A stretch of DNA of 64,000 nt from positions 832,001-896,000 of the forward strand of contig CAVWPA010000003.1 in NCBI GenBank assembly GCA_963756875.1. Reading direction: 5' to 3'. The notes beneath the pieces were generated by a model that saw only the letters and a list, made by a program, of their open reading frames with translations, had not been told where the DNA came from and searched no databases. Shown piece by piece: positions 1 to 64,000 of this stretch. Source of the DNA: an uncultured Verrucomicrobiae bacterium (lineage in GTDB: Bacteria > Verrucomicrobiota > Verrucomicrobiia > Chthoniobacterales > UBA10450). The position numbers and the translations under genes were made by a program. Within the stretch, counting starts at the first letter, position 1; each line of letters starts with the position of its first letter.

Positions 1-605
1 CAGCCCGTGAAAAGACAGTTCTCTTTGTCGGACGTGTCCATCCGGAGAAGGGCGTCCATTTGTTGATCGAAGCGTTTGCAAGCATGCCGCGCGAATTATC
101 CTCGGAATGGAAATTGTCGATTCTGGGCCCGGCCGAGGAGGAATTTGGCGGTGGCGGCCAGGAATATCTTGCCGAGCTCAAGCGCTCCGCGGCGAAAGCC
201 GCTGGCAAGGTGTTTTTTCCGGGTCCGGTCTTTGATTCAACCGCGCTGGAGCAAAATTTTCGGAACGCGAGATTATTTGTTTATCCTTCGATAGCCGAGC
301 GCGGCGAATCATTTGGCCTCGCGCCGCTGGAGGCGATGACGCACGGTTGTGCTGTGATTGTTTCGAACCTCGATTGTTTTCAGGATTTTATTCGCGACGG
401 CGAGACGGGTTTCGTCTTCGACCATCGCGCCGAGGCCCCGGTCAAAGGCCTTCGTGAAAAGATCGAGAGCGCAATCGCCGATCCGGCATTGCTGGCAAAT
501 GTGGCCGATGCGGGGTATCGGAGGTCGGCAGAGTATTCTGTTTCTCGCGTAGCAGACCAATTTTTGCATGATTTTAGCTCACTCACTGGCCAATCCGATG
601 TCTGA
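1..605 (+). CDS. Glycosyltransferase family 4, 5'-truncated by window edge
   Basis: Frame open from position 3 (AREKTVLFVGRVHPEKGVHLLIEAF); GT4 motif ESFGLAPLEAM. Confidence 0.9.
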   Translation, partial: AREKTVLFVGRVHPEKGVHLLIEAFASMPRELSSEWKLSILGPAEEEFGGGGQEYLAELKRSAAKAAGKVFFPGPVFDSTALEQNFRNARLFVYPSIAERGESFGLAPLEAMTHGCAVIVSNLDCFQDFIRDGETGFVFDHRAEAPVKGLREKIESAIADPALLANVADAGYRRSAEYSVSRVADQFLHDFSSLTGQSDV

Positions 606-1146
606 AATCGTTAATCCCGAGCAAAAATCCGCATATGATTCGCCGTGGTCGGGCAGCCACCGTTTTATGCAAGCGTTATGGGAAATCTGCTGGCTTGTTT
701 TTTGCGTGTGGACGCCGAAACCGTTCAACGAATGGCGGCTCTTCTGGCTGCGCGTCTTTGGCGCGAAGATCGATGGGACGCCTTTTGTGCATCAGCGTGC
801 GCGCATTGCCATTCCATGGAACCTGACGCTGCACGATCGCGCCTGCCTCGGCGACCGTGCCAATGCCTATTCGCTGGGGGAAATCGAGATCGGCGCACGC
901 GCCACTGTCGCGCAGGAAGTATATCTCAGCACGGGCAGCCACGATTTTGAGCAGCCGGACATCCCGCTCGTAGTCGCAAAGATTACCATTGGCGAAGACG
1001 CTTTCATTGGCGCGCGCGCTTTTGTTCTTCCGGGTGTAACAATCGGCGCGCGCAGCATCGTCGGCGCGTGCTCGGTGGTAACGCATGACATTCCCGAAAA
1101 TGTGATCGCCGCGGGAAACCCATGTCGCACTCTCCGACCGCGATGA
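598..1146 (+). CDS. wcaF: WcaF-like polysaccharide acetyltransferase (hexapeptide repeat)
   Basis: WTPKPFNEWRLFWLRVFGAKI, PWNL, GSHD, AGNPC motifs; ATG 598 overlaps upstream gene end. Confidence 0.85.
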   Translation: MSEIVNPEQKSAYDSPWSGSHRFMQALWEICWLVFCVWTPKPFNEWRLFWLRVFGAKIDGTPFVHQRARIAIPWNLTLHDRACLGDRANAYSLGEIEIGARATVAQEVYLSTGSHDFEQPDIPLVVAKITIGEDAFIGARAFVLPGVTIGARSIVGACSVVTHDIPENVIAAGNPCRTLRPR

Positions 1147-2006
1147 CTGGGCGTGTGCCGGTTTCGGTTGTGGTTCCAATCAGGAACGAAGCGGAAAATC
1201 TGCCCCGGTGCCTGGGATGCGTGCAATGGGCGGACGAGATCTTCGTGGTCGATTCGCAGAGCACAGATGGATCGACTGACATCGCGCACCGGCACGGCGC
1301 CAAGGTGGTGCAGTTTCATTTTAACGGGACCTGGCCGAAGAAGAAAAACTGGGCGCTGGAGAATCTTCCGTTCAAGAACGATTGGGTTCTGATTCTCGAC
1401 GCGGACGAAGTGTTGCCGCCGGCCGCGGAGAAAGAGGTCGCCGAAGCCGTTGCGAATCCCGGTCAGATCGTCGGTTACTGGATTAATCGGCGCTTCTTCT
1501 TTCTCGGCCGCTGGTTGCGGCATTCCTATTATCCGAATTGGAACCTGCGACTTTTTAAGCGCTCGTTAGGCCGATATGAAAAATTGACGGAGGCGGATAC
1601 CGGCAGCGGGGACAACGAAGTGCACGAGCACGTTGTCGTGCAGGGACCGACCGGGCGATTGCGGACCGAGATGGACCATTATGCGTTTCCGTCGGTGGAA
1701 ATGTTCATCGAGAAGCACAATCGCTATTCCAACTGGGAGGCGCGCGTCGCCGCCGATGAATTTTTGGGCCGGAGCTCCGGAGAATTAAGCCACGCGCCGG
1801 TAGAGCGTCGTCGTCGCTTGAAGATGCTTTCGCAGCGTCTGCCGTTTCGCCCTCTGCTGCGGTTTCTCTACATTTACATCTGGCAAAAGGGATTTCTCGA
1901 CGGACGCGACGGCTATTATTTCGCGCGTCTCCACGCGGTTTATGAATTTCTTTCGGTGGCAAAGACGTACGAACTGCGCCGACAGGCGGAGTCGCCCAAA
2001 GATTAG
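1143..2006 (+). CDS. Glycosyltransferase family 2
   Basis: SVVVPIRNE, VVDSQSTD, ILDADE, VHEH motifs; ATGA overlap with wcaF stop. Confidence 0.9.
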   Translation: MTGRVPVSVVVPIRNEAENLPRCLGCVQWADEIFVVDSQSTDGSTDIAHRHGAKVVQFHFNGTWPKKKNWALENLPFKNDWVLILDADEVLPPAAEKEVAEAVANPGQIVGYWINRRFFFLGRWLRHSYYPNWNLRLFKRSLGRYEKLTEADTGSGDNEVHEHVVVQGPTGRLRTEMDHYAFPSVEMFIEKHNRYSNWEARVAADEFLGRSSGELSHAPVERRRRLKMLSQRLPFRPLLRFLYIYIWQKGFLDGRDGYYFARLHAVYEFLSVAKTYELRRQAESPKD

Positions 2007-2014
2007 CGAGAGCG

Positions 2015-3244
2015 ATGCGCGTCATTGTCTGGGGCATTAATTACGCGCCGGAAATAACCGGGATCGCGCCGCACAACGTTGCGCTCTGTGAATTTTTGCA
2101 GCGAAATGGTCACGACGTCGAGATGGTCACGACGTTCTCTTATTACCCGGCCTGGCGGAAAAAGGCCGAGGACAGGCACCAGCTTTTTCGGACGGATCGA
2201 ATCAATGGGGTGCCGGTGCACCGCTGCTGGCATTTTGTTCCCCAGCGAGTAACGCCATGGAAGCGTATTGTGCACGAGGGGACTTTCGTCGCGACATCCA
2301 TAACCCGCATTCTTGGATTAAAACGTGCCGACGTTTATGTAATCCCATCGCCGCCCCTCCTCCTCGGGGTCGCGGGCTGGCTGTCCGCGAAACTAAAGCG
2401 CGCGCCATTTATTTTTCATGTGCAGGATCTGCAACCCGATGCCGCCGTCGGGCTTGGAATGCTGCGCGCCGGCTGGTTCACGCGCGTGTTGTATCTCCTG
2501 GAAGCCTTTGCTTACAAGCATGCAACGCGTGTTTCCGGGATCAGCGAGGAGATTCTGGACGCATTCCGGCGAAAAGGAGTGCCTGAAGGGAAACTGATTT
2601 TGTTTCCGAATGCGGTGACGCTTCCGAAGGATGATGAGATTCCACCCCGTGGAAGATTTCGCGCAAAGCACGCTTTTGCGGCTGACGAATTTCTGGCTGT
2701 TTATGCCGGAAACCTGGGAGTAAAACAAGGTCTTCATCTTTTGCTCGATGCGGCGGAGGTGCTTCGGACCGAGAAAAACGTTCGGATTGTAATAGCTGGC
2801 GACGGCGCTGCCCGCGAGTCGCTGGAAAAGGACATTTGCACCCGAAATTTGACCAATGTCTCGATGTTGCCATTGCAATTCGGCATGGACTACAAGGAAT
2901 TGCTGATCGACGCCGATGTTTCTCTGATCACTCAGCAAAGCGGCTCCGGGAACGCATTTTTTCCGAGCAAACTTTTGATCACACTCGCTTTTTCTGGGCC
3001 GGTCCTGACGGTGGCCGACGATGAGAGTGCCCTTGCCCGGGTGGTCGCGGAGGGCGGGTTCGGTAAAAATGTGGCGCCGGGTGAGCCAAAGAAACTCGCG
3101 GATGCGGCGCGCCAGCTCGCCCAAGACCGGCAACAGTTACGAGACTGGGGCCGGGCCGGGCGGGCTTATGTCGAGCGGTTCGAGCAAAGTCGCGTGCTGA
3201 CGAAATTCGTCGAAGAGCTAAAGCGGATTGCGGGCCGCCACTAA
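2015..3244 (+). CDS. WcaI-like glycosyltransferase family 4
   Basis: GINYAPEITGI, HVQDLQPDAA, YAGNLGVKQGL, FPSKL motifs. Confidence 0.85.
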   Translation: MRVIVWGINYAPEITGIAPHNVALCEFLQRNGHDVEMVTTFSYYPAWRKKAEDRHQLFRTDRINGVPVHRCWHFVPQRVTPWKRIVHEGTFVATSITRILGLKRADVYVIPSPPLLLGVAGWLSAKLKRAPFIFHVQDLQPDAAVGLGMLRAGWFTRVLYLLEAFAYKHATRVSGISEEILDAFRRKGVPEGKLILFPNAVTLPKDDEIPPRGRFRAKHAFAADEFLAVYAGNLGVKQGLHLLLDAAEVLRTEKNVRIVIAGDGAARESLEKDICTRNLTNVSMLPLQFGMDYKELLIDADVSLITQQSGSGNAFFPSKLLITLAFSGPVLTVADDESALARVVAEGGFGKNVAPGEPKKLADAARQLAQDRQQLRDWGRAGRAYVERFEQSRVLTKFVEELKRIAGRH

Positions 3245-4635
3245 TACGCTGTTTGCGGAGGGCGAACGAGTTGCGCGAAAGTGCGCAGGATAATTGCGAG
3301 CTCGAGCGAAATATTCCAGTTCTCCAGATATTCAATGTCGCAGGCGACACGGTTTTCAATGTCCGAATTATCTCTTGCTTCACCGCGGAAGCCGCGCACC
3401 TGGGCCAATCCAGTGATTCCTGGTTTTACAAATGTGCGTACATGATAATTTCCCATTAAGCGCGCAAACTGGTTATTGTGTTCGATCAGATGCGGGCGCG
3501 GCCCGACGATACTCATGTCGCCGTGGAGCACATTCCAAAACTGTGGCACCTCGTCGATACTGACTTTGCGAAACCACTTTCCGAGAGGATACACGCGCTC
3601 GTCTTCCGGACGAGCCTGGCGGGAGAGTTCGCCGTTATCCGGACGCATCGTGCGAAACTTATAGATGTTGAACTGGCGGTTCTGCATGCCGGCACGGCGC
3701 TGCACGTGGAACAGGGGCCCCGGCGATTGGAACCGCTGCGCGACGAAAACAATTACGGCCAGAATTGGAAAGACGAAGAGCATGACGGGCACGGCGATTG
3801 CCAAATCGATGGCCCGTTTAAAAAACCGATTGAACGGATTTTCCAACGGTTCTTCGCGCAGTCCGATAAAGCGGAAGCCCCCGTCCTCAAAATGTGTTAC
3901 CGAATGCCGCAATCTCTCTTCGAGGTCGCTCAAAATAAAGAGGCGGACGCCGAGTTGATCGCAAATGTGGATCATCTGCTGGTTCGCCTCGTTGAAGAGC
4001 GGAAACTCCAGCAGGATGACTTGTGTGATTCCAGATTCACGAATCACCTGCTCAAGTCGGTCGGGCGTTCCAAGCAACGGGATCCCGTCCCGGCTCTGAT
4101 CGATCGGCTCGTCGCAAACCAGGCCGACGGTGCGCAGACCGATTTCGGCTTTGCGCTGCAACCAGTCGCTTAACTGATCGGCTTTGCGGCTAGGACCCAC
4201 CAGCAGGGTTTTTTCGTCTCGCCGGAAAATCCCGCGCGCCAGGATGCCCGGGAGATAGTGATGGGAAAAAAGCAACGCGACATACAGCCACGGAACGAAG
4301 TTGAAAAAGAAAATTCGCGAAATGAACGCATCCTTCGTCGCGATAAGATAAAGAACAAGCATGCCGACACTGGCGATGGTCTGGCGAAGACTCAGCCGAT
4401 GCGGACGCAGTAGTTCGTTTTGCAGAAAGTAATTTTTGGACCGAGTCAGCGATTCGAGGAGCATGCCGACCACAAGCGTGCCGCAATAAATGCTATAACG
4501 GCGCCAGGTGAGTTCGGCGCTGGGCGAGTAAAATTCGACCATGACCCAGACTCCCAGCCAGAACAGGAGCGCGACCATGACAATCTGGCATAGTAGAAAG
4601 AGGCGGTAGAGACCTTCCGTCCGTTGGGCGACCAT
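3241..4635 (-). CDS. Exopolysaccharide polyprenyl glycosylphosphotransferase (WcaJ-like)
   Basis: N-terminal TM helices; KRAIDL, YKFRTM, DEVPQFWNVLHGDMSIVGPRPH, KPGITGLAQV. Confidence 0.92.
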   Translation of the reverse strand: MVAQRTEGLYRLFLLCQIVMVALLFWLGVWVMVEFYSPSAELTWRRYSIYCGTLVVGMLLESLTRSKNYFLQNELLRPHRLSLRQTIASVGMLVLYLIATKDAFISRIFFFNFVPWLYVALLFSHHYLPGILARGIFRRDEKTLLVGPSRKADQLSDWLQRKAEIGLRTVGLVCDEPIDQSRDGIPLLGTPDRLEQVIRESGITQVILLEFPLFNEANQQMIHICDQLGVRLFILSDLEERLRHSVTHFEDGGFRFIGLREEPLENPFNRFFKRAIDLAIAVPVMLFVFPILAVIVFVAQRFQSPGPLFHVQRRAGMQNRQFNIYKFRTMRPDNGELSRQARPEDERVYPLGKWFRKVSIDEVPQFWNVLHGDMSIVGPRPHLIEHNNQFARLMGNYHVRTFVKPGITGLAQVRGFRGEARDNSDIENRVACDIEYLENWNISLELAIILRTFAQLVRPPQTAY

Positions 4636-4777
4636 GGCTAAAGCGCTGGGATGATGAGATTACGCCATGGCGGGATTGCTTCAACTCGTGCTAGGTTCCC
4701 CGCCGATATGAGACTTGCTTTCATGCACTCAGTGATTTGTCGATTATAGAAGCGATTCCCATACCGATTCATTTCCG

Positions 4778-7165
4778 TTGATGCCAAATTCGACACCACA
4801 GACTCGGTTGGACGAGCAGGAAAACAATGCCGTAGGCCGTTGGGCGGCCAACATCGCCATCGCTTCCCTGCCGGTGCTGGCCTGCTTTCTCGGCGGAGCC
4901 ACACAAAAATGGGCGGAAGGGATCGTGGTGGCGATTCTTGGATTGATTCTGCTGGTGCGCCCTCCTTCGTTTTCGCTCGGCGCGTTTACCAATAGCGTCT
5001 TCCTTGTATTCGTTGTTCTCGCCTGCGTGACGTTTCTGCCGGCCCATTATTTCTTTTCATCCACGTGGCGCAGCGCGATGACGAACGACCTCGGCATTGC
5101 GTTGCCGGCCACCGTCTCGCCGCAACCATGGATTACGGCCGGTTGCCTCTTGAGCCTCATCGCCGGCGTGAGCTGGCTTTATCTCGTCAGCTCCCAGGAG
5201 ATAGAATTGCGTTCCGTTCGCTTTCAGCTGCGGTTTTTTGCGACCGGCATCGTCGTTCTCGCCGCAGTAAGCATTCTATTTTATTGGGCGCACGTCGCCC
5301 CGCCGTTTTGGATCAATCAACGCGGCTTTGGTCCCTTCCCAAACCGCAACCAGACGGGAGACGTTTTCGCTCTCGCCGCGATCGTTATTCTCGCCTGCGG
5401 CCAGGATGACATTCGGAAGGGGCGGAAACGCTGGATTTTCTGGCTGATCGCGCTGGCCGTGATCGTCACGGCGATTATTCTCAATTTTTCGCGGGCCGGA
5501 ATCCTTATCCTTGTTATTGGCAGCGTGCTTTTGCTCGGCGTTTTTGCGCTGCGGCAAGGCTCCATGCCCCGGCTGGCTTTGGGATTCTCTTTTGTTCTTC
5601 TTTTGCTAACCGCCCTCCTGCTCTTTGGCGGGCAGACACTGGAACGGTTTCATCTTCGTGGCCTGGGCAACACTGGCATCTCTACGGATTTTCGATGGCG
5701 AATCTTCCATGACACTTTCGGGCTCATTCGCGATTCGGCCTGGTGCGGGATCGGTCTCGGCAATTTCGAATCCGTCTTTGCGATCTTTCGTAATGCGTCA
5801 TTTGGCGACACACGCGCGTTGCATCCCGAGAGCGACTGGCTGTGGGTCTGGGCCGAAATGGGATGGCCCGCGGTCTTGCTTATTATTGTCGGAATGGCGT
5901 TGCTGATTCGCAGGGTGTTTCCGTTGCGAGAAGGAACAAATCAGCGCTATCGGGTGGCGACGCTTATTACAGCGCTGCTTTTCGCGATCCATGGCCTGGT
6001 GGATGTCTCCGGACATCGTGTTGGCACTTCGCTTGCAGGAATGTTTCTGTTTGGGCTTTCATTGCATAGGCCGCTCTGTTTGAAACCGAGCCGCTGGATC
6101 GCGGCCCTCTTTCGTCTGGTCGGGTTGATCTTGCTGGTCGCGGGCGGCACGTGGGTGGTTGCGGCCCACGGCAAAATGCTGCTGCCCGGATCGATTGGAG
6201 TTGCCAATGCCAAACAGGTTGCCGTTATCGCAAATCGCGGTCTTGATTTCTCAGAAGCCGCTGCGCTTTCCACGCGCGGCTTGGAGTGGGCGCCGCTGGA
6301 CTGGCAACTCTATTTCTCGCGCGCCATCGCTGAAGTAAATAAGAAGCAGACAGAAAAGGCGCTCGATGATTTTCGCCGCGCCCGCTTTCTTGAGCCGAAC
6401 GCCTACGAAGTTCCATTGGCGGAAGGGAACCTCTGGCTGAACTCGCACCCGATCCTCGCTGTCATAGCATGGCGAGAGGCCTTACGCCGTGCCGGCCCGC
6501 ATCGGGCCGAAGTTTATTCGAGCATGCTGACCAATGCCTCGATGAAAAGTCCGCAGGTCAGCCGAGTTCTCGAAAAAGTTGGATTGAGCGAACACGATCT
6601 GGCCCTGGCTTATCTTAGTCGCGTCTCGCCACAGTATTTTAATCACGCTCTCAACGAGTTCTTGAAACACGATCCGACTTTGCAAACGCTCAACGATGAG
6701 GAAAAGCTGATTTTCTTTTCGCTCTGGTCGGAGCACGGCGATCTCGAACAATTGGCGCAAGCGGTCGCTCAGCATCCGAAATGGCTCGAGTATGCATGGC
6801 TCGGCATGGCGAAGTATTACGCGCGGAAAAATGACTTTCGGGCGGCGTACGAACTGACTCAACGCTACGGCGAGCCGGTTCCCTTGCCGCGGATCGAAGG
6901 AAGCGTCTCCATTCAGGATCTACAAAGGCGTTCCTATTCTGTGCCGGACAATTACGGGGCCGGCTACGCTCTTTATCGCGCCCAAATGCAAGCGGGACGC
7001 GTAGATGATGCTCTCCAGACCGCGCGCCACTTTAGCGAGCACCCTGGGACTCCCGCTTATTTTCATTTTCTGGAGGCCAAATGCTGGGCCGAAAAGCAAA
7101 ACTGGGAACGCGCCTGGAGCGCCTGGCTCGCCTTTCACACTGCAACGACGCAAGTCACGCAATAA
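4778..7165 (+). CDS. O-antigen ligase/Wzy_C family membrane protein with C-terminal helical TPR-like region
   Basis: Many TM segments; GPFPNRN, SRAG, GIGLGNF, HPESDW motifs. Confidence 0.8.
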   Translation: MMPNSTPQTRLDEQENNAVGRWAANIAIASLPVLACFLGGATQKWAEGIVVAILGLILLVRPPSFSLGAFTNSVFLVFVVLACVTFLPAHYFFSSTWRSAMTNDLGIALPATVSPQPWITAGCLLSLIAGVSWLYLVSSQEIELRSVRFQLRFFATGIVVLAAVSILFYWAHVAPPFWINQRGFGPFPNRNQTGDVFALAAIVILACGQDDIRKGRKRWIFWLIALAVIVTAIILNFSRAGILILVIGSVLLLGVFALRQGSMPRLALGFSFVLLLLTALLLFGGQTLERFHLRGLGNTGISTDFRWRIFHDTFGLIRDSAWCGIGLGNFESVFAIFRNASFGDTRALHPESDWLWVWAEMGWPAVLLIIVGMALLIRRVFPLREGTNQRYRVATLITALLFAIHGLVDVSGHRVGTSLAGMFLFGLSLHRPLCLKPSRWIAALFRLVGLILLVAGGTWVVAAHGKMLLPGSIGVANAKQVAVIANRGLDFSEAAALSTRGLEWAPLDWQLYFSRAIAEVNKKQTEKALDDFRRARFLEPNAYEVPLAEGNLWLNSHPILAVIAWREALRRAGPHRAEVYSSMLTNASMKSPQVSRVLEKVGLSEHDLALAYLSRVSPQYFNHALNEFLKHDPTLQTLNDEEKLIFFSLWSEHGDLEQLAQAVAQHPKWLEYAWLGMAKYYARKNDFRAAYELTQRYGEPVPLPRIEGSVSIQDLQRRSYSVPDNYGAGYALYRAQMQAGRVDDALQTARHFSEHPGTPAYFHFLEAKCWAEKQNWERAWSAWLAFHTATTQVTQ

Positions 7166-7212
7166 GTGCCCGAATTTAGGCACTGCCGCCCGGATGCTCT
7201 TCAGAATCGATA

Positions 7213-10008
7213 TTATTCCGCGATGGCGGCCTGGGCTGCGGCCAATCGCGCGATCGGAATCCGGAACGGACTACAACTGACGTAGTTCAATCCGAGACGA
7301 TGGCAGAATTTCACGCTAGTGGGCTCGCCGCCGTGTTCGCCGCAAATCCCGAGCTTGATGTCTGGCCGGGTCTTGCGGCCGAGATCGCGCGTTATCTCCA
7401 TGAGCCGTCCGACACCTTTCTGATCGATTGAGGCAAATGGATTTGTGTCGATGATATCGAGCTCGGCGTATGCGGGCAGAAAACTGCCGGAATCGTCGCG
7501 ACTCATTCCGAGGGTCGTTTGGGTGAGATCGTTGGTTCCGAAACTGAAAAACTGCGCGTCGCGCGCAATTTCGTCCGCTACCAGCGCGGCACGAGGAATT
7601 TCGATCATCGTTCCAACGAGATAATTGAATTTCGTCTTTCTCTCTTTCGCGACTTCGTCCGCCACGCGGCGCACGATCTCAACCTGCGATTTCAGTTCAC
7701 GCGGGAATCCAACCAACGGGATCATGATCTCGGGATGGACCTTAATTCCTTTGGCCTGCACTTCAGCGGCGGCCTCAAAGACGGCGCGCGCCTGCATTTC
7801 GGAAATCTCGGGATAAACAACGCCCAGCCGGCAACCGCGATGACCCAGCATTGGGTTGAATTCGTGCAGCTCGTGCACGCGACGTGAGATGTGCTCAACG
7901 GTGACGCCCAGTTTGTTTGCCAACTCGTTTTGCTGAGCGTGGTCGTTAGGCAAAAATTCGTGCAACGGCGGATCGAGGAACCGAATCGTCGCCGGCAAGC
8001 CTTTCAGAGCGGTGAATATGCCGGCGAAGTCGCTGCGCTGGTAGGGAAGTAGTTTGGCCAACGCTCGCGCCCGCTCCTCTTTTGTTCCGGCGAGAATCAT
8101 TTCACGCATCGCGTCGATCCTGTTGCCCTCAAAAAACATGTGCTCGGTGCGGCACAGGCCGATTCCCTCTGCACCGAATGCGATTGCGTTTCTCGCCTGC
8201 TCGGGCGTGTCGGCGTTTGTGCGCACGCCCAGGGTCCGGAATTCATCCACCCATTTCATTAGCTTTGCGTATTCCTGGTAGGTCACGCTCTTTTTTGCAT
8301 CCAGGGTCCGGTCCACCAGGACCTGCACGATCTCGGACGGCGCGGTCGTAACTTCGCCCGCAAAGACTTCGCCCGCCGTTCCATCGATGGAGATATAGTC
8401 GCCCCGTTTCAATGTCGTTCCGTTGGCGCTCAGGGTTCCTTTTTGATAATCGATGTGAATGTCGCTCGCGCCGCATACGCAGACCTTGCCCATCTGGCGG
8501 GCGACCAAAGCGGCATGCGACGAAACACCGCCACGCGATGTGAGAATGCCTTCCGCCGCAATCATTCCCCGCAAGTCCTCGGGCGACGTTTCAATGCGCG
8601 CGAGAACGACTTTCTCGCCTTTCTCCGAACGCGCCACCGCCTCTTCCGCGCTGAAAACGACATGACCGGAAGCCGCGCCCGGCCCGGCGGCCAAACCGCC
8701 CCCGATTTTCTTTGCCTGCATGGCCGATTGTCGATCAAAGATCGGAGCGAGCAGATGGGCGAGGGAATCCGCCGGAATGCGTTTCACGGCATCCTTTTTC
8801 GTTATCAGTTTTTCGTCGACCATGTCCACGGCGATACGAACAGCGGCGTGACCCGTCCGCTTTCCATTTCTGGTCTGCAAAATGTAAAGCCGGTTGTCTT
8901 CGACGGTGAACTCGAGGTCCTGCATGTCCTTGAAATGGCGTTCCAGAGTTGCGCGAACCTTCATCAGTCCTTTGTGTGCGGCCGGCATCTCTTTTGCCAG
9001 GTGAGCGATTGGATGAGGGGTGCGCACCCCGGCGACGACATCTTCACCCTGTGCATTGATCAGATATTCGCCGTAAAAGACCTTTTCTCCGGTGGCCGGA
9101 TCCCGTGTGAAGGCGACGCCGGTGGCACTCGTGTCGCCCATGTTGCCGAAAACCATTGTCTGCACATTGACCGCCGTTCCCCATTCGTGCGGAATGCCGT
9201 ACTTGCGCCGGTAAACAATGGCGCGGTCGTTCATCCACGAACCGAAGACGGCGCCAATCGCGCCCCAAAGCTGTCCGCGCGCGTCCTGCGGAAACGATTT
9301 GCCGGTCCGCTCTTTGATCAGCGCTTTGAAGCGCGCGACCAGCTCCTTGAGATCGCCGACCGTTAGTTTCACGTCGGGAAAGTCATGTTTGCCGTAGCGC
9401 TTATCCTTCAAATGCTCGATGACGCTTTCGAACGGTTCGTGATGTTCGTCGGGTCGCTTTTGCACCCCCATGACCACGTCGCCGTACATTTGCAGGAACC
9501 GCCGATACGAGTCCCAGGCGAAACGCGGATTTTTTGTTTTCCTGGCAACAACTTCAACCACCTCGTCGTTGATGCCGAGGTTCAGAATGGTATCCATCAT
9601 GCCGGGCATGGAATCGCGCGCGCCGGAGCGCACGGAAACGAGCAGCGGCCGCTCGATATCGCCTAGCTTCTTGTTTGCCGATTTTTCGACCCTGGCCAGC
9701 GCTGCATCGACCTGGGCCTCCAACTGCGGGGGATAGGTCCGTTTATGTTCGTAAAAATAAGTGCAGACCTCTGTTGTAATGGTGAACCCTGGAGGTACAG
9801 GCAGACCGATGCGTGTCATCTCCGCGAGGTTCGCGCCCTTGCCGCCGAGAAGCGGCTTCATTGTTCCCGAGCCGTCGGCCTGCCCGTCTCCGAAGTAATA
9901 AACGTACCGTGGGGCCCGCTTCTTGGAAGCCGGCCGGGATTTCACTGTTGATTTTGCTTTAGGAACGCGATGCGAGGTCTTGCGGAGCGATTTTGTTTTT
10001 TTGCGCAT
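7213..10008 (-). CDS. ppdK: Pyruvate, phosphate dikinase
   Basis: [29 protein letters not shown] (phospho-His), [17 protein letters not shown]. Confidence 0.98.
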
Positions 10009-10125
10009 GGAAAAGGTTAGTAAGCAGACGAACGCGCCAAATTAAGTCCGTGCGTTTGCGTGTCAATGCGCCACGCACCCCGGAACGGACAAATATCTTG
10101 TACCTTGTCGGATGCGACCGGGCGT

Positions 10126-10335
10126 TCAGGCCGGGGCGCGCTCCGCGTTCTCGATCACATCTTCGATGGCGGCGGTGAAATCACCTACGCCAGTGCTTGG
10201 CACAATAATCGTATTGCGACGCCCATGTGCTGCCTCGGTGATCCGCAAGAACTTTCCCCGTTCATTTTCCCGGAATTCCACGAGGAAATGCTTCCGTTCG
10301 ATCTGCAGTTCTCTCGCTTCGATAATGTTATCCAT
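10126..10335 (-). CDS. Single PUR-repeat nucleic-acid-binding protein
   Basis: LQIERKHFLVEFRENERGKFLRITE...RRNTIIVP matches the Pur-alpha repeat pattern. Confidence 0.8.
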   Translation of the reverse strand: MDNIIEARELQIERKHFLVEFRENERGKFLRITEAAHGRRNTIIVPSTGVGDFTAAIEDVIENAERAPA

Positions 10336-10525
10336 TTTGCAGAAACGGCGGAGTTTAGGCCGCTCCGGGTCAAGAAGGGAAGGATAATTTTAGACAAATG
10401 TTACCTCTGCCTGGGCGTCCTCCGGGTTGCACAGGGCGCTTCTTGGAAAGGGGAAGCGCCTGCACAGCGGCGCTGATCAATGGCTTTGGAAATAAAATAT
10501 ATCAACCATACTTAAGCCACTGATC

Positions 10526-10942
10526 ATGGGAATTCGGGCGAAAGGATATGTTGTTTTGTTTTGCTTAATCATGTCATTATGGACTTGCGGTGTTAGTAAT
10601 GGCGAAGCGGCAGGATCTCCGTTTTCGGGCTATCCCTATCAAATGCGAGCGGATGACCGATCCCGATTCATCGCGGCGCTCAAAACTTTAACAATCGGCG
10701 ACAGTCGGGAGCACGTTATTCATGTGCTCGGAACCTCAGCTGATGAATCGCTGATCAAGGGCAAAAAGAGAAACGATCCAGTTAGGGGCGCGATCATTAC
10801 TTATTGGCTCAAGAAAACAGCACCTAATTTCGTGAATGAAAAGACAGACCAGTACGTTTCAATTGTTTTCGATAACGACCGGAAAATAGTCCGTTTCTTG
10901 ACGAACATTCCCGGGTTGTCGCTACCACCTGGATCGAAGTAG
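10526..10942 (+). CDS. Hypothetical exported protein, weakly SmpA/BamE-like
   Basis: Hydrophobic N-terminus; LTIGDSREHVIHVLG and IVFDNDRKIV segments; visibly more AT-rich than neighbours. Confidence 0.6.
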   Translation: MGIRAKGYVVLFCLIMSLWTCGVSNGEAAGSPFSGYPYQMRADDRSRFIAALKTLTIGDSREHVIHVLGTSADESLIKGKKRNDPVRGAIITYWLKKTAPNFVNEKTDQYVSIVFDNDRKIVRFLTNIPGLSLPPGSK

Positions 10943-11144
10943 TTCTCCGACAATTTCAGTTGCTTGGCACGCTAGCGTTGCGAGTCGAGTTTGAGGAAGG
11001 GCTCGACTGGCGGTACATGTCTAGAAAATGCCGCGGTGTCAAAAGGGTATCAAACGACGGCCCGTAACCCCCGGTGAACAGGTGTCGGAAGTCAGCGATC
11101 AGCGGTCAGGTCAAAAAGGTTCCAAATGCCTCAGTTCAGGGGCT

Positions 11145-11186
11145 CCCGCCTTTGTCCGGCAACGGCCGGACTGCGGCGCGGCGGGC
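11145..11186. repeat. CCCGCCTT...CGGCGCGGCRGGC hairpin element, copy 1
   Basis: Shares both ends with 30544-30574; internal stem GTCCGGC/GCCGGAC. Confidence 0.65.
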
Positions 11187-11246
11187 GACCCAGGTAACCA
11201 GAGGTCAGAGGACAGAAGCCAGAGATCAGCTTCGGTTAAAGAAAAG

Positions 11247-11361
11247 CAGCTGCGCAGCCAAACACCGATGACGCGGCAATGGATTGCAGATCGACTGAAG
11301 ATGGGCAGTCCAAGTTACGTTTCCAACCTATTTGCCAGTGTCGATAGTAAGCTCTGACCCC
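11247..11361 (+). pseudogene. C-terminal remnant of a probable REP-associated tyrosine transposase (RAYT-like)
   Basis: QLRSQTPMTRQWIADRLKMGSPSYVSNL resembles, from recall, the C-terminal HTH of RAYT-type transposases; ends in TCTGACCCC; no HUH domain upstream. Confidence 0.55.
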
Positions 11362-11403
11362 TACGGGAGGGAAGGCGCGTCGTTCTGAAGAGGAGTCGAA
11401 TTT

Positions 11404-13617
11404 CTACCTTTTTTTACTTCTATCGCGCTGGGCTGAGGGCTGGTCGGCGAGGGCAAAATCGATCTGTCGCTTGAACCGGTCGACCCGCGCCACAAAGACC
11501 CGGAGCTCGTCCCCGAGGGAATAGCGTTTTCGGGAACGTCGGCCGATCAGACGGCGTTGGACGGCGTCGAAGACATAAAAATCGCCGGTGAGTGACGAGA
11601 TGTGGATCAGGCCCGTGGTGAGCACGTCGGGCAGCTCTACCACCAGGCCGTAATTGCGAACCTCGATCACGGTGGCCCGAAAAACCTCGGGATTGCGCAT
11701 CTCCAGCTGCCGCTCGAAGAACTCCAAGGTCATGATTCGAACGGCATCGATCTCCGCCTCGGCGGCGTTGCGCTCGGTGGCCGAGATGTGGGCGGCAATC
11801 GATTCGACTTCGTGCATGTCGATCCTGCCGGGTTGATCCTGGTAGGGACGCCGCGCTGCGGCGTCCGGTCGGCGCAGCGCGCCGACCCTACCTAAGGCGC
11901 GATGCACGACCAGGTCCGCATAACGTCGGATTGGACTGGTGAAATGCAGGTAGTTCGCCTTTGCGAGTCCGTAGTGACCCAGCGGCTGCGCGGCATAACG
12001 CGCTCGCTTCAAGCTCTTGAGCAAGCCGATCTTGAGCGCCTGTTCCTCCGGTTTGCCGCGGGTGGAAGCCAGAAAACGCTGGATCTCGGCGCGATGCGAG
12101 AGGTCGCCTACCTTGTAACCAAAACTCAATATGAATTCGCGATACTCCGCCAGTTTTTGCGGATCGGGATCCTCGTGAACCCGGTAAACGGTTGGGATGT
12201 CGCGATGTCTCAGCTCGCGCGCCACCGCTTCATTTGCGGCCAGCATGAATTCCTCGATCAACTGGTGCGATTCGTCATTTTCGACCCGTTCCAGCCGAAC
12301 AGGTCTGCCCTCCGAATCGACACGCACTTTCACTTCCGGAAAATCGAGATCGAGCGAGCCATGTTCGAACCGCTTTCTGCGAAGCAGGGAAGCGAGCTCC
12401 CATGCCGTATGCAGGCGTTTGCTCAGTTCGTCGCCGGCATTCGATTTGAGAATTGCATGCGCCTCCTTGTAAGTAAGCCGGCGCGCGCTGCGGATGATAC
12501 TCTTTGCAAAATGGGCATTCTTTGCCCGGCCATTCTTGTCGAACCGAATGAACACGGAGCGAGTAAGACGGTTGACTTGCGGGTTGAGGCTGCAAACGCC
12601 GTTGCTTAAGCGTTCGGGCAACATGGGAATGACCCGGTCCGGCAGGTAAACACTGTTTCCACGCCGGCGGGCTTCACGATCGAGAGAGCTGCCTGGTTTC
12701 ACGTAGGCTGAAACGTCGGCGATGTGCACGCCCAGCAGCCATTCTCCGTTGTCGGTCTTTTCGACATTGATCGCATCGTCGAAATCCCGCGCATCGTCCG
12801 GGTCGATGGTGACAATGAATTTTTGACGCAAATCTTCGCGGCCATCGAGCATTCCCTCGGTCACGGTCTCAGAAACTTGGTTCGCTTCTTCAACGACGTC
12901 TTTCGGAAACTCGGCGGGAAGGTCGTACTTCCGGATAATTGAAAGCATGTCGATCCCGGGGGCCGAGGCCGGTCCGAGAAGCTCGATGATTTTGCCTTCT
13001 GGATTGACGTGACGCGATTCCCATGGCTCGAGGCGCACCACGACTTTGTCTCCGACCGCCGGAATCTTTGGCAGCGCCCCGGCCCGGGGGAGTGGCACGT
13101 AGACGTTGTGGACCATGCGCGGATCGTCCGCGACGACGTAGTAAAAGTTCTGCGACTGCTGAAGCGTGCCCACGATGGTGTCGCGCGCGCGTTCCAGGAT
13201 GCGAATGACCCGGCCCTCGGGGCGTCCGTATCTTTTTTTGCCCCGCACGAAGGGCTCCTCACGCGTGATTCGCGCGACCACCCGATCGCCGTTCATGGCT
13301 GTGCCGGTGTTCTCTGCCGCGATGAAAATGTCCGGCTCGCCCGGGGTTTCGCTGATCAGAAAACCGTAACCGGCCTGATGGATCGACAATTTGCCGGTGA
13401 CAAGGTCGGCCTCGGCGGGCAGCACATAGCGGTTTTTCCGGATCCGCGCGATCTGACCCGACCGCTCGAGATCGCGCAGCTCCTGGCGAAGGGCGACGCG
13501 CTGATTGCTCTTCACGGCGAGCTTGCGTGCGATCTCGGTTTTATCGAGCGGTCGGTAATCGCGCGAGGCGAGGAGCGCGAGAATCTTCTCGCGAATCTTA
13601 CGTCCGTTTTGAATCAT
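11404..13617 (-). CDS. rnr: Ribonuclease R
   Basis: TIDPDDARDFDDA, HIADVS, LIEEFMLAAN, HFTSPIRRYADL, C-terminal S1 domain. Confidence 0.97.
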   Translation of the reverse strand: MIQNGRKIREKILALLASRDYRPLDKTEIARKLAVKSNQRVALRQELRDLERSGQIARIRKNRYVLPAEADLVTGKLSIHQAGYGFLISETPGEPDIFIAAENTGTAMNGDRVVARITREEPFVRGKKRYGRPEGRVIRILERARDTIVGTLQQSQNFYYVVADDPRMVHNVYVPLPRAGALPKIPAVGDKVVVRLEPWESRHVNPEGKIIELLGPASAPGIDMLSIIRKYDLPAEFPKDVVEEANQVSETVTEGMLDGREDLRQKFIVTIDPDDARDFDDAINVEKTDNGEWLLGVHIADVSAYVKPGSSLDREARRRGNSVYLPDRVIPMLPERLSNGVCSLNPQVNRLTRSVFIRFDKNGRAKNAHFAKSIIRSARRLTYKEAHAILKSNAGDELSKRLHTAWELASLLRRKRFEHGSLDLDFPEVKVRVDSEGRPVRLERVENDESHQLIEEFMLAANEAVARELRHRDIPTVYRVHEDPDPQKLAEYREFILSFGYKVGDLSHRAEIQRFLASTRGKPEEQALKIGLLKSLKRARYAAQPLGHYGLAKANYLHFTSPIRRYADLVVHRALGRVGALRRPDAAARRPYQDQPGRIDMHEVESIAAHISATERNAAEAEIDAVRIMTLEFFERQLEMRNPEVFRATVIEVRNYGLVVELPDVLTTGLIHISSLTGDFYVFDAVQRRLIGRRSRKRYSLGDELRVFVARVDRFKRQIDFALADQPSAQRDRSKKR
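11841..11892. repeat. GTAG-type REP doublet lying in frame inside rnr
   Basis: GGTAGGG...CCCTACC termini enclosing hairpins GGACGCCGC-GCT-GCGGCGTCC and GGTCGGCGC-AGC-GCGCCGACC. Confidence 0.85.
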
Positions 13618-13670
13618 GAGAGCGAAAGGGTATTGTTAGGGCGATTGCCAGTTTTCCACCGGAGGTCGAA

Positions 13671-14195
13671 ATGATGCCAAAAGCAAATTTTGTCGCCACC
13701 TTTTTAATGGCGTTGGCGGCAATCGGTTCGCTCAGCGCGGGAGTCACAAAAATGAAAATCACAAGCTCGGCTTTTCAGGAAGGCGGAAATATTCCGTCCA
13801 AATTCACATGCGATGGCGCGGATACGAGTCCCCCGTTGCATGTCGATCAGGTTCCGGCTGAAGCAAAAAGCCTGGTGTTAATTGTCGACGACCCGGACGC
13901 GCCGGGCGGGTTGTTTACGCATTGGATAGCTTGGAACATCGATCCTAAGGGCACGGAGATCGCAGAAGGAAGCGCACCGGCAAGAGGCGTCCAGGGAAGG
14001 AGCAGCTTTGGCAAATCCGGTTACGGAGGGCCCTGCCCGCCGTCCGGCACGCATCGTTACTTTTTCAAAATTTATGCATTGGATCGGGATTTGGATTTGC
14101 CGGCCGGCTCGAAGAGAGGCCAACTCGACGAAGCGATGCGCGGCCACATCATTGGTGAGGGACAACTGATGGGCCGTTATTCGCGCAAGAAATAG
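13671..14195 (+). CDS. YbhB/YbcL family (PEBP) protein with signal peptide
   Basis: TCDG, SPPL, DDPDAP, FTHW, GYGGPCPP, HRY motifs. Confidence 0.93.
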   Translation: MMPKANFVATFLMALAAIGSLSAGVTKMKITSSAFQEGGNIPSKFTCDGADTSPPLHVDQVPAEAKSLVLIVDDPDAPGGLFTHWIAWNIDPKGTEIAEGSAPARGVQGRSSFGKSGYGGPCPPSGTHRYFFKIYALDRDLDLPAGSKRGQLDEAMRGHIIGEGQLMGRYSRKK

Positions 14196-14304
14196 TGGAG
14201 GGCGTCCGCGCTGCATGCCACGCCATAGCGGCGCGGCGGCGGGTCGGCGCCCTGACATTTGGGACTCCTCGAATAACGCCTCGCGTGTGATAGTCTCACC
14301 CATA

Positions 14305-15150
14305 ATGGGTGGAAGACCTTGGAAAATCGGCGGCGATGTTCTCAATCTTTCCCGCCGTGCAATGATTATGGGCGTGCTGAACGTCACGCCCGATTCGTTT
14401 TCGGATGGCGGTAAGTTTTTGTCTGTCGAGAAAGCGTTTGAGCGCGGAGCGGCGATTGCAGAGGAAGGAGCGCACATCGTCGATGTGGGCGGTGAATCGA
14501 CCAGACCTGGCGCAGAACCGGTTCCGGTAGAAGAAGAGCTGCGCCGCGTGATTCCGGTGATTGAGAGATTGCGGAGGCGGATCGACATTTTTATTTCGAT
14601 CGATACATCGAAGAGCGAAGTGGCCGATGCGGCGCTGGGTGCGGGTGCTTCCATCGTCAACGATGTAACGGGTGGGCGAGGGGACGAGAAAATGATGCAG
14701 CTAATCGCAAAGCGGAAGGCAGCCTTTATCATGATGCACATGCAAGGGAAGCCGCAAACAATGCAGGAAGCGCCGCACTATCTCGATGTTGTCTCGGAAG
14801 TGGCTGATTTTTTTCGACAACAATATGGGCGCGCTCTAGAGTGCGGAATTGATCCCATGTCCATCGCGTTTGATCCCGGAATTGGTTTCGGCAAAACGCT
14901 TGAGCATAACCTCGAGCTCCTGGGAAATCTCGAGCGCCTGCGCGTGGAAGATCGGCCGTTGGCGATCGGGGTCTCCCGGAAATCTTTTCTGGGGAAACTG
15001 GCAGGCACCCCGGACATGAGCGGCCGGCTGGCGTCCACGGTTGCATTGACCGCGCTGCTGCGCTCGCGCGGCGCGAATATTCTGAGGGTGCATGACGTGA
15101 AGGAAAATGTCGCGGCGTTACGCGTAACGGAGGTCGTTTTAGAGCACTGA
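14305..15150 (+). CDS. folP: Dihydropteroate synthase
   Basis: MGVLNVTPDSFSDGG, DVGGESTRPG, DPGIGFGK, SRKSF, RVHDV. Confidence 0.97.
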   Translation: MGGRPWKIGGDVLNLSRRAMIMGVLNVTPDSFSDGGKFLSVEKAFERGAAIAEEGAHIVDVGGESTRPGAEPVPVEEELRRVIPVIERLRRRIDIFISIDTSKSEVADAALGAGASIVNDVTGGRGDEKMMQLIAKRKAAFIMMHMQGKPQTMQEAPHYLDVVSEVADFFRQQYGRALECGIDPMSIAFDPGIGFGKTLEHNLELLGNLERLRVEDRPLAIGVSRKSFLGKLAGTPDMSGRLASTVALTALLRSRGANILRVHDVKENVAALRVTEVVLEH

Positions 15151-15151
15151 C

Positions 15152-16039
15152 ATGTTGCATCATCTTCTTTATCTCTGGCTAAGAAGCTGGCGGAGCATCC
15201 TTGAGATCATCCTCCTGAGTGTCGGGATCTATTACGGGTATCTTTATTTTCGCGGTACGCGCGGCGCGAAAGTGTTGACGGGACTGGCCATCGTTTTTTT
15301 GACGCTGACTTTGATCTCGACGCTCCTGAACCTCGTCGTGATCGGCTGGATTCTGCGCAGTTTTTCGGTATTTCTCGCCATTGCCCTTGTGGTCATTTTT
15401 CAACCTGAGCTTCGCCGGGGACTGGCCGAACTCGGCGGGCATCCGATCTTTTCCCTAACGAGTGAAAAACGCGAGACGGTGCACGATATCGCCGAGGCGG
15501 TGACGCAGCTCGCCAACAAGCAATTCGGCGCGCTCATCGCAATCGAGCGCGATACCTCTATTCGGGTTTATGAGGAAACCGGTGTGCGCGTGGATGCTGA
15601 ATTTTCGGTTGAACTTTTGCTGACGATTTTCCATCCCAAAGCGGCATTGCACGATGGCGGCGTTATTGTGCGTAATGGCCGGGTCGCCGCGGCGGCATGC
15701 ATTTTCCCGGTGAGCCAGCGCGAAACGCTCGATCGAAGCTTTGGACTGCGTCATCGGGCCGGACTTGGGATTACGGAAGAATCAGATGCGGTGGCGGTGG
15801 TCGTTTCCGAAGAGACCGGTGGAATTTCTATTTGCCATAGGCGGCGGATTGAGCGCAATTTTACTCTGGAAACATTTCGCCAACGGCTCGGAGAGATTTT
15901 GCTGCATGGTCCATATGAAGAGACTGATTCTGAAAAACTGGAGGGCAAACTGGAGGGCGAAGTTGATCTCGGTTCTGCTCGCGACAACCCTCTGGTACCT
16001 CATCAAGAAGAACGTAGCAACGACACCCTCGCCGTCTGA
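15152..16039 (+). CDS. cdaA: Diadenylate cyclase CdaA (DacA)
   Basis: Three TM helices, IFQPELRRGL, LHDGG, GLRHRA, VSEETG. Confidence 0.93.
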   Translation: MLHHLLYLWLRSWRSILEIILLSVGIYYGYLYFRGTRGAKVLTGLAIVFLTLTLISTLLNLVVIGWILRSFSVFLAIALVVIFQPELRRGLAELGGHPIFSLTSEKRETVHDIAEAVTQLANKQFGALIAIERDTSIRVYEETGVRVDAEFSVELLLTIFHPKAALHDGGVIVRNGRVAAAACIFPVSQRETLDRSFGLRHRAGLGITEESDAVAVVVSEETGGISICHRRRIERNFTLETFRQRLGEILLHGPYEETDSEKLEGKLEGEVDLGSARDNPLVPHQEERSNDTLAV

Positions 16040-16076
16040 TTTTCGATCGGTGACGCCCGCGGCGGAGCGACGTTAA
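15915..16076 (+). CDS. Mini CdaR-like single-TM protein (53 aa) overlapping the cdaA 3' end
   Basis: MKRLILKNWRANWRAKLISVLLATTLWYLI resembles the CdaR/YbbR N-terminal membrane anchor; in the usual position after cdaA. Confidence 0.65.
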   Translation: MKRLILKNWRANWRAKLISVLLATTLWYLIKKNVATTPSPSDFRSVTPAAERR

Positions 16077-16084
16077 AGCGCAGC

Positions 16085-16546
16085 TTAGCGCAGGAAGCGC
16101 GCGAGATTTTCATGTTCCCAGCGCCTGGCCCGGCGATATCTGGGGAACTCTTGTTCACGCCGGTTAAATTCTTCGGTGTGCACGCGACGTCGGCGGCCGA
16201 CGATTTCGTCTGGAACAACCGAATGCAACATTTCGTGATAGAGCACGTACTGGAGGAACCAAAGAGGAACAAACGGCTGATCCAGTAATATATTGATCCG
16301 AATGATTCGGTCTTCTTCTTGAATGGTTCCAAAAACGAAATAATCCTTGGGTCGATGTTTCCGTCGACGGCCCCAAATCACCTGGTAACCGCGAAGGCGC
16401 CCGCGAAAATATCGCGCGTTCAGCTTGTCGAATATCTTGCGCAGGTCGAAATACCTTCCTTCCTGCTGCAGATTCAGCTGTCCCTGCATCGGCAGCTTCA
16501 GGTGCGCCAGCTTGCGCTTCGGTTTGGATTTAGTCTTCTTCGCCAT
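16085..16546 (-). CDS. SprT-like zinc metallopeptidase domain protein
   Basis: FDKLNARYF, YVLYHEMLH, distal H in RRVHTEEF. Confidence 0.8.
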   Translation of the reverse strand: MAKKTKSKPKRKLAHLKLPMQGQLNLQQEGRYFDLRKIFDKLNARYFRGRLRGYQVIWGRRRKHRPKDYFVFGTIQEEDRIIRINILLDQPFVPLWFLQYVLYHEMLHSVVPDEIVGRRRRVHTEEFNRREQEFPRYRRARRWEHENLARFLR

Positions 16547-16839
16547 GACAACTGACCCCCTGACTTCGTCCAGTGGATAATGGTAGTTTACCGAGACTTT
16601 AATCGGCTGACAAGAAGAGCTGCGGAATCAGCCATTGTTATTTCATAAGCTGTTTGTCATCAGCTATTTATACTAAAAGACGCAGTTTTGCAGATCAAAA
16701 CCGGATTAACCCTGTCGCCAGCGCGGATTTACGAACGAAGGCTGGGATTTTACAGGGCACAGAAGGCGATTTGGCGAGTGCCGCAATTTGCGTATAATCC
16801 CGTTGTTTCCGCGGTTTCCGCTACGCAAATTGCATCGAG

Positions 16840-17958
16840 ATGACGCCTTTCCTGAGAAAATTGCTCGGTCTAAACTGGATCCTGCTGGTAGTGATGCTCG
16901 CGCTTGGCATCTTCGGCGTTATCGCGATTTACAGTGCGACTTACATGCGCGAAGACCCGGTGGCTGCCGATTTCTGGCGCAAACAGGCCAACTGGGTCGT
17001 GGTCGGCTTTTTTGCCTTCATGGTCGCGAGCCTCATCGATTACCACTGGATCCGTTGGGGCGCGTTGCCGATGTATCTGGCGGGTCTCTTCTTTTTGATC
17101 CTGACAAAGTTCATCGGCTCGAAAGTCTACGGAGCACGCAGCTGGCTCCATCTTGGGCCCATTAATTTTCAGCCGGCCCAGCTTGCGGTGGTTGCCGGGA
17201 TCATGGTGCTGGCCTTGTTCCTGAGCCAGTTCCGCCAGATGCATCCGATGCTTCGGCTGCTGGTGTGCGGCGCGATCGTCGGCGCGCCATGTCTTTTGAT
17301 TCTGATGCAACCCGACCTGGGAGAGGTCATCATCTGGGTGCCGGTGTTACTCGCGCTGTTGTTTGTTGGCGGTCTTCCCCTGCGTTACCTCATTTGCGTC
17401 ATTCTTATCGGCGTTGCTTTCGTCCCGATCGCCATCAACCTCGGCCTTAAGCCGTATCAGCAGCAGCGTATCACAGCCTTTATTAACCCCGACATCGACA
17501 AACAAGGGGCTGCCTGGGCGATCAATCAGTCGCTCATCGCGATCGGTTCCGGCGGTTGGTCCGGCAAAGGGTTCAAAGCGCCGAATACCCAGATTGAGCT
17601 CGGATTTCTCCCGGCAACCGCCGTTCACAACGATTACATTTTTTCCGCCATCGGCGAGCAGTGGGGATTTGTCGGCGGCATGTTTTTGATCGGCGCGTTC
17701 GCCTTGCTCCTGTTGACCTGTCTATTCGTCGCCTTTTTCGCGGGTGATCAATTTGGTCTGCTTCTTGTGGTTGGAATCACTGGGCTCATTTTTACGCACG
17801 TATTCCAAAATATCGGCATGACGATTTCGATGTTGCCGATCACCGGTGTGCCGCTGCCGCTGATCAGCTACAGCGGCTCCTTCGCGCTCATGATCATGTT
17901 TGCCCTCGGCGTCGTGAACAGCGTGTGGGTGCATCGAAAGTCAGTGCCGATCCATTAG
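16840..17958 (+). CDS. rodA: SEDS peptidoglycan glycosyltransferase (RodA/FtsW family)
   Basis: GARSW, FQPAQL, QPDLG, QSLIAIGSGG, PITGVPLPLISYSGS. Confidence 0.9.
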   Translation: MTPFLRKLLGLNWILLVVMLALGIFGVIAIYSATYMREDPVAADFWRKQANWVVVGFFAFMVASLIDYHWIRWGALPMYLAGLFFLILTKFIGSKVYGARSWLHLGPINFQPAQLAVVAGIMVLALFLSQFRQMHPMLRLLVCGAIVGAPCLLILMQPDLGEVIIWVPVLLALLFVGGLPLRYLICVILIGVAFVPIAINLGLKPYQQQRITAFINPDIDKQGAAWAINQSLIAIGSGGWSGKGFKAPNTQIELGFLPATAVHNDYIFSAIGEQWGFVGGMFLIGAFALLLLTCLFVAFFAGDQFGLLLVVGITGLIFTHVFQNIGMTISMLPITGVPLPLISYSGSFALMIMFALGVVNSVWVHRKSVPIH

Positions 17959-18040
17959 TCTCGCAGCGGCATTATCCCGGCAGTCTGTCCCGCGATGCGG
18001 TTTACTTTCGGCTGCTGTCGCCTAAGATCGGCCGCAAGGC

Positions 18041-18760
18041 ATGGAAACGGATTACAAGGTCAAGCTTGAGGTATTTGAAGGCCCGCTCGATCTGCTTCTT
18101 TATCTGATCAAGCGCGACGAGATCGACATCTACGACATCTCGATCGAACGCATCACCCGCCAGTACCTGGAGTATCTTCAGGCTTTCAAAGAATTGAACA
18201 TCGACGTTGCTGGCGAGTTCGTGGTGATGGCGGCCAATCTGATTTACATGAAAAGCCGCAGCCTGCTCCCGGTCGATCAACAGCCGCCCGACGAGGAGGC
18301 CGATGAAGATGACCCGCGCTGGGACCTGATTCGCCAATTAATCGAATACAAGAAATTCAAGGAAGCGGCGGCGCAATTGCATGTGCGCGAGCTGGAGCAG
18401 GAACGAATTTACACCCGGGAAGGCGATGCGGGAACCGATGCTCCGCTGCGCCTGGCCGAGGTCGGAATTTTCCAGCTCATCCATGCATTCCAGAATGTGG
18501 TCAGACGAATTGAGGCGCGCGAGGATTTGCGTGAAATTTTCGGCGAACGCTTCACGGTTTCAGAGAAGATCGAGGTAATTTTGCAACGCATTGCGAACGG
18601 TGCATCTGTCCGGTTCTCGGATCTGTTCAGCGAGGTGGTATCGCGCGTCGAGATCGTGGTCACTTTTCTTGCGCTTCTTGAGTTGATCCGCCTTAACCAG
18701 GTGCGCGCAATTCAGCGGGACATCTTTGACGAGATTGAAATCGCTTCGGCCGCGACGTGA
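18041..18760 (+). CDS. scpA: Segregation and condensation protein A
   Basis: FEGPLDLLLYLI, EYKKFKEAA, VVTFLALLEL. Confidence 0.95.
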   Translation: METDYKVKLEVFEGPLDLLLYLIKRDEIDIYDISIERITRQYLEYLQAFKELNIDVAGEFVVMAANLIYMKSRSLLPVDQQPPDEEADEDDPRWDLIRQLIEYKKFKEAAAQLHVRELEQERIYTREGDAGTDAPLRLAEVGIFQLIHAFQNVVRRIEAREDLREIFGERFTVSEKIEVILQRIANGASVRFSDLFSEVVSRVEIVVTFLALLELIRLNQVRAIQRDIFDEIEIASAAT

Positions 18761-18776
18761 GAATTGATTCTAAATA

Positions 18777-19625
18777 ATGCAGCGGGTGCTCATTGCGGGC
18801 TGTGGCTATCTAGGACGAGCGGCAGCCGACTTGTTTCACAGTGCCGCCTGGCACGTCGAAGGGTGGACGAGGTCAACCCGTGCCGCCGGAGAACTCACCG
18901 GAAAGCCTTACCCGGTTGGGGCGGTCGATATCTCAGATCGCCGTCAAGTGGACGCCTGCAAGAGCGAATTCGACGCGGTGGTCCATTGTGCGAGCACGCG
19001 CGGAGGTGACGCGAACCTTTATCGGCAGGTTTATTTAGAGGGAGCGCGTAATCTCCTGCGCCGCTTCGCCAAATCGACAATCTTGTTTGTGAGCAGCACG
19101 AGCGTTTACGCCCAAACCGGCGGCGAATGGGTGACCGAAGAAAGCGCCGCACAACCGGAACATGAAACGGGAAAAATCCTGCTCGAGACGGAGCGGTGTG
19201 TTCTCGATCGCAACGGCGTTGTCACGCGACTCGCTGGGATTTACGGCCCCTGTCGCTCGTATCTGCTCAAGAGATTCCTGGGCGGCGAAGCGGTTATCGA
19301 TCCAAAGAACGACCGGTTTGTGAATCAGGTGCACCGGGACGATGCCGCGGCGGCGTTGTTTGTCTTATTGGATCGTTCCGCGCCGGGAGGTGAAATTTTT
19401 GACGTGGTTGACGATCAGCCGATGCTGCAGAGCGAATGCTACCGTTGGCTGGCGACGAAGTTAAATCGAGAACTCCCACCTGTCGGAACAACGGAATCAA
19501 AGCGGAAGCGCGGCGCGAGCAACAAACGAGTGAGCAACGCCAAGCTGCGCGCTTTGGGTTGGAATCCGCATTATCCGACATTCGCCGACGCGATGGAGAA
19601 GAGCGTTCTGGAGAGTTTTTCCTGA
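18777..19625 (+). CDS. NAD-dependent epimerase/dehydratase (atypical SDR, YeeZ-like)
   Basis: GCGYLG, SSTSVY, RLAGIYGP, NQVHRDD, KRVSNAKL. Confidence 0.88.
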   Translation: MQRVLIAGCGYLGRAAADLFHSAAWHVEGWTRSTRAAGELTGKPYPVGAVDISDRRQVDACKSEFDAVVHCASTRGGDANLYRQVYLEGARNLLRRFAKSTILFVSSTSVYAQTGGEWVTEESAAQPEHETGKILLETERCVLDRNGVVTRLAGIYGPCRSYLLKRFLGGEAVIDPKNDRFVNQVHRDDAAAALFVLLDRSAPGGEIFDVVDDQPMLQSECYRWLATKLNRELPPVGTTESKRKRGASNKRVSNAKLRALGWNPHYPTFADAMEKSVLESFS

Positions 19626-19653
19626 CGGTTGAAGCCCTAGGTTTCCGCCTTGT

Positions 19654-19717
19654 GTAGCCACGGCGCTCTGTCGCCGTGATTCCCCGCGTCGGCGCCCCGG
19701 CAGAGCGGGGCGGCTAC
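19654..19717. repeat. GTAG-type REP doublet
   Basis: GTAGCCACGGCGCTCTGTCGCCGTG ... GCCCCGGCAGAGCGGGGCGGCTAC. Confidence 0.75.
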
Positions 19718-19777
19718 GTCCGAAAGGCGCGATTTTTTTCTCAAAATCAGGGGTATAAAAGCTGCTTTTTTTCAGGT

Positions 19778-20044
19778 GTGCGCATAATCAAGCTCACTGG
19801 CCGCGAAGCGAACGTCGTGCGGGCGATTGGTTTTGCCGAGTCTATGCTTGGGACCGAAATCCAGGATTTCACGCGCATGGAATCTGACGATGTGACCGAC
19901 ACACTAAACAGCCTGATGGCTGCGGGATTCGTCGAAAGTATTCCTTACTTCGAGCAAGTACAGCTCGCGGAAATGCCGGTGACCGCATTTGAATTGAATC
20001 CAGCGTACGCGCACGATTTGAAACGCGCGTTGTTCCGCGGTTAG
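19778..20044 (+). CDS. Hypothetical protein, possibly winged-helix fold
   Basis: GTG start, compact 88-aa ORF; DDVTDTLNSLMAAGFVES resembles a wHTH recognition helix plus wing. Confidence 0.65.
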   Translation: MRIIKLTGREANVVRAIGFAESMLGTEIQDFTRMESDDVTDTLNSLMAAGFVESIPYFEQVQLAEMPVTAFELNPAYAHDLKRALFRG

Positions 20045-21069
20045 CTTACGCCGGTCGCGGCCGTGGCCCGCGAATCGGAGGCGGCCGAGTGCTGCGCCCG
20101 CCGCTCGCCAAAGAGTTGGCGGATCACTTCTTCCACCGGCACTTCCTGGACGTTGATGTCGCTGACATGGCAGGCTTCCAACAGTTGCCGGCAGGTTTCG
20201 GTGACTTTTGCCCTCGGGACTTTCAGCTGCACCGAGACCGGTGTTTGCTCGATAATTTCGCCGAATGCCGACAAATCCCGGTCTGCTCTCTTCTCGAAAG
20301 TCAGGCTGATAATTTTGTGACCGGAAAAACGGTCGATGATCTGGGAGAGAGGACCGTCGAAAAAGATTTTGCCGTGATCGATCACGAGAACGCGATGACA
20401 AAGCTCCTCGATATCCTGCATGTAGTGACTGGTGAGCAGCGTGACAATGCGATGTTCTTCGTTGTAAATGCGAAGAAATTCGCGCACGCGTTTTTGACTG
20501 ACGACATCGAGGCCAATAGTTGGTTCGTCGAGAAACAGGACTCGCGGTTCGTGGATGAGGGCCGAGATCAACTCCATTTTCATCCGCTCGCCCAACGACA
20601 GTTCGCGCACCATCACGTTCATCTTGTCCCGGACATCGAGAATATCGGAGAGGCCGTCGACGACTTTTTTGAAACGCTGGCGGTCGATCCCGTAAATGGC
20701 GCGATTGAGTTCCAGCGATTCCTGAGCCGGCAGGTCCCACCAAAGCGCGTTTTTCTGGCCCATGAGCAAACTGAACTGGCGCTTCATTTCATTGCGCCTC
20801 TCCCATGGAACGAAGCCCAGGACGCGGGCCTCCCCGGAACTGGGGTTGAGAAGACCGGAGAGCATCTTGAGCACGGTTGTTTTTCCGGCGCCGTTCGGAC
20901 CGAGGAATCCGACGAACTCGCCGTCGTCGATCTGAAAGGAGACGCCGTCGGCGGCGCGTGTTTCCTCGTATCGCCGCCTGACGAGTCCCTTGATGGAGCC
21001 CCGCAATCCGCCCTCCTTTCGATAGGTGCGGTAAATCTTTGTCAGGTCGCGAGCTTCAATCGCGCTCAT
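20041..21069 (-). CDS. ABC-2 type transporter ATP-binding protein
   Basis: GPNGAGKTT, LSLGERMK, LFLDEPT, TSH. Confidence 0.93.
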   Translation of the reverse strand: MSAIEARDLTKIYRTYRKEGGLRGSIKGLVRRRYEETRAADGVSFQIDDGEFVGFLGPNGAGKTTVLKMLSGLLNPSSGEARVLGFVPWERRNEMKRQFSLLMGQKNALWWDLPAQESLELNRAIYGIDRQRFKKVVDGLSDILDVRDKMNVMVRELSLGERMKMELISALIHEPRVLFLDEPTIGLDVVSQKRVREFLRIYNEEHRIVTLLTSHYMQDIEELCHRVLVIDHGKIFFDGPLSQIIDRFSGHKIISLTFEKRADRDLSAFGEIIEQTPVSVQLKVPRAKVTETCRQLLEACHVSDINVQEVPVEEVIRQLFGERRAQHSAASDSRATAATGVS

Positions 21070-21116
21070 ACGGCTTGGTCGGATCGACCATCAATCCAGG
21101 CCGATCTCTTCGGCCA

Positions 21117-23042
21117 TTAGGCCACGCTCGATCGGACCGGCGCTTTTTTTTGGAGAAGCGCAAGCACTTTCTCCACGAGTGCATCTGCGGTGATGCCATG
21201 TTTTTTACGCAGGATCGGGACAGCGCCGTGCTCGATGAATTCATCCGGCCAGCCGATGCGCACCACCGGTGTATTAATCATTTGCGAATGCAGATGCTCC
21301 ATTACCGCGCAGCCGAAACCGTTAAATAGAACGTGGTCTTCAATCGTACAGACCACTTCAACGCTGCGCGCGAAGAATTCGAGCGTGCCGGTATCCAACG
21401 GCTTAATCCAGCGCGGATTGATCAACGCTACGGAGATGCCTTTTTCTTCGAGTTTTCTCGCCGCTTCTTCGGCGACTTCGAACATGTTTCCCAGGCCGAA
21501 GATCGCCACGTCGCGACCGTGCTGGACCACTTCGGCCTTTCCGATTTCGAGAAGTTTTGGCTCTGCCTTCGGCTTGGCGCCGGTCCCCGCACCTCGCGGA
21601 TAGCGAATAGCGATTGGCCCGGCGCTGTAATTGGCCATGGTCCAGAGCATGTCGGCGAATTCGTCCTCGTTCTTCGGCTGCATGTGCACCCAGTTGGGGA
21701 TATGCCGCAGATAACCGATGTCGAACAGTCCGTGGTGCGTCGGCCCATCGTCGCCGCTTAAGCCTGCGCGGTCCATGCAGAGCGAGACATTGAGTTTCTG
21801 GATGGCCATGTCGTGGATGGCCATGTCGTAAGCGCGCTGAAAGAACGTAGAATAAATTGCGAGAAACGGCTTCAACCCCTGAGTGGCGAGCCCGCATGCA
21901 AAAAGCGCGGCGTGTTCTTCCGCAATTCCAACGTCGTAATATCGATCGGGATGGGCCTTGGCAAAATGGGACAGCCCGGTGCCGCTTGGCATTGCCGCCG
22001 TGATCGCGACGATCTTTCGATTCGTGTCCGCGAATTTGGCGAGCGTCTTGCCGATGGTCTCCGAATAGGTCGGAGTCGGCGCGGGTGCGGTCTCGCCGGT
22101 CTCCAGCTTGTATTTGCCGAGTCCGTGAAATTTATCGGGCTGTTTGATGGCAGGTTCGTAGCCCTTGCCTTTTTTCGTGAGAATGTGCAGCAGCACCGGC
22201 TCTTCCTGCGTCTTCAAAAATTCGAACGTTCGAATAAGCAGAGGGATGTCGTGGCCGTCGATCGGGCCATAGTAGCGGAGCCCGAGTTCTTCGAAAATGA
22301 CGCTCGGGACGAGCAAACCCTTTACGCTCTCCTCGACTTTGTGGGCAAAGTGAACGCCCGTTTTTCCGAGGATCGCCTGGATGAAGCCGCGCGCCTTTTC
22401 ATGCAGATGCGCGTAAGTGGGGCTTGCCACAATAGCGTTCAAATAGTTAGCGATGGCGCCGACGTTCTTCGCGATCGACCATTCATTGTCGTTCAGCACG
22501 ACGATGAAGCGTTTCGTGTGCGCCTTCACATTGTTCAACGCTTCGTAACTGATTCCGCAGGTAAGCGCGGCGTCGCCCGCTACGACGATGACGTTCTCAT
22601 CGCTCCCGCGCAGGTCGCGCCCGACTGCCATGCCGAGGCCGGCGGAAAGCGCCGTGCCGGCATGGCCGGCGCCATAACAATCATGCTCGCTTTCGGTTCG
22701 CAAAAGGAATCCGTTGAGACCCCCGTACTGCCGCATTGTCGAGAAGCGATTGAGACGCCCGGTAAACAACTTGTGTACGTAACCCTGGTGGCTCACGTCC
22801 ATCACAAGCCGGTCGTGCGGCGTGTTGAAAACGCGATGCAGCGCGATGGTCAGCTCGACCACGCCAAGGTTCGGACCCAAGTGTCCGCCCGTTTGTGAAA
22901 GCACCCTGATCAGTTCGTCGCGCACCTCTTGCGCCAGTTGCGGCAGGTCTTGTTCGCGCAGGGCTTTTATGTCCGCGGGCGAACGAATCCCGTCGAGCAA
23001 ACGCTTTGGCGCGGTTGTCTCCTCAGAAGAGTCTGACTTCAT
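21117..23042 (-). CDS. dxs: 1-deoxy-D-xylulose-5-phosphate synthase
   Basis: GGHLGPNLGVVELT, GDAA...LNDN, GIAEEHA, DGPTHHG, IRYPRG. Confidence 0.97.
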   Translation of the reverse strand: MKSDSSEETTAPKRLLDGIRSPADIKALREQDLPQLAQEVRDELIRVLSQTGGHLGPNLGVVELTIALHRVFNTPHDRLVMDVSHQGYVHKLFTGRLNRFSTMRQYGGLNGFLLRTESEHDCYGAGHAGTALSAGLGMAVGRDLRGSDENVIVVAGDAALTCGISYEALNNVKAHTKRFIVVLNDNEWSIAKNVGAIANYLNAIVASPTYAHLHEKARGFIQAILGKTGVHFAHKVEESVKGLLVPSVIFEELGLRYYGPIDGHDIPLLIRTFEFLKTQEEPVLLHILTKKGKGYEPAIKQPDKFHGLGKYKLETGETAPAPTPTYSETIGKTLAKFADTNRKIVAITAAMPSGTGLSHFAKAHPDRYYDVGIAEEHAALFACGLATQGLKPFLAIYSTFFQRAYDMAIHDMAIQKLNVSLCMDRAGLSGDDGPTHHGLFDIGYLRHIPNWVHMQPKNEDEFADMLWTMANYSAGPIAIRYPRGAGTGAKPKAEPKLLEIGKAEVVQHGRDVAIFGLGNMFEVAEEAARKLEEKGISVALINPRWIKPLDTGTLEFFARSVEVVCTIEDHVLFNGFGCAVMEHLHSQMINTPVVRIGWPDEFIEHGAVPILRKKHGITADALVEKVLALLQKKAPVRSSVA

Positions 23043-23370
23043 CGTTTTGCTTTTCTCCTTTTTCGACTGCTCCCCCGCTGGGCGGATTGGTTGTGGCAAA
23101 TTGGTTTTCAATGCCCGCATCCGGCCCCGGCTCAAAATTTTTCACCACTGGTTTACCGGTGTTGTTGCGGGCGATTATCTCGATCTTTTGTTCGGCGCTG
23201 GCAAGCCGCTCCTGGCAGATTTTTACGAGATTCATTCCCTCCTCGTAGCGAACGATTAGATCCTCGAGCGGAAGTTTACCCGATTCCATTTGCTCGACGA
23301 TTGATTCGAGCCGGTCCATCGCCTTCTCGAAGTTCAATTCGGCCCCCTGGCTTTTCGGTTTGCTGCTCAT
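23023..23370 (-). CDS. xseB: Exodeoxyribonuclease VII small subunit
   Basis: FEKAMDRLESIVEQMESGKLPLEDLIVRYEEG; upstream of dxs. Confidence 0.93.
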   Translation of the reverse strand: MSSKPKSQGAELNFEKAMDRLESIVEQMESGKLPLEDLIVRYEEGMNLVKICQERLASAEQKIEIIARNNTGKPVVKNFEPGPDAGIENQFATTNPPSGGAVEKGEKQNDEVRLF

Positions 23371-23550
23371 GCCGGAAACTCAAACTTAAGCACAGCGCCA
23401 CCCAAGATAAAGGCGGGAGTTCCGGGTGTTGAAGCACGGCGCTGCGAATCGCACCTCCTTGCGGCATGGCCGTCCTCGTTCTTGGGACGGTAATAGCTGC
23501 AAAAGGCGGGCGTGGCACATCCGATGCTCCCGTTTGGAACGAAACAACCT

Positions 23551-23931
23551 ATGGTAAAGTTCCCAAAGAAAATCCTACTGATCGATCATGAGCCGGGCGT
23601 TACACGCCTCATCAAGCGGGCGCTGGAAAAGGCCGGCAAATATATGGTCAGGGAGGAACGCGACGAACGGACGGCGCTGCATGCCGCCCGCTGGTTCCAA
23701 CCCGATCTCATTCTGGTCGACGCCGCAGGCCGCGACCGCCGAAATATTGAGCGACAGATTCAAACCGATGCCGCGCTCAGGGACACACCGGTGCTTTCAT
23801 TGAGCAGCCTCAAGCCCGAGAACCAAATGGTGTCCGGTGGTATCTTGAGCGGCTACAGTTTTTTCGCCGCTCCGGTCCGCATCGAAGAAGTTCTTCGCAG
23901 CGTCGAGGAGCTTCTCTTCGGTAAAGACTAA
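23551..23931 (+). CDS. Stand-alone atypical receiver domain protein
   Basis: KILLIDHE, PDLILVD, TPVLSLS; conserved Lys replaced (FFAAPV). Confidence 0.8.
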   Translation: MVKFPKKILLIDHEPGVTRLIKRALEKAGKYMVREERDERTALHAARWFQPDLILVDAAGRDRRNIERQIQTDAALRDTPVLSLSSLKPENQMVSGGILSGYSFFAAPVRIEEVLRSVEELLFGKD

Positions 23932-23954
23932 GCGCTAATTGGCCGGGTCGCGCC

Positions 23955-24332
23955 CTAACCGATCTGCTGCTTGTACGCTGCTGCGTCTTTCAATTGTTTC
24001 AGATCGTCCGGATTATCGATTTTTAGGACAAAGATCCAGCCCTGGCCGTAAGGCTCGCGATTGATCAGTCCCGGATCGGCGTCGAGCGCTTGATTCGCCT
24101 CAACCACCGTTCCTTTTACCGGCGCGTAGATGTCGCTGGCGGCCTTGACCGACTCGACTACGGCAATCGCTTCTTTCGCGTTCGCCTGTCGGTCCTTTTT
24201 AGGGAGCTCGACGTAAACAACGTCGGTTAATTCAGCCTGCGCATGATCGGTGATGCCGACGCGGATCTTGTCGCCTTCGCGCTTAATCCATTCATGGCTT
24301 TCGGTGTAGCGTAAATCTTCAGGAATGTTCAT
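23955..24332 (-). CDS. gcvH: Glycine cleavage system H protein
   Basis: YTESHEW, GITDHAQ, VESVKAASD lipoyl motif. Confidence 0.97.
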   Translation of the reverse strand: MNIPEDLRYTESHEWIKREGDKIRVGITDHAQAELTDVVYVELPKKDRQANAKEAIAVVESVKAASDIYAPVKGTVVEANQALDADPGLINREPYGQGWIFVLKIDNPDDLKQLKDAAAYKQQIG

Positions 24333-25408
24333 GACTGTTTGTAGAGCGGTTTTTTCTCGATCGTAGCGGGAAACTTTTGTCCCCGAATCTCAATCTCGAT
24401 CTGGTTGCCGATTTTCGCATGCGGCGCATCGATGTAAGCCATTCCAACGCCCCAATTCAAGCTCGGCGACAGCGTCCCGCTGGTGACTTCGCCGATGCGC
24501 TGGCCGTTGGCGAACACGGCGTAATGCGGTCTGGGCGGCGCTCCCTTTTCCTTCATTCGAAACGGCACGAGTTTTTGGCGCGGACCGTTCTCTTTCGTTT
24601 TAAGCAAGTCATCGCGGCCGATAAAGCCGGGCTTGGTAAGATCGACAAAAGAACCAAGACCGGCCTCGATTGGATTGCGCTCGGGCGAGAGATCGGATCC
24701 ATTGAGTGGGTAACACATTTCCAATCGCAACGTGTCGCGCGCGCCGAGTCCACACGGTTTGATACCCAGTGGTTTTCCTCTTTCCAAAACGGTGTTCCAA
24801 AACTTCACCGCATCCTGTGCGCGAAAGAAAACTTCGACGCCGTCCTCCCCCGTGTACCCGGTGCGCGCCATTGAAACGGGCATTCCGTCCAACTCAACGT
24901 CTACGATTTGATTTCGCGGCGGGAGATTAACAAAAAGTTCGGTAACGCGCGGGCCCTGGATGGCGACACCGCCGAAATTCGCGCTGCGGTTCGTCAGATT
25001 TACGTTGTTACCGCGATGTCGATCTAACCAATCGAAGTCTTCTTTCGTGCGCGACGCGTTTACGACGAGCAGAAATCTTTCCTCACCGATCCGATAGGCG
25101 ATGAGATCGTCAATGATGCCGCCGCGCTCATTGAGAAGAAAAGTGTAATGGCCGTGCCCGACCTCCAGTTTGTCGATGTTGTTTGTCAGCATCGTGTTCA
25201 GCCATCCGCGGGCGCCGTTCCCGTCGACGATCAATTGTCCCATGTGGGAAATGTCGAAGATGCCGAGAGCGTTTCGCACCGCCTGGTGTTCGTCCCCGAT
25301 ACCGGTGTATTGCACAGGCATGAGCCAGCCCGCGAATGGAACCATTCGTGCGCCCCGCTTCACATGCTCATCGTAAAGCGGCGTCTTTTTCTCCGCCGGC
25401 TCGGTCAC
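24329..25408 (-). CDS. gcvT: Glycine cleavage system aminomethyltransferase T
   Basis: FAGWLMPVQY, FDISHMG, RTGYTGEDG, GLGARDTLRLE. Confidence 0.97.
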   Translation of the reverse strand: MTEPAEKKTPLYDEHVKRGARMVPFAGWLMPVQYTGIGDEHQAVRNALGIFDISHMGQLIVDGNGARGWLNTMLTNNIDKLEVGHGHYTFLLNERGGIIDDLIAYRIGEERFLLVVNASRTKEDFDWLDRHRGNNVNLTNRSANFGGVAIQGPRVTELFVNLPPRNQIVDVELDGMPVSMARTGYTGEDGVEVFFRAQDAVKFWNTVLERGKPLGIKPCGLGARDTLRLEMCYPLNGSDLSPERNPIEAGLGSFVDLTKPGFIGRDDLLKTKENGPRQKLVPFRMKEKGAPPRPHYAVFANGQRIGEVTSGTLSPSLNWGVGMAYIDAPHAKIGNQIEIEIRGQKFPATIEKKPLYKQS

Positions 25409-25537
25409 GCGCCAAGCCTAAACGCCAATCGAATGAACGTAAAGATCGCGCACCGGGTGGGTCACGTGCACGCGCTCGGAGAATTGCGGTTCACATCCGC
25501 TTGCAGACGAATCGAGTGCCTTTACCGTGCCGCAACA

Positions 25538-26320
25538 ATGACTGTTCTCGACAAACTCGAGCGCCGTTTGGGTTTTCTTGGGATTCCAGGATTACCGCGC
25601 ATTCTGGTTGGCTTTGCCGCGCTGGTGTTTTTTTTAGCCCGTCTGTTCCCAGGCTTTACTTCGATGCTCGATCTCGATCCCGCGCGGATCTTGCATGGCG
25701 AGGTCTGGCGCCTCGTCACATACATTTTCATTCCTCAGACCCTCAGCCTGTGGTGGATTCTCTTCGCGCTCTGGTTTCTTTGGTGGATTGGCGAAGGGCT
25801 CGAACGTGTCTGGGGCCCGTTTCGGTTTACGCTTTATCTGGTGGTCGGGATGATCGGCACCACGGCTGCGGCGTTCTTCTTTGGCAGCAATTTTTCCAAC
25901 ACCATGCTGATCGCTTCGCTGTTTTATGCGTTTGCCTATTTTTATCCGGACGAAGTCATCTATCTGCTGTTCATTTTGCCGGTTAAAATCAAGTGGCTGG
26001 CCTGGATTCTGGCTGCATTGCTTTTGCTCGGATTTCTCGTAAACACGAACTCGTATCGCATCGCGTTGATTGCCGCGTTCAGTAATTACCTGCTCTTTTT
26101 TGGCCCGGAATACGTCTATGCCGCCCGGCACCGTCACGAAGTCTCGTCACGCCGGAGACGTTTTGAGTCGCAATCGCGGAGTGAAACGGAGTCGCTTCAC
26201 AAGTGCGCGGTCTGCGGTGCCACTGAGCTGAGCGATCCGAATCTCGAGTTCCGCGTCGCGCGCGATGGCGAGGAATATTGCATCGCCCATCTGCCGAAGG
26301 CGCAAGCGCCGGCGCAGTGA
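25538..26320 (+). CDS. Rhomboid/Derlin-like membrane protein with C-terminal Cys/His motif
   Basis: GEVWRLVTYIFIP, ILPVKIKWLA; HKCAVCG...YCIAH. Confidence 0.75.
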   Translation: MTVLDKLERRLGFLGIPGLPRILVGFAALVFFLARLFPGFTSMLDLDPARILHGEVWRLVTYIFIPQTLSLWWILFALWFLWWIGEGLERVWGPFRFTLYLVVGMIGTTAAAFFFGSNFSNTMLIASLFYAFAYFYPDEVIYLLFILPVKIKWLAWILAALLLLGFLVNTNSYRIALIAAFSNYLLFFGPEYVYAARHRHEVSSRRRRFESQSRSETESLHKCAVCGATELSDPNLEFRVARDGEEYCIAHLPKAQAPAQ

Positions 26321-26384
26321 AGCGGATGGCCCCCCGCGATCCACCTTTGCTTGACCAGCGTCCAGCGAAGCGGAAACTAGCGCA

Positions 26385-27206
26385 ATGACCGACAAGAACA
26401 CGACGCTTGTTCCGGAAGAAGGCTGGCATTGTTTGCATCTTTTCTACCGCATCGAGCATGGGCAATGGCAATTGTTCAGCCGCGAAGAGCAGAATGCGGC
26501 AAAAACGAACCTGGCAAAACTCGTCCAGGAAATTCGCGCTCTGGACTCCACGCAGCTGCTCACGCTCAGCGTGGTGACGCCGAAGGCCGACCTCGGTTTC
26601 ATGCTGATCACTCCCGATTTGCAAAGCGCCAACAGGATTGAGAAGCAATTATTGACTTCGCTGGGACCGGACGTGCTGACACCGGTTTACAGCTATCTCT
26701 CGCTCACCGAAGAAAGCGAGTACATCACGACGGAGGCCGAATACGCGGACACCCTCGCGAAGGAACAAAATATCGCGCCCGATTCGCCCAAGTTCGCCGA
26801 GGCAATGAACGCGTTTCGCGAGCGAATCAAACATTACAGGCAGGAGCGCGTTTATCCGACACTGCCGGACTGGCCGGTCGTCTGTTTCTATAACATGAGC
26901 AAGCGCCGCGGCGAGCAGCGGAATTGGTACGCGCTTCCGTATGATGAGCGACGCCGCCTGATGAAAGGGCACGCCTCCGTCGGCCGCCAGTTCGCCGGGA
27001 AGGTGAAACAGCTTATCACCGGGTCGACCGGACTCGACGATGCCGAGTGGGGCGTCACGCTTTTCTCGCGCGACACTTTTCAGATCAAGGCGATCGTTTA
27101 CCAAATGCGCTTCGATCCGGTGAGCGCTGAGTATGCCGACTTTGGTGAATTCTTCATCGGCATTCAACTGCCGCTGGACGAATTGTTCCGGCGATTGCAA
27201 CTGTAA
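26385..27206 (+). CDS. Chlorite dismutase family heme protein, ChdC/HemQ-like
   Basis: EGWHCLHLFY, YSYLSLTE, FYNMSKRR, NWYALP, proximal His in MKGHASVGR, DDAEWGVTLF. Confidence 0.85.
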   Translation: MTDKNTTLVPEEGWHCLHLFYRIEHGQWQLFSREEQNAAKTNLAKLVQEIRALDSTQLLTLSVVTPKADLGFMLITPDLQSANRIEKQLLTSLGPDVLTPVYSYLSLTEESEYITTEAEYADTLAKEQNIAPDSPKFAEAMNAFRERIKHYRQERVYPTLPDWPVVCFYNMSKRRGEQRNWYALPYDERRRLMKGHASVGRQFAGKVKQLITGSTGLDDAEWGVTLFSRDTFQIKAIVYQMRFDPVSAEYADFGEFFIGIQLPLDELFRRLQL

Positions 27207-27218
27207 GCGCTTTTTTCT

Positions 27219-27286
27219 GTAGCGGCGGTCTATGACCGTCGCATGATTTTTCCGCAACAAGTGCGACGGTCGCAGATCGCGGCTAC
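27219..27286. repeat. GTAG-type REP doublet
   Basis: GTAGCGGCGGTCTATGACCGTCG ... CGACGGTCGCAGATCGCGGCTAC. Confidence 0.75.
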
Positions 27287-27298
27287 AGAACAAAAACG

Positions 27299-27383
27299 GG
27301 ATGGGTGACAGAGCGGTCTATTGTGCACGCCTGGAAAGCGTGTGTGCCGAAAGGCACCGGGGGTTCGAATCCCCCCCCATCCG
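27299..27383 (+). tRNA. tRNA-Ser(GGA)
   Basis: Acceptor GGATGGG/CCCATCC, anticodon arm CACGC-CTGGAAA-GCGTG, long variable arm GTGCCGAAAGGCAC, GGTTCGAATCC; CCA not encoded. Confidence 0.95.
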
Positions 27384-27669
27384 CCGGATCCCAAATTTGT
27401 TTCTCTCGTGCGCGTGATCTGGCCCATTTCGTGGCAGTACTGGAGATTCGAACGCCGTTCGACTGGCGGGGCGCGTTACGCGCGAGGGTCAAAAGCGAAG
27501 CTCTAACTCCAGAGCCAAAGCGCAGCTTTGGATAATCCCCGGGGACGCTGTAGACACCGACCTCTCGGGAGACGCCGCGCGCGATCTTAATTACGATCAG
27601 TACCGCGTTTCGCAGAGCCAAACGTCTACACCAGCATGGCGCCGTGCTCCTGCGCGGCCCCGCTTCGAT

Positions 27670-28359
27670 TTACCTCGCCAGATCTGGTCGTCGCTCCAAA
27701 ATTTGAAGCGCCTGGCGTAATTTAACAATGCTGCCTTCGGGCAACACGCCGCGAAAATTCACGGTGGGGTAAACGATGCAATCGCGGCCCAAAACCGAGC
27801 CCGGATTAATCACCGCGTTGCAACCGATTTCAGTCCGATCACCAACGATCGCGCCGAACTTCGTGAGGCCGGTTGCGATCGGGCCGTCGGCGGCCGTGAC
27901 CGAAATTTCGCGATGATCAAGTTTCACATTCGACAGAATAACGCCCGCACCGAGATGAGAGTGGTGACCGAGGATCGAGTCGCCGACGTAGTTGAAATGA
28001 GGCACCTGCGCTTCGTCAAAAACGATGCAGTTTTTGAACTCGCACGAGTTTCCCATTACCACGCGGTTCCCAACGATGACATTTTCCCGCACATAGCAAC
28101 CGCTCCGGATGTGACAATTCTCGCCGATCCACGCGGGCCCTTTTAAAATCGCTCCCTGTTCGACAATGGTGCCGCGTCCGATAAAAACGCGGTCGCTAAT
28201 AAAAGGTTTACCCATCACCTCGCCGAGCAGCCCGGGTTTCAAACGAAATTGCAGGTAGCTGGCGATTTGTTTGAGCGCGTTCCAAACATATTTTTGGTTC
28301 TCGAACAATTTCGGATGGGCCGTGTGTTCGAGGTCGAGAAGATCGGCGGGCGCAAACAT
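27670..28359 (-). CDS. GlmU-like left-handed beta-helix acetyltransferase without nucleotidyltransferase domain
   Basis: GNSCEFKN, PHFNYVGDSILG, KFGAIVGD, GCNAVINPG. Confidence 0.85.
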   Translation of the reverse strand: MFAPADLLDLEHTAHPKLFENQKYVWNALKQIASYLQFRLKPGLLGEVMGKPFISDRVFIGRGTIVEQGAILKGPAWIGENCHIRSGCYVRENVIVGNRVVMGNSCEFKNCIVFDEAQVPHFNYVGDSILGHHSHLGAGVILSNVKLDHREISVTAADGPIATGLTKFGAIVGDRTEIGCNAVINPGSVLGRDCIVYPTVNFRGVLPEGSIVKLRQALQILERRPDLAR

Positions 28360-28407
28360 TTTCAGCGCTCAAGATGACGAATCACTCCCCGGGTTGCGAG
28401 CGCAAAC

Positions 28408-28548
28408 TCCGGGGAGCACAGGCTGCCAGCCTGTGGTTGCCGGCGGCCCGGCAGGCAACGCCTTCGCTCACGCAATTCCGAAGCAACGCCGTTTCCCGGT
28501 CCCGGCAAGCTGCCGAGACCCACAGGCTGGCAGCCCGTGCTCCCCGGA
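28408..28548. repeat. Long palindromic REP/MITE-like element
   Basis: 29-bp terminal inverted repeats with 1 mismatch (28408-28436 and 28520-28548), each with an internal hairpin; abuts the cysS stop. Confidence 0.85.
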
Positions 28549-29964
28549 TCACTCTGCGCCTCGCGGGGTGACTTTTTGTCCATCCTTTGTGTCGCGCACT
28601 TCCCATCCCAGCGCATTCAATCTCTTGCGCAATTCGTCGCTTTTCTTGAAATCCTTTGCAAGCCTGGCTTGCATACGTGCTTCTGCCAATGCGACGATTT
28701 CATCGGGAATCCTGCTCTTCGTAGTAGTGAGGTCTAGTACACGATCAATGCGTGCCCACCACTGCAGCCACCGATGAGCGGCGGAAGCGGTCAAGGTGCC
28801 TGCGTCAAGCGCCTGATTGCTCTCGCGAATTGCATCGTAGAGAACCGCGAGAGCTGCAGAAATATTTAAATCATCGTCGAGCGCTTCTTCGAATTTTCCC
28901 GTCGGCGGTTGGACCGCCGATGGTTCAGTTTTTGCACTTTCTTGCTGTGACGTTGCTTCCAATCGCTCCAGCCAATCGTCGATCCGGCCCAACGATTCCC
29001 TGGCCTCTTTCATTCCGTCCCAGGTGAAATTGAGCTGTGTCCGGTAATGGACGCGCAGCAGCGCGTAACGCAGTTCGCGGCCGGTGTAGCCTTTTCCCAG
29101 AATATCCGGGACCGTATAAAAATTGCCCAGCGATTTGGACATCTTTTGACCATCGACCAAAAGGTGCGCGCAATGCAGCCAGTAGCGCACGAACTGTTTG
29201 CCGGTGCAGCTTTCGCTTTGCGCGATCTCCGCTTCGTGGTGCGGGAAAATGTTGTCCACGCCGCCGCAATGGATGTCGATTTGATCGCCGAGCAGCGCGG
29301 TCGCCATCGCGCTGCACTCGATGTGCCAGCCAGGACGACCGCGTCCCCATGGACTTTCCCATGCCACCTTGCCGTCTTCCTCGTCCCACGCCTTCCAGAG
29401 CGCAAAATCGCCGATATGCTCCTTGTCGTACTCGTCGTGCTTGACGCGCCCTGTCGATTGCAGCTGCGTGAGATCGAAGTGTGCGAGTTTTCCGTAGTCG
29501 GGAAATTTGTTGATTCGAAAATAGACTGACTTGTCGTCGGCTTGGTAAGCGAGTTCACGCGAGATCAGCTCGCCGATCATCAAGATCATTCTGTCGATGT
29601 AACGCTGGTCGGTCGCGGCGGGGAATTCATCCGCGCGTTCGATGCGCAAGGCTTTGAGGTCATCAAAGAACGCCTGTTTGAATTGCTCGGTGAATTTTGC
29701 GAGCGGAACGTCCGCCTCGCGTGCGCTGCGGATGGTCTTGTCGTCCACGTCGGTGATGTTCATGACGCGGTGCACTTTGTAGCCGCGCAGTTCCAGATGA
29801 CGCTGTAAAAGGTCTTCGAAGATGTAGGCGCGAAAATTTCCGATGTGGGCGCGGCTGTAAACGGTCGGGCCGCAAGTGTACATGTCGACCTCGCGGCCGG
29901 CGGGATCGCGAGGCCGAAACTCTTCGAGCTCGCGCGAGTAGGTGTTAAAAAATCGAAGAGCCAT
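28549..29964 (-). CDS. cysS: Cysteine--tRNA ligase
   Basis: MYTCGPTVY, HIGN, GRPGWHIECS, KMSKS. Confidence 0.98.
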   Translation of the reverse strand: MALRFFNTYSRELEEFRPRDPAGREVDMYTCGPTVYSRAHIGNFRAYIFEDLLQRHLELRGYKVHRVMNITDVDDKTIRSAREADVPLAKFTEQFKQAFFDDLKALRIERADEFPAATDQRYIDRMILMIGELISRELAYQADDKSVYFRINKFPDYGKLAHFDLTQLQSTGRVKHDEYDKEHIGDFALWKAWDEEDGKVAWESPWGRGRPGWHIECSAMATALLGDQIDIHCGGVDNIFPHHEAEIAQSESCTGKQFVRYWLHCAHLLVDGQKMSKSLGNFYTVPDILGKGYTGRELRYALLRVHYRTQLNFTWDGMKEARESLGRIDDWLERLEATSQQESAKTEPSAVQPPTGKFEEALDDDLNISAALAVLYDAIRESNQALDAGTLTASAAHRWLQWWARIDRVLDLTTTKSRIPDEIVALAEARMQARLAKDFKKSDELRKRLNALGWEVRDTKDGQKVTPRGAE

Positions 29965-29967
29965 TCT

Positions 29968-30058
29968 TAGTGGAGTGTTGGAGTAGTTGGAGCAGTGGGG
30001 TAGTGAAAGGATCGAGCGGCGAAGCGCAATCATCACTCCATTGCTCCGCTATTCCATT
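29968..30058. repeat. Inverted degenerate 8-mer tandem arrays
   Basis: TAGTGGAG-TGTTGGAG-TAGTTGGAG-CAGTGGGG facing ATCACTCC-ATTGCTCC-GCTATTCC. Confidence 0.7.
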
Positions 30059-30525
30059 TCGACAGTCGCCACCGCCATCGCGGCGATCCCTTCATTCCGG
30101 CCGATCGCTCCGAGGCGCTCATTTGTTGTCGCCTTGATGCTGATGTTTGATTCAGAGATTCCGAGCGCGCCACCAATTGTCTTTTGCATGGCTGAAATGT
30201 GCGGCGCAATCTTTGGCGCTTCTGCAATGATTGTCGCATCAATATTGACCACGCTCGCCTTTTTCTCCGCGAGCAATTTCGTTACGCGCTTGAGAATTTC
30301 GACGCTGCTGATGCCGCGAATCGATTGATCGGTGTTTGGAAAGTGCTGGCCAATGTCGCCCGCGCCGATCGCTCCCAGAAGAGCGTCTGCGATTGCGTGC
30401 AACAGTACATCCGCATCCGAATGTCCCACCAGACCGCGCGAGTGTGGGATCGTTACCCCGCCGAGAATCAATTGTCGATTCTCGGCGAGCCGATGAACGT
30501 CGTAACCTATGCCGGTTCGAAACAT
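30049..30525 (-). CDS. ispF: 2-C-methyl-D-erythritol 2,4-cyclodiphosphate synthase
   Basis: RTGIGYDVH, GHSDADVLLHA, GDIGQHFP, KATTNE. Confidence 0.97.
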   Translation of the reverse strand: MFRTGIGYDVHRLAENRQLILGGVTIPHSRGLVGHSDADVLLHAIADALLGAIGAGDIGQHFPNTDQSIRGISSVEILKRVTKLLAEKKASVVNIDATIIAEAPKIAPHISAMQKTIGGALGISESNISIKATTNERLGAIGRNEGIAAMAVATVEME

Positions 30526-30530
30526 GGAAA

Positions 30531-30693
30531 AAATGACGAATGACCCGCCTTCGCCAGGCTTCGGCGCGGCAGGCGAATAACGAATGACGAATGAATGACA
30601 AAATCCGAATGCCAAAAAGGAATTCTCGATCGCTCGTTCGTCATTTGAGCATTCGTGCTTCCTTCGTGCTTCGTCATTCGAATTTCGTCATTC
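30531..30693. repeat. Inverted GAATGAC/GTCATTC heptamer arrays with nested hairpin element (30544-30574)
   Basis: AAATGAC GAATGAC [CCGCCTTCGCCAGGCTTCGGCGCGGCAGGC] GAATAAC GAATGAC ... GTGCTTC GTCATTC GAATTTC GTCATTC. Confidence 0.8.
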
Positions 30694-30700
30694 ATTGTCG

Positions 30701-31447
30701 TCAGAGCTTGAGATCGATCACACCGTTCGACGCGACAATACTGTATTTATCTTTCATCTTGTTCTGTGGCCGCAGATCCACGATGCCGCCCGCAGTTTCC
30801 ACCAGGATCCAGCCGGCGGCGATGTCCCACAAACTGATTCCGCGTTCGATATAAGCGTCGAAACGTCCGCACGCCACGTAGGCCATATCGAGCGCAGCGC
30901 TGCCCATCACGCGGCATTTGCGCACGCGATGAATCATTTCCTGTAGCAACGGAAGGTTTGAATCGATCATCTCTCCGGTCTTGGAAAGCCCGACCGAGAT
31001 CACCGCTTCAGCCGGATCGGCTCGCTCGCTGACATGAAAGGTTTGCCCATTTAAGCGCGGTTTTTCTCCTTTTTGTCCACTCCACATTTCTTCGCGCATC
31101 GGATCGTAAATTACGCCCACGATAATTTCACCCTGGAGCCGCAGCGCGATGGAAACGCAAAAATGAGGAATCCGGTAAAAATAATTTACGGTTCCATCCA
31201 GCGGATCGACCACCCACTGGTGTTCGCTTGACTGGTCGCCCACGATTCCTTCTTCGCCGTAAAGTGCGTGCTCGGGGAATTGTTTTAGAAGCGAGCGCGT
31301 GATGAGCTCCTGAGCTTTCACATCGAGATCGAGTTTGATATCGTGTGCCTCGGCAGCGTTGACACGCAGCGGGCGGTGAAAATTTTGCCGGAGCAGGTCG
31401 CCGGCCGCGCGAGCTGCCTTCTCTGCCGCGTTGAGATAGTGCTTCAT
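30701..31447 (-). CDS. suhB: Inositol monophosphatase family protein
   Basis: GEE, WVVDPLDGTVNY, GSAALD, WDIAAG. Confidence 0.9.
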   Translation of the reverse strand: MKHYLNAAEKAARAAGDLLRQNFHRPLRVNAAEAHDIKLDLDVKAQELITRSLLKQFPEHALYGEEGIVGDQSSEHQWVVDPLDGTVNYFYRIPHFCVSIALRLQGEIIVGVIYDPMREEMWSGQKGEKPRLNGQTFHVSERADPAEAVISVGLSKTGEMIDSNLPLLQEMIHRVRKCRVMGSAALDMAYVACGRFDAYIERGISLWDIAAGWILVETAGGIVDLRPQNKMKDKYSIVASNGVIDLKL

Positions 31448-31610
31448 GGGACAGGGGATAAATAGAATTGCATCACGTCCCTGCCAAATGATTTAGACGT
31501 GCAGGGAATGGCACGGGCAGCCGCGCCCGGCGTTCATCTGCCATTTAGCACAGGACGCGTCTGTGCGACGGCACGAAGGCGCAGTCCGGCGACGGACGAT
31601 GCGTTCCTGC

Positions 31611-31646
31611 AAAAAAAACCGGGAGGAAAATAAATTCTCCTCCCGG
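31611..31646 (-). terminator. Intrinsic terminator
   Basis: 9-bp stem CCGGGAGGA/TCCTCCCGG followed by U8 on the minus strand. Confidence 0.85.
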
Positions 31647-31707
31647 GTTGAAGTTAGGGATTATGACTCTGAAAGAGAATTCAGAGTCGTGATCGAGCGT
31701 TGGGCCC

Positions 31708-31767
31708 TTAATGCCTCTTTCTCTTCGCTGATTTTTTCTTTGCTGCTTTCTTTCTTTTCTTTGCCAT
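31708..31767 (-). CDS. 19-aa highly basic peptide MAKKRKKAAKKKSAKRKRH
   Basis: ATG...TAA read by hand; preceded by AAAGGGGGGAATAGTCG (SD-like); followed by a hairpin and the terminator. Confidence 0.7.
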   Translation of the reverse strand: MAKKRKKAAKKKSAKRKRH

Positions 31768-31849
31768 CGACTATTCCCCCCTTTCAATCCGCAATTGCGG
31801 GGATGTGTGAAGAGTTGGGAATGACTTCACTTAATGCGTTCAGTAATCG

Positions 31850-32503
31850 TCACAAATTGTTTGTCAAACATTTTTCGCGCATGTTTGTAAAAATTTTTAT
31901 GAGCTCGCGCGCGATCTTTTTTTTGGGCGCGCGTGAAATTCTTTTGTTTTCACCGCTTCGGAAGAAAATCGTAACTTCATTTTCGTCGCTTTCCATTCCG
32001 GAATTAGCACGGCTCACATCGTTGGCCACAATCGCGTCCAAATTTTTTGCGCGGAGTTTTTGCCGGGCGTTTTTCGTAACGCGGTTGGTTTCCGCGGCAA
32101 AACCGACGACGAGAAATTGCCGGTCGTGTGTTGGCAGCGACGCGAGAATGTCGCGAGTGGGGACCAGGCGAAGTGAAAAGCTTTTTTTGCGTTTCTTGAT
32201 TTTGAGCCGCGAAGTCTTCGCCGGTTTGTAATCTGCGACTGCCGCACACATGACAAGCACATCGCAGCCGTGCAGGTGTCGATGCACCGCCTCGAGCATT
32301 TCGCCGCTTGTGGAAATGGAAATGAACCGCGCCTCGCGCGGGGGAGGCAGACAGGCGGGCCCGGAAATCAACGTCACCTTGTGTCCGGCTTCGATCGCCG
32401 CCGCGGCGATTGCGTATCCCATTTTCCCCGACGAGCGATTGCTGATGTAGCGAACGGGATCGATCGGCTCGCGCGTTGGCCCGGCCGTGATGAGAAATCT
32501 CAC
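31850..32503 (-). CDS. coaB: Phosphopantothenate--cysteine ligase (stand-alone CoaB)
   Basis: LITAGPTREPIDPVRYISNRSSGKMG, AAVADY, VGFAAET; GTGA overlap with coaC stop. Confidence 0.93.
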   Translation of the reverse strand: MRFLITAGPTREPIDPVRYISNRSSGKMGYAIAAAAIEAGHKVTLISGPACLPPPREARFISISTSGEMLEAVHRHLHGCDVLVMCAAVADYKPAKTSRLKIKKRKKSFSLRLVPTRDILASLPTHDRQFLVVGFAAETNRVTKNARQKLRAKNLDAIVANDVSRANSGMESDENEVTIFFRSGENKRISRAPKKKIARELIKIFTNMREKCLTNNL

Positions 32504-33123
32504 GCGATCAAATTTTCCTGGCGCGCCAGAAGAAATTCCGCGCGGAAGGCGATGTCGTCCACTTTCCAAAGACGGCCGAGGCCTTCGTAACCACATGCCA
32601 GCATCCCTTCTTCCGGTCCGATGAATTCAACTCCGCGCGACTTTAATTTTTCCACGTTCCCGGCCGTGGCGGGGTGCGACCACATTTTTCCGTTCATGGC
32701 CGGTGCGAGCAGAATTGGTGCGCGCGTCGCCAGTGCGATGGCGGCGAGCGGATGACTGGCGAGCCCGTGAGCGAGTTCCGCGATGATGTTCGCCGTGGCC
32801 GGCGCGATCAAGAGAAGATTCGCGCGGTCCGCCAGATTGATATGGCCCGGCCGCCAATTTTCCTTTTCGTCGAAAAAGCTCGTCATCACCGGATTCTTGG
32901 AAAGCGTTTGCAGCGTCAACGGCGTGATGAACTCGGCCGCGTCCTGCGTCATCACCACAAAAATCTCGTGGCCCTGTTTGACGAGCAGGCTGGCCAGCTC
33001 GGCGGACTTGTATGCGGCAATAGACCCGGTGACCCCAAGCACAATCGTTCTCGCGCCTCCGCGCAATCGCACGACCTTGCGCGCGCTTGTTTTTTCAGTT
33101 CGCAGCTTTGGATTTTTGGCCAT
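32500..33123 (-). CDS. coaC: Phosphopantothenoylcysteine decarboxylase (stand-alone CoaC)
   Basis: GVTGSIAAYK, IAPATAN, APAMN, LACGYEGLGRL. Confidence 0.93.
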   Translation of the reverse strand: MAKNPKLRTEKTSARKVVRLRGGARTIVLGVTGSIAAYKSAELASLLVKQGHEIFVVMTQDAAEFITPLTLQTLSKNPVMTSFFDEKENWRPGHINLADRANLLLIAPATANIIAELAHGLASHPLAAIALATRAPILLAPAMNGKMWSHPATAGNVEKLKSRGVEFIGPEEGMLACGYEGLGRLWKVDDIAFRAEFLLARQENLIA

Positions 33124-33156
33124 GCAAGATCGAGAATCTACGGTCGCATTTCGGAA

Positions 33157-33768
33157 TCACTCTTGAATGAGACGCCTGCTCAAGTATCGCTCCGCACCGA
33201 TAATCTGTCGAAACTTTTGCAGGTCCTCTTCCACCGATTGGCTGATGATGGTGTAGCGGTAATCGCGCCATAGCTCCATTTCGAGGCTGGCTTGCCGGAG
33301 ACGCCCTTCAATCTGTTCTGAGGTCTCCGTGCCGCGCTTCGTCAGCCGCTTGCGCAATTCATCGAGATCCGGCGGCATGATGAATACATCGGCGAGGGCC
33401 TGACGGATAAACGCATCCTCGCAGTTCCGAATGCTCTCCGCGCCTTGTGTGTCGATGTCGATCAGGATGTCCACTCCCTTTTGCAAGTTCGCTACGATCG
33501 CTTCGCGCAATGTTCCATAGAGATGGCCGTGGACCTTCGCGTGTTCGAGAAAATCGCCGGCCTTTACCCGCGCAAGGAAATCTGTTTCGGATAAAAATCG
33601 ATAATCTTCGCCGTTCGCTTCACCCGAGCGCGGCGGCCGTGTTGTGCAGGAAACGGAATAAACAAACTCCGGAGTTTGCCGCAGTGCCTCAACGAGCGTG
33701 GTTTTGCCCGCGCCGGAGGGCGCGGAAATGACAAAAAGAATTCCGTAACGGCTAAATTGTTTATTCAA
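33157..33768 (-). CDS. gmk: Guanylate kinase
   Basis: SAPSGAGKTT, SVSCTTRPPR, FLEHAKVHGHLYGT; TTG start inferred. Confidence 0.95.
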   Translation of the reverse strand: MNKQFSRYGILFVISAPSGAGKTTLVEALRQTPEFVYSVSCTTRPPRSGEANGEDYRFLSETDFLARVKAGDFLEHAKVHGHLYGTLREAIVANLQKGVDILIDIDTQGAESIRNCEDAFIRQALADVFIMPPDLDELRKRLTKRGTETSEQIEGRLRQASLEMELWRDYRYTIISQSVEEDLQKFRQIIGAERYLSRRLIQE

Positions 33769-34636
33769 GATTCTGAATTTGCTCTCGAATTTTTTCCAAC
33801 TCGGCTTTGCAGGCAACCACGCGCTGCGATATGGCCGCATCATTCGCTTTTGCACCGAGCGTGTTGAGTTCCCTGAAGATTTCCTGGGTGATGAATTCCA
33901 GGGTGCGACCGACTGGCTCGTTCTTGCGCAAATGATGCGCAAACTGCGCCAGGTGACTCTCTATCCGGGTCAATTCTTCGGAAACATCGGCTCGATCGGC
34001 GAAAAATGAGATTTCCTTGAGCAGTCGCTCGTCGTCACCAGCGATCGGCAGCCCGGCCTTTTGAATGCGATCGAGCAGCGCGGCGCGATATTTTTTTACG
34101 ACATCGGGATGCAACGCGCGGATCTCCTTGATTTGTTTGCGCATTGCCTTCAGACGCTGAATCAGGTCCTTGGCCAAGTGTTTCCCTTCGCGCTCACGCA
34201 TTTTGATCAACTCAGCGAGCGCCGCCCGGAGAGCGCGCTCGACGACCGGCCACACTTCTCTGGGCTGGATGGTTGCCTCGGGAGCGCGCATGACGCCGGG
34301 TGCCTGCAAAATGGCTCCGATGTTGATCTCGCCCGATGCGTTCAGCTCTTTTTGCAACGCCCGCATCGCTTCGTAATAAGACCGCGCCAATTCGGTATCG
34401 AGCGCGAGTTGGCGGTTCGCAGTCGGTCCGCTGTGGTAGCCGACGACGACATTGGTCCGGCCGCGCGAAATGCTTTCATTAATGGCCTGGCGAATGCGCG
34501 GCTCGAGTTCTGCGAGATCGCGCGGCAAATTGATGACGATGTCGCTCTGTTTGCGATTCACCGAATTGAGTTCGACGCTAAACTTGGTACCGTTCTGGTC
34601 GGCCTCGCCGCGCCCGTAACCAGTCATGCTCTTCAC
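33761..34636 (-). CDS. yicC: YicC/YloC family endoribonuclease
   Basis: SMTGYGR, SVNRK, DVSEELTR, GRTLEFITQEIFRELNTLGAK, IREQIQNLE. Confidence 0.93.
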   Translation of the reverse strand: MKSMTGYGRGEADQNGTKFSVELNSVNRKQSDIVINLPRDLAELEPRIRQAINESISRGRTNVVVGYHSGPTANRQLALDTELARSYYEAMRALQKELNASGEINIGAILQAPGVMRAPEATIQPREVWPVVERALRAALAELIKMREREGKHLAKDLIQRLKAMRKQIKEIRALHPDVVKKYRAALLDRIQKAGLPIAGDDERLLKEISFFADRADVSEELTRIESHLAQFAHHLRKNEPVGRTLEFITQEIFRELNTLGAKANDAAISQRVVACKAELEKIREQIQNLE

Positions 34637-34639
34637 AGG

Positions 34640-34681
34640 CGTTCAGCTTCACGAAAGACTACCAAAATAACAAATAGAAAG
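34640..34681. repeat. 42-bp direct repeat, copy 1
   Basis: 38/42 identical to 36916-36957. Confidence 0.85.
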
Positions 34682-34749
34682 CGTAAACCGATCTTGGTTC
34701 TATGACTGCATACCGGAACATTCCAAATTTATGACTTCGGGCATGACCG

Positions 34750-36741
34750 CTATGGTTTTGAAGCGCGGCCCGCTTCATTAATTCGAGTATTGGCCCGATA
34801 AAGTTCGAGGTCGGTCTCGATCATTTTGGCCAGTGTGCTGTTGCCTTGGGCGTTGGCTAACTGGATGGCACGCTGAACAGTGTCAATCGCTTCCTGAAAT
34901 CTGCCATTTTCCGCATCAAGTGCGGCCAGGGTCCGGAGGATTCTGGGGTCGTCTTTTAGATCGGGTCGACGCAATCGCTCGGCAGCTTTGAGCGCTTTGG
35001 CGCCGTCGCGGATAGATGGGTTGGACGAGGTAGCCAGAATCCACGCGAGATTGTTGCGAGCATCGATGTTATCGGGCTCGATGCGCAGCGTTTCTTCCCA
35101 TTGGGCAATTGCTTGCTCAGCCTGCTCGCTTTGCCAAAGAGCAACAGCCAGGTTGTTGCGCGCACCGATGAGGTTAGGTGAAAGCTTCAGCGCCTCTTGG
35201 TACTGTTGAATGGCGCGGTACATCTCGTTTTTTAGCAGATAACAATTTCCCAAATTGTAGTGCGCCTTTATGTCGTTGGCCTTGATTCGTAAGGCCTCTT
35301 GGAAGTGCGTGATGGCTTCGTCAAGTTTTCCCTCTTTTAATAACACATTGCCCAGGTTGTTGTGGGCGATGTAGTTGTCGGGAGCGATGTCTATCGCATA
35401 ACGCCAAAACGTTGTGGAATTCCGCCAATGAGAAGTCTGGTTAAAGCTAACCGCGACGAGCGTTGCGACTATGAACAAAGCAGCGACGACGACCACCTCG
35501 CGGCCGCGGCGCCACCTGGCGAGTAACTCCATTACACCCCAAGTCACCACAATAGACAGACCAATCTGAGACAGGTAGGTGTAGCGGTCCGCTCGTGCCT
35601 GCACTCCTACCTGCACAAGTCCGATCATTGGCACCAGCGTGCCCAGGTACCAGAGCCAGCCGACCAGCAAGAATGGATACTTTCTGCGCCAGAGAAAAAA
35701 AATCACCGATAGGAGAAGCAGAACCAGGAGGGACAAGATTGCCTGAGGAACCTGGAGATTACCTTCCGGATAGGGATGGAAGACCACCAGGCGCGTCGGG
35801 TAAATCATCTCACCGAGGTAGGCGACATAAGAGACCACGGCGTTGCCCGCGCGCTCCGGGAAAGTCAGGTTAAGGTTTTCCTCCAAGACCTTTTTCTGGG
35901 CCAGGATCGTGGCCAGACATGACGCCGCCGAGAGCACAAGAAGGGGAATCTTTTCCAGAAGGAGATATTGGAAGGAGTGCGTGAAGAGTTGATGCTTGCG
36001 AGCCGCCCGCGGGACTTTGGAATTCAAAGACAGCGTGGTGAGGCGTCCCAGCGGCCAGTAATCGAGGAGCAACAAAACAAAGGGGAGCGTGACCAGGGTC
36101 GGTTTGCACATCAAACCGAGTGCGAAGAGAACGACCACGGTCAGGTATCGAACTGGAGAAGGGCGATCACTGCGCGCGTAGGCTGCATAAGCCCAGAGAG
36201 TGAGCATGAAGAAAACGCCGCTGAGAACATCCTTTCGTTCCGACACCCAGGCGACTGACTCGACACGCAGCGGGTGAATGGCAAAGATTGCGGCCACGAA
36301 AGCGCTGGGCCAAATAGTGCCGGTCAACTTTCGGAGGGCCAGAAACAAGAGGATAGCCGCCGTGGCATGCAGCAGGATGTTGGTCAGGTGATGTCCCCAG
36401 GGGTGGAGGCCGTAGAGCTGGCAATCGAGCATGTGCGAGATGGTGGTGAGCGGATGCCAGTTGTCCGCATGAACATGGGTGAAGGCCCACCCAATCCCGC
36501 TCAGGGTGAGGCCAGCGGTGATCTTTGGATTTTCGTAAACGTATTCGTTGTCGTCGTAGTTGATGAAATCGTGCCGAAGCGTCTGACCGAAGGTTATCCA
36601 GACGATGGCCGCTAGGAAAATGCAGACGATGGCGATAACTACGCGATCACTGAAAACGCTAGAAGGACCACGCGCAGTTGTGCTAACTCCGGAAGTCTTT
36701 TTTTGCCGTGCCGGGTGTCGCATTCGAGCAAGAATTACCAT
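34750..36741 (-). CDS. TMTC-like GT-C membrane glycosyltransferase with TPR repeats
   Basis: FINYDDNEYV, WHPLT, HPLRVESVAWVSERKD, ADRYTY, C-terminal TPRs; start uncertain (36741 or 36723). Confidence 0.85.
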   Translation of the reverse strand: MVILARMRHPARQKKTSGVSTTARGPSSVFSDRVVIAIVCIFLAAIVWITFGQTLRHDFINYDDNEYVYENPKITAGLTLSGIGWAFTHVHADNWHPLTTISHMLDCQLYGLHPWGHHLTNILLHATAAILLFLALRKLTGTIWPSAFVAAIFAIHPLRVESVAWVSERKDVLSGVFFMLTLWAYAAYARSDRPSPVRYLTVVVLFALGLMCKPTLVTLPFVLLLLDYWPLGRLTTLSLNSKVPRAARKHQLFTHSFQYLLLEKIPLLVLSAASCLATILAQKKVLEENLNLTFPERAGNAVVSYVAYLGEMIYPTRLVVFHPYPEGNLQVPQAILSLLVLLLLSVIFFLWRRKYPFLLVGWLWYLGTLVPMIGLVQVGVQARADRYTYLSQIGLSIVVTWGVMELLARWRRGREVVVVAALFIVATLVAVSFNQTSHWRNSTTFWRYAIDIAPDNYIAHNNLGNVLLKEGKLDEAITHFQEALRIKANDIKAHYNLGNCYLLKNEMYRAIQQYQEALKLSPNLIGARNNLAVALWQSEQAEQAIAQWEETLRIEPDNIDARNNLAWILATSSNPSIRDGAKALKAAERLRRPDLKDDPRILRTLAALDAENGRFQEAIDTVQRAIQLANAQGNSTLAKMIETDLELYRANTRINEAGRASKP

Positions 36742-36915
36742 TAGATTGCGAGGTCCGACAGTTTGTTGATGACGACGCCGGTGAGCGAAGAGAATACGGG
36801 AAGAACCAGGATGAAATACTGGGGTCGAAAGTAAGATCCCGGGCAGAGCGCGCAGGCCGAGCAAGCAAGCCGAGCGTGAAACCTGTGCTGGCAAGCGAAC
36901 CCTTGTAGGAAAAGC

Positions 36916-36957
36916 CGTTCAGCTTCACGAAAGAGCGCCGAAATAACAAATAGAAAG
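36916..36957. repeat. 42-bp direct repeat, copy 2
   Basis: CGTTCAGCTTCACGAAAGAgcgCCgAAATAACAAATAGAAAG. Confidence 0.85.
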
Positions 36958-36987
36958 AACCGGCAAAATCCTTAGTGTCACTCGCGT

Positions 36988-38838
36988 ATGGAATTACGGG
37001 CGCAGAGGCGCAAGGCCACTACCTCGGAAGAAGGATTCAAACAGTCGCGGTTCGCGATCCAGATCGCGCTCGTTGTTCTGGCGGTTTTCGTAAGCTATTG
37101 GCCTGCGCTTCACGCCGGTTTCGTTTGGGACGACGAAATGCTTGTTACGAAAAATCCGCTTCTCCAAAGCTTTTCAGGTCTGGCCGAAATTTGGTCCGGT
37201 AGCAGGACGGCGGATTATTTTCCCCTAACGAACACGGTGTTCTGGATCGAACATCACGTCTTCGGTCAGAACGCGGCTGGTTACCACGCCGTTAATATTC
37301 TTCTTCAGGCACTGAACGCTCTCCTTATCTGGGCGGTGTTGCGGCGGCTGGGGATTCCCGGTGCCTGGCTCGCCGGCCTGATCTTTGGGATCCATCCAGT
37401 GCACGTGGAATCGGTCGCGTGGATCTCCGAACTAAAGAACGTCCTCTCCCTCTTCTTTGCGCTCCTTTCCCTTCTCTGTTTTCTTGAGATCGACGGGAAG
37501 CGACGGCTCAGCGCCAAAACGGCCTATTCCGCCTCTTTGTTTTTTTTTATTATGGCGCTGCTTGCCAAAACCCAGGTTGTATTCCTGCCGGTCGTGCTGT
37601 TGCTCTGCGGATGGTGGTTAGACCGGCGTCCGTCGGGAAAGGCAAAGACCAAAGATTTTCGGCGCCAGGCGATACGGATTGCGCCCTTTTTTCTGGTCGC
37701 CATCGTGCTGGGGTTGGTGACGATTTGGTTTCAAAACCGCGGCATCGGCAAGGAGGAGATTCTCCTCGGAGGATTTGCTCGCCGTCTCGTAAACGCGGGC
37801 ATGGCAGTCTGGTGGTATTTGGGAAAACTCTTTGTCCCGGTCGATTTGATGCCGATCTATCCTCATTGGAAATTTGGTATTCCCCAGCCGATCGAATGGG
37901 TGCCGGTCATCGCTCTAGCAGGACTTCTCGCGACTCTCTGGTGGTGGCGCGAACGCGGGACGCGCGGCGCGTTGTTTGCATTGGCCTGTTTTATCGTGGC
38001 GCTCGGGCCGGTGCTCGGATTTGTGCGAATGGCATTTGTGCGAAGCGGCACGCTCGTCGCGGATCATTGCCAATATTTTGCCGACATTTCCCTGATCGCC
38101 TTGTTCAGCGCGAGCATCGCGTTTTTGTGGACGCGGCGAGGACGTGCTATCCGAATCGCGACGATGATCGTTTTAGTGCCGCTGCTTGGCGCGCTGGGCG
38201 GTTACACCTGGGTTCGGGCGGCCGTTTTCCATAGCGAGGAAACTCTTTGGCGCAACGCGCTAGCTAAAAATTCGGACGCATGGCAAGCCCACGCCCGTCT
38301 CGGCCTGCTTTTTTTGAACAAGGAAAGATATGCGGAAGCGGCGCAGGAATTCGAGCGCACCGTCCAGTTGAAGCCGGAACTGCCGGAACATCACAACCTG
38401 CTTGGACTGGCCGATTGCCGGCTGGGCCGTTTCGACGAGGGAATTGCTCAGTATCGGGAAGCGTTGCGATTAAATGAGGGCGGATCGACTCCCGCTGACG
38501 ACGCGAGCATAGCAACGATTCGCACCAATCTCGCCAACGCCCTGGCTCTTACTGCAAATAACCTCATCGGCTCGACGCAAACATTTTCAGGCCAAACGAG
38601 CGTCGGCGGCCGCGATGCTGAAGCAATGCGGCGTTTTGACGAAGCAATTGCGCAGTATGAAAAGGCGCTCGAACTCGAGCCGCAACAGCCCGCGATCCAC
38701 CGGAACCTTGGGATCCTTCTGGTCAGGCTGGGGCGATTTAAGGAAGCGGTAGTGCAGCTGCGCGCAGCATTGAAAATTGAGCCTAACGAGCCGATCGCGC
38801 GCGAAACACTCAATGAGATTGAGGCCCAGGGCCAGTAG
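36988..38838 (+). CDS. TMTC-like GT-C membrane glycosyltransferase with TPR repeats
   Basis: GFVWDD, YFPLT, HPVHVESVAWISELKN, ADHCQY, TPRs. Confidence 0.85.
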   Translation: MELRAQRRKATTSEEGFKQSRFAIQIALVVLAVFVSYWPALHAGFVWDDEMLVTKNPLLQSFSGLAEIWSGSRTADYFPLTNTVFWIEHHVFGQNAAGYHAVNILLQALNALLIWAVLRRLGIPGAWLAGLIFGIHPVHVESVAWISELKNVLSLFFALLSLLCFLEIDGKRRLSAKTAYSASLFFFIMALLAKTQVVFLPVVLLLCGWWLDRRPSGKAKTKDFRRQAIRIAPFFLVAIVLGLVTIWFQNRGIGKEEILLGGFARRLVNAGMAVWWYLGKLFVPVDLMPIYPHWKFGIPQPIEWVPVIALAGLLATLWWWRERGTRGALFALACFIVALGPVLGFVRMAFVRSGTLVADHCQYFADISLIALFSASIAFLWTRRGRAIRIATMIVLVPLLGALGGYTWVRAAVFHSEETLWRNALAKNSDAWQAHARLGLLFLNKERYAEAAQEFERTVQLKPELPEHHNLLGLADCRLGRFDEGIAQYREALRLNEGGSTPADDASIATIRTNLANALALTANNLIGSTQTFSGQTSVGGRDAEAMRRFDEAIAQYEKALELEPQQPAIHRNLGILLVRLGRFKEAVVQLRAALKIEPNEPIARETLNEIEAQGQ

Positions 38839-38850
38839 CCGGAACGAATT

Positions 38851-40044
38851 CTAGAGCAGCCGCTCTGCTGCCTGGTCGACGTCTTTGTCCCCGCGCCCGG
38901 ACAGATTGACGACAACAATTTTTTCACGCGACATTTCGGGTGCGGTTTTGATGACGTGGGCGATGGCATGCGCGGTTTCGAGGGCGGGAATGATCCCTTC
39001 GATCTCGGAGAGCGCCCGGAATCCTTCCAGCGCTTCGTCGTCCGTCGCATAGGTGTAATCCACCCGGCCAATGTCGCGCAGATAAGAATGCTCCGGACCG
39101 ACCGCGGCATAATCGAGGCCTGCGGAGACGGAATGCGTGAGAGCGATCTGGCCGTCTTCGTTTGCGAGCAGAAATGTCTTCGTGCCCTGAAGCACGCCGA
39201 GCCGCCCGCCTTGAAAGCGCGCGGCATGTTTTCCGGCGCGAATGCCTTCTCCGCCGGCTTCGACGCCAACCATTGCCACTTGCCGGTCCTCCAAAAAAGG
39301 GTGGAACAGGCCGATGGCGTTGCTACCGCCGCCGACGCAGGCGACCAGCAAGTCGGGGAGTCGTTCCTCACGCTCGAGAATTTGGCGGCGTGTCTCGATT
39401 CCAATAACGCGTTGAAAATCACGCACCATCATCGGGTATGGATGCGAACCGAGCACCGAGCCTAAAATGTAGTGAGTCGTGCGCACGTTGGTGACCCAAT
39501 CGCGCATGGCTTCGTTAATGGCTTCTTTGAGTGTGGCCTGGCCGACGGTAACCGGCACGACTTTGGCGCCGAGCAATTTCATGCGCGTAACATTGATCGC
39601 CTGGCGATCCATATCGGTCTTGCCCATGTAGACCACGCATTCGCAACCGAAACGCGCCGCGACGGTGGCGGTGGCGACCCCATGCTGACCGGCGCCGGTC
39701 TCGGCGATGATTCGCCGTTTGTTCATCCGTTGTGCGAGCAAAATCTGGCCAAGTGCGTTGTTGATCTTGTGCGCGCCGGTGTGCAACAGGTCCTCGCGTT
39801 TCAAATAGATTCTTGCGCCCCCGAGCTTCCTGGTCAGGCGCTCGGCCAGGTAAAGCGGCGTTGGCCGCCCGGCAAAATCACGGAGCAAGGTCGACAGTTC
39901 GTTTTGAAATGCCGGATCGTTTTTGGCGCACTCGTACTCACGCGCCAAATCTTCCAGCGCGGACATGAGCGTCTCGGGCACAAACATCCCGCCGTACGGA
40001 CCGAAATGGCCGCGCGAATCGGGGACTGTTGCAGGAAGTGGCAT
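38851..40044 (-). CDS. trpB: Tryptophan synthase beta chain
   Basis: [39 protein letters not shown]. Confidence 0.97.
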
Positions 40045-40094
40045 GGCGAATTCCGGTAGAAAACGTCCAATGCTCGGCGCCGAACGTCCAACGC

Positions 40095-41081
40095 TTAATG
40101 CAAAAGCGTGGTGATTGCGCGCCGGTGCGGGGATGGAATCGGAATGGAGTCCAGGGCTCTGATGGCAAACCAACGTTGCGAGGGATTCGCAATTTTTCGC
40201 GATCGCTGCCGGAAAATTTTCAGCATGACGCGATGATGGGTGAATGGAAAAATCGAATTGTGGATCGGCCGTTTCATTGCCGGGTTCCGTTTGAGCGGAG
40301 GCAGAATCCACATGCCGCGCCAGCGGCGGTCGGCCTGCTGAAGCAAGAGCTCATTCTGCCTGACGATGAAGGCGTGGTTTTCGACGAGGCGCCGCAGTGG
40401 GCCGCGTGCTTTCCTGACGGGCAGATTCTCGGGATTTTTAGCGCGACAGAATTTTCTGACCGGACAAACCGCGCACTTTGGCCGGGGCAGGCAAATTAGC
40501 GCGCCCAGGTCGATGAGCGCGGAATTGTAATCGTGGGCTGACTTTTTTGGAATCAACGAAGTTGCATAATTCCACAATGCCTGCCGGCCTGCAGCCTGAT
40601 CGATGGGGATTTGCAGATTGAAGAGTCGCGCCAAAACGCGAGCTGTGTTCGCTTCCACGATCGGGACGGCCTGATCGAACGCAAAACAGGCAGCCGCGTG
40701 AGCGGTATATTTTCCAATTCCCGGCAGTTGTCGCATCTGCTCGATCGACTTTGGAAAACTTCGCGCACGCCGGTTCGCCAACAGTTTCGCGGTGCGGTGA
40801 AGATTTCTGCTGCGGGTGTAATACCCGAGGCCCTGCCATGCGTGGAGGACATCGCTTTCAGAAGCCTGCGCCAGCGTCTCAAAATCGGGGAACCGCTTGA
40901 GCCATCTGTCATAATGAGGCAGGACGGCGGCGACCTGTGTCTGCTGAAGCATCACTTCGGAGACGAGGACCGCATAGGGATCACGCGTGTGGCGCCAGGG
41001 GAGGTTGCGACCATGGCGACGGTACCAGTGCAAAAGATTGTCCCGGAAACAGCGGCTATCCTGAAGATTGTTCAAACTCAA
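40095..41081 (-). CDS. mutY: A/G-specific adenine glycosylase
   Basis: [49 protein letters not shown]; start approximate. Confidence 0.93.
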
Positions 41082-41084
41082 AGC

Positions 41085-41168
41085 AAACGTCCAACGCCCA
41101 ACGCCCAACGTCCAATGTCGAATTCGGAGTTGAGCGTTGGACGTTGAGCGTTCAGCGTTGGACGTTTT
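41085..41168. repeat. Inverted AACGYCC / GTTGRRC heptamer arrays; a same-sense partial array lies at 40059-40098
   Basis: AACGTCC AACGCCC AACGCCC AACGTCC AATGTCG ... GTTGAGC GTTGGAC GTTGAGC GTTCAGC GTTGGAC. Confidence 0.85.
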
Positions 41169-41174
41169 CCGAGA

Positions 41175-42122
41175 ATGAATTCTTACACGCATCTGCTTTC
41201 GCCGGAGCAGGCCGACAAGCTTCGCGCCTTGCTCGAAGAACTTGGCTTCGAGTTTTCGCCGAAGCAGTACACGCTTTTCTTCGCGCGGAAAAACAAACTG
41301 AGTGTCGCTGTCTACGAAAAAGGGCCGAAAGTGCTGGTGCAAGGAAAGGGTGTCGAGGAGTTCATCCAATTCGAGCTCGAGCCGAAGATTCTGGGAGAAG
41401 CAAAGCTCGGTTATGAAGAAGTGCATTCGCCGGAAATGTTCGAACCGCATTTAGGGATCGATGAAAGCGGGAAGGGCGATTTTTTTGGACCGCTTGTGAT
41501 CGCCGGCGTGTATGTCGATGCCGGAATCGCGCGCAAATTGCTCGACGCCGGCGTGCAGGACAGCAAACGAATCGGCTCGGATGCTCGCATCCGGTCGCTC
41601 GCGGAAACCATTCGAAAAACCGGCGGCGGGCTGGCTGACACGGTCCTGATTGGGCCCGCCCGTTACAACGAGCTTTACGAAAAGTTCGGCAATCTGAACA
41701 AGCTTCTCGGCTGGGGGCATGCCCGCGTCATCGAGAATCTCCTCGCAAAAAAGCCGAATTGCCCGCGTGCGTTGTCGGATCAATTCGCGGACGCGCGCGT
41801 GATCGAGCAGTCGCTCCTGCGACATGGCCGCAAGATCGACGTTCAGCAGCGCACCAAGGCAGAGTCGGACATTGCGGTGGCCGCGGCGTCGATTCTCGCG
41901 CGGGAGGCGTTTATCGGCTGGCTGGATCGCCAGGGAAAGGCGCTGGGAATCCGCCTGGATCGGGGAGTATCCTCAGCGGTGAAAGCCACGGCTGAGAAAC
42001 TGATTGCCGACAAAGGGCCGGAAATTCTCCGGGAAGTGGCCAAAGTGCACTTCCGGACTGCGCACGCGATTGCGCCGGAACATTTTGCGGCACCGCCTGA
42101 GCGACGGGAGTGGCGAAAATAG
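41175..42122 (+). CDS. rnhC: Ribonuclease HIII
   Basis: N-terminal TBP-like domain (VYEKGPKVLVQGK), GIDESGKGDFFGPL, DSK, AVAAASILAR, AKVHF. Confidence 0.93.
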   Translation: MNSYTHLLSPEQADKLRALLEELGFEFSPKQYTLFFARKNKLSVAVYEKGPKVLVQGKGVEEFIQFELEPKILGEAKLGYEEVHSPEMFEPHLGIDESGKGDFFGPLVIAGVYVDAGIARKLLDAGVQDSKRIGSDARIRSLAETIRKTGGGLADTVLIGPARYNELYEKFGNLNKLLGWGHARVIENLLAKKPNCPRALSDQFADARVIEQSLLRHGRKIDVQQRTKAESDIAVAAASILAREAFIGWLDRQGKALGIRLDRGVSSAVKATAEKLIADKGPEILREVAKVHFRTAHAIAPEHFAAPPERREWRK

Positions 42123-42185
42123 GGTAAGCCGGAGGGGAAACGGGCAAGCTTCTTGCTCTAATAGTTTTTACGAAATTTAGAGCTT

Positions 42186-42914
42186 GTGGAAACCAGGGTG
42201 CTCATCCTTAACGCGGATCCAGTCTTCCAGGACAGGGCGTTGGCTATTTTGGACGGACTCCAGAATTTGGAGATGCGGATCGCGCGCACGCTGTCCGAGT
42301 CGATCCTTGCGCTGCTGACTGAGAATTTCGATGCATTTCTAATTGAAGGAGAGCCGGATGCGGCAATTGACCAGGCGACGAATGTTCGACAGCACTTCCC
42401 ATCATTGAGGATTGCATGTTTGCTGGACGGCCAGCCCGGAGCGGAGCCCTTTTCGACGGCGGAGCAGCAGAAAATCGACTTGATTTTGCAGCCCCGAAGC
42501 GAGCGAAGCCTGCGCCGGAAGCTTGAAAGTTTCGTTCGTTCGGTCGATGACCATCCCGCGTCTTCGGTGGAAGGCGTTGACCCGTGTCATTCGCTGGTGG
42601 GCAATCTGAATCAGTTTTCAGCAGCTGAGATCCTGCAAATGAGCTGTTTGAGCCAGCGCAGCGGCCGTTTCATATTTAAGTCGGGCCGCGGGAACAGTGA
42701 GATTTACCTCCAGCATGGGGCGGTACGGCATGCGATTTTCGGTTCTCTCGAAGGCGAACCCGCTGTGGCGGAGATTTTCCGCTGGCGACAAGGCCGCTTT
42801 TATTTCGAAGAAGGAGTGATCAGCCAGATCCAGACGGTGGACAGGCCGTGGGCGCATCTGCTGATCGATAACCTGCAAAAGCTCGATGAGACGCTGGAGC
42901 TAGCGAGCGTTTAG
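42186..42914 (+). CDS. Pseudo-receiver plus DUF4388 (PatA-N-like) domain protein
   Basis: GNLNQFSAAEILQM, SGR, IYLQHGAVRHA, IFRWRQGRFYF; degenerate REC N-terminus. Confidence 0.75.
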   Translation: METRVLILNADPVFQDRALAILDGLQNLEMRIARTLSESILALLTENFDAFLIEGEPDAAIDQATNVRQHFPSLRIACLLDGQPGAEPFSTAEQQKIDLILQPRSERSLRRKLESFVRSVDDHPASSVEGVDPCHSLVGNLNQFSAAEILQMSCLSQRSGRFIFKSGRGNSEIYLQHGAVRHAIFGSLEGEPAVAEIFRWRQGRFYFEEGVISQIQTVDRPWAHLLIDNLQKLDETLELASV

Positions 42915-42926
42915 CCGCCGATCGCC

Positions 42927-43361
42927 ATGAGAAGCAAAGAATTGGAAACAAAACTTCGTCTAATCACTCTCCAGTTAGAGAGTTGGAAAAGATTGCACGA
43001 TCTGATCACGTACGGCCTGGACAAGGCGAAACCGATCATTTCGACCGAACAGGAGCGCCAGTTCACGGAGATCCGGGCCAATCTGTTGCAGGAGACCCAG
43101 CACGTTTTTCGGGAACTGGGCATTCTTGAGGAATTGTCCGGCAAAGCGATGAATGTATTACAGCGATGTGTATCGGTCCGCGGCGTGCGCGATCTCACCG
43201 GTGAGGATGTTCGCCGGCTTGAGACGGAGTGGAACGCAGTATTTACGAAATTGGGCGTTGTGCAGGGGCAGTTGAAGTCGCGACGGAAGCAGCTGGCCGG
43301 CCAGACGGCGGCTGCTTACTATCTGAGCCGGCTCCTTAAAAGACCGGCCGTGGCCTGCTAA
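42927..43361 (+). CDS. Hypothetical helical protein
   Basis: Operon-like spacing, amphipathic helical sequence, no recognised motif. Confidence 0.7.
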   Translation: MRSKELETKLRLITLQLESWKRLHDLITYGLDKAKPIISTEQERQFTEIRANLLQETQHVFRELGILEELSGKAMNVLQRCVSVRGVRDLTGEDVRRLETEWNAVFTKLGVVQGQLKSRRKQLAGQTAAAYYLSRLLKRPAVAC

Positions 43362-43479
43362 TTTACGGAGGCGAGCCACGGTTCGCGCTGGTGGCGAGCA
43401 GCTTGGGCTGCAAAATTTCTCTTTCTTTGTCTAAATTTGCCACCACGTTTGTCATGGCGCACGATTCCTTCTTAGAAAT

Positions 43480-43815
43480 ATGGCAAAGCTTACCAAACGC
43501 GACATTGTCGTCTCGATCAGCAACCAAACCGGGATGGTCCAGCACCAGGTCTTCGACGTCGTTCAGCGCACGCTCGATAAGATCACAGATAGTCTGGCTA
43601 ACAACGTGGCAGTGGAGCTCCGAAATTTCGGCGTTTTTCAGCCGCGCCTGACCAAGCCGCGCGTTGGACGCAACCCGAACCAGCCGGGCAGCAGTTTCGT
43701 GATTCCGCCGCGAGCAACGGTGAAGTTCAAGGCCGGAAAAGTCATGCGCCAGCGTGTTGAAAAGCTTTCTCGGGAGCTAAAGGAAGTAGCGGAGCGGACG
43801 GCCGGCAGCCGATAA
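43480..43815 (+). CDS. HU/IHF family DNA-binding protein
   Basis: LTKRDIV, VELRNFGVF, RVGRNP, VKFKAGK. Confidence 0.93.
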   Translation: MAKLTKRDIVVSISNQTGMVQHQVFDVVQRTLDKITDSLANNVAVELRNFGVFQPRLTKPRVGRNPNQPGSSFVIPPRATVKFKAGKVMRQRVEKLSRELKEVAERTAGSR

Positions 43816-43877
43816 CTTATAACCAGGACGGGCGCTGAGAGACTAAAGTCGTCTCGTCCCGACGCGCCGCCTGCCGG

Positions 43878-46364
43878 TCAGGGAATTGTTTCGGTTCCCA
43901 GTAAATTGCGGATCGCTTCGTCCAACCGCTCGAAGTTGATCGGCTTGGTCAGGTGATCGGAGAAGCCGGCCGCGCGCGCCTTGGTCACGTCGTTCTCCAT
44001 GCCGAAGCCGGTTAACGCGATTCCGCGCAATCCCTTGCTTTCACTTAACTCGCGCATGAGTTCGTAACCGCTCCGATCAGGCAAACCGATGTCGCTGATC
44101 AACAGATCGAAATCCTGTTGCTGCGCTTTTTCCACGGCCTGATCGGCCGAGTGTGCAATCGTGATCCGGTAACCGCGCCGCTCCAGCATCATTTTCATTC
44201 CCGTGCATGTGTCGGCGTGATCATCCACAACCAGGACACGGCGGGGCGGCCGCACGTCATCTTTTCCTTTCGGTTCAGCCGGGCCTTTCCGGTCGCCCCT
44301 GGAGACGGGGGCGGCGACCGTCTTGAGTTTGACCACGAAGGTAGTGCCCAAGTCTTTTCCTAGACTCTCCGCGCTGATTTTGCCCCGATGCGCTTCCACC
44401 ATCGCCTTGGAGATGGCGAGTCCGAGTCCCAGGCCGCCAAACCGTCGTGTGATGGAGCTTTGGCCCTGCTCGAAAGCGTGGAAAACCTTGCCAATCTTTT
44501 CCTGGTCGATCCCTATCCCGGTGTCGGAAATTCTGATCTCGATTTCTCCCGGTGTGGGATTTTGCGTTGCAATCGTGATTCGTCCCCTGGCTGGCGTGAA
44601 TTTCACGCTGTTCTTAATCAGGTTCCAAAAGACCTGTTGCAGACGGGCCGGGTCGCCTTCGATATGCGCCTCTTCCGCGTTGAGTCGAAATTGCACTTCC
44701 AGATCCTTGGCGGCAATTTCCTCTTCGCAGATTTCGTAGGCTCGCCGTAAAATTTCGTGTGCGCTGACAGTTTCGAAAGTGAGCTGCAACTTCCCCTTGG
44801 CGATTCGCGTGACGTCGAGCAAGTCGTCGATCAAGCGTGCTTCCAGTTCGACATTGCGCCGGATCACTTCGAGCGCCTGCTGGATCCTGGGCGAGTCAGG
44901 CGCATCGGCCTCAAGCTCGCCCACCATCGCAATGACCGGAGTCAGCGGATTGCGTAATTCGTGGGAAAGAAGCGCAAGAAATTGGTCCTTGGCGGCATTG
45001 GCATTGATGAGTTCCTGGCGCAAAGCCACGTCGCGCGTTTTGTCTTCTACGAGGTAAAGAACTCCTTGAATATTCTGCCGCGCCCCTTGCAATCGCAGCA
45101 GATGAACGTTCACAAAGTGCGTCATGCCTCCCTTGTCTTTGAACGGGTGTTCGATCAGCTGGAACGGCGTGCCGAAGGAAAGAACTTTCTCGATTGTATC
45201 GGCGGGCGCGATTTTCACTTCGTCATATGTTGCGTCCATGATGTCGCGACGAGTGGCGAAGTCTCCAAATCGCTGCGCCATGTGGGCAAATGCTTCATTC
45301 GCCTGAAGAAAGCGACGCGAGGTCGGGTGGACAAATGCGATGCCGATCGGCATGTTGGCCAGAATTTTCTCGTTAAAGATAACTTCACGCTCGATCCGGC
45401 GCGCCGCTTCGGTCTGGCGCCGGTAAAATTTACCACTTAGCCAGGCGAAGATGGCCGTGAGGGCCATCAGCCACATGGCGAGCACGGTGATTCGACTACG
45501 CCAATCGTACACCGATCTAAAGGCGATGGCTTTTGGCTGCTCAACCAGCGCCACCCATTTCGTCGTTTCGATTGGGCTGAATGAAATGAGATCCCCATGC
45601 TTCTCCAGATGACCGGCTTTGTTCGGCTGGATCTCCTTGATCAAACTTGCGCGGGCCCGTGGCGGTCCGACAGGTTTCGGCCTCAGGTCGTTACTGAAAA
45701 GGGCCTGCCCGGTTTGATCGAGAATCTGACAGATGAGTTGATCGGAAAACTGGACCATCGACAGGCGGCGCCCAATTCTTTCGACCAGGACGGATACCCC
45801 AAGATAGCCAACAATCGTCCGATCGGGCGTCCGCACGGCGCCGACAATATCGGTCACCATGCGTTTGTCAGAAAAGCGCGGATGCACAGGCGAGACGTAC
45901 GTTTCGCTCGACGCGCTGGCTTGTTGGCGCCAAAGACTTGCACCGAAATCCTTTCCGATCATCGTCGGGTTGGCTGGAACCGATGAGATCAATCGCCCGT
46001 CGGTTCCCGCCAGGAACATTCCGTCGATGCGAGGATGGGAATAAAATGTAGACCCGAGCCATTGCTGCCCCGCAAGCTCCGGATTCGGCCCGGTCAGGAT
46101 CTTCGCGACCTCGGGAGAGGTCTGATAGTATTCGATGATGCCGCTGGTCCGGCCCAGGTCGTCACCGACCAGGTGCCCGATCAGCTGTACAAAGGCCTGA
46201 CGATCGCGCAGAATTTTGGATTCCAGCGTGCTGCTGAGAATGGTATAGGAGAGCCATAACATCAGGATGGAGGGGACCCATCCGGCCAGCAGTATTGCAA
46301 AGACAATATTGAAGCGGTCGAACCGATTGTGCGCGGATTTCTCTACTAGGTTTGGCAGGGGCAT
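43878..46364 (-). CDS. Hybrid sensor histidine kinase (Cache-like sensor, PAS-like, HisKA, HATPase, REC)
   Basis: Two TMs; LSHELRNPL, NLIKNSVKFT, DTGIGI, GGLGLGL, VVDD/ISDIGLP/TKP. Confidence 0.93.
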   Translation of the reverse strand: MPLPNLVEKSAHNRFDRFNIVFAILLAGWVPSILMLWLSYTILSSTLESKILRDRQAFVQLIGHLVGDDLGRTSGIIEYYQTSPEVAKILTGPNPELAGQQWLGSTFYSHPRIDGMFLAGTDGRLISSVPANPTMIGKDFGASLWRQQASASSETYVSPVHPRFSDKRMVTDIVGAVRTPDRTIVGYLGVSVLVERIGRRLSMVQFSDQLICQILDQTGQALFSNDLRPKPVGPPRARASLIKEIQPNKAGHLEKHGDLISFSPIETTKWVALVEQPKAIAFRSVYDWRSRITVLAMWLMALTAIFAWLSGKFYRRQTEAARRIEREVIFNEKILANMPIGIAFVHPTSRRFLQANEAFAHMAQRFGDFATRRDIMDATYDEVKIAPADTIEKVLSFGTPFQLIEHPFKDKGGMTHFVNVHLLRLQGARQNIQGVLYLVEDKTRDVALRQELINANAAKDQFLALLSHELRNPLTPVIAMVGELEADAPDSPRIQQALEVIRRNVELEARLIDDLLDVTRIAKGKLQLTFETVSAHEILRRAYEICEEEIAAKDLEVQFRLNAEEAHIEGDPARLQQVFWNLIKNSVKFTPARGRITIATQNPTPGEIEIRISDTGIGIDQEKIGKVFHAFEQGQSSITRRFGGLGLGLAISKAMVEAHRGKISAESLGKDLGTTFVVKLKTVAAPVSRGDRKGPAEPKGKDDVRPPRRVLVVDDHADTCTGMKMMLERRGYRITIAHSADQAVEKAQQQDFDLLISDIGLPDRSGYELMRELSESKGLRGIALTGFGMENDVTKARAAGFSDHLTKPINFERLDEAIRNLLGTETIP

Positions 46365-46430
46365 TACCGCTCGATTTCCTGGGAAATAGATAGCATATCC
46401 TTGGCCGACCTGCCGCTATTGCCGACGCCC

Positions 46431-47312
46431 TCAATCGACTTGTCGAATGGCGTCCTCGGCCAGCTGGGCCTGCATCCGAATGGCCCGCACATCGGCAGGC
46501 GTTAATTCGCCGGAAGCTGCCGCCTTGGTGATGGTCGTGTGGATCACATTGACAGCTGCCCGAATTTTCTCAAACAGCGGAGCGTGAATCAGACCAGGCG
46601 GCAGCGTTGTCAGCTCATCGGTAAAATAATCCGCCAAATCCCGTTTCACCAAGAGCCGGGCACGTTGCGGAGAGTAATTTGCCTCGACGGCACCGGCGCT
46701 GATCTCCAGGCCCCGGAGCCAACCGCCCAGACTGATCAGATGCGCCATTTTTTCGTCACGGAGCTCAATCATTGCTTCTTCGACATCGGCCTGTGTTGCA
46801 GTCAATTCCTTCCGGACGCCCGACCAATCTCCGCGTTTGCCCAATTCCGTGAGGCTGGCGCTGTGGCGCATCACGCGATCGGCCACTCCCAGGCCGCGTG
46901 CTTCTCGTATGAGAACGCGGCCCAAGTCATCGACCATGTTCTTCTTTTCCGCCTCGACGATGAGAAACCCGTCGGCGACAAGGCCACCGAAGATCAGGCC
47001 CTTTTGTTCGCGACTGGCGGAAAGCGGGCCTGGAAAATCGCGCTTGAGTTGATCAAACGAAAGCGGCCTGAGCTCGTCGAGTGTTTGAAAGATGCGTGCA
47101 ATGGATGGCGCGGTGTAAGCGTTTACGCCTAGTTCCTCCCGTTCGTGACCTTCGGTTTCGGACGGTATTTCCTGTGCGGATGCGGTCCCCCATCCGGCGA
47201 CAAGTCCGGCGAGCAGGATCAATAATGAGCTTTTTCCCAGGCCCGGGAGAGTCGTGAAACCGTGCTTTGGTTTAGAACGTCGATCGCGATTTGAGGCGGT
47301 TTTCGCAGGCAT
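46431..47312 (-). CDS. Hypothetical exported alpha-helical protein
   Basis: Signal-like SLLILLAGLVAGWGTASA; helical body with LGGWLRGLEI; the longer ORF 5' part is a shadow of the GT2 gene. Confidence 0.7.
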   Translation of the reverse strand: MPAKTASNRDRRSKPKHGFTTLPGLGKSSLLILLAGLVAGWGTASAQEIPSETEGHEREELGVNAYTAPSIARIFQTLDELRPLSFDQLKRDFPGPLSASREQKGLIFGGLVADGFLIVEAEKKNMVDDLGRVLIREARGLGVADRVMRHSASLTELGKRGDWSGVRKELTATQADVEEAMIELRDEKMAHLISLGGWLRGLEISAGAVEANYSPQRARLLVKRDLADYFTDELTTLPPGLIHAPLFEKIRAAVNVIHTTITKAAASGELTPADVRAIRMQAQLAEDAIRQVD

Positions 47313-47399
47313 CCGTGCCAATTTTTGATTTGACGCCTGCGGAGGAAACGCCATCATGCGCCGATGCTGCCTTAACCATCGGCAGCTCCTAGAAGCCTT

Positions 47400-48908
47400 A
47401 TGCAAGGAAGCCTCGGCTATATCATTTGGACGGTTTGTTATCTCGCTGTGCTCATCGGTCTGTCCGCCTACGGGGTGCATCGTTATTTCATCATCTATCT
47501 CTTCCTCAAAAACAGGAAACGCAAGGCTGTGCCGTCCCGTCAGTTCGAGCAACTGCCCAAGGTGACGATGCAGCTCCCCATCTTCAATGAAATCTACGTG
47601 GTCGAGCGCCTGCTTCGGTCCGTCAGCGAGCTCGATTACCCAAGGGATCTGCTGCAAATTCAGGTACTCGATGATTCTACGGATGACACTCGCGAAGTGA
47701 CCGCCTCGTGCGCCGAGGAACTGCGCCGGCGCGGTTTCGATGTCCAGCTGATTCAGCGCGTGGACCGGACCGGATTCAAAGCGGGCGCTCTGGAGGCGGG
47801 GCTCGATGCCGCCGACGGCGACTTTGTCTGCATTCTCGATGCGGACTTCGTGCCGCCCCCCGATTTGCTGCAGCGGACCGTTCATTTCTTCACCGATCCC
47901 AAGGTGGGAATGATTCAGACCCGCTGGGGGCACTTGAACCGCAGCTATTCACTGCTGACGCGCGTTCAGGCCATGTTTCTTGATGGCCACCTGCTTTTGG
48001 AGCAAACGGCGCGCAGCCGGAGCGGACGGTTCTTTAACTTCAACGGGACTGCCGGTCTCTGGCGCCGTTCATGTATCGTCGAAGCCGGTGGCTGGCAGCA
48101 CGATACGCTGACCGAAGACCTTGATCTCAGCTACCGCGCACAACTCGCGGGATGGAAATTTATTTTCCTGCCCGACGTAGTGACTCCGGCTGAGTTGCCG
48201 GTGGATATGAATGGCTTCAAATCTCAGCAGCATCGCTGGACAAAAGGCTCGATTCAAACCTGCAAGAAGCTTCTGCCTCGAATCTGGCGGAGCCGGTTAC
48301 CGTTCCCGATCAAACTGGAAGCCACCGGCCACCTCATTTCAAACTTTGCCTACCTGCTGCTCGCGTGTTTGTGCGTGCTTTTGCACCCATCGGCCGGAGG
48401 ACCGCAATCCGGCTGGGTACGTACGCTCCTGATTGACGTTCCGATTTTTTTAACGGCGTCGGTCTCGGTTACGGTATTTTATATCTGCGCCCAACGCGAA
48501 CTTCACCCGCGTACATGGATGCGGGACATCCTGTTGCTTCCCTGCCTGCTCGCGCTTGGCATTGGCCTTTCGTTGAATAACGCGCGCGCCGTGCTCGAAG
48601 CGATCTTCAACCACCATTCCGATTTTACCCGGACACCGAAATACGGCATCGAACGGAAATCGCAGCCGTGGCGACGTTGCAAATATCGGCCGCACAAATC
48701 GATACTGCCTCTCGCTGAAATGGCGTTCGCGATTTATTTTAGTTACTTCGTCTGGTTCTCGCTGGTGCATCGGCAATTCCTCTCGGTACCGTTCCTGCTT
48801 TTGTTCCAGGTTGGCTTTCTCTATGTGGCGCTTTGCTCACTTGTCCCACCCTGGTGGCCAAAATTCAGTTTCGGCGGGTCACGGGCGCCTGCTGCAATTC
48901 CTGCGTGA
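47400..48908 (+). CDS. Processive GT2 glycosyltransferase (cellulose-synthase-like)
   Basis: QLPIFNE, QVLDDSTD, FKAGAL, DADF, TEDLD, QQHRW. Confidence 0.92.
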   Translation: MQGSLGYIIWTVCYLAVLIGLSAYGVHRYFIIYLFLKNRKRKAVPSRQFEQLPKVTMQLPIFNEIYVVERLLRSVSELDYPRDLLQIQVLDDSTDDTREVTASCAEELRRRGFDVQLIQRVDRTGFKAGALEAGLDAADGDFVCILDADFVPPPDLLQRTVHFFTDPKVGMIQTRWGHLNRSYSLLTRVQAMFLDGHLLLEQTARSRSGRFFNFNGTAGLWRRSCIVEAGGWQHDTLTEDLDLSYRAQLAGWKFIFLPDVVTPAELPVDMNGFKSQQHRWTKGSIQTCKKLLPRIWRSRLPFPIKLEATGHLISNFAYLLLACLCVLLHPSAGGPQSGWVRTLLIDVPIFLTASVSVTVFYICAQRELHPRTWMRDILLLPCLLALGIGLSLNNARAVLEAIFNHHSDFTRTPKYGIERKSQPWRRCKYRPHKSILPLAEMAFAIYFSYFVWFSLVHRQFLSVPFLLLFQVGFLYVALCSLVPPWWPKFSFGGSRAPAAIPA

Positions 48909-48939
48909 CAAAACGCGGAATTGGAGTAAATCAACGCGC

Positions 48940-49632
48940 ATGTTGCGCCCCCCCCTCGTGCTTGTCGCCCTGTTCGCGTCTGCTTCATTCGCCCATGGCG
49001 GTGCACTCCTGCCCGACCCTGGGAACCGTATCGTTGTCAGCGTCCGCGACCAAAAGCTGATGTTGGTAAGAAACGGTGCGAAGGTTGCCACGTACCCGGT
49101 TTCCACGTCCAGGTTCGGCCTCGGCGACGCGTGGGGCCGAATGACTACGCCTCTCGGGTTTCTTCAGGTGGTGCGGAAAATTGGCGATAACGCGCCCGCG
49201 GGAGCGGTGTTTCACAATCGCCGCTGGACCGGTGAAGTGTTGCGTCCGAATGCGCCAGGGCGCGATCCCATCGTCACGCGCATCATCTGGCTGCGTGGCC
49301 TGGAAGCGTCTAACGCGCACGCATTCAGCCGGTGCATTTATATTCACGGCACGCCGCAGGAGAAAAATATCGGTCGACCGGCGAGCTACGGCTGCATCCG
49401 AATGAAGTCGAAAGATGTCGCGTCGCTTTATAATCAAATACCCCTCGGTACCATCGTTCAAATTGTGCCCGGACGTTTGCCAAAGCCGGCGAAGGCCGCT
49501 GCCACTCCCGTGGGTTCAGTGCTGCGCGCCAGTTTCTCCGATGCCAGGGCGGCTTCGTCCGCCGGCGAGAAGAAATCGCACAGAACTGCGGCCCGAAAAA
49601 AATTAATCGCTTCCCGTCATCGCGACACCTGA
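48940..49632 (+). CDS. L,D-transpeptidase (YkuD family)
   Basis: Signal peptide; TPLG, IYIHGT...ASYGCIRM. Confidence 0.9.
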   Translation: MLRPPLVLVALFASASFAHGGALLPDPGNRIVVSVRDQKLMLVRNGAKVATYPVSTSRFGLGDAWGRMTTPLGFLQVVRKIGDNAPAGAVFHNRRWTGEVLRPNAPGRDPIVTRIIWLRGLEASNAHAFSRCIYIHGTPQEKNIGRPASYGCIRMKSKDVASLYNQIPLGTIVQIVPGRLPKPAKAAATPVGSVLRASFSDARAASSAGEKKSHRTAARKKLIASRHRDT

Positions 49633-49651
49633 TCTGGGCGCGATCCGAATC

Positions 49652-49680
49652 TTGACAATCCGGCTCTGTTCAACGAGCCT
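49652..49680 (+). promoter_or_regulatory. Possible sigma70 promoter of rpsT
   Basis: TTGACA-17 nt-GAGCCT (perfect -35, weak -10). Confidence 0.4.
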
Positions 49681-49706
49681 CCACGCCCGTTCATTTTTTC
49701 CGACTC

Positions 49707-49959
49707 ATGGCGAATACAAAATCCGCAGCAAAACGCGCCCGGCAATCTCTCAAGCGCTCGCTCCATAACCGGGGAGTGCGCACGAGGCTGCGTACAGTTA
49801 CAAAAGCGTTCGCGGGCCGCCGCCGGGGATCGAAAAGAGATTCAAGCGTTGATCTCGGCCATCGACAAAGCGGCAAAGCGCGGCATCATTCATCGAAATG
49901 CGGCCATTCGCCGCAAGGCCCGGCTCAATAAAATCATCGCCGCGGCCGGTCGAAAGTAG
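49707..49959 (+). CDS. rpsT: 30S ribosomal protein S20, apparent frameshift near 49790-49825
   Basis: MANTKSAAKRARQ start; ISAIDKAAKRGIIHRNAAIRRKARL continues in another frame to TAG 49959. Confidence 0.9.
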
Positions 49960-50064
49960 CTTCTCCCGTTTCATTTCGTAAAGTTGGGAAGGCCGGCGAT
50001 TGTGGGCTCGGAATTTGCCAAACTGGGCTTTGCATATCGCACAGGACGGATAGATTCTTGGCCG

Positions 50065-50652
50065 ATGATTCCTGCGCTTTTTCTCGTCGCCTCAGTGGTG
50101 ATCTATCGGATCGCCACGGGACTTCTCATTCATTCCGGAACAACCTGGTTGTCGAATTTTGCTCCGCTTGCCGCGATCGCGTTGTGCGGCGCCGCTTATT
50201 TTCCGTGGAAAATGAAATTCTCCGTTCCGCTGATCGCTCTTTTCGCCTCAGACGCGGTTCTTAATTATCATTACGGCGTCTCTCTGTTCGACCCTCACAT
50301 TCTTTCCCGCTATCTGGCTTTGGCGCTTGTTGGTTGCCTGGGACTTCTGCTGCAAAACCGCGCATCGCTCAAAACTCTGCTCCCGGCCTCGATCGCCGGG
50401 TCGATTGTTTTCTATTTTATCACAAATCTCTTTTCGTGGCTGAGTGATCCCGGATACTTGAAAAATCTCGCAGGCCTGATGCAGGCGTTGACGGTAGGCC
50501 TGCCTGGGTACAGCGCGACACCGACCTGGATGTTTTTCCGCAATTCGCTACTGAGCGATCTCTTCTTCACGCTGCTCTTTGTTGCAGCGATTCATTTTGG
50601 GCGAAACACCGGCCGGGTGCGCGCCGGAGCTGCATTGCCTGGCGTCGCGTAA
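50065..50652 (+). CDS. DUF6580-like putative transport membrane protein
   Basis: NFAPLAAIALCGAAYF, FYFITN, FFRNSLLSDLFF; about 6 TMs. Confidence 0.7.
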   Translation: MIPALFLVASVVIYRIATGLLIHSGTTWLSNFAPLAAIALCGAAYFPWKMKFSVPLIALFASDAVLNYHYGVSLFDPHILSRYLALALVGCLGLLLQNRASLKTLLPASIAGSIVFYFITNLFSWLSDPGYLKNLAGLMQALTVGLPGYSATPTWMFFRNSLLSDLFFTLLFVAAIHFGRNTGRVRAGAALPGVA

Positions 50653-50659
50653 ACGTCTG

Positions 50660-51631
50660 ATGCAGCGGCCCGAGCAACGCGACGAGGTCGAGATGCTCGC
50701 GCTGATGCTGTTGATTCGACGTTTCGAAGAGCGCGCGAGTCAGCAATATCAGGCGCAGAAGATCGGCGGCTTTTGCCATCTTTATATCGGCCAGGAGGCT
50801 GTCGCAGTGGGCGCGGTCGCGGCCACTCGCCCAGACGATTACATCATTACCGCTTACCGCGATCACGGCCATGCTCTCGCGCGCGGCACGAGCGCAAACG
50901 CCTGCATGGCGGAACTTTTCGGCAAGGAGACCGGCTGCTCGCGCGGTCTCGGCGGTTCCATGCACTTTTTCGACAAGGAACATCACATGTACGGTGGGCA
51001 TGCGATCGTCGGGGCGCACGTTCCGCTCGCTGCCGGGATGGCTTTCGCCTCAAAATATCGTGGAGAAGATCGCGTGACGCTTTGCTTTTTCGGCGATGGC
51101 GCGATCAATCAAGGTTCGTTTCACGAAGCGCTCAATCTCATCGCTCTTTACAAACTGCCCGTGGTCCTGGTCTGCGAGAATAATTTGTTCGCAATGGGCA
51201 CGTCCGTGAAAAGATCCACCGCGTTGAAGCAGATCGTCGATCGGGCCGAAGGTTACGACATCCCCGGCGAGGTGGTCGACGGAATGAATTTTCGGGAAGT
51301 GCGCGATAAGCTGGCTGAAATCATCGAGTCGATCCGCAAAGAAGCGCATCCGGCCTTTGTCGAAGTACGCACCTACCGGTATCGCGGTCATTCCATGTCC
51401 GATCCGGCGAGTTATCGGACAAAAGATGAGCTGGAAAAATATCGGTTGGACGACCCGATTATCCGCCTGCGCGCGCAACTGACTCGCGAAGGGACGCTAA
51501 CCAACGAGCAGTTCGACAAGATCGATAAACAGGCGAAAGAAACGGCGCTCGAAGCGGTCACATTCGCGGAGAAAAGCGCCGATCCGCCGTTGGCGAAGCT
51601 TTACGATTACGTTTATGCCAACGGAGCGTAG
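50660..51631 (+). CDS. pdhA: Pyruvate dehydrogenase E1 alpha
   Basis: GFCHLYIGQEA, YRDHG, GGSMH, FGDGA, TYRYRGHSMSDP. Confidence 0.96.
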   Translation: MQRPEQRDEVEMLALMLLIRRFEERASQQYQAQKIGGFCHLYIGQEAVAVGAVAATRPDDYIITAYRDHGHALARGTSANACMAELFGKETGCSRGLGGSMHFFDKEHHMYGGHAIVGAHVPLAAGMAFASKYRGEDRVTLCFFGDGAINQGSFHEALNLIALYKLPVVLVCENNLFAMGTSVKRSTALKQIVDRAEGYDIPGEVVDGMNFREVRDKLAEIIESIRKEAHPAFVEVRTYRYRGHSMSDPASYRTKDELEKYRLDDPIIRLRAQLTREGTLTNEQFDKIDKQAKETALEAVTFAEKSADPPLAKLYDYVYANGA

Positions 51632-51723
51632 ACTTGTCGTCTGTGCAGCCAATGGCGTGGCAGCCGGCTGCTGCAGCGGTTTCGCTCTGCAGAACGCGGC
51701 ACTCGGGATGATCACATAGTGCC

Positions 51724-52707
51724 ATGAGAGAAATTACCTATCGTCAGGCGCTCAATGAAGCGCTCGCTGAAGAGCTCGAGCGTGATCCGAACGTCTTTCT
51801 CATGGGAGAAGAGGTAGCTGAATATAACGGGGCCTACAAAGTAAGTCAGGGCTTGCTGGAACGCTTCGGTCCCAAACGCATCATCGATACGCCCATCAGC
51901 GAGAATGGCTTTGCCGGACTTGGCGTTGGCGCGGCGATGGTTGGCCTGCGTCCGATCATCGAGTTCATGACGTTTAGCTTTTCATTGGTGGCGTTCGACC
52001 AGGTGGTGAATAACGCTCCCAACATGTTCACGATGTCTGGCGGCCAGTTCAATATCCCAATCACGTTTCGTGGTCCCAATGGCCCTGCGCATCAGCTCGC
52101 GGCCACGCATTCCCACGCCACGGAGCCATGGTACGCCAACGTGCCGGGCCTCAAAGTATGTACGCCGGCCACCCCGCGCGACGCCAAAGGCCTTTTGAAA
52201 ACAGCGGTGCGCGACGACAATCCGGTGCTGGTGCTCGAAGCGGAGCTTCTCTACAGCTCCAAGGGATTGGTCGAACCACCGGACCAGGAGCTGCTGATTC
52301 CGCTCGGTGAGGCCGAAGTGAAGCGCGAAGGCGGCGATGTGTCGATCATCTGCTACGCGCAAACCGTTCCACTGGCTCTGGCGGCGGCCGCACAGCTCGA
52401 AGAGGAGGATATTTCCGCCGAGATTATCGATCTCCGCTCGATCAAGCCGCTCGACGAACGCGGGATTTTCAATTCGGTCGCAAAAACACATCGCGCCGTG
52501 GTGGTGGAACAAAACCGGCCTTTTTGCGGGGTGGGTGCGGAAGTTTGTTACCGGATTCAGAAAAATATCTTCGATGAGCTCGATGCGCCGGTTCTGCGCG
52601 TTTCACAGGAGGATGTGCCGATTCCTTACAACGAAAAATGGGAAGAGGCCGTCCTGCCGAACATGGACAAACTAATCGCAGCGGTGAAAAAGGTCTGCTA
52701 CGCATAA
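51724..52707 (+). CDS. pdhB: Pyruvate dehydrogenase E1 beta
   Basis: GEEVAEYNGAYKVS, DTPISE, FRGPNG, IDLRSIKPLD. Confidence 0.96.
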   Translation: MREITYRQALNEALAEELERDPNVFLMGEEVAEYNGAYKVSQGLLERFGPKRIIDTPISENGFAGLGVGAAMVGLRPIIEFMTFSFSLVAFDQVVNNAPNMFTMSGGQFNIPITFRGPNGPAHQLAATHSHATEPWYANVPGLKVCTPATPRDAKGLLKTAVRDDNPVLVLEAELLYSSKGLVEPPDQELLIPLGEAEVKREGGDVSIICYAQTVPLALAAAAQLEEEDISAEIIDLRSIKPLDERGIFNSVAKTHRAVVVEQNRPFCGVGAEVCYRIQKNIFDELDAPVLRVSQEDVPIPYNEKWEEAVLPNMDKLIAAVKKVCYA

Positions 52708-52713
52708 TTTCTC

Positions 52714-54063
52714 ATGCCCGAGATTCAAATGCCCAAGCTGAGTGACACGATGACGGAGGGAACGCTGGTCTCGTGGAAAAAGAAAAAGGGGGACAAGGTC
52801 TCTGCCGGGGACGTGATCGCGGAGATCGAGACCGACAAGGCGACCATGGAATGGGAGTCGCCCGAGGACGGAACCCTGAGCGAGATTTACGTCCAGGAAG
52901 GCGGCAAGGTTAACGTCGGCGATCGAATCGCATTTATCGGAGGCGAAGGCGAAGAAGTGCCAGCCGAGAAAAAGAAAGAGAAAAAGCCGACAGAAACCAA
53001 ATCGAAAGAAGAACAGGCGAAACAGGGCGAAGAAAAAGCGAAGCCCGGGCAAAAGGAAGAGAAGACAAAGCCTGAGAAAAAAGGGGAAAAGAAACCGGCG
53101 CCTAAAAAGGGGAAAAGATCCGAGGAGCAAACTGTAGAGGCAGGCGTGTCGCCTGCGCAGACACAACCGCCGCCACAGACCGAAGAAGCTCGCGTGAAAG
53201 CTTCGCCAGTCGCGAGACGAGTCGCGGCCGAGCTTGGCGTCGATCTTTCCAGCGTCAACGGGACCGGTCCCGAGGGTCGCGTGACTGAAACCGATGTGCG
53301 TGCCGCGGCCAAGTCCGCCGGCGCTGCACCGGGTGTGCAACCAAAGCTTGCACCGTCGATCAAGCCCGGTGAAGGCGCGCGCATCGCTCTTTCCGGAATG
53401 CGGAAAGTCATTGCGCAGCGCCTGGTCGAAAGCCTCGGTCCCATCCCGCATTTTTATCTCAACATCGACGTCGATGCTGGACCGCTGATGGCGGCGCGCG
53501 AGGAACTGAAATCTGCCGGCGAAGGTGCAGACGCCGCAAAGATCACGGTCAACGACTTCGTTTTGAAAGCAGCCGTGCAGGCTGCGGTCAAAGTTCCACG
53601 CGTGAATGCCTCATTCGATGGCGACGCAATCGTCCAGTACGCCGACGTCGATCTTGGTATCGCGGTCGCAATTGAAGAGGGCTTGTTGACTCCCGTCATT
53701 CGCGCCGCGCAGAACAAATCGCTCCGCGAAATCAGCGAGTTGGTCAAGGATCTCGCCCATCGCGCGCGCAACAGGCGAATGAAGCCTGAGGAATTTCAAG
53801 GAGGCACGTTCACCGTATCGAATCTGGGCGGGCTGGGCATCGATAGCTTCTCCGCTGTCATCAATCCGCCGCAGGGCTTCATCCTCGCAATCGGCAAGGT
53901 CGCCAAAATCCCGGTAGTGGATGATTCGGATCGGGTCGTCGTCGGCCATCGGATGTCGATCACAATGAGCTGCGACCATCGTGTGATCGACGGCGCTCTC
54001 GGCGCGGAATATCTGAAGGAACTGCGCCACCTGCTGGAAAATCCAGCGTTGCTGCTGGTTTGA
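52714..54063 (+). CDS. pdhC: Pyruvate dehydrogenase E2 dihydrolipoamide acetyltransferase
   Basis: Lipoyl ETDKATME, ASPVARR binding domain, DHRVIDGA. Confidence 0.96.
   Translation: MPEIQMPKLSDTMTEGTLVSWKKKKGDKVSAGDVIAEIETDKATMEWESPEDGTLSEIYVQEGGKVNVGDRIAFIGGEGEEVPAEKKKEKKPTETKSKEEQAKQGEEKAKPGQKEEKTKPEKKGEKKPAPKKGKRSEEQTVEAGVSPAQTQPPPQTEEARVKASPVARRVAAELGVDLSSVNGTGPEGRVTETDVRAAAKSAGAAPGVQPKLAPSIKPGEGARIALSGMRKVIAQRLVESLGPIPHFYLNIDVDAGPLMAAREELKSAGEGADAAKITVNDFVLKAAVQAAVKVPRVNASFDGDAIVQYADVDLGIAVAIEEGLLTPVIRAAQNKSLREISELVKDLAHRARNRRMKPEEFQGGTFTVSNLGGLGIDSFSAVINPPQGFILAIGKVAKIPVVDDSDRVVVGHRMSITMSCDHRVIDGALGAEYLKELRHLLENPALLLV
53134..53156 (+). repeat. Single GTAG REP in frame within the pdhC linker
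   Basis: 22/23 identical to the reverse complement of intergenic 61949-61971. Confidence 0.8.
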
Positions 54064-54079
54064 GACGGCGATTGCGGGC

Positions 54080-54556
54080 TCAGGGCGCCGCGGTTTCCCA
54101 CGTCATGAAATCGTCCAGATCGTCTCTGCTGGTTCGGACCGCGAAGGAAATGACCGTCGCATCGTCGATGAATCCGAGAAACGGCACCTCATCCGGAATC
54201 AGGTCGAACGGATCGACCAGATAATTGAGCGCGGTAACGATCGACAAGAGCGCGTCGTTCGAAACGGCGCGGTATTCGCCGCGCGAGTAAGCCCGGGCCA
54301 GCCGCAACATCGTCTGCAAGTAAGGCCAGCTCTCCCTTAACGGCTCTTTTGGAATCGAGGCCAGCTTCTCCGACGCCTCCTCAACCAGCGCGCGCAACTG
54401 CGCCTTATCTCCGGTGCACGATTTTGCATTCAGCAACGCTCTGGCAAATGCGCTGCTTCGAAGCGCAGCTTTCTGATGTGGGGTGTGCCTCTCTGTTTTA
54501 CGGGCGCCATTACCTACGCGTCGTCTGCGGGCCGGCTTGGTCTTAACTTTTTTCAC
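54080..54556 (-). CDS. YkvA/DUF1232 family protein
   Basis: ALNYLVDPFDLIPDEVPFLGFIDD. Confidence 0.9.
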   Translation of the reverse strand: MKKVKTKPARRRRVGNGARKTERHTPHQKAALRSSAFARALLNAKSCTGDKAQLRALVEEASEKLASIPKEPLRESWPYLQTMLRLARAYSRGEYRAVSNDALLSIVTALNYLVDPFDLIPDEVPFLGFIDDATVISFAVRTSRDDLDDFMTWETAAP

Positions 54557-54608
54557 GGAGCGCCATCAAAGCAGTTGGGAGAGAGTTTGAGAAGCGCATT
54601 CGACGTTT

Positions 54609-54671
54609 GTGGCATCGCCTCCCAGGCGATAGGTCCGGGTCCGGGGACCATCGGCAAGATGCCGCTGCCAT
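54609..54671. repeat. GTGG-type REP-like doublet
   Basis: GTGGCATCGCCTCCCAGGCGAT ... CATCGGCAAGATGCCGCTGCCAT. Confidence 0.6.
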
Positions 54672-55688
54672 TTACGGCTTGGTTGCGAGGATGAGCGGTG
54701 AATGGGTGGGGTTTTCGACCGGGCGGGCATCTTTGAACCCGGCTTCGTCGAGCCAGCTCTTGATTTCGTTGAAACTGAACGTGTCGCCCTTTTCCGTGTT
54801 TACCAGCATGTTCACCGCAAACATGAGCCCGGGAAGCGGCTCCGTGCGGTCCTCATTGACCAGCCATTCCGCGATGGCAATTGTGCCGCCGGATTTAAGC
54901 GCGGAAAAAGTTTTCTTCAACAGCTTGCGGCTGCGTTCTTGGCCTTCGCTGTGCAAGATATGGCCGAGCGTCGCGATGTCGTAGCCGGTGCCAAAGTCCG
55001 CTTCGAGTATGTCACCCGCTACAAATTTGAAACGGTCCGCGACGCCAAATTTCTGCGTGATTCGTTTCGTGGTCGGAATCATTCCGCCCCAATCGACCGC
55101 CGTCACATGGACTTGCGGCGATTTTTGCGCCAGCACGATGCCCCAGACGCCGGAGCCGGCAGCGATGTCGAGCACTTGCACCGGCTGTTTTGCTTTAGCG
55201 AGTTCCAGGTGGTCTCCCAACGCCTGCGCGCTGGGGAAGCTCATCGGCATGATATTCTCAACCAAACCGGAGAAGAAATTCGTGCCTTCGTCTTCCTTGT
55301 TGGCGGCCATGGCCGGTTGCCCTGTGCGCACGACCTCATCGAGTTGCGCCCACTTTGGCACCAACTGCATGATGTTCAGGCCAAAGAACCCGGCGAGACT
55401 GCCCGGCTTGTTGCTGACGAGAAAGGCTTTGCTCTCCGGCGTCAGCGAATACGCATCTCGATTTTTTTTCAGTAACTCGAGGCCAACGAGCACGTCCATT
55501 ATCATTCGCAAGCCGCGTTCGGAGGACCCCGTTTCCTTGCTGATCTGTCCGGCGGTTTTCGGTCCGTGCTCAAGGGAATCAAATACTTTGTTGTTAACCG
55601 CCGCTCCGATCACAAGGGGCGGCGCGTAGGCGAAGCCAAATCCCAGCAAGCGTTCCGGAGTTACCTGGTCATTTTCGGATGGTTGCAT
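54672..55688 (-). CDS. SAM-dependent O-methyltransferase with dimerisation domain
   Basis: N-terminal wHTH; VLDIAAGSG, GDI, GHILH, LKSGG. Confidence 0.9.
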   Translation of the reverse strand: MQPSENDQVTPERLLGFGFAYAPPLVIGAAVNNKVFDSLEHGPKTAGQISKETGSSERGLRMIMDVLVGLELLKKNRDAYSLTPESKAFLVSNKPGSLAGFFGLNIMQLVPKWAQLDEVVRTGQPAMAANKEDEGTNFFSGLVENIMPMSFPSAQALGDHLELAKAKQPVQVLDIAAGSGVWGIVLAQKSPQVHVTAVDWGGMIPTTKRITQKFGVADRFKFVAGDILEADFGTGYDIATLGHILHSEGQERSRKLLKKTFSALKSGGTIAIAEWLVNEDRTEPLPGLMFAVNMLVNTEKGDTFSFNEIKSWLDEAGFKDARPVENPTHSPLILATKP

Positions 55689-55711
55689 ATTCGTTAGGCG
55701 GATAAAACAAG

Positions 55712-56302
55712 CTACTTCCCGATTTTGATGCCTCGCATCAGCGCGATATTGCTCAGGTCCCGCGCCTGCGTGATGATCGAGGCTTCGTCGCCTTTGAGGT
55801 ACTGAGGGTCGAAGGCCTTCGGCTTGTGGCCGAACGACGCCGGATCGGCGGTTTTATTGACGATCGCGACCGCCTTGTGGAGGTACTCGCGTGTCGCCTT
55901 GTATCTCTCCCTGGCGGCGACATCCAAAGTCTTGGAAAACGCCCGTTCGTCGGCCGTCAGAACGCCCGTTGCAGCGGGCCGACCGGAAGACGTCGGCGTT
56001 GAAACCGAGATCCCGCTCAGCAACGCGTCGTTGCTCAAATTTCGCGCCTTCGCGATGATCGAGGCCTCGTCGCCGCCAAGGTACTTGGCATCGAAGTCTT
56101 TCGGCTTGCGACCCAGCGATATCGGATCGGCGGTTTTATTAACGATCGCTGCCGCCCGGTGGAAGTACTCACGCGTGGTCGTGTATCTCGCCCGAGCCGT
56201 GGCATTCAATCCTTTGGAAAAGGCCTGCTCGGCAGGCGTTAAGTCCGCCTGGGCGATGGTCGCCGCGCCGACGAGAAGAAACGAAAGGATCAGAGTTTTC
56301 AT
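55712..56302 (-). CDS. Secreted hypothetical protein with two ~78-aa repeats
   Basis: Signal peptide ending AQA; two closely similar LTxxExAFSK...TREY...IVNKTADP...GDEASII...LSN units. Confidence 0.8.
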   Translation of the reverse strand: MKTLILSFLLVGAATIAQADLTPAEQAFSKGLNATARARYTTTREYFHRAAAIVNKTADPISLGRKPKDFDAKYLGGDEASIIAKARNLSNDALLSGISVSTPTSSGRPAATGVLTADERAFSKTLDVAARERYKATREYLHKAVAIVNKTADPASFGHKPKAFDPQYLKGDEASIITQARDLSNIALMRGIKIGK

Positions 56303-56492
56303 TCAGAAGATCTCCTGCGAGGAAGGGATTTCTAGCGCGCATTTCGCTTGAAGCCGCCCCACCGAATCAGAGTAACTCCCTTACTCGTCAATGCAATAGA
56401 CGCGCTTGGCCGCGGGGGATGACGTGGTCGCTTCCAAATCCGGCTGCGTCTCTTGCGTTGATCGCGCCATTCGGCGAGCGTCGGCTTAGATC

Positions 56493-56897
56493 GTGACAGA
56501 GAATCCGGAGAAGCCATTGCGGACCGTTTCGTTTGTGGTCCACGCAACGCGCGGCGTCATTCGCGATGCGAACACAAGGCGCAAAGCCATGCTTGGTTTG
56601 GTCGTCGCCGCTCTGGTTCTTCTGCTCGCCGGCTCGACCATTTTGCATCAGGCACTTAATCCGCGCGAGCACCCCGGCCGGTTCATCTTCTTCTGGGTGC
56701 TTTGTGGCTGGCTCGCGTTGACCGCGATGCTGCTCGCCGTTTTCGATTTTCTGATGGTGAGGCTCGAGGCGCGGAAAGCGGAAAGGATGTTGCGCGAAAA
56801 ACTTGCGCAAACACAAGTTCCGGACCCACCCGGTTCGACACGCTTGAAGCAATCGGGGACCGCGAAGTCTTTCGAAGTCGATCAAGAACCGAAGTGA
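56493..56897 (+). CDS. Hypothetical two-TM membrane protein
   Basis: Two hydrophobic helices, charged tail. Confidence 0.65.
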   Translation: MTENPEKPLRTVSFVVHATRGVIRDANTRRKAMLGLVVAALVLLLAGSTILHQALNPREHPGRFIFFWVLCGWLALTAMLLAVFDFLMVRLEARKAERMLREKLAQTQVPDPPGSTRLKQSGTAKSFEVDQEPK

Positions 56898-56949
56898 TCG
56901 GGCACGCAACGCTTGCGCTGTTTGCGGCGGTCGCCGATTATCGCACGCT

Positions 56950-57651
56950 TTGAAATTCTCGAACAAAATTGGCAAAGTCGCGCGCGGCGAGGCATATCGG
57001 CGTGCGTGGCGAAGGATGCAACGCAAACTCCATCCTATTCCTTTGCGGCCGCTGCTGGCGAAGATCGACCACGATCATCTTCGAGAGATCCAGGCGCGGT
57101 ATCCTTTCTCACCATTAAAGGCTTCGAAGTACACGGACGTCGAACACTGGTTGAGGCTTAACATCGAACGCGTCCAGGATTTAAAGCTTAATCAGATGCC
57201 ACCTCAGCAAATTCTCGATCTTGGCTGCGGCGGCGGTTTTTTTCTTTTCATCTGCCGCGAGCTCGGTCACCGCTGTTTGGGACTGGACCAGGAAGGGTTC
57301 CCGGTTTTCCGCGAACTTGTCGATCTTCTCCGGATAGAAAGAGAAATCTGGCAGATCAAAGCATTCGAACCGGTCCCTGATTTTGGCCGCAAGTTCGACT
57401 GGATCACCGGGTTTTCGACCGGCTTCAATCGGAACGCCGACCGATCGCTGTGGGGCCCGCGCGAATGGTCCTTTTTTCTTCAGGACCTCACCAAACATTT
57501 GCGGCCCGGCGGCAAGATGTTTTTCGGACTCAATCCGGCACAGGACGGATGGTATTACACTGAGGAATTGCGGGATTTCTTTGTTGGCTGCGGCGCGATT
57601 GTGGAGCGGGAACGCGTCTTTTTTCCACAGGGCGTCGCCGCATCAGGCTGA
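56950..57651 (+). CDS. Class I SAM-dependent methyltransferase
   Basis: ILDLGCGGG, KFDWI, HLRPGG. Confidence 0.85.
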   Translation: MKFSNKIGKVARGEAYRRAWRRMQRKLHPIPLRPLLAKIDHDHLREIQARYPFSPLKASKYTDVEHWLRLNIERVQDLKLNQMPPQQILDLGCGGGFFLFICRELGHRCLGLDQEGFPVFRELVDLLRIEREIWQIKAFEPVPDFGRKFDWITGFSTGFNRNADRSLWGPREWSFFLQDLTKHLRPGGKMFFGLNPAQDGWYYTEELRDFFVGCGAIVERERVFFPQGVAASG

Positions 57652-57689
57652 TGTGATCATGCCGTAACGCCACGGCGCTTCAAATCCGA

Positions 57690-58928
57690 TTGCGCCGGCT
57701 GCGGCTCTCGGCGAGCATCGAGTCAACGGTGAACGATACGTCAAAAGAAAGACCTTCAGGATCAGTCAAATCGGTTCCGGCACAGGATGGCGGCTTTAAG
57801 TCGCGCGAGCAGATGGAAGCGACCGAACGCGCCACCCTTGCACCATTTGCGCAAAAATCCGGCGATTCGCGCGGCCGAAAATACCCCGAGCCGAGCCATG
57901 CTTATCGCACGGAATTTCAACGCGATCGGGCGCGCATTATTCACTCGCGCGCATTTCGCCGGCTCGAGTATAAGACGCAGGTTTTCCTCAACGGGACGGG
58001 CGACCATTTACGCACCCGCCTGACCCATTCGATCGAAGTCGCGTCGATCAGCCGCACGATCGCGCGCGCGTTATCGTTGAACGAGGATTTGGCGGAGGCA
58101 ATCGCGCTGGCGCACGATCTTGGCCACAGCCCTTTTGGACATTCGGGGGAAGAAATGCTGGCCGAATGCATGCAGGAGCACGGCGGATTCGAGCACAACC
58201 GGCAAAGTCTGCGCGTGGTCGAGTTGCTGGAAAATGCGTATCCGGATTTCCCCGGATTGAATCTTACTTTCGAAGTGCGCGAGGGCCTGCAAAAGCACCA
58301 GGCCTTTTACGATCCCCCCACAGCGGGCGAGGAGAAATACAAGTGCCCGTCGCTGGAAGCGCAAATCGCAAATCTGGCCGATGAAATTACCTATTACAGT
58401 CACGATCTCGACGACGCCGTCGATTTCGAAGTCCTTGACGCTGCGCAATTGGAGGAGAACGCGGTCTGGCAACGCAGTCACGGCGCGGTGGTGGCCCGCT
58501 ATCCGGACGCGCGCGAACCCGAGCTGCACAAATTGATCATTCGCGACATCATCGACGTGCAGGTGCGCGACGTCGTTACCAACAGCGCGCGGTCGATCCG
58601 GGACGCGAATGTGCGAAGCGCGGACGATGTTCGGAAGCAGCAAATGCCGCTCATTCGGTATAGCGATGAATTGCTGGAAGCGAATCGCGCGTTGCGAAAA
58701 TTTCTTTATGCCAATGTCTACTACCATCCGCGTGTGGCTGAAGTGAACCAGCGAGCGTGTGAGATGCTGCGAAAAGTGTTCGAAAGCTATCTCATCGACC
58801 CGGGCGAACTGGGAGAAACGGCGACAAAACGCATCGAACAGGAAGGATTGGAGCGCACGATCTGCGATTACATCGCCGGAATGACCGATCGTTACTTGAT
58901 GGAAGAGTATGTGCGAATCACCGGTTGA
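57690..58928 (+). CDS. dgt: dGTP triphosphohydrolase-like HD protein (start probably further downstream)
   Basis: FQRDRARIIHS, KTQVF, RTRLTHS, HDLGHSPFGH, DYIAGMTD. Confidence 0.93.
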   Translation: MRRLRLSASIESTVNDTSKERPSGSVKSVPAQDGGFKSREQMEATERATLAPFAQKSGDSRGRKYPEPSHAYRTEFQRDRARIIHSRAFRRLEYKTQVFLNGTGDHLRTRLTHSIEVASISRTIARALSLNEDLAEAIALAHDLGHSPFGHSGEEMLAECMQEHGGFEHNRQSLRVVELLENAYPDFPGLNLTFEVREGLQKHQAFYDPPTAGEEKYKCPSLEAQIANLADEITYYSHDLDDAVDFEVLDAAQLEENAVWQRSHGAVVARYPDAREPELHKLIIRDIIDVQVRDVVTNSARSIRDANVRSADDVRKQQMPLIRYSDELLEANRALRKFLYANVYYHPRVAEVNQRACEMLRKVFESYLIDPGELGETATKRIEQEGLERTICDYIAGMTDRYLMEEYVRITG

Positions 58929-58943
58929 ACAGGCCGGCGCGAC

Positions 58944-61773
58944 TCAACTCGGAGGATGAAAACCAAATTCGGCCTGCAGATTGCCCCAGAGCCAGTCAAC
59001 GAACCAGTCTTTGTGGATTGATTTCGCCTCCGCATTGGCGAGGGCTTCCGCCTTTTTCACGTCTCCGTGCAGGCAATAGAGATACGTGAGCAGGAACAAG
59101 TCGTTCATCCTCGCAAACCCCCGTTCTTTCTCGCGCTCCAGGAGTTGAATTGCGCGGGAATAATCGCGGCTGGCCAGCGCGCCTGCGACCAGGTCCCGCA
59201 GCGCTTCCACCGGCAGCGAGGCTGGTGAGGCGTGGTCTAGTTTTTCAGCCAGCGCAACCCGGAATTCGTCGCTGCTCAAAACCCCCAGGACCGGCGCGCG
59301 CAATTGCGTGCGGCGCAGATAAAAAGCGAGCTCGGCCAGCCAGTTGCTCCCGGACATTTGCGAACGGAATCGCGTCTCTCGGACCAGAAAAAGCATGTCG
59401 AGCGACTTCTTCCATTCGTTAGGCCAGATCTCGTCGATAAGAGGAGAAGAAAGAAAACGGTGTTCGGCCGCGGAGCTTTCGAGGTAGCTGTAGCCGAACT
59501 TGTAAGCTCCACTCATGGGAGGGTGGATGTCGCTTAGACGTTTGGGATAAAAATCGGTCAGCGGTTTGACCCCCTGCGTAATCCGATCGATTTCCGCGCC
59601 GTCCATCACGAACAAACTGGACATCTGCTCAGGCATCTCGACGCCGATTCGAGTTAGGTCCGGTTTTGTTCTCGCGTCGGTCCAGAGCGTATCCGCGAGT
59701 TCCGCGTTCGGCCTCTGCGCCGGCGGTTTGATCCCGACCATGATCCACTCCAGATCGCTGGTTGCCCAGACAGACGCGTTCGGAAAGACATTATGAAAAG
59801 CGCGCAGGATCGATTTGGTTTCGTCCGTGGTCAGCTGGTAGAGCGGCAACCAGAAGCTGGCAACGCCGCCATCTTTCAGCCGGCCTTTCATCAGCGAGAA
59901 AAATTGTTCGGTGTAAAGGTTGACTGTCCCCGCCACCTTCAAGGGGGGTGGTTCGCCTGTGATGATGTCGTATCGCTTCGGGCAGGCCTGCAGAAAAAAA
60001 CGACCGTCCTGCACAAAGGTGCTGACACGCGGGTCGCGAAGTGGATCTTCGTAACCCGGACCGGAGTAAAGTCCGGCGAGATCGAAGACTTCTTTCGAAA
60101 TATCCACAACGTCGAGATGTTTGAGACGCGTGTCGCGGATGAAAGCATCGGCGGTCACACCGACGCCATAGCAAATCAACAGGGCATTATCGCTTTCGGG
60201 ACGGAGAGCCAGTGGCAGATATGCGAACAAACGCATGTAACGCTGGCTGCGCGGATGCGTTCCCGACATCGAGTACCGAGTTCGTGACCAGTCGGTAGTA
60301 ATAGGGCTCGCCAAACAAATCGCGGCGCAGCAGTTGAAACGTGTCCGCCGTTCCTTCGATTTTTTTGATCAACGTGGAACCGTCCGCTTCATAAGGACGA
60401 CGGGCATTCGCGAAATGCACTTCGTCGCGATGGTACGGGAAGAACCACAGGATGAGGATAAAGACGACGCTGAGCGAGACGACGGCGATTCCGGAGCCGC
60501 GGCGCAAAGACCATTCCTGTTTTCCAGTCGTCAAAAAAGCCGCTCCGGCGTAAACCGCTGCGGCAAAAATCAAGCTCGATTGGAATCCGAGTCGGGGAAG
60601 GAGGACGAAACCGGCGAGCAACGGTCCGACCGCCGAGCCAATGGTATTGAACAAAATGGTCAACCCGGCGCTGTTCATCCGACCGGCTATTTCGGATTGA
60701 ACGCACGCTGCAATCGACGGAAGCAAAATTCCCGAGAGAAGAGCAACGGGAAACATCAAGGCCAGCGACAGTTGCCCGATCTTTTGCCACGACTCGATAT
60801 CGAAAGCATTCTCATCTGGTCGAAGGGCCGGCACCGGAAAAAACAAATAGGAAAGAAGCGTGGCGAGCGCTGCGAGCAGCAGGAGGACTGGCAGCAACCG
60901 TCGTGGCGGAAGGAAGCGGCGTGGGATCGCGCCGGCAACAATGCCGCCCAGACCAATCCCGGCCAGCACGACCGCGAGCATGATGCAGAACGCGGTGGAA
61001 GTGGATGCGACATACAAGCGCATGAAGCGGAACCAAACGACCTCGAGTCCGAGAAGAATCGCGCCGCCGGCCATGCTGACGAAGAGCAAATTCCATGGCG
61101 GCTGTTTGCCTAACGAAAGCCACAGGGAGAATCGATCTCCTGTTTGATCAGTCACATCCGGTTTCGCGCCGGAACATGTCCACGCAATGGCCGCCGCGAC
61201 GCAACTAATTGCCGCCGCCGCCAGACCGGTGCCGAAGAGTCCGTATATTTGGACCAAATACATTTCCCCTGACAATGCACCGGCGACTGCGCCCAGGGTG
61301 TTCGATCCGTAAAAGAGGCCGATCGTTCGGCTGAACTCGAACCTTTTAAGAAGGGGATCTTCCAACAGGACAGGCAGCGTCAATCCCATTGCGGTTGTGG
61401 GAATCAGCAGGATCAGGAACGAAACAAAGAAGCGGAGGAGATTCAGCAATCCCTGGTGGGTCCAGAGCGCTTGAAAAACAGGGCGCATCCATTCTCCAAC
61501 GTGTGGGAGTCCAAATACGAGCGTGCATCCGAACACCGCTACAACCATTTCCAGCGCAGCGTAGACGCGCAGCGGCCGCCGTCGCCGTAGCGTCCAGGAG
61601 GCGGCGATCGCGCTTCCCAAAGCCAGGCCGGCCATGAAACTGGAGAGAATCAGCGCAGCCGACCAGACCGAATTGCCGAAAGCCAGGCCGCTCAGCCGGA
61701 GCCAAAGAGTTTCAAACAGAAGCGCGCTGCTCCCGGAAAGAAAAAGAACGACTGAGATGATGGCCACGCGCAC
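58944..61773 (-). CDS. Fused membrane domain/spermidine synthase-like protein, apparent +1 frameshift at 60276-60277
   Basis: SGSSALLFETLW, SSFMAGLALG, NTLGAVAG; DGRFFL, YDIITGEPPP, NLYT; removing one G joins RLVTNS to YSMSGT. Confidence 0.85.
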
Positions 61774-61906
61774 GGGCCGAAACGTGCAATACCCGACTTT
61801 GCGCGGCAAGCGTTATGTCCCCGCAAGAATCTATTTCAACTTACTCGTTCCGCCTTGCGCAGCGCGTTGGTGTTCTTTCAAAAAGGATAACCATGGCGCG
61901 ATTGCT

Positions 61907-61971
61907 GTAGTGGCAGCCGTGTCGGCTGCAACCCTTCTGGGATTTCCCGCAGGCGACACGCCTGCCGCTAC
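61907..61971. repeat. GTAG-type REP doublet
   Basis: GTAGTGGCAGCCGTGTCGGCTGC ... GCAGGCGACACGCCTGCCGCTAC. Confidence 0.85.
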
Positions 61972-62012
61972 AGAAGACGGCAGGATCCGTTCTAATGGCA
62001 TTCGGACGTCTT

Positions 62013-62669
62013 CTATGCGCTCGTGCCGCCGATTTCGTCGTTCAAATATCGAATGAGAAGCCGGAGGCGTTGATTCAGGGAGGGTTCTTCGAGGATGTGC
62101 TGACGGCGCAGTGCATCGTTGACGAAAGTCGAGGTGACCAGGTCGGTCAGCATTTCAACGTCTCCCAGCTGAGAAAGATATCGGTCCACTTTCGGAGGAA
62201 GCTGCCGTCCGCCGCGTTTTAATTTCGCGTAAAGCTCGATCACTTTTTCGGCGAGCGCTTCCGTCTCGACCGTGGTGGTATCACGCGATTCGACGACGTC
62301 GATCCTGGCGATCGGGAAGGGGGCCCGTTGCTCGAAATCGGTGAGGCGCACACGCTGCAATCCCTGCAAAATCAAGTTCGACGTGCCGTCGCCAAGTTCA
62401 ACGCAGGCACGAATGAGGCCGACCGTTGCGAGATGGAAAAAATCCTCCGGTGCATGCCATTCCGGGCAACTTGGTTTGATCAAAGCAACGCAAAACATTC
62501 GATGATGTTGCAACGCGTGCTCGAGCATGTTGCGGTAGCGCGGCTCGAAAATGTAAAGCGGGAGCAACGCATGCGGAAAAAGCACCGCTCCCGGCAGCGG
62601 CATCACCGGCACTTCTTCAGGCAAAACTTCGGCCCCGTTTTTCACGTTTCGATCGCTCTCCCTGTTCAA
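62013..62669 (-). CDS. Lon N-terminal substrate-binding domain protein
   Basis: PVMPLPGAVLFP, LPLYIFEPRYRNML, DGTSNLILQG. Confidence 0.9.
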   Translation of the reverse strand: MNRESDRNVKNGAEVLPEEVPVMPLPGAVLFPHALLPLYIFEPRYRNMLEHALQHHRMFCVALIKPSCPEWHAPEDFFHLATVGLIRACVELGDGTSNLILQGLQRVRLTDFEQRAPFPIARIDVVESRDTTTVETEALAEKVIELYAKLKRGGRQLPPKVDRYLSQLGDVEMLTDLVTSTFVNDALRRQHILEEPSLNQRLRLLIRYLNDEIGGTSA

Positions 62670-63399
62670 TTTTCGACGCGCTCAGCGCAGAACGCAATTT
62701 TTCGATTGGCAGTTGCCCCTCGATTTTCGATGGGCCGAGCGAAACATAATTGAGCGCGGAACCGGTTCGCGCGAGCAGCAAGCGTGACGCTGCGCCGAGT
62801 TTGCCGATGCCCATTGCGCTCACTGGCAGTCCGGCGTCCCGGTTCTCAAAGAAATCGATCAGGCGCGCGAGTTGGGCCGGAGTATCGGTGCGCGTGGCGA
62901 GTTTGAAAATGGACGCGCCGGAGTTCTTCGCGCGGCGCGCTTTGGCACGAAGAGTGCGCACAGCAGGTGTGGAATTCAAATCATGGAACGAAATGATCCG
63001 TCGAATGTTTTTCTTTCGGGCGAGATCGAACAGCGGTCGCAAAGCTCGAAGGGAGCGCAACTCGATGTCGATGAATTGGGCGTGGGGCAGAAAGCGGGCA
63101 AGCAATTTGCGTCGGTCTCCGATCGGCAGGTTGTTCGCTCCGCCCTCGCGCGGGTGCCGCGCGGTGATGATGACCGGCGCACGGAGCATATCCAGTTTCC
63201 GTTCTATCTCATTCAGATTGTGGCAAAGGTAATCGAGCCGCAGTTCGACGAGATCCGGCGGCTGGCGCATCCGAATGGCGGCGCGCAAATCCGCCCTCGA
63301 AGCGATGACGGCGACGAGACGGCCACGTCCTTGCATCGCGTGGCTCTCCCGGTGCGCCGGATCGCTGCCGGAACCTTTGACCGAGGGACGCGTTGTCAT
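62617..63399 (-). CDS. aroD: Type I 3-dehydroquinate dehydratase
   Basis: ELRLD, IITAR..EGG, IDIEL, ISFHD, FKLA, AMG...SR, GQL. Confidence 0.9.
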   Translation of the reverse strand: MTTRPSVKGSGSDPAHRESHAMQGRGRLVAVIASRADLRAAIRMRQPPDLVELRLDYLCHNLNEIERKLDMLRAPVIITARHPREGGANNLPIGDRRKLLARFLPHAQFIDIELRSLRALRPLFDLARKKNIRRIISFHDLNSTPAVRTLRAKARRAKNSGASIFKLATRTDTPAQLARLIDFFENRDAGLPVSAMGIGKLGAASRLLLARTGSALNYVSLGPSKIEGQLPIEKLRSALSASKIEQGERSKREKRGRSFA

Positions 63400-63452
63400 A
63401 TACTTAACGGCTCTGGAAATTACAGGACAAGGGAGGTTCGTCCTTTTGTAGC

Positions 63453-64000
63453 ATGCTCGCGCGAAGACAGGAATTAAACACCCAGCTTCAGGTCTTTATC
63501 GACGCATTTCTGCTGGCCTTCTCGCTCTGGGCTGCATACGCGCTTCGCTACTACAGCACTTTTTGGTTCGACCTGACCAAAACAATCGATCCACAGCGCA
63601 ATTATGCGTGGCTGCTCGTCGTGATCATGCCTTTCGGGCCGATCCTGCTCGATCTCCAGGGTTTCTACCAGTCGCCAGTCAATAAAACGCAGTGGAAGTC
63701 GATCGTCCAGATCATCCGCGCCATGATTGGATTGAGCATCATTGTCAGTGCGTGCGTGATCTTCCTGCGCCTTCCCCTGGCCAATCGATCGGTGCCGCTG
63801 CTCTTCATCCTGATCGGCACCCTGACGCTGCTGCTCAAGGAGCGATTAATCGTCGCCCATATCCGGCGGAAGGCGATGCGCGGTGAACAACGCGAGCCGA
63901 TCCTGCTGGCGGGATTGCCCCAGGACATCGCCGCGCTCGAACAATCGTTTACGGCAGAGCAAAAATTGCTCATGGATGTCGTGGCCAGAATCGACATCGA
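63453..64000 (+). CDS. Sugar transferase (WcaJ-like) N-terminal membrane region, 3'-truncated
   Basis: Open from ATG 63453 to window end (MLARRQELNTQLQVFIDAFLL..., QGFY, REPILLAG); catalytic domain not visible. Confidence 0.65.
   Translation, partial: MLARRQELNTQLQVFIDAFLLAFSLWAAYALRYYSTFWFDLTKTIDPQRNYAWLLVVIMPFGPILLDLQGFYQSPVNKTQWKSIVQIIRAMIGLSIIVSACVIFLRLPLANRSVPLLFILIGTLTLLLKERLIVAHIRRKAMRGEQREPILLAGLPQDIAALEQSFTAEQKLLMDVVARIDI

Follow-up and report, generated by a model that had tools for sequence, protein, structure and literature searches.

Hc2 (HctB; PF07382), a protein of the PVC superphylum, is made up of Lys/Ala(/Pro/Val) low-complexity repeats without a folded domain and is tied to the chlamydial developmental cycle. 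Hc2 is 165–237 aa long, and its size varies by the number of lysine-rich pentamers, as described in PMC2848022. AKKA/PAKKA-type repeats are also found in AlgP of Pseudomonas, in an H1-like protein of Burkholderiales (NCBIfam NF038053) and in the PAKKA tails of mycobacterial Ku, HupB and HBHA, in each case within long proteins or as tails on folded domains. According to PMC3553676, PMC10665949 and PMC9239181, such repeats bind polyanions, and AlgP, an H1-like protein of K/P/A repeats, sets the spacing of polyphosphate granules (PMC9239181). In eukaryotes, the C-terminal tail of histone H1 and the protamines offer a parallel to the mechanism proposed below, that of an unstructured polycation neutralising the charge of DNA, although neither is evolutionarily linked to the peptide described here, and protamines are Arg-rich and tied to a particular developmental stage.

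A second set of comparators is ribosomal. bS22, bL37, Thx and eL41 are 19–35 aa long, extremely basic and escape standard gene calling; they are of fixed length, have position-specific sequences and are seated in rRNA pockets.

The DNA analysed here (the window) is a stretch of 64,000 nucleotides from an uncultured Verrucomicrobiae bacterium of the order Chthoniobacterales, and it carries a 19-codon gene on the minus strand encoding the peptide MAKKRKKAAKKKSAKRKRH. The reading we favour, at a probability of roughly 0.55, is a micro-gene dedicated to a nucleoid-binding polycation and equipped with strong expression signals; its product would be a miniaturised Hc2/H1-like protein. The unit and its neighbours are made up of the following features.

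31850–32596, minus strand: coaB, the upstream neighbour (Pfam DFP, E 7e-71), outside the unit
31862–31867, minus strand: −35-like TTGACA within the last codons of coaB, preceded by an A-tract; candidate promoter
31840–31845, minus strand: weak candidate −10 element TACTGA at a 16-nt spacer, conserved in its TA only
31807–31830, minus strand: 5' hairpin 1, GUGAAG/CUUCAC, from sequence and fold
31789–31800, minus strand: 5' hairpin 2, CCGCAATTGCGG (CCGC-AAUU-GCGG), immediately upstream of the Shine-Dalgarno (SD) site
31776–31784, minus strand: SD site AAAGGGGGG, 8 nt ahead of the ATG, within the invariant block AUUGAAAGGGGGGA
31767–31708, minus strand: coding sequence of MAKKRKKAAKKKSAKRKRH, ATG at 31767, TAA at 31710–31708, 19 codons plus stop
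31665–31688, minus strand: 3'-UTR hairpin GACUCUGA(A) / (U)UCAGAGUC, from sequence and fold
31611–31646, minus strand: intrinsic terminator CCGGGAGGAGAA/UUUUCCUCCCGG, a stem at 31646–31619 of 12 pairs (7 G-C) followed by U8
30701–31447, minus strand: suhB, the downstream neighbour (Pfam Inositol_P), context
30049–30615: ispF, after suhB (Pfam YgbB), context
28549–30036: cysS, after ispF (Pfam tRNA-synt_1e), context

The original prediction had described the ORF with 12 of its 19 residues K/R, the SD-like site, the TTGACA in the 3' end of coaB, the two 5' hairpins, the 3' hairpin and the terminator, and all of these are present in the sequence at the positions it gave. Besides the 12 K/R residues, MAKKRKKAAKKKSAKRKRH contains four A and one each of S, H and M; acidic and hydrophobic residues are absent from this oligo-lysine/arginine product of 18–19 residues. 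Removal of the Met, suggested by the Ala or Pro at position 2 in 117 of 117 loci, probably leaves a mature form of 18 aa. The TTGACA is found at all 19 family loci that extend that far, and TTGAC[AG] also lies upstream of remoter orthologues. A simple sigma-70 consensus scan made no promoter call because the −10 element is weak; the pair may serve as the promoter of the unit. Hairpin 1 probably coincides with the 5' end of the mRNA or lies close to it. Both the unit and its terminator occur once in the host genome. The predicted fold of the 225-nt transcript has an energy of −64.2 kcal/mol (z −3.18), and none of 200 shuffled sequences is as stable. An alternative 80-aa ORF starting at TTG (31787–31545), which runs through the terminator, was rejected: it is not conserved, its counterparts in 20 relatives ranging from 0 to 84 aa.

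Comparison of related loci argues that the micro-ORF is a real protein-coding gene under purifying selection. A start codon and an in-frame Lys/Ala(/Pro) ORF of 16–68 aa are kept in all 117 complete related loci. In 20 family loci recovered by BLAST, independently of the SD motif, the SD site, the ATG and a K/A ORF of 17–34 aa are present without exception and the C-terminal His is found in 19, while a motif search of public genomes gave 119 matches, 97 of them with a Lys/Ala ORF of 16–68 aa; one of the others is cut by a contig end and the remaining 21 are chance matches in which the rest of the unit is missing, and those of identified origin come from other phyla. Judged against a frame-independent anchor, CAYTAR, the reading frame is intact in 71 of the 74 unique units, across 15 distinct lengths. 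Of eight groups of equal ORF length, seven have a pN/pS of 0.05–0.34 and one has 0.60, the same Arg is written as AGA or CGC in loci with identical peptides, and purifying selection extends to positions other than Lys. Within the family there is also position-specific conservation of an AA doublet, of S/T/A at position 13 and of the C-terminal His, which, with the invariant leader, hints at a partner or a control more specific than bulk charge.

The RNA is conserved alongside the peptide, with the whole 271-nt unit retained in 23 of the 24 other genomes of the family. The stem of hairpin 2 is invariant in 61 sequences, and in a 69-sequence alignment that includes distant orthologues, and that was fitted to the covariance model, 99.6% of cells are paired and three of the four pairs are compensated (UCGC/GCGA, CUGC/GCAG and CCUC/GAGG), a result matched by none of 500 shuffles. 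A hairpin occupies the position of hairpin 1 in most individual folds of 103 unique upstream regions, and inspection by eye, with no formal count, shows GUGAAG/CUUCAC replaced by GUGAAC/GUUCAC in many relatives. The 3' hairpin has compensatory double changes at eight of eight pairs among 36 relatives. Within the family the terminator stem hardly varies, one of its ten pairs showing a double change, and the terminators of distant orthologues retain a 5' arm rich in purines (GGGAG..) whose partners covary. In the minimum free energy fold the SD block also pairs at long range with the 3' UTR (UUGAA/UUCAA and GGGGG/UCCCU); this pairing was rejected, as the Y-Y variation in the leader is, by eye, uncompensated in relatives. 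The proposal that this is a real, self-contained and unannotated micro-gene is thus borne out, and the alignment of relatives that the original prediction had called for shows conservation of frame, of ribosome-binding site (20 of 20) and of stem covariation alike.

Three readings place the function in the RNA. That the RNA itself is the main product, a structured sRNA of ~220 nt or a dual-function RNA in which the ORF is secondary, is decidedly improbable: three conserved hairpins with a terminator and a size and layout like those of dual-function sRNAs speak for it, as does the fact that within the family the terminator and the preceding stretch AACUUCAACCC are better conserved than the coding sequence, but AACUUCAACCC is not conserved in the order's other families, the peptide is clearly under selection, and Rfam 15 includes no family that matches at its gathering score, the best being LhrC with 27.2 bits (E 0.25) where 110 are required. 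The original prediction had offered a leader-peptide attenuator for suhB-ispF-cysS as an alternative; in such a reading the lysine codons would govern terminator read-through into these genes. suhB does lie directly downstream on the same strand with the terminator in between, and in Chthoniobacter-type relatives it starts 84–109 nt past the ORF stop and 20–40 nt past the U-tract, so that read-through probably feeds suhB there. Against attenuation, ORF length (16–68 aa) and the distance from stop to terminator vary freely, selection is not confined to the lysine positions, the consensus fold of 36 3' regions consists of two independent helices without an alternative antiterminator pairing, and the lone complementarity in the window (3' hairpin loop, UUCUCUU/AGGAGAA) is, by eye, absent in relatives; moreover, 165 non-conserved nucleotides separate the terminator from suhB in the host genome, and suhB, ispF and cysS are not lysine or arginine genes. 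We consequently regard attenuation as very improbable. The functional transcript is almost certainly not a plus-strand antisense RNA, which had been suggested because, in the window taken by itself, one extra G.U pair would lengthen the 31660–31693 stem on that strand; in the minus-strand RNA of the 36 relatives the two helices contain 66 G.U/U.G cells, while just 10 A.C/C.A cells would become G.U on the plus strand, and the SD site, ATG, ORF and U-tract all belong to the minus strand.

The SD site stands out from its genomic background. Among 2017 host ORFs of at least 200 aa, an SD 4-mer occurs at −18 to −4 in 12.9%, against 10.9% in a within-CDS control, figures that are rough as the first ATG of each ORF was taken as its start; this crude survey fits the earlier remark that most genes in the window lack an obvious SD. 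The duplex predicted between AAAGGGGGG and the anti-SD, at −11.2 kcal/mol, ranks in the top 0.4% of the 2017 long ORFs.

Searched with a covariance model of the leader, 131 of 151 genomes assigned to Chthoniobacterales by record title contain the unit, with at least one match in each of 16 families; the model has no match in the order's two genomes of 0.9 Mb and 99% completeness, where diverged copies may have been missed. Outside the order, five of nine class-level matches are genuine, with ORFs of 15–38 aa, and four are false. By record title, the host family includes Candidatus Udaeobacter, a group with streamlined genomes that ranks with the most abundant bacteria of soil. ORF length is 16–68 aa in the order, 15–97 aa among leader-defined orthologues and 15–120 aa across the class; the orthologues are built from AKKA/PAKK units and grade continuously from 15 to 97 aa by gain and loss of repeats. 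Exact look-up of 20 orthologues (23–97 aa) in a collection of 15 billion proteins found none present, and since even the 97-aa forms are missing, this absence says little about annotation. In the accessible portions of published work on the verrucomicrobial nucleoid, H1-like proteins and small proteins, we found no description of such a gene.

Kinship with Hc2-type proteins is seen in the longer members of this series. When 19 positional orthologues of 24–97 aa were scanned, 12 of 20 scans, representing 11 orthologues of 38–81 aa, matched the HC2 profile PF07382 at E ≤ 1; such matches are seen among the longer positional orthologues (58–97 aa). Scores rise roughly with length and reach 40.9 bits for L155 (66 aa), 35.2 for L159, 29.4 for L106, 27.3 for L152 and 23.1 for L156, others being lower or without a match, so that one of the 19 passes the Pfam gathering score of 40 bits. 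The long orthologues also match NCBIfam histone-H1-like models, including NF038053, below threshold. A homology search with the 66-aa orthologue gave just five matches and says little; the one named match, a Pontiella 'DUF2934 domain-containing protein', carries PF07382. The window peptide, lengthened for the scan to 20 aa by the in-frame codon ahead of it, has no match to PF07382 and is too short to reach 40 bits; NCBIfam and Pfam profiles likewise do not match the 19-aa form, whose length precludes a meaningful score. Its composition is of the HC2 type all the same, a Lys/Ala-rich repeat without acidic or aromatic residues. We take MAKKRKKAAKKKSAKRKRH to be a miniaturised member of a verrucomicrobial Lys/Ala/Pro low-complexity family of 15 to ~100 aa, of the Hc2/H1-tail type, although similarity of the HC2 kind is low-complexity similarity and can arise by convergence, which for such sequences is indistinguishable from homology.

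Variation in length by repeat number is shared with Hc2 (PMC2848022), which differs from the 19-aa peptide in its far greater size. The window peptide differs from AlgP, Ku, HupB and HBHA in being free-standing, in having only one to three repeat units and in possessing a conserved, dedicated mRNA architecture. We know of no developmental cycle of the chlamydial type in the hosts of this gene. The host genome, which is 88% complete, contains one HU gene and no Hc1 homologue. The idea that the peptide replaces polyamines was rejected, a spermidine-synthase-like gene being present in the genome.

Binding by polycations is not peculiar to DNA: RNA, ribosomes and polyphosphate are equally ready partners, which tells against our preferred reading. 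A role at RNA or the ribosome, whether as an accessory ribosomal micro-protein in the manner of bS22, bL37, Thx and eL41 or as a general RNA chaperone or counter-ion, seems to us rather unlikely. In its favour are the tiny size and strong basicity of the peptide, its constant place ahead of suhB, and a strong SD behind an invariant, structured leader, a combination also found in autoregulated ribosomal-protein operons. Like bS22 and bL37 (see PMC6133939), the peptide is missed by gene callers. The orthologues of 15 to ~100 aa misfit a fixed rRNA pocket, and the near-constant length and cross-lineage positional conservation expected of the bS22/bL37 type were not found; the roughly six-fold length variation of the family sets it apart from the tiny ribosomal proteins and, being so labile, aligns it with Hc2. 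In addition, no NCBIfam model matches at E ≤ 10, though the library includes the bS22 model NF047430, a separate bS22-like ORF is present in the genome (PF08213, 20.5 bits, cut-off 23), and the leader model did not recover the unit from the two small genomes of the order noted above. Of the original suggestion of a histone-H1/protamine-like or ribosome-associated protein, the former half has gained from the length gradation and the HC2 matches of the long orthologues, and the latter has become less likely. Organisation of another polyanion, above all of polyphosphate granules as by AlgP, is improbable; the composition resembles that of AlgP, but neither the sequence nor the genes around it give any sign of a polyphosphate link.

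The genomic setting is kept across the order, the usual site of the unit being after coaC/coaB and before suhB-ispF, with ispF two genes downstream of the peptide gene. In E. coli, SuhB is part of the rRNA antitermination complex, a link that counts against the nucleoid-binding reading. Methylerythritol cyclodiphosphate (MEcPP), the product of IspF, reportedly frees DNA of the chlamydial protein Hc1 and also acts on H-NS of E. coli (PMC11192765, PMC11582573). In some families ispF can be transcribed solely by read-through of the peptide-gene terminator or from a promoter inside the unit. A chlamydia-like nucleoid switch in free-living Verrucomicrobia can be imagined, of which the peptide would be one half, coating DNA until MEcPP stripped it off; we consider such a switch quite improbable, and likewise the broader idea that micro-genes of this type constitute a widespread, unannotated class of bacterial 'protamines'. 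Outside the order, 18 class-level loci include seven with K-rich ORFs, none of which has suhB or ispF within ~3.5 kb, whereas gmk-coaC lies upstream of the K-rich ORF in two of the seven (G244, G284), and the partner conserved beyond the order is thus coaC and not ispF.

In our preferred reading, that of a nucleoid-binding polycation, the micro-gene would be transcribed from its own promoter inside the 3' end of coaB and terminated separately, giving an mRNA built for high and stable output through its 5' stem-loop, covarying 3' hairpin and strong terminator. The conserved hairpin would leave the SD accessible, an unusually strong one for a genome in which such sites are little used. The peptide would act without a fold, binding DNA phosphates electrostatically, and the resulting neutralisation of charge would compact the nucleoid in the way of Hc2, the histone H1 tail or a protamine.

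If so, MAKKRKKAAKKKSAKRKRH would represent a natural minimal unit of the bacterial histone-H1-like proteins, and an 18-mer would be enough to study what their repeats bind. Its invariant leader, set in a genome that makes little use of SD sites, provides a handle on translation initiation in Verrucomicrobia. A 19-codon gene that is invisible to gene callers and kept throughout an order implies that annotated proteomes miss conserved components, which are probably abundant.

The micro-gene, a 19-codon ORF, lies on the same strand as yicC, gmk, coaC and coaB upstream and suhB, ispF and cysS downstream, and forms the centre of a compact unit whose elements, in window coordinates, all lie exactly where the original prediction placed them.

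Elements of the micro-gene unit
31867-31862, minus strand: TTGACA box, within the final coaB codons
31830-31807, minus strand: hairpin 1, GUGAAG...CUUCAC
31800-31789, minus strand: hairpin 2, CCGC-AAUU-GCGG
31784-31776, minus strand: SD, within AUUGAAAGGGGGGAAU
31767, minus strand: ATG start codon
31710-31708, minus strand: TAA stop codon ending the 19 codons for peptide MAKKRKKAAKKKSAKRKRH
31688-31665, minus strand: 9-bp 3' hairpin
31646-31619, minus strand: terminator, a 12-bp G+C-rich stem-loop followed by eight U

Because the −10 element is poor, a consensus promoter scan called none at the micro-gene, and we therefore infer its promoter from conservation only. The final codons of coaB (..K C L T N N L *; 31850-31875, minus strand) are also the A-tract and TTGACA of this presumed promoter, and since the stretch is kept at the nucleotide level in 19/19 family loci it is a dual-use sequence. 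coaBC is usually fused; here coaC (flavoprotein) and coaB (DFP) (31850-33123, minus strand) are separate ORFs in different frames, overlapping by ~97 nt.

In a BLAST search of 40 relatives, the 271-nt unit was matched in 23 of the 24 other genomes of the same family and in one of the 16 from the order's other families; one matching row comes from an unpublished genome (G007) used nowhere else. The 20 family loci fetched (L001-L020) align at all three hairpins (two 5', one 3'), at the block GAAAGGGGGG and the ATG, and at the terminator, as they do at the TTGACA box in all 19 that extend that far, and every locus encodes a Lys/Ala peptide of 17-34 aa, with a C-terminal His in 19. One of these, L020 (from the unpublished genome G002), also contributes a row to later alignments and counts; the public sequence L072 is identical to it, and the conclusions are independent of L020. 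Searched for as an exact pattern in public genomes, the leader motif matched at least 119 stretches (L021-L139); among the matches listed, a Lys/Ala/Pro ORF of 16-68 aa is complete in 97, one is a further true unit ended by a contig edge, and 21 are chance matches lacking the other unit parts, those with titles seen belonging to other phyla. Because the leader motif served to pick out these loci, its invariance among them is by construction, and the leader is tested only by L001-L020 and the covariance model matches. Some loci represent one species twice, giving 105-109 unique units.

Frame-breaking indels, which the original prediction named as evidence against a gene, occur in no genuine unit. 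An open frame is itself little proof, because T makes up just 5.7% of the stretch and 103 of 117 units are open in the +1 frame as well; two tests independent of openness were therefore used. The first takes the distance between the ATG and CAYTAR, an anchor that does not depend on frame: across 15 different lengths, this distance is in frame for 71 of 74 unique units, and the other three, with implausible distances, probably reflect stray matches to the anchor. Within equal-length groups pN/pS is 0.05-0.34, rising to 0.60 in the most diverged group, ratios that are descriptive and not P-values since pairs of relatives are non-independent. Four loci encode an identical 19-mer despite at least seven synonymous differences, including AGA versus CGC for one Arg. 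Set beside these tests, a purely non-coding RNA is an unlikely product of the unit. An overlapping 80-aa TTG ORF (31787-31545) was considered and rejected, as it is not conserved.

The 225-nt RNA folds into exactly the four helices (−64.2 kcal/mol, z −3.18), with none of 200 shuffles as good. Covariation, proposed earlier as a check on the stems, is present: the 3' hairpin carries compensatory double changes in 8/8 pairs (36 relatives), and hairpin 2, in 69 sequences aligned by fitting to the model, has 99.6% of cells paired and three of four pairs compensated, equalled by 0/500 shuffles. Hairpin 2 is invariant in 61 leaders and reads UCGC/GCGA, CUGC/GCAG or CCUC/GAGG in distant orthologues; hairpin 1, variable in sequence and loop, forms in most folds of 103 unique upstream regions. 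The suggested antisense RNA is unlikely: read as minus strand, the same 36 relatives give 66 G.U cells versus 10 A.C cells, which places the structured RNA on the minus strand. The terminator stem is near-invariant within the family (a double change in 1/10 pairs, 36 relatives), where its conservation exceeds that of the coding sequence, and in other families it changes sequence with covariation. In this stem (31619-31646, minus strand) and in the orthologous terminators of L021-L159, the 5' arm is always purine-rich (GGGAGGAGAA, GGGAGAAGC, GGGGGAAGCGC and others) and includes an SD-like GGAGG, the CCUCC of the 3' arm being an anti-SD mimic. A crude genome-wide test agrees with the remark that most genes lack an obvious SD (an SD before 12.9% of long ORFs vs 10.9% in a within-CDS control, almost no enrichment), and it ranked the micro-gene SD among the top 0.4% for duplex energy.

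A covariance model built from hairpin 2, the SD and the first codons matched 131 of 151 genomes of the order, at least once in each of 16 families, and did not find the unit in the order's two 0.9-Mb genomes. Weak matches within the order are also real, their products being repeat proteins of 22-97 aa. In a class-wide sample, nine genomes outside the order matched (E<=0.01); on inspection five are real, with the same layout and ORFs of 15, 27, 29, 36 and 38 aa, and four are not. The unit is single-copy in the window's genome and almost always so among order genomes with model matches. A few assemblies hold two copies with different peptides (e.g. 33 and 31 aa), which may be paralogues or stem from strains mixed within one bin: L022 and L056 lie on two contigs of a single MAG, G009 has copies on contigs C174 and C18, and G025, G040 and G085 have two model matches each. 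In one orthologue (L149, G037:C5) the product is a long AKPKAKVT-repeat protein of at least 80 aa, whose middle reads N.

Among 117 loci, coaB lies upstream and suhB downstream in 68, coaB only in 29, suhB only in 12 and neither in eight, most shortfalls being loci with short flanks; ispF is two genes downstream across the order. In Chthoniobacter-type genomes the upstream gene is coaC, no coaB was seen in 1.5 kb of flank, and just 84-109 nt separate the ORF stop from the start of suhB; there, transcription of suhB has to come from read-through of the terminator or from a promoter within the unit. At L073 the orthologue (59 aa, more Thr/Pro-rich) is inverted relative to coaC, suhB and ispF, which shows the unit to be movable as a module. 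Beyond the order, gmk-coaC still precedes two orthologues, and suhB/ispF is near none of the orthologues in the fetched loci.

The predicted histone-H1-like kinship is seen in profile matches of the longer relatives; the 19-aa peptide itself matched no NCBIfam or Pfam profile. Its positional orthologues grade into one another in length, and the longer members of this continuous series match Pfam HC2 (PF07382, chlamydial histone H1-like nucleoprotein), a 66-mer at 40.9 bits (cut-off 40) and others at 35.2, 29.4, 27.3 and 23.1, the matches being weaker or absent under about 55 aa; NCBIfam H1-like models score them below threshold. HC2-like frames occur widely in the class (37/151 genomes at E<=0.01, six above the cut-off). 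Such low-complexity matches show the same kind of protein without proving common descent. In the literature searched, no gene of this sort is described from Verrucomicrobia.

The window's genome has one ordinary HU gene (window 43480-43815, plus strand; 111 aa, without a lysine-rich tail), the sole HU-family gene detected, 12 kb from the micro-gene; a spermidine-synthase-like gene is present and Hc1 was not found. Outside the window lies a second basic ORF of unannotated size (G000:C2:94519-94623, minus strand; L178:220-324), of 34 aa and 56% K+R. Its matches to the bS22 family are sub-threshold (Pfam COX24_C 20.5 bits, cut-off 23; NCBIfam ribo_bS22 11.8, cut-off 34), and it is probably a verrucomicrobial bS22 homologue.

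Of the original guess of a nucleoid- or ribosome-associated peptide, the ribosomal half fared poorly: binding to the ribosome or RNA sits badly with six-fold length variation and with the separate bS22-like ORF, and appears improbable. A role as a classical lysine attenuator is unlikely. A link to MEcPP, the IspF product, is a speculative and very doubtful lead; passages of PMC11192765 and PMC11582573 report that MEcPP frees chlamydial Hc1 from DNA and binds E. coli H-NS, and the lead is rated low because the ispF linkage does not extend to other orders.

The peptide, with a charge of about +12, cannot fold alone, and resembles in composition Hc2, AlgP and the PAKKA tails of mycobacterial Ku and HBHA, which bind DNA or other polyanions (for AlgP and the PAKKA-type repeats, PMC3553676, PMC10665949 and PMC9239181). 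Because studied proteins of like composition bind in this way, the reading we favour, at slightly better than even odds (roughly 55%), is that the micro-gene encodes an unfolded polycation that would coat and thereby compact the nucleoid, and that would be made from an mRNA whose architecture favours stability and efficient initiation.
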